IMG/VR virus record: IMGVR_UViG_3300032243_000848
Span: 1-26,030 of that record
Source: a virus
Lineage: Duplodnaviria > Caudoviricetes
DNA length: 26,030 nucleotides
Strand: one strand, 5' to 3'
In this document: positions 1 through 26,030 of the stretch, piece by piece
How the letters are laid out: every line of letters begins with the position of its first letter
Position numbering within the stretch: the stretch's first letter is position 1
Notes under the pieces: generated by a model
Database searches by the model: none
What the model was told of the DNA's origin: nothing
What the model saw: only the letters and a program-made list of their open reading frames with translations
Program-made: the position numbers and the translations under genes

Positions 1-1407
1 GAAACTTTGCACATACTTTTGTATGAAAGCAGCCAGTCGTTGTTTATACAACGGGCTGTCTAATAAAGTTTTCTTTGGCTGACTCATTACTTCTTCTCTT
101 GTATAGCCCAGACCGATAAACACATTGGTGTCCCAACTGTCTGCTGCAGTGGCTCGGGCTATCTTTAAATTAAAGTAATCACGTAATCGTTCTGTGTCAA
201 CACTATTTGTTATATCAGTGACCCAACCCAAGTCAGTGAACCTAATGCCATATTTTTCATAATTTAGTTCTATATGGCTGTTCGTGTCCTTTGTGAGATC
301 TGGCGAAACATAATAACTGTAAAAAACTGTACCCAACTTATTTTTGTAAACCCATTGAAAAGTATCGTGCATACTCTTTAATGATTCGTAAGGCAAGCCC
401 AGTACTAAATTAACTGTGATATTAACATCTTGCCAAGTGGTCTGTTGTATTTCGGGAACCCATTCTCGAGCGTGAGTACCGGACCAAGGTTTAGCAATGG
501 CTCTACTGGCTTTTTTGTCTAATGTTTCTATACCTAGATGACAACCGCGCAGGCCAGATTCTACCAGCATTGCTGCACTATCCTTGTGTCGTTGTACAAG
601 GTCGCCACGTAGATGTGCTGTATACTCTAATTTAAAAGGCAAGGACTGACTCATACGAGTCCATTGCTCCACTTTGATCATATCATCATTAAATGTGTCG
701 TCCAATAACTGATATCTTGTTACACCCCAGCGTTCGTAGTTTTCAATGAGTTCATCTTTAATTAAACTCATATCTCTAATCAATGTACCTGGACGCTTGC
801 CTAGATTTTCAAATGAACAAAATTTGCATTTAAAAATACAACCCCTACTGGTTTCCAATGGCAATGTTTCATTGGGTTGTATAAAATCCTGATCGTGCCA
901 TTTAAAGTCACAGGTTGCAATATCGTAATGTGGGACTATATATTTTGTTATACCGTTGTTTTTAACGCTGTCCAAGAACGGGCCTATTTCATTTTCACAT
1001 TTATTGCTTATAATATAATCAGCACGTAAAAAGTCTTCCCAAAAATTAGCATTAAATCCGCCTATTAAGATTTTACAATTATATTTCTGTTTTACATAGT
1101 CAACAATGGACTGTGTCTTGAGCATTAAATCATCTGGTTTGCCAAAAAATAATAAATGACTTACACTTATACTGAAAATTGTATTTTTGTCTACTAGTTT
1201 GTCAATTAAGTTTAAAACCACATCAGTTGGTATAAACTGTACAAAATCAATTATCTGTGTAGTGTATCCGGCCGCACGAGCCTGCCGAGCTACCTTGTAT
1301 GGGCCTTGCAGTCTATGTGGTATGGAATATATTTTATCTTCTGTGTATCGGAAGTTAGTGTCATCGTTGCACAGTCCTGACAAGATAAGTAAATCTGTTT
1401 TGTGCAT
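1..1407 (-). CDS. B12-binding-type (class B-like) radical SAM protein, 3' end outside window
   Basis: Not in ORF track. Open frame from ATG 1407 (MHKTDLLILSG...) to the window edge. Motifs ETSRGCIFKCKFC (CxxxCxxC, ~818-841), LLDDTF, GIETL, LVLGLPYE, plus an N-terminal QIIDF...ILIGG region typical of cobalamin-binding radical SAM enzymes. Confidence 0.85.
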   Translation of the reverse strand, partial: MHKTDLLILSGLCNDDTNFRYTEDKIYSIPHRLQGPYKVARQARAAGYTTQIIDFVQFIPTDVVLNLIDKLVDKNTIFSISVSHLLFFGKPDDLMLKTQSIVDYVKQKYNCKILIGGFNANFWEDFLRADYIISNKCENEIGPFLDSVKNNGITKYIVPHYDIATCDFKWHDQDFIQPNETLPLETSRGCIFKCKFCSFENLGKRPGTLIRDMSLIKDELIENYERWGVTRYQLLDDTFNDDMIKVEQWTRMSQSLPFKLEYTAHLRGDLVQRHKDSAAMLVESGLRGCHLGIETLDKKASRAIAKPWSGTHAREWVPEIQQTTWQDVNITVNLVLGLPYESLKSMHDTFQWVYKNKLGTVFYSYYVSPDLTKDTNSHIELNYEKYGIRFTDLGWVTDITNSVDTERLRDYFNLKIARATAADSWDTNVFIGLGYTREEVMSQPKKTLLDSPLYKQRLAAFIQKYVQSF

Positions 1408-1413
1408 AAGTTA

Positions 1414-1425
1414 TATTTATAAATA
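1414..1425. promoter_or_regulatory. Palindromic bidirectional T4-type late promoter TATTTATAAATA
   Basis: TATAAATA on + (1418-1425) and on - (1414-1421), 4 and 6 nt from the divergent ATGs. Confidence 0.75.
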
Positions 1426-1429
1426 GAGT

Positions 1430-1969
1430 ATGCTGTATAAAGAAATGGCTTTTGAATTTCAGGATCAAATAACTGAAAAACTACAAAAGCAGTTTATCAA
1501 ACCAAAATATATGATTGGGGATATTCCTCATTATAGTGTTCGATTAACCTACGAAGAAGTTGATGCCGTTGTTCCCGAACTAACAGAGCAGTTCCGCGCT
1601 ATGAATTTAGAGTACGATATGTTTCGTACTTTTGCGGCTAAAGCAAAAGCTGTAACCACAATACACAGAGATGGTGTAGAAGGTGACTGGAAAAATCTGG
1701 CACTTAACTGGCCACTGTACAACTGCAATCACAGTCATATGTGTTGGTACAATTTGAAACCAGGCACGCAGAATACAAATCTACCCAATCTTCCTTATAA
1801 TGTTACAACATTTAGTAAGGAAGATTCTGTCGTACAAGACAAACTAGTACTTAAAAAGCCTACGTTTTTACGTGTAGATGTTCCCCACAATATATTAAAC
1901 TATAGCGACAAGCCCAGACTTATCATTAGTTTTAGATTTATGCCAGAGCCCTTGTGGCTATTTGAATAA
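1430..1969 (+). CDS. Cupin/2OG-Fe(II) oxygenase-like protein
   Basis: HxD (TIHRDG), distal His (DVPHNI) and terminal R-x-x-I-S-F strand. Confidence 0.65.
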   Translation: MLYKEMAFEFQDQITEKLQKQFIKPKYMIGDIPHYSVRLTYEEVDAVVPELTEQFRAMNLEYDMFRTFAAKAKAVTTIHRDGVEGDWKNLALNWPLYNCNHSHMCWYNLKPGTQNTNLPNLPYNVTTFSKEDSVVQDKLVLKKPTFLRVDVPHNILNYSDKPRLIISFRFMPEPLWLFE

Positions 1970-1970
1970 T

Positions 1971-2040
1971 ACTGGACTTGAACCGGTTCACAGTGGCTTA
2001 TCTGGCCACTGCTTTGGTGAGGTATAATCTTGCGTCTTTA
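1971..2040 (-). pseudogene. tRNA-like fragment (hairpin plus T-arm)
   Basis: CAGTGGC-CAGATAA-GCCACTG hairpin followed by ACCGG-TTCAAGT-CCAGT; no acceptor stem or CCA. Confidence 0.35.
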
Positions 2041-2065
2041 CTATTATGCTTATAAGACCTTATAT

Positions 2066-2140
2066 TGGCGTCCCGTCAGGGAGTCGAACCCCGGCCCTCA
2101 GTTTTGGAGACTGATGTGCTACCGTAACACTTACAAGACT
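2066..2140 (-). tRNA. tRNA-Trp(CCA)
   Basis: TCAGT-CTCCAAA-ACTGA anticodon arm, GGTTCGACT T-loop, 3' CCA. Confidence 0.9.
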
Positions 2141-2144
2141 TGTT

Positions 2145-2235
2145 TGGCGGAGGGCTAGAGAGTCGAACTCTAAAGGCGCTATTAACACTCGGCGGTTTTC
2201 AAGACCGTTACCGTCACCAGTCGGTTTGGCCCTCC
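2145..2235 (-). tRNA. tRNA-Ser(TGA)
   Basis: CGGT-CTTGAAA-ACCG, long variable arm, GGAGGGC/GCCCTCC acceptor, GCCA end. Confidence 0.93.
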
Positions 2236-2244
2236 GTGTAATTA

Positions 2245-2320
2245 TGGAGCGGGATATCAGGTTCGAACTGACGACCTAGTGCTTGGCAAGCACTCGCTCT
2301 ACCAACTGAGCTAATCCCGC
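2245..2320 (-). tRNA. tRNA-Gly(GCC)
   Basis: AGTGC-TTGCCAA-GCACT, GCGGGAT acceptor, TCCA end. Confidence 0.95.
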
Positions 2321-2326
2321 AATGTG

Positions 2327-2402
2327 TGGTGCCCACTGACGGGTTCGAACCGCCGACCTACTGATTACAAATCAGTTGCGCTACCAGCTGTGCCAAGTGG
2401 GC
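2327..2402 (-). tRNA. tRNA-Thr(TGT)
   Basis: ACTGA-TTTGTAA-TCAGT, GCCCACT/AGTGGGC, ACCA end. Confidence 0.95.
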
Positions 2403-2454
2403 TTTTTAAGTTAAATATTTATGTAGTAACAAACTACACTCAATAAATACCAAT

Positions 2455-2967
2455 ATGTACAAATTAGAATTCATTTGGATCAATACTAAAGAAAATAAAT
2501 TCTTTGAAGAATCTGATGCTTACGACAAAAATAAAGCTATTGAATTTTTCAAGTATTATCTAGTAAAACATAATCTCGCAACGACAACAATAGATCCAAT
2601 GGATTTCCCCCACGAAATTCATTTCAATCAGTTACCGGACGGATCGTGGACAAAAGTTGCAAGAGTATTTGGTTTTCATTCTCCTGAGCACGTGGAAGAA
2701 TATTACCTAGATGCAGCCAAAGAAGGATTATTTGGATATCCCGAAATTAAACGTCAATGGCAACAGGAACACGATATTGCAGCGGAAGTAAATATTTTAG
2801 ATGCTAAAGATAACATAGTAAAGTTATTAAGCAGTTGTCACGGAAACATTTGTGTCAAGTATGGATCTTGCGATTCTAATCTAGGTTGTAATATTAAAAC
2901 TAATTTGCCTAGATATAATGCAAAATCACAATTTCCTATATTCCACATTAAAGAATATAAAGTTTAA
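2455..2967 (+). CDS. Hypothetical protein with C-terminal Cys cluster, antisense within tRNA array
   Basis: 170-aa ORF; AATAAATA late box at 2442-2449, 5 nt before ATG; CHGNICVKYGSCDSNLGC. Confidence 0.75.
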   Translation: MYKLEFIWINTKENKFFEESDAYDKNKAIEFFKYYLVKHNLATTTIDPMDFPHEIHFNQLPDGSWTKVARVFGFHSPEHVEEYYLDAAKEGLFGYPEIKRQWQQEHDIAAEVNILDAKDNIVKLLSSCHGNICVKYGSCDSNLGCNIKTNLPRYNAKSQFPIFHIKEYKV

Positions 2968-2968
2968 T

Positions 2969-3058
2969 TGGCGGAGCGACTGGGAGTCGAACCCAGTCAC
3001 CGACTTTCATCGGTGTACGGATTAGCAATCCGCTGCCTTACCGTTCGGCCACCGCTCC
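2969..3058 (-). tRNA. tRNA-Ser(GCT)
   Basis: GCGGA-TTGCTAA-TCCGT, long variable arm, GCCA end. Confidence 0.95.
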
Positions 3059-3060
3059 TA

Positions 3061-3217
3061 TTATTGAAAAGTGTTCAAGTGCCAATTTATGCGTCCGGGG
3101 CTTCCGTGCAATAGCGTATGGCTAGTTATGTCAGGACCTGTCCCACGCCAGTTAGGCCCGCATAGTCGACACGTCTGTCAACGATACCTGATTTTCATCT
3201 TAAACACTTATCAATAA
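3061..3217 (-). ncRNA. Putative structured RNA closed by a 15-bp stem
   Basis: Inverted repeat 3061-3075/3203-3217 (14/15); internal stems GTTGACA/TGTCGAC, TATGCG/CGCATA, GGGCCT/AGGTCC. Confidence 0.55.
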
Positions 3218-3221
3218 CAGC

Positions 3222-3445
3222 AGATGCTCTGCGAACCCCGGTGGTAATTATACCGCATCAGAAATTTGGTCAGCAAGTTTGCACTTACCAATTAGTCTTT
3301 CATCACGCACGGCCTCCACCCACTTCCCGACGGGTTCCGTTCTCGTATTGCCAACGCTGTTTAAGGCTTGAACAGTACCGCCCGTGTGTGTCATCACACT
3401 TCTCATCCTCTGGGACCAGAGTATCCAGTGACGCTGGAACGTTCT
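3222..3445 (-). ncRNA. Putative ~220-nt multibranch RNA with k-turn (box C/D-like) motif
   Basis: Closing helix GATACTCTG/CAGAGCATC, GCAA tetraloop hairpins, GTGATGA...CTGA pair; GC-rich and starts directly after the tRNA-Asp CCA. Confidence 0.6.
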
Positions 3446-3521
3446 TGGCGCCCTGTAGGGGTTTCGATCCCCTTACCTCGACAGTGACAGTGTCGCGCTC
3501 TCCCAATTGAGCTAACAGAGC
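3446..3521 (-). tRNA. tRNA-Asp(GTC)
   Basis: CGACA-CTGTCAC-TGTCG; GCCA end; T-loop ATCGAAA. Confidence 0.9.
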
Positions 3522-3527
3522 AATATA

Positions 3528-3613
3528 TGGTGGAGATGGATGGATTCGAACCACCGCGCTTTTTAGGGGACAGATTTACAGTCTGTTGCAATCAACCACT
3601 CTGCCACATCTCC
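3528..3613 (-). tRNA. tRNA-Tyr(GTA)
   Basis: ACAGA-CTGTAAA-TCTGT, long variable region, ACCA end. Confidence 0.95.
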
Positions 3614-3618
3614 ATATA

Positions 3619-3694
3619 TGGTACTCCGTGGGGGAATCGAACCCCTCCTTACCGACGTGAAAGGCCGGTGTCCTAACCGATAGACGAACGGAGC
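3619..3694 (-). tRNA. tRNA-Glu(TTC)
   Basis: CCGGC-CTTTCAC-GTCGG, GCTCCGT/ACGGAGT, ACCA end. Confidence 0.93.
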
Positions 3695-3698
3695 AAAA

Positions 3699-3954
3699 CT
3701 ATATTAAAACTAACTAAGGGAACTCAAACACGATCACACCGTTGGTGTCTCCACAGGAACGTCTCCTGCTTCAGTGTTGTCATCATTACTGCCTGACTGC
3801 CCGTCACATTCAACTGCACAGCCCGAGCTGTCGTCCATATGCTTCTTGTACTACTAGCAGAGCCAACCCGTCAGTTGGTAATCCTCTCTAGCAGCTACCT
3901 AACGGATCAGGTAACCCCAAATAAGTTTTAATATAGCAACCCTTGCGGGTTACC
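3699..3954 (-). ncRNA. Putative structured RNA: GCAA hairpin plus perfect 13-bp closing stem
   Basis: CTATATTAAAACT 3699-3711 / AGTTTTAATATAG 3924-3936; preceded by GGTAACCC-GCAA-GGGTTG; many internal hairpins. Confidence 0.55.
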
Positions 3955-3974
3955 ATAAACTCACTTTCTTAACT

Positions 3975-3986
3975 TTTTAAAGAACA
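3975..3986 (-). promoter_or_regulatory. rrn-type boxA antitermination element
   Basis: TGTTCTTTAAAA (rrn boxA consensus TGCTCTTTAACA), just downstream of tandem promoters and upstream of tRNA/ncRNA genes. Confidence 0.65.
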
Positions 3987-4011
3987 GTTATTAATTGCTT
4001 AACTTGTTTCT

Positions 4012-4040
4012 ATTATAGCAAACAATTGATTTATTGTCTA
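4012..4040 (-). promoter_or_regulatory. sigma70 promoter (P2-like)
   Basis: TAGACA-17 nt-TATAAT with TGn extended -10. Confidence 0.75.
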
Positions 4041-4097
4041 CCGTTTTTTGTAACTTTACAAAATTTAAAACAGGTCAATTTCTTAACGTATGCCTAG

Positions 4098-4126
4098 ATT
4101 ATACAACCATTTCGAATAGTTGTCAA
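4098..4126 (-). promoter_or_regulatory. sigma70 promoter (P1-like)
   Basis: Perfect TTGACA-17 nt-TATAAT. Confidence 0.8.
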
Positions 4127-4199
4127 TGACCCTTTACACTGTAGGGTTATATTAATATCTAATACCTTGGTTTGCAAAAAAGTGCTCTATAAATACCTT

Positions 4200-5171
4200 A
4201 TGCAAACTGAAATACTAGACTACAGGTATACAACAACCTGGGAGTTAGAAAAGTTACTAGCGGATTCATCATTCAACAATAACTTAGAAAATAATTGGCC
4301 ACTGGTTACAACAACTTTTTCGGGTCTAGTGACCAACGATGACGAAATTGTATGGCGCGATTTTATTGGGGGCAAACGCAGGGGCAAGCCAAGTGAATTA
4401 CGTAATAGTACTATTCATAGTACACTAAGTTATGCCGGAGATCAATTGGGTTCTAGTCGTCAAGTGCTGAACGTTCACGCGGCTTGCGCTAGTTCGTTGT
4501 ATGCACTTTACACCGCTAGTCTAATGAGTCAAGACTTAAATTGTCCTGTAGTTGTTTTTTGCGCCGACAATTTAAAAACCAATTACCATCTATGGCATTT
4601 CAAAAGTTTTGGCGCACTGGATCAAGAAACAGGTCGTCCGTTTGATTCAACATCAAAAGGATTTAAAATGGGCATTGGTGCTGCTGTTTATTTGATCAAA
4701 CATCCTAGCGTTAAGCATACTATGCCAGCCAAGGCATTTGTGCAAAACTACAGTTTCTACACAAACCCTGCATTGGTGGCCAATCCCGGATCAGCACAAG
4801 ATATCGTCAACAACATTACAGGCATCAATTACAAGGCCATTGATTTTTGGAATGCTCACGCTACAGGAACTCCTGTGGGCGATGCGGTTGAACACGATTA
4901 CTTTGCCAAAACGATTACACAAGACATTCCCATTGTCAGCTACAAAGGCTACATAGGACATTGTATGAGTGCCGCCGGTGCAATTGAAATTGCTATGGCC
5001 TTGGACGGCAAGCGCGACAACCTACTGTTAGCAAACAAACTGGAAGGCAATATAATTGTCAATGACAGCAGGATCATTACCCAACCAACCAGCTTTGCAT
5101 ACAAGAAGATGTTGAAGACCAGTTTGGGCTTTGGTGGAAAAACTGCTGTTGCAGAAATTGACCTATATTAA
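4200..5171 (+). CDS. Beta-ketoacyl synthase (FabB/FabF-like ketosynthase)
   Basis: Cys-His-His triad contexts HAACASS, NAHATGTPVGD, KGYIGHCMSAAG, and C-terminal SLGFGG. Start placed at ATG 4200, 4 nt after TATAAATA (4188-4195), rather than 4167. Confidence 0.9.
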   Translation: MQTEILDYRYTTTWELEKLLADSSFNNNLENNWPLVTTTFSGLVTNDDEIVWRDFIGGKRRGKPSELRNSTIHSTLSYAGDQLGSSRQVLNVHAACASSLYALYTASLMSQDLNCPVVVFCADNLKTNYHLWHFKSFGALDQETGRPFDSTSKGFKMGIGAAVYLIKHPSVKHTMPAKAFVQNYSFYTNPALVANPGSAQDIVNNITGINYKAIDFWNAHATGTPVGDAVEHDYFAKTITQDIPIVSYKGYIGHCMSAAGAIEIAMALDGKRDNLLLANKLEGNIIVNDSRIITQPTSFAYKKMLKTSLGFGGKTAVAEIDLY

Positions 5172-5249
5172 TGGAGTAGGTGGTCAGATTTGAACTGACG
5201 GTTTTACGGATTTGCAATCCGTTCCCTTGGACCACTCGGGCACACCTAC
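5172..5249 (-). tRNA. tRNA-Cys(GCA)
   Basis: ACGGA-TTGCAAA-TCCGT; TCCA end. Confidence 0.93.
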
Positions 5250-5258
5250 ATAATCAAT

Positions 5259-5334
5259 TGGTGGAGGATACAGGGATCGAACCTGCGACCTATTGCTTGC
5301 AAAGCAACCGCTCTCCCAACTGAGCTAATCCCCC
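5259..5334 (-). tRNA. tRNA-Ala(TGC)
   Basis: GTTGC-TTTGCAA-GCAAT; G3:U70; ACCA end. Confidence 0.95.
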
Positions 5335-5344
5335 AAATTATTTT

Positions 5345-5421
5345 TGGTCGGAGTACAAGGATTCGAACCTTGGACCTCCTGGTCCCAAACCAGGCGCACT
5401 ACCAGGCTGTGCTATACTCCG
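5345..5421 (-). tRNA. tRNA-Pro(TGG)
   Basis: CCTGG-TTTGGGA-CCAGG; CGGAGTA acceptor. Confidence 0.95.
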
Positions 5422-5424
5422 AAT

Positions 5425-5500
5425 TGGTAGGACCTGCCAGGCTCGAACTGACGACATTCTGCGTGTAGGGCAGACGCTCTACCAACTGAGCTAAGGTCCT
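5425..5500 (-). tRNA. tRNA-Val(TAC), C33 variant
   Basis: TCTGC-CCTACAC-GCAGA; AGGACCT/AGGTCCT; ACCA end. Confidence 0.9.
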
Positions 5501-5504
5501 AAAT

Positions 5505-5579
5505 TGGTTGCGGGGGAAGGAATCGAACCTCCGGCTTCCAGGTTATGAGCCTGGCGGTCTACCGCTGACGTACCCCGCG
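5505..5579 (-). tRNA. tRNA-fMet(CAT), initiator type
   Basis: CGCGGGG start with C1:A72 mismatch; CCAGG-CTCATAA-CCTGG. Confidence 0.9.
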
Positions 5580-5581
5580 AT

Positions 5582-5653
5582 AATTTTGAAAGCATACACT
5601 TTTCACAAACAGAGCCTGTCTTATCAGCAGGGTACGTATACACTTACAAAATT
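5582..5653 (-). ncRNA. Small stem-closed RNA element
   Basis: ~18-bp stem 5582-5599/5636-5653 (G-U pairs on the minus strand) enclosing CCTG-CTGATAAGA-CAGG. Confidence 0.45.
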
Positions 5654-5789
5654 ATCTAAACAATCGTCTAACAATCCATTTTAACCAGAAATACTTGACA
5701 GGTCTAACCGGCCAAATATCAAAATTAAATAAAGGCAACTCTTTAGGTATGTTACCATATGCTTTTTCAATTACTTCTATGGGCTTCAT
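5652..5789 (-). CDS. Small hypothetical protein (45 aa)
   Basis: MKPIEVIEKAYGNIPKELPLFNFDIWPVRPVKYFWLKWIVRRLFR; AAGGA SD upstream; below ORF-track cutoff. Confidence 0.6.
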   Translation of the reverse strand: MKPIEVIEKAYGNIPKELPLFNFDIWPVRPVKYFWLKWIVRRLFR

Positions 5790-5806
5790 ATCTTGTCCTT
5801 TATATT

Positions 5807-5880
5807 TGGAGCGGGATATCGGAATCGAACCGATGACACTAACTTGGAAGGATAGAGTTTTACCATTAAACTAATCCCGC
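5807..5880 (-). tRNA. tRNA-Gly(TCC)
   Basis: CTATC-CTTCCAA-GTTAG (one U-U mismatch); GCGGGAT acceptor; TCCA end. Confidence 0.9.
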
Positions 5881-5890
5881 TTACTGACTA

Positions 5891-5975
5891 TGGTGGGCAA
5901 GGAGAGACTCGAACTCTCACGCCTTTCGGCGCTGGAACCTAAATCCAGTGCGGCTACCAATTACGCCACTTGCCC
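5891..5975 (-). tRNA. tRNA-Leu(TAG)
   Basis: CTGGA-TTTAGGT-TCCAG; long arm CGCC-GAAA-GGCG. Confidence 0.95.
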
Positions 5976-6001
5976 TATTTTTCTATCTTATATCTTTAGT
6001 A

Positions 6002-6077
6002 TGGCTCCCCGAGGTGGGTTCGAACCACCGACCTGCGGATTAACAGTCCGTCGCTCTACCGACTGAGCTATCAGGGA
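6002..6077 (-). tRNA. tRNA-Asn(GTT)
   Basis: ACGGA-CTGTTAA-TCCGC; GCCA end. Confidence 0.95.
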
Positions 6078-6082
6078 ATAAT

Positions 6083-6298
6083 TTATTTAACTTTTTTCAA
6101 ATACTCGCGACCAATAAAGCCTGCTTCGATTTCTTCCAATGCCGCAACTACAGGAGTACTGCTAGTAATAACCTTAGGTCTTGCTCCCTTTCGAATTTCG
6201 CGAACACGTTGACTGGCAATTAGTACTAGATCAAATCTGTTACCGCCTGCATTTTCAACGCATTTGTCTGTATCGTTCATTACTCGAATATTTTTCAT
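6083..6298 (-). CDS. rpoZ: RNA polymerase omega subunit homolog (phage-encoded)
   Basis: NRFDLVLIASQRVREIRKG...P.V...PVVAALEEIEAG omega signature; AAGG SD. Confidence 0.9.
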   Translation of the reverse strand: MKNIRVMNDTDKCVENAGGNRFDLVLIASQRVREIRKGARPKVITSSTPVVAALEEIEAGFIGREYLKKVK

Positions 6299-6316
6299 AG
6301 TTGCCTTTAAATTAGT

Positions 6317-6345
6317 ATTATACTGTATATTTTAATTGTTGTCAA
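6317..6345 (-). promoter_or_regulatory. sigma70 promoter for rpoZ and downstream tRNAs
   Basis: Perfect TTGACA(6340-6345)-17 nt-TATAAT(6317-6322). Confidence 0.8.
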
Positions 6346-6346
6346 C

Positions 6347-6446
6347 GGTATTCAAAAACACACCGGTACTCGTCGATCCGGTCAGTGGATCCGCGTCAGA
6401 ACCTTTGTTCCCGCCGCTTTTTTCATCTGGTGTGTTTTTGAATACC
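6347..6446 (-). ncRNA. Putative structured RNA with perfect 18-bp closing stem
   Basis: GGTATTCAAAAACACACC 6347-6364 / 6429-6446; internal GATCC/GGATC and GGAAC/GTTCT hairpins. Confidence 0.55.
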
Positions 6447-6596
6447 CTGTGTTGCCACAGGATATGACGGGGTCAGTACCCCGACCAGTCATTTATACTT
6501 GTGTGTTCTCTCCACACGTTCATCCGACTGTCCGCCCATTTGCTAGTTATTTGAGTGTCTAGCGTGGATCTCGTTTCCACTTTTTAACACTATATC
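6446..6596 (-). ncRNA. Putative multibranch structured RNA
   Basis: Hairpins GTGGA/TCCAC, GCTAG/CTAGC, GTGTG/CACAC, GGGGT/ACCCC and CCTGTG-GCAA-CACAGG; no ORF. Confidence 0.5.
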
Positions 6597-6734
6597 TCAA
6601 GTGCGAAGTTCTTTTTTAGCAAGTCCTTTTTGAACTGCCATTTGCTTCTGAACACGTTCGACTTTTTGCCTAATCAACTTGTCAAGTTGTTCTGCGGTCA
6701 ATGTGTGCTCAGTAGTCCATTTGATTTCGCGCAT
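6597..6734 (-). CDS. Small basic hypothetical protein (~45 aa)
   Basis: The track start (TTG 6779) lies in the terminator U-tract; in-frame ATG 6734 gives MREIKWTTEHTL...; weak SD. Confidence 0.4.
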   Translation of the reverse strand: MREIKWTTEHTLTAEQLDKLIRQKVERVQKQMAVQKGLAKKELRT

Positions 6735-6771
6735 TTTTTTATTAATATCTGCTTTCAAATTTTTATCCTTT

Positions 6772-6807
6772 AAAAACAAAAAACCCTAGGGGTTTAATCC
6801 TAGGGTC
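6772..6807 (-). terminator. Intrinsic terminator of the attenuator
   Basis: ACCCTAGG-ATTAAACC-CCTAGGGT followed by TTTTTGTTTTT. Confidence 0.85.
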
Positions 6808-6858
6808 CTTGGAGTTTGCGAATAAGTTATTAAGTTATTCTTGTCCCTCCTGGACCCT
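6802..6858 (-). promoter_or_regulatory. Antiterminator hairpin mutually exclusive with the terminator
   Basis: AGGGTCC-A-GGAG (6847-6858) pairs with CTCC-AA-GGACCCT (6802-6814), which includes the terminator 5' arm. Confidence 0.75.
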
Positions 6859-6975
6859 GGTACCCTCTAACGGTGTGCGATCGTTTTTTAGACTAATTAC
6901 AGACCAATAGGTGGGCGCGAAGCCTGCCTGTTTGGCCAAACAATTAATTAAATGTGACGATCCGATTTTTTTCAT
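6835..6975 (-). CDS. Putative attenuator leader peptide containing all 20 amino acids
   Basis: MKKIGSSHLINCLAKQAGFAPTYWSVISLKNDRTPLEGTRVQEGQE*, 46 codons; starts ~2-3 nt after the predicted TSS; last codons overlap the antiterminator 5' strand. Confidence 0.75.
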   Translation of the reverse strand: MKKIGSSHLINCLAKQAGFAPTYWSVISLKNDRTPLEGTRVQEGQE

Positions 6976-6983
6976 ATGTGTCT

Positions 6984-7012
6984 ATTGTAGTTTATTTATG
7001 CTTTGTTGTCAA
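6984..7012 (-). promoter_or_regulatory. sigma70 promoter with embedded late box
   Basis: TTGACA(7007-7012)-17 nt-TACAAT(6984-6989); CATAAATA at 6993-7000. Confidence 0.8.
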
Positions 7013-7056
7013 CAACTTTTGGTAAGATCAAAATATTTGTACTTTTGTTTTAAACT

Positions 7057-7140
7057 TGGTACGCCGAGAGGGACTTGAACCCTCAATCCTTACGGCGGCA
7101 GATTTTAAGTCTGCTGTGTATACCATTCCACCACAGTCGC
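7057..7140 (-). tRNA. tRNA-Leu(TAA) with imperfect acceptor stem
   Basis: GCAGA-CTTAAAA-TCTGC, GAGGG-TTCAAGT-CCCTC, ACCA end; acceptor GCGACTG/TCGGCGT has two mismatches. Confidence 0.75.
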
Positions 7141-7194
7141 ATTTTCAATACTGTCTATTCAATGCACCCCAAGCCAGCCATTGTAAAGATGTAG

Positions 7195-7229
7195 GAGTCG
7201 CCTGCTCTGACCAACTGAGCTATCAGCGC
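7195..7229 (-). pseudogene. 5' half of a tRNA (Ile2/Met CAT-like), truncated in the anticodon loop
   Basis: GCGCTGA-TA-GCTC-AGTTGGTCA-GAGC-A-GGCGA-CTC then unrelated sequence; no T-arm or CCA. Confidence 0.6.
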
Positions 7230-7238
7230 AATGTATCT

Positions 7239-7267
7239 AGTATAGTGTATTGTTTAATTGTTGTCAA
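7239..7267 (-). promoter_or_regulatory. sigma70 promoter
   Basis: TTGACA-17 nt-TATACT immediately upstream of the half-tRNA. Confidence 0.7.
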
Positions 7268-8769
7268 TAGACTATCATAAAACCAGGTAAATTATTTCCT
7301 GGTATATGACTTGGTGCGTGATACTGGAACTTAAATCCCAGATCTGAGAACGGCTTACTGGACGCAACAACACCACCTGTGCTGGTAATGTCTAAACGTC
7401 CCAAGTATGCAGGACTTTGATTAACAATGTTGGTCATCATCTCTGCGTATTGATTGGCGTCGCTGCCTTTAGTAACTAAATTCAATGTGCCCACACCCAC
7501 TGCATAAGTTAGAATGTCGGTCATTGCCTTAACCGGGTTGGCTTTGAAACTGGGGTATCCAGCTTCTTTTTCTGCTTTGAGTTCCTTGGCTTTACCCATA
7601 TAGTAGTTACCGTCAGCAGGCAATCCAGTTGGCTTGCCCCAGTTGCCAGCAGTCATAGCAGGATAAACCTTTTTAAGGAATTTACCGTAGGATTCTTTTC
7701 CGTTGTCTGTGCCAAAAGTATTTTCAACTAGCGTACTTAATTCAGACCAGTTGGTAAAGTCAGCACCTAAAATACCTGTCAAGGTCACATACTCGGGAAC
7801 TTTGACAAAGGCTGCACCACGAATGATCTTGTCCACATTCTTACCGCCAGCCGCTGGATGATATCCTTTGAACAACTGGAATAGTGCTTGAACTTTTTCG
7901 CTTTCTTCACTTTTTTCTTTACCTATCTTATCTTCGTAACTGTCCATCAGGTCACTGATACTGGCAAAACTAGTTCCACTGCCTGTTAGACTTTTAACGC
8001 TGTAACGATTCTGTCCAACAATAACGTCAATCAACGGATAGTTACCTTCGGCAGGAAATTCAATTTTCTCCCCTCCCTTGGCAAACATCAGCGGAGCAAG
8101 AATCTCCCCAAAGTCCACACTAATTTGATTACGTGCTTTATCCCCCAACTTGGCATTTAGTTCAGGAGCTAGTTGTCCTTGGCCACCTGCGGCTGCAATG
8201 TCAATCAATTGATTTAGTATCGCTGTTAGATCAGGGCGTGTTTTTGTTTTGACTGCTATTGCAGCCTTGGCCGATGTCACCAACGATGCTTTGGTATAGG
8301 GTCTGGTGGCCAATCCCAACTCCACGGGAGTCAGCTCTTTTTTACCAACGCTAATACTACCATCTTCCCCACCAGTACCAGCCACAACCATTGTGTAAAT
8401 TACTTCTTGGGCCTGCTGTTTTTCTTGTGGGATCTTGTGTTGTTTATTGGCTGGAATATCTACCAGTGCTTGACTGCCAGTACTAAATGAAAGAATGTTG
8501 GCTCTATACTGTCCGCTGATGGGCAACTGTTCTGGTTCCGGGGGCAATGGATCCAATCCCAAACTGGCAAAATATGACAGTATAGCTGGCTTTTCTGCAC
8601 CTTTGATACGAATGTAGAACACAGGACTGACTGCTTTTTTCTCTACTTCAAAACGATAACCAGGCATCTGTTTCATCAGCTCATTGGCCAAATGTTGCAT
8701 TTCCGCTTTGGTAGCGTATCTTGCATCCACTGCCAGGTCTTCGTTTAGGGAAAATTCGTTAAATCTCAT
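7264..8769 (-). CDS. Hypothetical protein, possibly virion-packaged, with PD-(D/E)xK-like motif
   Basis: N-terminal MRFNEFSLNE; FGEIL...NYPLIDV...YSVK; CTAAATA late box at 8789-8795. Confidence 0.8.
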   Translation of the reverse strand: MRFNEFSLNEDLAVDARYATKAEMQHLANELMKQMPGYRFEVEKKAVSPVFYIRIKGAEKPAILSYFASLGLDPLPPEPEQLPISGQYRANILSFSTGSQALVDIPANKQHKIPQEKQQAQEVIYTMVVAGTGGEDGSISVGKKELTPVELGLATRPYTKASLVTSAKAAIAVKTKTRPDLTAILNQLIDIAAAGGQGQLAPELNAKLGDKARNQISVDFGEILAPLMFAKGGEKIEFPAEGNYPLIDVIVGQNRYSVKSLTGSGTSFASISDLMDSYEDKIGKEKSEESEKVQALFQLFKGYHPAAGGKNVDKIIRGAAFVKVPEYVTLTGILGADFTNWSELSTLVENTFGTDNGKESYGKFLKKVYPAMTAGNWGKPTGLPADGNYYMGKAKELKAEKEAGYPSFKANPVKAMTDILTYAVGVGTLNLVTKGSDANQYAEMMTNIVNQSPAYLGRLDITSTGGVVASSKPFSDLGFKFQYHAPSHIPGNNLPGFMIVY

Positions 8770-8899
8770 ATTTTTTAAGTCTATATCCTATTTAGTTAAC
8801 TTTTGGCTATTATACACGCTAATTCAATTGTTGAACACCACTCAGTATAAATACTATTAGTAGAAACCATTAGTTGTCTACAATTCAAAGGAAAAACAA

Positions 8900-9064
8900 A
8901 TGCAAATTTTAAAATGGATCAAAAATCTGTTTACAACACCATCTTACCAAGATGACATTGAGTATTATGTAACCAGCAAGCAACCAAAATCAACTGCTGA
9001 AGTCGAGTATTGGGTACAACACTATACCTACCACAAGCACAATACAGGGGGTTGGGCACTATGA
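8900..9064 (+). CDS. Small hypothetical protein (54 aa)
   Basis: MQILKWIKNLFTTPSYQDDIEYYVTSKQPKSTAEVEYWVQHY...; AAGGA SD; TATAAATA at 8846-8853. Confidence 0.65.
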   Translation: MQILKWIKNLFTTPSYQDDIEYYVTSKQPKSTAEVEYWVQHYTYHKHNTGGWAL

Positions 9065-9153
9065 AGAAGTTTTTAAATTCAGTTTACGACTTTTTAGTAG
9101 TCTACGGTGAACACAAAGCCAAGTTGGCCATCAAGCACCGCTGGTATTACTAA
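9061..9153 (+). CDS. Small hypothetical peptide (30 aa)
   Basis: ATGA overlap with the previous ORF, AGGGGG SD; MKKFLNSVYDFLVVYGEHKAKLAIKHRWYY. Confidence 0.5.
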   Translation: MKKFLNSVYDFLVVYGEHKAKLAIKHRWYY

Positions 9154-9910
9154 CCCGTTCGATATCTTCTTCGAAGCAATTAGTACCATACTGTATTTCT
9201 ATCAGCTTTAAAGGCTTGTCAGTTTCGTTACACAACTGATGCCATTCATTGAGACGAATATAGGTACTTTGGTGTGCAGTCATTTCGCAAAGAATATCTT
9301 GGTCACTGCTTTTATCTAATGTATAAACTGTGGCCTGGCCTTCTGCCACAAACCAAAATTCTGCACGATGTTCGTGCCGTTGCATACTAAGACAAGTTTT
9401 AGGCATAACTGTCAGCTCTTTAAGTTTGACTCCGGGTCCTGAGGTATGTAGTATGCGATAGTAGCCCCACGCACGTTCTGTCTTGGGTGCTTTCCACTCT
9501 TCAAGGATCCAGCTGCTGCTGTTCTTTTTATCTTCACCGCCCACGCCAAACACAAACTCCAGATTGCTGTCCACTAGATCCATTTCAGGAATATTTGCGG
9601 CTGTACGGTCACCGCCATTGGCAAAGATAATGTGATCATCAGGGTAATGAGCTCGGACTTGTTGAATGAAATGTTTGGCTGAACCATCACTGTCGTCAAA
9701 TGTGTAAACTTCATTGACCATAGAGAGATTATTAATTATACATAATCTTTCATTCCACGGCATAAAAGATCGACCTTTTTTACATCCTAACCATTCGTCG
9801 CTGTTTAATCCAACAATCAATATGTCGCCCAGGGTCTTGGCCTGTTTAAAATATGCAATATGCCCACTATGTAGCGGATCAAAACCGCCTGTTACTAATA
9901 CAATTTTCAT
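9131..9910 (-). CDS. HxGH cytidylyl/adenylyltransferase fused to a mannose-6-phosphate isomerase (type II)-like cupin
   Basis: TGGFDPLHSGH, ANGGDR, NSSS; C-terminal ERAWG...LSMQRHEHRAEFW...IEIQYG..EEDIER. Confidence 0.9.
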   Translation of the reverse strand: MKIVLVTGGFDPLHSGHIAYFKQAKTLGDILIVGLNSDEWLGCKKGRSFMPWNERLCIINNLSMVNEVYTFDDSDGSAKHFIQQVRAHYPDDHIIFANGGDRTAANIPEMDLVDSNLEFVFGVGGEDKKNSSSWILEEWKAPKTERAWGYYRILHTSGPGVKLKELTVMPKTCLSMQRHEHRAEFWFVAEGQATVYTLDKSSDQDILCEMTAHQSTYIRLNEWHQLCNETDKPLKLIEIQYGTNCFEEDIERVSNTSGA

Positions 9911-9964
9911 CGAAAACCTTTTTGATAAAATATTTATAAATTGGAATTCGCTGTTAAATATTTT

Positions 9965-10753
9965 ATGCGTCCCATTATAATCACTACCCCAAGAACTGGC
10001 TCAACACTGATTTGTGAACTGTTGTTTAACATTGCCGCCCATAGATTCAAATATAAAAATAATCTGGGGGAATACTTTACCATAACAACACTATACAAGG
10101 CAGATTATCAAAAAGTCAACGGTTTAATTAGATCAGTCAGTGCTCAACGATCTGATTATGACAGAAGTAAGGCCACAAATGATTCAGATGACGTTAGACT
10201 TACTGCTCTTAAATTAGCTGAACGACCAACAATACTACATAGAATAGAATTACTGCGTAATGATCCGTTGTATATGATAAAATTGTTTTCTAGTGACTTT
10301 ACCCCTGATATTTTAGACTTTGTTACCAACACATACGATCTAATATACTTAGAACGCAAAGACAAGGTAAAACAATTTTTAAGTTTTCTGGGACTAGTAC
10401 AAACCAATACAAGCCATTACACAAAAGAATCACCCAGGGCTGTTTTAAAAATAACATATGATTCCAAGTGGGCCGCGAAGTTTGTGCAGTTGGACAAACT
10501 TTATCAAGACTGTAAACATCAACACCCCGGACCTGTACTATATTACGAAGACTTTATAGCTGCTGGAGCAGACGAATCAGCTCTAATAGAACTATTAGAT
10601 TTATCTGTTACCGGTATTAAAAATAAGACTATACAAACTGTACCAACACCTTATACAACTGACATAGAAGATCTAGTTGTTAATAAAGAGGAATGGCTCA
10701 GGGACAGAGATGATTTTTTAAATCAACTCAGGCTTAATGCTCAAGGGAATTAG
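9965..10753 (+). CDS. Sulfotransferase-like protein (PAPS-binding P-loop)
   Basis: TTPRTGST 5'-PSB-like loop, LERKDKVKQFLS 3'-PB-like motif, YYED; start moved to ATG 9965, 4 nt after TTAAATA. Confidence 0.7.
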   Translation: MRPIIITTPRTGSTLICELLFNIAAHRFKYKNNLGEYFTITTLYKADYQKVNGLIRSVSAQRSDYDRSKATNDSDDVRLTALKLAERPTILHRIELLRNDPLYMIKLFSSDFTPDILDFVTNTYDLIYLERKDKVKQFLSFLGLVQTNTSHYTKESPRAVLKITYDSKWAAKFVQLDKLYQDCKHQHPGPVLYYEDFIAAGADESALIELLDLSVTGIKNKTIQTVPTPYTTDIEDLVVNKEEWLRDRDDFLNQLRLNAQGN

Positions 10754-11485
10754 TTCAGGGATTTGAAACGTAGTACGCCATAATGTGCGCTCATCTATGC
10801 TGACCAATTTATCGCGCTGGTGGCACGTGGTATGGTTGTTAGATATAATTAAATCGCCCGGTGACCAACGATGTTCTATAACATTCTCTTTGGCCTGTAC
10901 TTCTTGATATAGTTTATCTAGAGAATCATTATAGTCAGTGACCCATAGTTTTTGTATGTTTACTATTTCTTGATTGGTGTAAGGATCAACCGTTACCAAT
11001 GGCATTCTATTAGGCGCCCAGCTGACCTTATAATTAGACTGATATTCTATTTCTATATTGTCTGCCTTGACAAATGTCTTATCATAGTAACTTGTACTAC
11101 TGGTTTCGTTGGGACTTATAGTATGTGCGTATAGGATTCTAGGAGGCATTGTACCACCTGGCAATTGCCAAGGACGATGAGCAATGTCGCTGTGCCAAGG
11201 TACCCATATATCTTCTAATACACCGCGACCTTTGTTATTGACCAATGTAATAATTTCAGATCCAAGCAAACTATAGGGTTTCTCATCGGATAGAATTCCA
11301 TCGTCTGAGTTATACCAAACACTACCTAACATTTCTGTAACCCGCTCTAAATCACGTGCAGATATATCTTGTTGTCGAAAGATCACAACTTTATACTGGC
11401 CAATTAAATCAACCAGTGTACTACGAACATAGTCGGTTATTTTTCCAGCCGCTTGTATACCAAAGTGTGGCTTTAATTTAATCAT
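10718..11485 (-). CDS. TauD/TfdA-family 2OG-Fe(II) dioxygenase
   Basis: VVIFRQQ, WHSD, HRWSPGDLIISNNHTTCHQR, RTLWR. Confidence 0.85.
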   Translation of the reverse strand: MIKLKPHFGIQAAGKITDYVRSTLVDLIGQYKVVIFRQQDISARDLERVTEMLGSVWYNSDDGILSDEKPYSLLGSEIITLVNNKGRGVLEDIWVPWHSDIAHRPWQLPGGTMPPRILYAHTISPNETSSTSYYDKTFVKADNIEIEYQSNYKVSWAPNRMPLVTVDPYTNQEIVNIQKLWVTDYNDSLDKLYQEVQAKENVIEHRWSPGDLIISNNHTTCHQRDKLVSIDERTLWRTTFQIPELIPLSIKPELI

Positions 11486-11934
11486 AAGGTAATGTCTTCC
11501 ATACCAGCAGTACGGAGTCGGGCCACGTGACCTAACATAAAGTTTTTACTTTCCAGACCTTTCATTAGACCTAGCCACTTGTTACGCACTAGTGCTACTT
11601 CATTAATGATAGTTTCAAAGTCAATGACTTCATCTTCTCCGTCCACATACTTCTCTGCATCACGGCTAGTTAACGCACGATTATAACTTTCAAGATATTT
11701 CTTAAAATGTCTAGTGCGGATCTTACGCAATTGAATATTGAGATAGTTTAATACTGCTTCAATTTCTTGTAGTTGATTAAATCTATGCTCAGTGGTGCCA
11801 GGCAATCCTGCAATGTTACGTTCTAAATGTCCTTTAACACTACAATCGTACTTGGCTTCTACCAATTCATTTTCATAGTAGTTGATAAAATCTGGTATGT
11901 TGCCTAGATCAGCAACAATTTTACTATACCACAT
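11482..11934 (-). CDS. uvsY: UvsY-like recombination mediator
   Basis: Helical 150 aa; RDAEKYVDGEDEV...KGLESKNFMLGH..RLR.AG; downstream of uvsX. Confidence 0.8.
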   Translation of the reverse strand: MWYSKIVADLGNIPDFINYYENELVEAKYDCSVKGHLERNIAGLPGTTEHRFNQLQEIEAVLNYLNIQLRKIRTRHFKKYLESYNRALTSRDAEKYVDGEDEVIDFETIINEVALVRNKWLGLMKGLESKNFMLGHVARLRTAGMEDITL

Positions 11935-12164
11935 TAATCCTCGTAGCCTTCATCCTCGTAGTCTTCTTCCACTTCGCCGGCGTATTCTTGATAACTGCGT
12001 TTAGTGTATGCGTCGATTCCGCTAAACTCTTTTAGTTCTACGTCACCTAGCACGTCAACTAAAATGCTCATCAAGTTATCGCTGGCTTCTTGCCTGTCCT
12101 TTTGGGGGACATACTGCTTGAGAGTAGAATATGTTTCTACTAGGACATCTACTTCGATACTCAT
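11934..12164 (-). CDS. Acidic hypothetical protein
   Basis: 76 aa, translationally coupled between uvsX and uvsY. Confidence 0.75.
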   Translation of the reverse strand: MSIEVDVLVETYSTLKQYVPQKDRQEASDNLMSILVDVLGDVELKEFSGIDAYTKRSYQEYAGEVEEDYEDEGYED

Positions 12165-13240
12165 TCTTCGGGTTCCTCTACTGGGTCTTCAACGGAAGTC
12201 TTTTTATCGAACTTGTGTGGATTGGCTGTAATGTCTGTCATTACCCGATCCAAACTACTGTTATCATTACGTTCCCACGCCTTGCGGAATTGTTTGATTT
12301 CAGTGCCGTCTGTTAGTGTGTATTTAAGACTATTGCCTTCTTTTGCCAATAATCCTTTGCCTTCAACTAGATCAACTAATCCGCTATATGGGTTCATACC
12401 TGTTTCGTAAGGGATTTTAATTTGTACGCTTTCAAAAGGTTTGGCATAGCGTGTCTTCATAATCTTGCAGGCTGCACGAATGCCTTTGACTTCGCTGATC
12501 TTGTTGCCATCTTCATCTTCTTTTAGTTTGAGTTTACGCATAGCAACTACAATACTACTAGCGTAGATAAAACCTTGTCCTCCACTAATTTTGTCATCTG
12601 GATCAAACATATCTTGGCTAGCATAAGTGTGGTTAGTACAAACTAATCCCAGATTTAAATCACCAAACATATTAACACAGTTACGCACCAATGCTGTTAA
12701 TGCCTTGGGCTTACGGCCCATATCACCTTTCAAATCACCTGCTTGGAACTGATTAACGTCTGTTGGCGTTAGTAACATACCCAAACTGTCTAATACAAAT
12801 AAGACTTTGGGACGCGACTCTTCTGCCAGTGCTTTGTACTCTTTGACAAACTCACTGATCATTTTGGCCACATCATCAATCATTGCCATATTAAGTTTAA
12901 GGAGTTTGTCTTCACTTGTATCGACACCGAGAGCGTGTAACCACGCTTCATCGAGTGCGTTTTCAGTATCGATGAGAATAGGGTAAATGCCTTGTTCCTG
13001 TGCGTTCTTAACGAGATTTCCGGAGCATATAAAGCTCTTTCCCGCACCAGACTCACCAGCAAACACTGTAACCTTACCCATTGGGATACCACGATTAAAA
13101 TCTCCACTAATAAGATAGTTAAGAGCGTAGTTGTTGGTTGAGATCCAGTCTGTGGGATCGTTAAAACCAACGGAGATTCCATCAATACTTTTAGTGATGC
13201 TTTTACGAAATTTGCTAACATCAAATGGTTTTGTTGCCAT
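12161..13240 (-). CDS. uvsX: UvsX/RecA-like recombinase
   Basis: Walker A GESGAGKS, IDTENA, VLDSLG, TNHTY, SGGQG..YASS. Confidence 0.95.
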   Translation of the reverse strand: MATKPFDVSKFRKSITKSIDGISVGFNDPTDWISTNNYALNYLISGDFNRGIPMGKVTVFAGESGAGKSFICSGNLVKNAQEQGIYPILIDTENALDEAWLHALGVDTSEDKLLKLNMAMIDDVAKMISEFVKEYKALAEESRPKVLFVLDSLGMLLTPTDVNQFQAGDLKGDMGRKPKALTALVRNCVNMFGDLNLGLVCTNHTYASQDMFDPDDKISGGQGFIYASSIVVAMRKLKLKEDEDGNKISEVKGIRAACKIMKTRYAKPFESVQIKIPYETGMNPYSGLVDLVEGKGLLAKEGNSLKYTLTDGTEIKQFRKAWERNDNSSLDRVMTDITANPHKFDKKTSVEDPVEEPEE

Positions 13241-13270
13241 AATTTTTTTCCTTTATACAGATTGTTATTT

Positions 13271-14083
13271 TCATATCAGAGATATTTCTTTTATATATCT
13301 ATGTTTATTGAGTTTTTCTTTTGATTCGACTAAATTATCTACTTGACCTAACGGTATCTTTCCGTGCCCCAATCGTTTATTATAAGGATCTATGCCTTGA
13401 TTTGTCAACCAGTTTAAATATCCGTCGGTATTGCCATAAGGATTGTAATCATCAAACATTAAAAGAGCTTCTCCGCTGTAGTAATGTAAATTTTTATATC
13501 CTTTATAATCTATAGGAAGACGATCTTTATACAAATCTAAAAAGTCTTTGCCTAACTCTGCATAGTTTAAAAACAGGGTGCCGGCCGGTTGTTTAAATTC
13601 AAAAAATTCATAATCTGCAGATTCAAAAGGAATTCTCCTATATTGATCTTTATCGAAGCTGATAAAAAATTGCGTACGATTTAAATTTTTGCTTTCTAAT
13701 TTATGTACAAAAAAATTTAAATCACGTATGGCTTCTTTTAACTCTTTGGGTGCAATGGCAAATAGTCTTGTTGGTTTTCCGAACTCGCCCGACAGTTGTT
13801 CAAATTTTAAATGCAAATAGTTTAAATATTCTTGGGATTTAAAATCTTGTCGAACATCTATAAAATTTTTCAAATAGCTATTAATAGTATTGCAAGAATC
13901 TTCTATAGTTCGAGCACATTCATCAAAAGTTGAAAAACTAGCAAATGAATTACGTTGTTCGATATCACAGTTATCCAAGCACCACGATAATTCTTTGATC
14001 CATTTGGAAACAAAAGAATTATCGTTTAGCGTGATACTAATAGACTCTTCCGAGGAAGAGCCTAATGTGACCAACAATTTCAT
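13271..14083 (-). CDS. Hypothetical protein (AT-rich)
   Basis: 270-aa ORF coupled (TAATG) to the gp32 stop. Confidence 0.8.
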   Translation of the reverse strand: MKLLVTLGSSSEESISITLNDNSFVSKWIKELSWCLDNCDIEQRNSFASFSTFDECARTIEDSCNTINSYLKNFIDVRQDFKSQEYLNYLHLKFEQLSGEFGKPTRLFAIAPKELKEAIRDLNFFVHKLESKNLNRTQFFISFDKDQYRRIPFESADYEFFEFKQPAGTLFLNYAELGKDFLDLYKDRLPIDYKGYKNLHYYSGEALLMFDDYNPYGNTDGYLNWLTNQGIDPYNKRLGHGKIPLGQVDNLVESKEKLNKHRYIKEISLI

Positions 14084-15078
14084 TACTGCTTGCGATTACG
14101 AATCATTGCCAAAATATCTTCGGCACGTTGACTGCTGGGCTTGGCCGCAGGAGCTGCTACTGGAGCCTCTGCTGCTTCGGCTGCGTCATCTTCCCAAGGA
14201 GCAGATTCTGCCACTGGTGCTGGGGCAGGTGCCGCTTTTGCCACTGGAGCAGGTGCGGATTGTGCCGCTGGTTTATCACCGCCGGCAATTTGTAAACCTG
14301 CTGGTTTGTAGTAGGCGCCCCAACGATCCGCATCATACGGTTGCCCGTCGACACTTGCTTCAAACATTTCTTTGATAATTTTCAATTCAGCTTCGCTGGG
14401 CTTCTTGGGTAAGAAGTCTGCCAAGTTAAATAGGCCGAATTTTTCAATTGCGGCTGCTTCATCTGCGGTTAGTGCGCTTTCTTTACGTGCCCAAGTGCTG
14501 GTGCTGTAGTCAGCATAGCCACCTTTGCTGGTTTTCTTGATGTTGAAATCAAGTCCGCCTTCATAGTCTGTGGGCAAATTTTCCAATTCAGGATCCATCA
14601 GCGCATTTTTAACCAAGTTAAAAATCTGTGGGCTAATGATAAATCTACGGATTGGATTCTCTGGTGTTTTGTCATCGTTCCAAGGATTGTCACGCACAAA
14701 GCCTTGGAACAAATAAGATTTCTTTTTCCAGTACTTACGACCCATTTCTTCCAAAGAAGAGTCTTTGAACCAAGTGCGTACTTCTGCCAGGACAGGACAG
14801 GCCTCTCCGTACATTTCAACACAGGGTACTTGTACCACAATGGGCTTGCTGTCAACTTGACCTTTAACGCCTGCAAAAGGCAGTTTGATCATAAGTCGTT
14901 CGACCCAGAAAAAAGTATTTTTGGTATTGGCGTCTGGGAGGAATCTAACGCGAGAAGTTGTGCCTTCTGCTATATTCCAATGTGCATAGATTGCACTATC
15001 TCCGCCTGTTTGTGAACCGCCTTGACGGTTTTCTGATGCTTGTAATTTTGCGCGGATTTCCGCTAAAGATGTTGCCAT
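14083..15078 (-). CDS. Single-stranded DNA-binding protein (T4 gp32-like)
   Basis: RVRFLPD, CPV, KYWKKKSY, G.DF.IKK..KGGYADYS.S, Ala/Pro-rich linker, DILAMIRNR tail. Confidence 0.9.
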   Translation of the reverse strand: MATSLAEIRAKLQASENRQGGSQTGGDSAIYAHWNIAEGTTSRVRFLPDANTKNTFFWVERLMIKLPFAGVKGQVDSKPIVVQVPCVEMYGEACPVLAEVRTWFKDSSLEEMGRKYWKKKSYLFQGFVRDNPWNDDKTPENPIRRFIISPQIFNLVKNALMDPELENLPTDYEGGLDFNIKKTSKGGYADYSTSTWARKESALTADEAAAIEKFGLFNLADFLPKKPSEAELKIIKEMFEASVDGQPYDADRWGAYYKPAGLQIAGGDKPAAQSAPAPVAKAAPAPAPVAESAPWEDDAAEAAEAPVAAPAAKPSSQRAEDILAMIRNRKQ

Positions 15079-15201
15079 AATGTTCTCCTATAATTTAAGA
15101 TGGTCTTTATTGTGCCTAGATACCCTATACAACTTTGCATAGTGTAACAATATTATTTAGTCTGTTAAGACGAAAAGTATATTTTTTATTGGCCACACGT
15201 T

Positions 15202-15230
15202 AGTGTAGCAGTTGTATATTATAAAATCAA
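15202..15230 (-). promoter_or_regulatory. sigma70-like promoter upstream of gp32
   Basis: TTGATT-17 nt-TACACT with TGn; late box CTAAATA at 15154-15160. Confidence 0.55.
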
Positions 15231-15231
15231 C

Positions 15232-16644
15232 TTATTTGGTTAAACCGGCTAACCATTTGAGAGAATCCAAACTTTCGGCTACACCGTGATCTGGAAATTC
15301 TCTATCCTGTCCCGCGGCACCGTATTGATTACCAAATTCTGGATCACGCACTGCCATTGGCGGAAATTCTGCTCTTGGATTGTCCGCGGCTATGATGTCT
15401 TTGGCTCTCTCCAATTCTTCTCTACTTTGGAAAAAGTAAGTGCCTTCGCTGAAAACAAATTCGAAATCGTTGGCATTAAACAGTTGTGATACTTTCTCGT
15501 CGCCCGCATCTCCGTCGATTACATTGCCGTCGCTGTCTTTGTTATTGGCGCTGATGCTATTGGCCAAAGGACTATTGTTATTAACTTCTATAGGTTCGCC
15601 TTCTGATTCATCAATCAAATTGTTGGCCCAGGCTTCAAATTCTTCTCCCACACGGTTACGCTTTTTGTCATAAGCACGTTGTACTACAGGAAGTGCATCC
15701 ATCAGACGATCATCAAATACACGTTTAACAAACCGTTCTTTGAGGGCTGCCAAATCAAAGTCATCTTCCATTAATTCTGGTTGCCATAGTTTACGATATT
15801 CGTCATAGCCACGCGAGCTCTTGATAGTATGTAAGTCTCTGTGTAAACTGCCATAATGATCAATGGCAGCCTCAACCATACTGTTGGTTTCAGTATCTTC
15901 AAATGTACGGCCTCGCATATTGCGAACAAACAACTTTAGGTCGTTCATTTCTTTAATAACCCGACCAATATGATGTCCAAAGTCATCTTGAATTAGTCCG
16001 CCCTTACGCACGTGATTGGCATAAGCACGAGCGCCATTGAATGTGGTGCCTTCGGGTAATCTAAAGCGTTCACCCAAGGAATTCTCGATGTAGAAACATT
16101 CAACATTACGACTTCTTGCACCGGGCTTTGTTTCGTCCACAATCTTTTTACTATGGCGAGCTATGATGCGTACATTCTCAAGAGTCTGATATGTACTGCG
16201 ACTAGTTCCAAAAGGTCTTGATAATCTACTTTCTGTGACCTTAATATCGTCTTTATCAAGGATTTCAGCGTCTTTGTTAGCGTGTTTTAAGTCTCGTAGG
16301 TCTAACCCACTCTTGGCAATATCTCTGATATCAAATGTTAATAAATTGCGTTTGGCGAACTTGCGTAGGCCTTTTAAGAAATCATACCAAGAATCTTTTT
16401 CATCGTCGGTCATATCCTCGTCTAAGTCTTTGTCAAAATAGACTTTAAGGTTGTTATCGTCCACGAGACTTAGGGTTATGTTTCCGATTGGGCGGCCGCT
16501 GGGAACACTATAGTCAAAATTGAAAAAACGTGCATTTTCAGGGTCTAGTGTACTTTTGGCATTTTCATCGCCTATACTGACTCCGTCAAAGCGGCTACGG
16601 ATTTTGTCAAACAAATTTTCGGCGATTTTTTCAATTTCTAGCAT
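15232..16644 (-). CDS. Conserved-type phage structural/hypothetical protein
   Basis: 470-aa ORF; TATAAATA (16651-16658) 6 nt before ATG; ends ESLDSLKWLAGL. Confidence 0.8.
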   Translation of the reverse strand: MLEIEKIAENLFDKIRSRFDGVSIGDENAKSTLDPENARFFNFDYSVPSGRPIGNITLSLVDDNNLKVYFDKDLDEDMTDDEKDSWYDFLKGLRKFAKRNLLTFDIRDIAKSGLDLRDLKHANKDAEILDKDDIKVTESRLSRPFGTSRSTYQTLENVRIIARHSKKIVDETKPGARSRNVECFYIENSLGERFRLPEGTTFNGARAYANHVRKGGLIQDDFGHHIGRVIKEMNDLKLFVRNMRGRTFEDTETNSMVEAAIDHYGSLHRDLHTIKSSRGYDEYRKLWQPELMEDDFDLAALKERFVKRVFDDRLMDALPVVQRAYDKKRNRVGEEFEAWANNLIDESEGEPIEVNNNSPLANSISANNKDSDGNVIDGDAGDEKVSQLFNANDFEFVFSEGTYFFQSREELERAKDIIAADNPRAEFPPMAVRDPEFGNQYGAAGQDREFPDHGVAESLDSLKWLAGLTK

Positions 16645-16687
16645 AGTATATATTTATACGTTTGGGAAGAACCAGTTATGCCTGCTA

Positions 16688-18253
16688 TCACAGCATAATA
16701 AAGGGCATTGGCATAAGCATATTGTCAGTATTGTCTTTTAAATGCTCATCTAAATTAGGATCAAATTCGCGCAAGAATACTGCCATACGAATTGCCAATA
16801 GCATAGACATAACCAAATCATCGGTCTCGCCTATTTTGGCTGCAAATCCGCTGCCCGACGCAACAAATGTTTTGAGTTCACTGATTAATGGTTTGCTGGC
16901 AATATGTAGTTTGCGTGTTTCGACTAAATTTTTAAATTTGGCGCAGGCGCTGAGTTTGCTTTTATTGGTAGTATTGAATCCCTTGCGATATCTAGTACCT
17001 CCGCCCATATTCTTGGGCTCACTTAAAAATATACCTTTGATATTTTCTTCTCCGTATTCAGCTATGGATACCAATGCCGCTTCACCTAAGGTATTGTTTT
17101 CCACACTATAATAGATGTCTGTTTCAACTGATATCTGTTCGGCAATATATTTTGTAATTTCGCTTAACATTTTTACCTGTTGTTGTACAGGTGTTTTATT
17201 GTGTTGCCATTCGGCAACCTGTCGCATAGTGGGTAGTTCTAAGACTTGAATGGCCGAAGGGTCACCACCTGTGCCCAAACTAGGGTCCAAAGCTACCAAA
17301 TATATGTTGCCCTTCTTGGGTTTGTCATACCAACGTATTTGTCCCTGCTTGGATATTGGATCAATACCAGACATCTCTATTAGGTTCAGGGGATTAATTA
17401 ATGTTTCATCGAAAATAATGAATTCGCATTCCATCTCACGACGAAAGCGTTCCTCACCCAACTGTGCTCTCATTTCGTCGGCCCACTTGTCATCCCTATC
17501 CGGATGTTCTTGCCATTTGCTCTGATAAGCACGAAATCCGTTGGCACCCAATTCTGTTTCATTACCATTGTCGTCAAACCGTTTATTGGCCTGTCGCCAA
17601 ATTTGTGCAAATTGATCTTCGTCACTGTTGGGTGTACTTGTGATAATACACTTACCACCAGTGGCCAGTGTAGGGCTAATAGAAGTCCAAAACTCTGACG
17701 CAATGGTGGGGCGAACGAATGCAAACTCATCACAGTACAGTAAGGATATACTCATACCACGACCAGTATTTTCTGTAGTTGTGGCACTGACTATACGTGA
17801 ACCGTTGTCGAAGTCTATACTGCCCTTGTTATAACTTGTTACGCCTGCTCGTATAAAGTTAGGTACACTTTCGTATGCGTATCGAATACGCTGCATAATT
17901 TCCTGCGAGCCCGTGTACTTGTGTGCGGCCACCAGAATAGTACTATCTGGAACGAACATAGCATACCAAAGTAAGTAACCGGCGGCTGTTGTGGATTTAC
18001 CAGTCTGGCGGGGCATCATACTGATACTGAAACGATAGTTGTGATATGTCTGCACCAGGCGGCGCTGATAGGTAAAAGGCTTGTATACCATACGACCCCT
18101 GGTGGGGTGCTGAATGTAAAAATAGTTATCCAGAAAGTGTTGAGGACCTGTAACGGGGTCAGCACATTTTACGATCTCTTTAATTTGAGATTCAGTGTAA
18201 CTTTCCCTCATATTTGGTTTTTTAATTAAAACCGTCTCTAACAGTTGTGCCAT
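16688..18253 (-). CDS. Terminase large subunit (T4 gp17-like)
   Basis: PRQTGKS Walker A, LLYCDEFAF Walker B, IITSTPN, DPSLGTGGD and DDLVM nuclease motifs. Confidence 0.97.
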   Translation of the reverse strand: MAQLLETVLIKKPNMRESYTESQIKEIVKCADPVTGPQHFLDNYFYIQHPTRGRMVYKPFTYQRRLVQTYHNYRFSISMMPRQTGKSTTAAGYLLWYAMFVPDSTILVAAHKYTGSQEIMQRIRYAYESVPNFIRAGVTSYNKGSIDFDNGSRIVSATTTENTGRGMSISLLYCDEFAFVRPTIASEFWTSISPTLATGGKCIITSTPNSDEDQFAQIWRQANKRFDDNGNETELGANGFRAYQSKWQEHPDRDDKWADEMRAQLGEERFRREMECEFIIFDETLINPLNLIEMSGIDPISKQGQIRWYDKPKKGNIYLVALDPSLGTGGDPSAIQVLELPTMRQVAEWQHNKTPVQQQVKMLSEITKYIAEQISVETDIYYSVENNTLGEAALVSIAEYGEENIKGIFLSEPKNMGGGTRYRKGFNTTNKSKLSACAKFKNLVETRKLHIASKPLISELKTFVASGSGFAAKIGETDDLVMSMLLAIRMAVFLREFDPNLDEHLKDNTDNMLMPMPFIML

Positions 18254-18260
18254 AGCGTGT

Positions 18261-18289
18261 TTGACTTAAATAAATGTATACTGTACAAT
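18261..18289 (+). promoter_or_regulatory. sigma70 promoter for HNH gene
   Basis: TTGACT-17 nt-TACAAT; the opposite strand has TATAAATA (18297-18304) facing the terminase. Confidence 0.65.
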
Positions 18290-18327
18290 ATACAGATATT
18301 TATAACTTAAATGAGTGAGATTTCGAA

Positions 18328-18852
18328 TTGTCAGATGTACTACTACTGAATAGTGATTATAATCCAATTAGCATTTTACCCCTCAGCGTGATCAGCTGGC
18401 AACACGCCGTCAAGTTATATTTCTTAGATCGAATTACTGTGGTTGAAGAATACGACGACTGGATAATCCGCAGTGAAAAATTCAGTATGAATGTTCCCTG
18501 TGTAGCTGTGACCAAAGACTATTTTCATTTTAAAAAGAGTGCCAAATTTAGCCGTACCAATATGTTTCTACGTGATATGTATCAATGTCAATATTGTGCG
18601 GAAGTATTTGATCACAAGGACTTGACATTGGACCACGTGATTCCCCGAGCCGAGGGTGGCAAAACAACCTGGGAAAATAGTGTCACTGCCTGTAAGTCTT
18701 GTAACCATAGAAAAGGTCATAAGATGATTAAACCTCTGCGGGCACCATATAAACCAGATCATTTTCAATTGATTAAAAAGTGGAAAGAACGTACTGTACA
18801 GGTACGTCACGCCAGCTGGTATCAGTACCTGGGAATCGAACCTAAGGTTTAA
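18328..18852 (+). CDS. HNH endonuclease
   Basis: RD..CQYC, TLDHVIPR..GG..TWEN.VTACKSCNHRKG. Confidence 0.92.
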   Translation: MSDVLLLNSDYNPISILPLSVISWQHAVKLYFLDRITVVEEYDDWIIRSEKFSMNVPCVAVTKDYFHFKKSAKFSRTNMFLRDMYQCQYCAEVFDHKDLTLDHVIPRAEGGKTTWENSVTACKSCNHRKGHKMIKPLRAPYKPDHFQLIKKWKERTVQVRHASWYQYLGIEPKV

Positions 18853-19508
18853 TATCCTGCTTTTATCATTATATCGTATAATTTTCCTGCTGGTAAATCG
18901 TTAAACGATACAAGTAAAGATGTTCGGCAACCACCGCGATATGGTGTATGAACGCTGTGCAGTGATTCGTGATCAAATACATACCATTTGTTTTCTTCAA
19001 GCGTACATTCTTTGACCATATAAAGTTGATCGTAGTCAGGCGGTACATATTTGTACTCTCCGTCTTTATAATGTTTAAATTGCTCAGTGGGTTCCCACCA
19101 TCTAGTAGTGCTGGCGTTGGATTGAATCAAATAAAATAAACTGCTAACTCTAATAAAATCTCTATGCGGAGAATAGTTTTCTGAATTGGTAATAGTTTGA
19201 AATTGTATACTAGGATTAAATTTCTTTAATTCGTCAGGTAATGATTTTAAAATTCCCAGCATAACAACATCAGAATGCCCGTAGGGTTGTAATTGTGCTA
19301 TTCTAGTACTCATTACTTTCTTAAAGATTTTAAAAGTTTCCTTGTTATAAATGTCATTTTCTACGTATTGGTCTGCCATTGCCGCTGCTATTAGATTACC
19401 AAAAAAACTATTATTATCTGGCCACGATTTTTCCTTTACTTCTTTATATATTTTATCTAATAGAATAGGATGCAGTCGGAAATTGATTTCTTCTATGTAC
19501 TTGAACAT
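18849..19508 (-). CDS. 2OG-Fe(II) oxygenase-like protein
   Basis: PHRD, WYVFDHESLHSV, RTSL; TAAATA 4 nt before ATG. Confidence 0.65.
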   Translation of the reverse strand: MFKYIEEINFRLHPILLDKIYKEVKEKSWPDNNSFFGNLIAAAMADQYVENDIYNKETFKIFKKVMSTRIAQLQPYGHSDVVMLGILKSLPDELKKFNPSIQFQTITNSENYSPHRDFIRVSSLFYLIQSNASTTRWWEPTEQFKHYKDGEYKYVPPDYDQLYMVKECTLEENKWYVFDHESLHSVHTPYRGGCRTSLLVSFNDLPAGKLYDIMIKAGY

Positions 19509-19520
19509 TGTTTATTTAAA

Positions 19521-19727
19521 TCAGATAGGGGGCTCGCCAGTCAGATATGGCTTGCTGAACCAAAGTTTGAACCACACATCTGTACCTGGTTTGATATCAT
19601 TGTCGCGCATCAATTGTGCTTTTTCATTTCCTGTAACACTAATATTACTGCCGGCATAGCCCAGGTATTCGCTCCACTGTGGACGAGCGATGCCTGCTAA
19701 CATTTTTAATTCAGCTATTTCGTCCAT
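19521..19727 (-). CDS. Small hypothetical protein (68 aa)
   Basis: In the operon; starts MDEIAELKMLAGI. Confidence 0.75.
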   Translation of the reverse strand: MDEIAELKMLAGIARPQWSEYLGYAGSNISVTGNEKAQLMRDNDIKPGTDVWFKLWFSKPYLTGEPPI

Positions 19728-19881
19728 TTTTATCTTGGTTTAACATCATTCTTATGACCAGTGCCACCCGACTGGGTTCTTTGCTGACTAATTTTTTGAC
19801 TGCCGCTACTTTAACATCTTTATCAGGACTATCAAATAAATCGTCAGGTATTACCAACTTGGGTTTATTTGTAGTAGTCAT
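19711..19881 (-). CDS. 56-aa peptide resembling the FliF C-terminal helix pair
   Basis: TAATG-coupled to the upstream gene and fills the operon gap; MTTTNKPKLVIPDDLFDSPDKDVKVAAVKKLVSKEPSRVALVIRMMLNQDKNGRNS. Confidence 0.65.
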   Translation of the reverse strand: MTTTNKPKLVIPDDLFDSPDKDVKVAAVKKLVSKEPSRVALVIRMMLNQDKNGRNS

Positions 19882-20258
19882 TATCGTTTTAGTAGTTTAA
19901 TTGCACCTTTTGGTTGAAATGGACTTTGCTTGTTGACGTCCGTCGCTTCTTGTGATTTGCGTGTGGCTATACTATGTGCGCCAGCAGCGTAATCTTTACC
20001 TATTAATTTTAATGCCAGTTGAACTGTTTCGTCGTCAGCATCTGTGTAACCCACAATGCTCATATTTTCACCAAATGCGCTTTCAGTATTGTAAGGTTCT
20101 TGTGTACGGGCACTGGCCAAGGCCAATCCCATTCTATACTGTAGGTAAGGATCCTGATTGGGCAAGTTGGGCAGTTCCCAGGTTGTGGGCATAGCACGAG
20201 CCACCGCTGGTGCCAAACTACCAGTACCGCCCTCACTGAGGATTTCCTTAATTTTCAT
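19881..20258 (-). CDS. Putative head/internal virion protein (paralog of 20255-20641)
   Basis: MKIKEILSE N-terminus; shared motifs with the neighbouring gene. Confidence 0.8.
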   Translation of the reverse strand: MKIKEILSEGGTGSLAPAVARAMPTTWELPNLPNQDPYLQYRMGLALASARTQEPYNTESAFGENMSIVGYTDADDETVQLALKLIGKDYAAGAHSIATRKSQEATDVNKQSPFQPKGAIKLLKR

Positions 20259-20641
20259 TTAGATTTTTTCTTAACTCTAATGGGCCCAGGATTAGGGTGG
20301 GGACTCACTTTATGGGTATCGTCGGGTTCCCTGCTCTTACGTTCCTTAGATATGGGTTTATGGTCAGTAGGAACCGTGGCCATAGCGGCGTGTACCATAT
20401 TATGTTCTTCGTCTGTATAAGGATGAGTTGTATTATATTTCTCTACCCAACTGGCCGCATCCATATCCACTGGTTTGGTACTTTTGCCGTCGGCCATAGC
20501 CATAGCCATCATAAGTCTGTTCATATGATAAACACGATCATACCCGCCCTGATCACGAACTTTATCTATATGGCCTTGCACAGCCAGATGATCTGGATGG
20601 ACTGTGCCAATGCTTTCTTCAATGATGTCTTTTATTTTCAT
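20255..20641 (-). CDS. Putative head/internal virion protein
   Basis: MKIKDIIEE N-terminus; ATGA-coupled. Confidence 0.8.
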   Translation of the reverse strand: MKIKDIIEESIGTVHPDHLAVQGHIDKVRDQGGYDRVYHMNRLMMAMAMADGKSTKPVDMDAASWVEKYNTTHPYTDEEHNMVHAAMATVPTDHKPISKERKSREPDDTHKVSPHPNPGPIRVKKKSK

Positions 20642-23154
20642 TTTTTAATTTTAATGGCTTCGTATTCTCGCATCATTTTAAGACTACGATTTTCACCCAG
20701 TGGGTTATCACCGTTTTTCCAGGTTGGTCTATCGCCGTGCATTCTCTTTTCGCCAAAATCGCCGTCGCCGCCTTTGGTCAACTTTTGTGTGCCATATACG
20801 TGCTCTTCAGGAGTGGTGTTGGCTTCGTAACGGCTGTCTTCATCAACTTCTTTGGGAGAAGCAATCATATCTTCGTCCATTGCTTCATCATCGCCTGTGG
20901 TTACAACCATAACGCCTTCTGGCTCAACTGGTTCTTGTTGTGGCAGGTCGCCGCCGCCCATACCAGCTAGTTTAAGCATCTGCATTAGTTCTAATGCGCT
21001 GTTGCCGTCAGCAGTAATAGTAACACTCTTGTGACCATCGCTGTCCATACTGGTGTTGATATTCATTTTGCCGGCCTGTTCTTCTTGGCCCATACCATTA
21101 CCCATTGGGCTCATAGTCATACACTCGTCAACTTTTTTAGCAGTATCGCAGGAACATTTGCTTTCATACATACCGCATTCCATACACTTTTCTTCTTTAC
21201 AAACGCAAGGATCTTCGTGGCAGGCCTTGCAGGTACTTTCTTTTAGTCGACCAGCTTTTTTGGCCGCCGCAATTTTACTTCCCAGATATTCTTCTTTACC
21301 TGTTTCAACTTTGCCGTCATTATCATAATCGTTGTCGGCCTTTTCATCAGCCTTAGATTCTACCACAGGCAGGCCTGCAATACGACGCATTTGATTTAGT
21401 GCTTCATCTATGTCTTTGGTTTTTACAGCGTTGGTGCCAGGAATTTTTTCGCCAACTTTAATATCATCGTCAGCTAGACCTTTGGTAAACAGGTTGCCTT
21501 CTTCCATATCAGCTTCATCAACTGGTACTGGTGCAGGCACTCCTTTTTCCCCTGCCTTGGGAGCATCTGCATTCCAAACTCCGCCTTTAATAGTGCCCAT
21601 TGGAGCAGATGACGGTGCTGTTGGTGCAGGTGCTGGTTTAACTGTGGGGAATGTTTTTGTCACACGCGGTGTTGGTACACCTTCTGGGTCCATTGGGGCC
21701 GGTACCTTACCTGGTTTGTCAACAAATACACCGCCTTCAATACGACCTTCGTCTAGTGCAGGGAATATGGCCTGTACTTTATCCTGTAGCCATTGTGTTG
21801 GATCGCCTGTACGTGCTTTGGCTACACCGTAGGGCATTTCGTCCATATAGTAATCATACAATACATCAAATAGGTTATCACCAAAATCATCACCTGTCTT
21901 CAGTGTATTTTCCAACTGTCTATACATATGAGCACCAATGTGGCTCTTCAATTGTTCTTGTTCGTAACTCAATTGAGTTTCATCGCCTTCGCCCATAATG
22001 CTTTCAAATACATCATCTACCATACGGTTAATGGTTCGGTGACTTTCAAAAGCGCTCTTCTTGGGACGACCACGACCACGTTTTTCTTGGGCGTTGCCTT
22101 CGCTGTCGTTACCTGTTTCGTCGCTCTCACCACTCTTGGCATTGTACTTGCGAGAATAAACTGTACCAGTGCTGATAGACTTCTTGTCAAATTTGCCAGT
22201 GCCCTTTTCCTTCTCAGCCTGCTTCTTGGCGTCGGCCACAGTTGGGAATCCTTCGCCCAATGCACCTGCAACGTCACCCTTGGCTAACTTACTTAAAGGA
22301 CCACCGATATCTTGCTTAACTTTTTGCATAAAGTTCTTTGGTTGTGCGGCACGATTGGCCATACGTTGTTCAGCATCACGAGCACGATTTTGAACACCCA
22401 TCTCACGTGTCTTGCCAATCATTTCTAATTCTTTTGGATGAGGTTTTTCACCTTCATTCTCACGATATAAAAGACTTGTACTTCCGTCAATGTCATCATA
22501 TTTTTTAGTTGGCTTGTCTAACTTTTTGACTGTTTGTTTTGCAGGATAATAACCAGTCTTGGCTTTTTTATCAGTACCGTGAATAGTTGGCTTTTCAACT
22601 TTTGGATCAACGTTGGCAAATGGATCGTGTGCATCTTCTTTCTTGATGTATCGATCTTTGATACGACCTTTTTCTTCTTCGTCGGCACCTTCGCGGCCAG
22701 CTTTTTGCAAGGCTTCAAATCCATCCTTACCGTACTTTTTAATACCGGTATATCTTTGTAGGCCATTTTCTTTGACCGGATAGCGTTTGCCGTCTACTTC
22801 AAATTCATCTTGCCCAGCGTTAATTGCATCTTGACGATTACCGCTGAACTCGTTACCTTCTTCCATTTCAGCTTCGCCCATTTTCTTACCAGCGGCTGCT
22901 GCTTTTTGAAAGGCCTCCTTGCCGTATTTTTTACGACCAATGCTGGCAGCCAGTGCTTCGGGATTGTCAACGCCGCCTTGCTTTTTCAGTGCACCAACAG
23001 TCTTTTTAAAGCCCATATACTTTTCGTTAAGTACTTCTTCCATAGTGGATTCAAGCAAATTCTTTTGCTTGGGTTCAGCAGACTTAGCTGGCTCTTGCGG
23101 GCTTAACTTGTTAAGTTTGTTTAGAATGTTATATAAATTATTGTGATCGGTCAT
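20638..23154 (-). CDS. Large acidic modular protein, probable prohead-protease-processed head protein
   Basis: 838 aa; many hydrophobic-x-E sites; AT-hook KRGRGRPKK; DYDNDG; Cys clusters. Confidence 0.85.
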   Translation of the reverse strand: MTDHNNLYNILNKLNKLSPQEPAKSAEPKQKNLLESTMEEVLNEKYMGFKKTVGALKKQGGVDNPEALAASIGRKKYGKEAFQKAAAAGKKMGEAEMEEGNEFSGNRQDAINAGQDEFEVDGKRYPVKENGLQRYTGIKKYGKDGFEALQKAGREGADEEEKGRIKDRYIKKEDAHDPFANVDPKVEKPTIHGTDKKAKTGYYPAKQTVKKLDKPTKKYDDIDGSTSLLYRENEGEKPHPKELEMIGKTREMGVQNRARDAEQRMANRAAQPKNFMQKVKQDIGGPLSKLAKGDVAGALGEGFPTVADAKKQAEKEKGTGKFDKKSISTGTVYSRKYNAKSGESDETGNDSEGNAQEKRGRGRPKKSAFESHRTINRMVDDVFESIMGEGDETQLSYEQEQLKSHIGAHMYRQLENTLKTGDDFGDNLFDVLYDYYMDEMPYGVAKARTGDPTQWLQDKVQAIFPALDEGRIEGGVFVDKPGKVPAPMDPEGVPTPRVTKTFPTVKPAPAPTAPSSAPMGTIKGGVWNADAPKAGEKGVPAPVPVDEADMEEGNLFTKGLADDDIKVGEKIPGTNAVKTKDIDEALNQMRRIAGLPVVESKADEKADNDYDNDGKVETGKEEYLGSKIAAAKKAGRLKESTCKACHEDPCVCKEEKCMECGMYESKCSCDTAKKVDECMTMSPMGNGMGQEEQAGKMNINTSMDSDGHKSVTITADGNSALELMQMLKLAGMGGGDLPQQEPVEPEGVMVVTTGDDEAMDEDMIASPKEVDEDSRYEANTTPEEHVYGTQKLTKGGDGDFGEKRMHGDRPTWKNGDNPLGENRSLKMMREYEAIKIKK

Positions 23155-23156
23155 TA

Positions 23157-23780
23157 TTATCTACCTTTGCCAGCTGGCGTTATGTGGAATTTGCTTTTTT
23201 GTGAACCAACAGGGCTGTTATTGCCTGCAGGTATTTCGTTTGTTGTTCCTTGACTTTGGAACTGCTTGTCTGTTACCTTGCCACCAGCAACGTCTGGATA
23301 TTCATATTTTTTTAGACCGGCAAACTCTTTCATTAGGTCGCTGATACGTGCTTCGCCCACTAGGTTGTCGGCTTTTTCAGTCATCATCTCAGGAGTATCT
23401 AATACACTCTCGCCTGCTTTTTGTAAATTGCTTTGTTCCAAACCAGCTAGTGCAGCTTCGTAGGGGCTGTTAGTTGGAGTTACACGAATACAGTTGGCTT
23501 CGCAACAACGGCATTCGGCAATCAACATACGCACTTGGGCATCAGTACAAGGATAGCATAGGCTTACATCGATGATATTAACTTCAACTGGCCCCAAATT
23601 TGGAAACTCTGGAGTTTCCTGTATTGGCAAACGCTTGGGCTTGCTGATGGTGTCCAGCTTGTACATCTCCAGTACTTGTTTGATTTTGTCAACGGTGTCA
23701 TCCATCATTTCGCAGGCTAGACGGATTCTAAAATCGTAACGTCTAGTGCTTTCTGTTAGATAGGCTTTAAATGCTTTCAT
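23157..23780 (-). CDS. Putative virion protein
   Basis: MKAFKAYLTE N-terminus; AGGA SD; CTAAATA box. Confidence 0.8.
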   Translation of the reverse strand: MKAFKAYLTESTRRYDFRIRLACEMMDDTVDKIKQVLEMYKLDTISKPKRLPIQETPEFPNLGPVEVNIIDVSLCYPCTDAQVRMLIAECRCCEANCIRVTPTNSPYEAALAGLEQSNLQKAGESVLDTPEMMTEKADNLVGEARISDLMKEFAGLKKYEYPDVAGGKVTDKQFQSQGTTNEIPAGNNSPVGSQKSKFHITPAGKGR

Positions 23781-23822
23781 ACTTTTTCCTAATATTAGAT
23801 ATTTAGCAGGTTTTGAGAATTA

Positions 23823-24311
23823 TCACTCTGGTTTCTTGAGGATTTGAGCCAATAGTGCGTTGCGGTCCAAGACTGTGCCTTCGCCTTCCACGCTATTTCC
23901 AGCGTCACCTGTGTCCTGACTCACCTGGTGATCCAGTCGCATTTTCTTCAATTGCAAATCGACCATACGTAATTTTTTATCCAATTTGGCCTGTTTGGCA
24001 GTAATGGCGTGTCCCAACAATACTCCTGCTGTTTGGAATATTTGTCCGCTAAATCTGCTGTCCACATTCATACCCAAATCCATTAAATCGTTGAACTTGT
24101 CTTTGGCCAAGGTGGCCAGTTCGTCCATTTCAACATCGCTGGCGTCCAGCCCACGGACTCCGGGCAAGGCCAAATCTATCTTATCGATAGCCAGATCAAT
24201 GTCTTTGAATACTGTCTGCTGTTCTTCAGTAATTTCTACAGCCGTTTCCTGTGTGGGCTCATCGGGCATCACAGGAGGCAAATTAAAAAGCTCTTCAAGT
24301 TTCTTTATCAT
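23823..24311 (-). CDS. Coiled-coil protein, possible terminase small subunit
   Basis: 162-aa helical ORF with gp16-like size and architecture; function inferred only. Confidence 0.45.
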   Translation of the reverse strand: MIKKLEELFNLPPVMPDEPTQETAVEITEEQQTVFKDIDLAIDKIDLALPGVRGLDASDVEMDELATLAKDKFNDLMDLGMNVDSRFSGQIFQTAGVLLGHAITAKQAKLDKKLRMVDLQLKKMRLDHQVSQDTGDAGNSVEGEGTVLDRNALLAQILKKPE

Positions 24312-24319
24312 ACCAGTAT

Positions 24320-24754
24320 TTATTTGGCACGACCTTGATGGAAAATTTGATCTTCGTTGACTACCCTAAACTGTAGTCCCTGGGCTGCACAGAATTTACG
24401 TGCCGCTTCCCATTTGAACATATTCAAGGCCACTGCCGCTTTATCCCTGGCGCTTTTGGCGCTTTCCATAGTGGATTCTTTTGTGGGTTTGATTTCAATT
24501 ACTTCCCCGTGGCGCTTGCCGTTTTTGTCTTGATATATGATTAAAAAGTCCGGCACATAGATGGTGTTCTTGCCTGTGAAAGGATTACGATAGTTTACGT
24601 GTATGGCCTCGCTGGCCCATTGCAGTATTGCAGGATTATTATCGCAAAAGTTCATAAATGTAAATTCCCAACTGCTGCGATAAGTGGGCACACCCTTGCC
24701 TATATATTTTTCAGGGTTTCTAATTTGAAATTTACCTTGGCTATATTTAGACAT
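24320..24754 (-). CDS. Head-completion nuclease (T4 gp4/TnsA-like)
   Basis: NPEKYIG, YRSSWE, WASE, YVPDF, IEIKP, KWEAA. Confidence 0.9.
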   Translation of the reverse strand: MSKYSQGKFQIRNPEKYIGKGVPTYRSSWEFTFMNFCDNNPAILQWASEAIHVNYRNPFTGKNTIYVPDFLIIYQDKNGKRHGEVIEIKPTKESTMESAKSARDKAAVALNMFKWEAARKFCAAQGLQFRVVNEDQIFHQGRAK

Positions 24755-24757
24755 AAT

Positions 24758-25138
24758 TTAAGGAAGAATAGTACGTGATACAAATCTATTAGTTTTTGTT
24801 GCAGTTTTAATGCCCAACAAACTGGTGTTAACTCTTGTTGAATTAAGGTACAGGGCCAATGTTCCCGTTAGATCGCCTATGGGCACTTTTTGGAATTGTT
24901 CCAGTACTTTCATAGGACTTTCTCTCTGTGCCTGTGCTGTGTCAATAATTGTCTGCACTAACAACTTGGCACTTGCAACATCACCCGTTTGCTGTTCAAA
25001 ATAACTTAATATAGCATCATTGACATCAGGGCTAACTGCTGTGGGGCTGGTGTTAAAATTATTGAAATAGGCCGTGGTCTTATTGGCACCTGTGCTGTTT
25101 AGATTACTGGCTCTTTGTGGATTAAATTCTTCTGCCAT
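24758..25138 (-). CDS. Hypothetical (likely structural) protein
   Basis: 126-aa ORF with AAGGA SD. Confidence 0.75.
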   Translation of the reverse strand: MAEEFNPQRASNLNSTGANKTTAYFNNFNTSPTAVSPDVNDAILSYFEQQTGDVASAKLLVQTIIDTAQAQRESPMKVLEQFQKVPIGDLTGTLALYLNSTRVNTSLLGIKTATKTNRFVSRTILP

Positions 25139-25147
25139 ATTGTGTCC

Positions 25148-26029
25148 TTAAGCGAAATCTTCTGACGGGCCTTCTTCATTGGACGCCATTGATGAGTCAT
25201 CGCCCCATCCTAATCCGTTATCGCCGCTGGCCTGTTGATTAAAACCTTCTTGATCTGGTGTCACGCTGTTAGCACCATCCCAACTGTAACTGCCGTCACT
25301 GGTTGCTGGTTGATTGGTACCGTCGATACCTCTGTCGGATAGTTTACCTGTTTCAATTGATCCCGAACTGGCTTCACTCCAACCTGGCTCTAAACTAGCT
25401 CTTGTAGGAACTATTCCAGTCACTTTACCTGCGCCGTCTGTATTTGTAATTTGACCTGTTTTATCAGTGATAATCCAGCCGCCTTCCCCGTCTGGTATTT
25501 TACTAACAATGTTGTCTGTTGGTTTAAATGGATTGAATTTACCATCCCCTGTCCAAGATCCCATAACATTTTTAATACTGCCGCTGGCACTGTCCCAGGC
25601 CTGATTGACAGATTTTGACAGTTCGTTAACGATAGGCTGTAGACCATTGTTGACTCCTCTAGCTAGATAAGCACCAGCAGCTGTGCTGGCTGCTGCAGAC
25701 AAGGTCCTACCAATTTGTGTTTTACCCAGGGCTGTGCTGTTCAAGGCTGAATTTAAATAACTGCCAGCGGTCAATCCAACCACACTACCAGTGGCAATGC
25801 TGATACCATTGGTAACCTGTGCGCTGACTGTGCCGCCCACTGTTGTGGTAATTCCTGTTCTTGGATCTGTTTTATATTGAACACCTGTACCGCTAGCTGC
25901 TATGCCGGTGGCCAACACTTGATCTCTGGTGTTGGCAGGTGTTGTATTTGTTCCGCTGGGATTATAGGTATTTTGTGTTCCGGGATAGGTACCTAATATA
26001 TTACCGTCCGCATCTTCGGTTACCTGAGT
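25148..26029 (-). CDS. 3' part of a long Gly/Thr/Ser-rich (likely tail/baseplate) protein, start outside window
   Basis: Frame stays open upstream of the track start 25918 to the window edge (TQVTEDADGNILGTYPG...). Confidence 0.75.
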   Translation of the reverse strand, partial: TQVTEDADGNILGTYPGTQNTYNPSGTNTTPANTRDQVLATGIAASGTGVQYKTDPRTGITTTVGGTVSAQVTNGISIATGSVVGLTAGSYLNSALNSTALGKTQIGRTLSAAASTAAGAYLARGVNNGLQPIVNELSKSVNQAWDSASGSIKNVMGSWTGDGKFNPFKPTDNIVSKIPDGEGGWIITDKTGQITNTDGAGKVTGIVPTRASLEPGWSEASSGSIETGKLSDRGIDGTNQPATSDGSYSWDGANSVTPDQEGFNQQASGDNGLGWGDDSSMASNEEGPSEDFA

Positions 26030-26030
26030 A

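Follow-up and report, generated by a model that had tools for sequence, protein, structure and literature searches.

What does a 46-codon open reading frame (ORF) that uses every amino acid do between a promoter and an intrinsic terminator in front of a phage tRNA array? The window, by which we mean the whole 26,030-nucleotide stretch analysed here, is an entire 26-kb virus contig whose genes include a T4-like terminase, a single-strand binding protein, UvsX and UvsY. Among cultured phages its terminase is nearest to those of the Pseudomonas jumbo phages PA5oct, MIJ3 and Paride (56%), Sinorhizobium phage Phosso (53%) and Agrobacterium phage Atu_ph07 (51%). Within the leader region itself (6340-7020), blastn against cultured phages returned short chance matches only, and a metagenome scan found no near-identical copies. 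RNA sequencing runs contained 5-6% of the words of the window, as contigs, with tRNAs and terminators of relatives seen; one DNA contig, at a depth of only 4.6, carries four listed base changes within the leader. The reading that we favour, and consider likely on the sequence evidence set out below, is a ribosome-coupled transcription attenuator of the phage tRNA array with a leader ORF that lists the amino acids that the array serves.

Leader, terminator and cargo in the window copy

The leader unit lies on the minus strand. A predicted sigma70-type promoter (TTGACA-17-TACAAT, 7012-6984, 11/12 consensus) stands ahead of it, and the eight bases between its -10 box and the ATG at 6975 make a start 1-3 nt before the ATG a fair estimate, giving a nearly leaderless transcript. 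The promoter spacer holds an ATAAATA box (6993..6999), present also before the terminase and other genes of the window, which resembles what we take to be the T4 late promoter consensus. The leader ORF (6835..6975) contains all 20 amino acids and 37 distinct codons. Its codons 40-43 (6847..6858) form the 5' strand of an antiterminator whose 3' strand (6802..6814) overlaps the 5' arm of the terminator, 6858-6852 pairing with 6808-6802 and 6850-6847 with 6814-6811. The resulting interrupted helix of 7 plus 4 pairs is worth -21.6 kcal/mol (z -5.15), and in the window copy no hairpin competes for the antiterminator strand. The intrinsic terminator (6772..6810) joins a stem (6810-6779, -17 kcal/mol, z -3.68) to a U tract. 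The original prediction had claimed this promoter, a start just before the ORF, a hand count of 20 amino acids and 37 codons, the complementarity of codons 40-43 to the terminator arm and a strong terminator, and each was reproduced. A hairpin inside the ORF in the MFE fold (6878..6962) might conceivably act as an RNA polymerase pause element; across 119 leaders the mean folding z against synonymous recoding is -1.18.

Behind the terminator on the same strand stands a small ORF of about 53 residues (6597..6779), an optional first cargo conserved in relatives that had been overlooked initially. Its likely start is the in-frame TTG at 6758, with an AAGGA ribosome-binding site ahead. The ORF (50-60 residues, two predicted helices) is found in 72/118 loci and has 1056 homologues, with no Pfam domain among the 120 matches listed; the ORF itself gave no Pfam, Atlas or Foldseek fold match and a borderline PHROG of no assigned function. 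It is followed by a conserved structured RNA (6514..6600) with two hairpins that covary among relatives (87 cells changed on both sides versus 26.5 when shuffled, 0/500) and a predicted pseudoknot whose pairs are conserved without covariation. This RNA has no Rfam match, and by eye its topology fits none of the hammerhead, pistol, twister or HDV-like ribozymes. The motif is estimated to occur in about 630 stretches of the viral collection, at the heads of tRNA arrays. A search of four cultured relatives with its model gave no convincing match (best E 0.14), and the RNA is absent from Phosso and Atu_ph07. At a few loci (L181, L224) the RNA stands behind a plain promoter and the attenuator is absent. 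The rest of the non-coding block (6347..6513) holds further hairpins, variable among relatives (z -6.06 and -3.26), and ends in an 18-bp stem.

A separate promoter beyond this block, also part of the original prediction, is real (6345-6317, 12/12 consensus) and would bypass the attenuator in the window copy. It precedes a homologue of rpoZ (RNA polymerase omega; 6083..6298, PF01192, E 4e-13, with omega chains in PDB) and the tRNA array (2066..6077), which has 16 genes for 14 amino acids within the contig. Two further promoters are called within the array (4126-4098 and 4040-4012), and a strong one lies upstream of the leader (7267-7239), with no terminator called between it and 7012. The promoters at 6345, 4126 and 4040, together with that at 7267, would limit the switch in the window copy to extra output, and here the attenuator is therefore probably a booster and not the sole gate.

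Several neighbouring elements of the same strand deserve mention. Under the 7267-7239 promoter lies an extra tRNA (7140-7060, TAA anticodon) that matches Rfam and was missed by ARAGORN, next to the 5' half of a broken tRNA gene (7195-7230) that ends near the anticodon. Just after the 4126 and 4040 promoters, which head a second block of tRNAs, is a boxA-like antitermination motif at about 3974-3985, assigned on what we take to be the boxA consensus. The non-coding blocks 3700-3950 and 3060-3440 between tRNA genes look structured and have no convincing Rfam match, and a degenerate tRNA-like stretch at about 1960-2050 follows tRNA-Trp with no ARAGORN or Rfam call. On the opposite strand a beta-ketoacyl synthase-like gene (4167-5171) sits inside the array.

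Conservation and amino-acid content of the leaders

A search with the antiterminator and terminator motif returned 59 loci, of which the 44 with a U tract were kept and examined together with the window. Left out of the amino-acid analysis of 45 leaders less than 70% identical were L115 (unrelated terminator), L024 (10-codon pick) and nine loci that lack upstream DNA; the ORF of L151 was re-picked by stop distance. Loci were then collected by the downstream RNA motif, without selection on the leader. In the discovery set (111 viral loci, 25 of them too short) a terminator and an ORF of 25-62 codons were found in 81 of the 86 loci with enough DNA, four others lacking a terminator by our rule and one having a 22-codon ORF. 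The held-out set (193 viral loci, 24 too short) yielded 162 of 169, the other seven being without terminator. Leaders are some 30 to 60 codons long, and their stop codons, searched for at 19-45 nt, lie 21-39 nt ahead of the terminator arm. A promoter match of at least 10/12 lies within 150 nt upstream in 99/108 relatives, 51 of these 6-11 nt before the ATG (counts for which no null was computed), and an ATAAATA box within 110 nt upstream in 73/108 leaders versus 5/108 control stretches. In 12/108 relatives a tRNA-Met(CAT) stands just upstream of the leader, outside the switch.

Beyond the terminator the order is conserved as optional small ORF, structured RNA and tRNAs, with the first tRNA a median of 431 nt on and a median of 20.5 tRNAs in loci with at least 9 kb downstream. 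The earlier inclusion of rpoZ in the cargo does not generalise: it lies close behind the leader only in the window copy, and in the 22 other loci of 119 with a homologue within 10 kb this is 2.8-9.8 kb downstream or, once, upstream. A scan of bacterial genomes (185,579 species) gave 17 motif matches. Six have the full layout, all in metagenome bins, and five of these, on contigs below 9 kb, are probably binned phage DNA; the remaining 11 have no terminator and look like chance. The element is real and conserved, and its design turns up in hundreds of contigs of related jumbo phages.

Two of four cultured relatives carry the layout at the head of their main tRNA array, in both cases with the leader ORF annotated as a hypothetical protein; Paride and Vibrio phage 2.275.O have no leader-terminator before their arrays. 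In Phosso (L509, 419754-419990; leader PV764938.1 419754-419918) the leader has 54 codons and 19 amino acids, lacking Cys, and its stop is 32 nt before the arm; the leader-arm duplex (-20.2) is reached by 19/1000 recodings. No Cys tRNA is called in roughly 50 kb after this leader, and promoter-like sites follow its terminator. In Atu_ph07 (L510, 339246-339050) the leader has 42 codons and 18 amino acids and stops 34 nt before the arm, and its duplex (-19.3) is reached by 6/1000 recodings. This phage fits the matching of leader to cargo described below poorly, since its leader lacks Leu though tRNA-Leu follows, and has Asn and Thr; it is reported to be without tRNAs for Asn and Thr. The likeness of both leaders to the window leader is one of layout. 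The Phosso array also contains an ARAGORN tRNA with a CUA, amber-reading, anticodon (L516, about 11731), and no tRNA-Tyr was called in the stretches examined.

Length-matched windows from the proteins of this phage contain the full set of 20 amino acids in 1.9% of cases, and random sense-codon strings with the leaders' base composition in 2.8%; a 2-3% chance in one ORF of about 45 codons would not be compelling by itself. The family is a different matter. Among leaders less than 70% identical, all 20 are present in 31/61 of the discovery set, 30/57 of the held-out set and 21/45 of the first set, which was partly selected on the antiterminator; discovery, held-out and window leaders pooled give 62/119. 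Family composition predicts 3.2-4.3%, and other reading frames give 0-4/45. Permutation within alignment columns, which keeps positional conservation, yields 3.4/45 against the 21/45 observed (0/2000 reach it), so different lineages complete the amino-acid set at different positions. In the same 69 loci the full amino-acid set occurs only once in the longer ORF beyond the terminator, versus 40 times in the leaders. Every amino acid is under-dispersed, with mean counts of one to five. Comparison of 45 disjoint close pairs shows change in 39/507 cases for amino acids present as a sole copy versus 401/2594 for repeated copies, with an odds ratio of 0.55 when stratified by amino acid (given without a P value, and reversed for Tyr and Val). 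The expectation that related phages would hold a conserved ORF of variable sequence and retained diversity is thus borne out above the nulls, and the diversity is, on this comparative evidence, under selection.

The original prediction had also stressed the spread of synonymous codons. This holds more strongly for the family (32.3 distinct codons per leader versus 30.3 expected synonymously, 0/300) and is modest in the window copy (37 versus 33.2 expected from window codon usage, P=0.045); with the last 10 codons removed, the excess over a uniform null is matched in 50/300. U-ending codons are avoided in four-codon boxes (0.14 in leaders versus 0.34 in flanking genes) and favoured in two-codon boxes (0.78 versus 0.64), a bias that might serve to enrich codons decoded by a single tRNA or through wobble. 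The window leader has used 19 amino acids by codon 33 and meets its first Glu at codon 37. An apparent front-loading of new amino acids fades across the family once the final 12-14 codons are removed (118 and 991 of 2000), and in 27/62 leaders Glu occurs only in the last 10 codons, as does Asp in 21/62.

What a leader omits is related to what follows it. In loci with at least 12 downstream tRNAs, and with flanks cut at 10 kb, an amino acid is absent from the leader in 7/1045 cases when its tRNA lies downstream, in 15/48 when it lies upstream only and in 25/199 when none is seen. Pooled, 40 of the 47 missing amino acids have no downstream tRNA, against 11.4 when leaders are swapped and 19.1 when amino acids are redrawn within loci (both 0/20000); the discovery set gives 13/16 (swap null 3.2) and the held-out set 27/31 (8.8). 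Relatedness was handled by keeping a single locus from each single-linkage cluster (37, 29 or 18 clusters), and the largest p is then 0.006. The clearest locus, L424, has 39 tRNAs with none for Cys, Glu, Ser and Tyr, and its leader lacks exactly these four. The link is one-way: in 207/247 cells that have no downstream tRNA the leader contains the amino acid all the same. In the discovery set it is weak at 18 tRNAs or more (4/7; redraw null reached in 1236/20000). Locus-specific matching of exact codons to anticodons was not seen (1028/5000), and matching within split codon boxes is significant at 12 or more tRNAs (41 and 4 of 5000) and not at 18 or more (1110 and 1031 of 5000). The match was assessed across relatives, the window contig ending with tRNAs for 14 amino acids. 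For the proposal that the leader senses the whole tRNA pool, the diversity of the leader is upheld and the target refined: leaders drop amino acids whose tRNA is not downstream, and 'all 20' appears to follow from arrays that serve nearly all amino acids.

Ribosome position and the fold switch

In the discovery set the duplex between a leader end and its own arm averages -17.0 kcal/mol versus -12.0 for swapped loci (0/10000), and in the held-out set -15.6 versus -11.7; in 62/62 loci it is stronger than in synonymous recodings. When 55 of 62 loci were anchored on a G run, the second and third following positions exchanged C-G and U-A pairs in 38/55, against 22-23 expected (0/10000), and the first and fourth positions gave no significant covariation. 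Covariation of the antiterminator pairs in relatives, which had been suggested as a check, is thus found at two positions, alongside duplexes that beat swapped loci.

In the folding model the free 3' region forms the antiterminator in 42/62 loci, and with a ribosome masking the stop the terminator forms in 58/62. For the window copy the modelled terminator probability is 1.0 when a ribosome occupies the last codons, close to 0 when it sits at codon 35 or nearer the start, and 0.0 if the leader is untranslated, the fold switching at about codon 36-37. The Glu codon 37 falls on this boundary, with a terminator probability of 0.0-0.06 or 0.77-1.0 depending on the assumed ribosome edge; a stall at Glu or Asp in the last 10 codons may go unsensed. 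In the two cultured phages a ribosome exactly at the stop gives weaker modelled termination (0.25 in Phosso, 0.6 in Atu_ph07). Folded whole and free of ribosomes, the leader favours the terminator in 28/62 loci, which means that some copies are not switched by the equilibrium model. The trp/his-type geometry claimed at the outset finds support in its mutually exclusive folds, covariation and fixed stop distance; by masking in silico, ribosome position would select the fold in the window copy and most relatives, against which stand the 28 loci that terminate ribosome-free.

These observations are consistent with the following model. RNA polymerase would start just before the ATG, with a ribosome following on the leader. 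When tRNA supply is good the ribosome would reach the last ten or so codons during synthesis of the terminator and block the antiterminator strand, allowing the terminator to form and transcription to end near 6775. Were the ribosome instead detained upstream of this zone by a scarce tRNA, or absent altogether, the antiterminator would be free to form and would permit read-through into the structured RNA and tRNA genes, presumably yielding more tRNA. We infer that the ORF is translated during infection and that delay at one or two hungry codons lasts long enough to flip the switch. The supply of tRNA would thereby feed back negatively on the transcription of tRNA genes.

Alternative readings and comparison with known systems

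A more ambitious form of this attenuator is possible, though we hold it only tentatively. The leader would be an evolving inventory of its own tRNA array, read at single-codon resolution, and loss of any tRNA, including by cleavage from host anticodon nucleases, would switch on replacements, so that the locus would serve as an inducible RNA-only counter-defence as well as a feedback loop.

A simpler gauge could also be imagined, one that answers to the overall speed or initiation of translation (free ribosomes, antibiotics, host shut-off or infection stage) with an amino-acid mix that is that of an average message and does not resolve single tRNAs. One to three codons per amino acid would suit such a device, as would modelled read-through of the untranslated window copy (terminator probability 0.0), the leaderless look of about half of the leaders and the late-promoter-like box, which suggests timing control; whiB7 likewise answers general translation stress (10.1101/2023.06.02.543512). 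It leaves unexplained, however, why leaders lose exactly the amino acids whose tRNA is absent or upstream (7/1045 versus 15/48) and why sole copies are protected. We judge it unlikely as a full account, and it is compatible with the favoured attenuator as a second input.

The product of the locus may alternatively be the peptide, as a ligand-sensing arrest peptide, or the terminated leader RNA of about 200 nt, acting in trans like rnTrpL, with the terminator mainly ending the unit. The ORF is indeed constrained (pN/pS 0.37, a rough value from 45 close pairs) and one Trp is nearly invariant (44/45 leaders), and in S. meliloti RNAs and peptides derived from attenuators are reported to work in trans. 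However, a length of about 30 to 60 codons with the last Trp 3-41 codons from the stop is unlike a fixed arrest motif, the leader has no Pfam or PHROG family, and neither product explains a covarying antiterminator or a composition that tracks tRNA genes, which makes this reading improbable. That a small gene and an ordinary terminator are here by accident, the tRNAs having their own promoters as in the window and in the 24/103 relatives where the stretch from terminator to first tRNA contains one matching at least 11/12, is least probable of all, given that the other 79/103 have none and that the nulls for diversity, covariation and matching were all exceeded, and again in held-out loci.

If the ribosome-coupled attenuator is correct, it bears on why large phages carry tRNA genes, long debated in terms of codon bias, host tRNA loss and defence nucleases. 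Input codons that follow the cargo imply tRNAs made on demand, and the conditions that flip the switch would show what the tRNAs are for. Leader-peptide attenuation would reach beyond amino-acid enzymes to include tRNA genes, and beyond bacteria to include phages. The two cultured phages that share the layout, one of them growing on non-pathogenic Sinorhizobium meliloti, make the attenuator experimentally accessible, and a 200-base translation gauge covering all amino acids would be a useful reporter part.

The classical trp, his and ilv attenuators share with the phage leader the exclusive antiterminator and terminator set by ribosome position, as modelled for the phage, and regulatory codons that match the operon product. 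They differ in that their codon runs serve just one to three amino acids, that they form a 1:2 pause hairpin and that biosynthetic enzymes are their cargo, where the phage leader has maximally varied codons and tRNA cargo; with no such runs in the leaders, a classical trp/his/leu/thr attenuator can be set aside. T-box riboswitches, too, control a terminator in response to tRNA status, but do so by direct binding of uncharged tRNA, usually of one species, and have no translated leader. No T-box or other Rfam cis-regulator matched in the window (E up to 1) or in 16 related loci (E up to 0.5). Arrest peptides of the TnaC or SpeFL type keep conserved residues at a constant spacing from where the ribosome stalls, whereas here C-termini are variable and the last Trp wanders, and this class was rejected. 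In theory (PMC1183508), attenuation is sharp when regulatory codons are numerous and a pause site is present. The phage leaders have one to three codons for each amino acid and no more than a possible pause element, which counts against such sharpness. The Anabaena trn operon, a long mobile tRNA array, is also induced by impaired translation, but it is controlled at initiation by the repressor TrcR, unlike the phage attenuator (PMC8421152; PMC10272220), and the terms 'attenuat' and 'leader' are absent from the main text of PMC8421152.

No report of leader-peptide attenuation of tRNA genes or phage tRNA arrays was among the papers listed from the full-text literature searched, which covers few subscription journals; the consulted part of PMC2965389 gives no phage or tRNA-gene case, and 'attenuat' is absent from PMC6102473, PMC11242549 and PMC7824862. 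The original suggestion that sensing many amino acids at once was undescribed nevertheless overstates its novelty, as the M. smegmatis whiB7 uORF, which has every amino acid but Cys (19), already senses by the same logic, with weaker induction by Trp starvation once its only Trp is removed (bioRxiv 10.1101/2023.06.02.543512). The mechanism is therefore known, and what is new relative to the literature searched is the tRNA cargo, the viral setting and the tracking of tRNAs by the leader. The phage leader is not itself a whiB7/wblC family member, having no whiB7 downstream and instead the small ORF, structured RNA, rpoZ and tRNAs. Compared by mechanism and not by sequence, both have a uORF of mixed composition; a stall there leads, or in the phage would lead, to an antiterminator and read-through, and composition sets, or in the phage would set, the starvation that is sensed (shown for Trp and His in whiB7). 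The whiB7/wblC system is chromosomal and controls a transcription factor, whereas the phage leader, of 30-60 codons, precedes tRNA genes and has a composition that follows its cargo.
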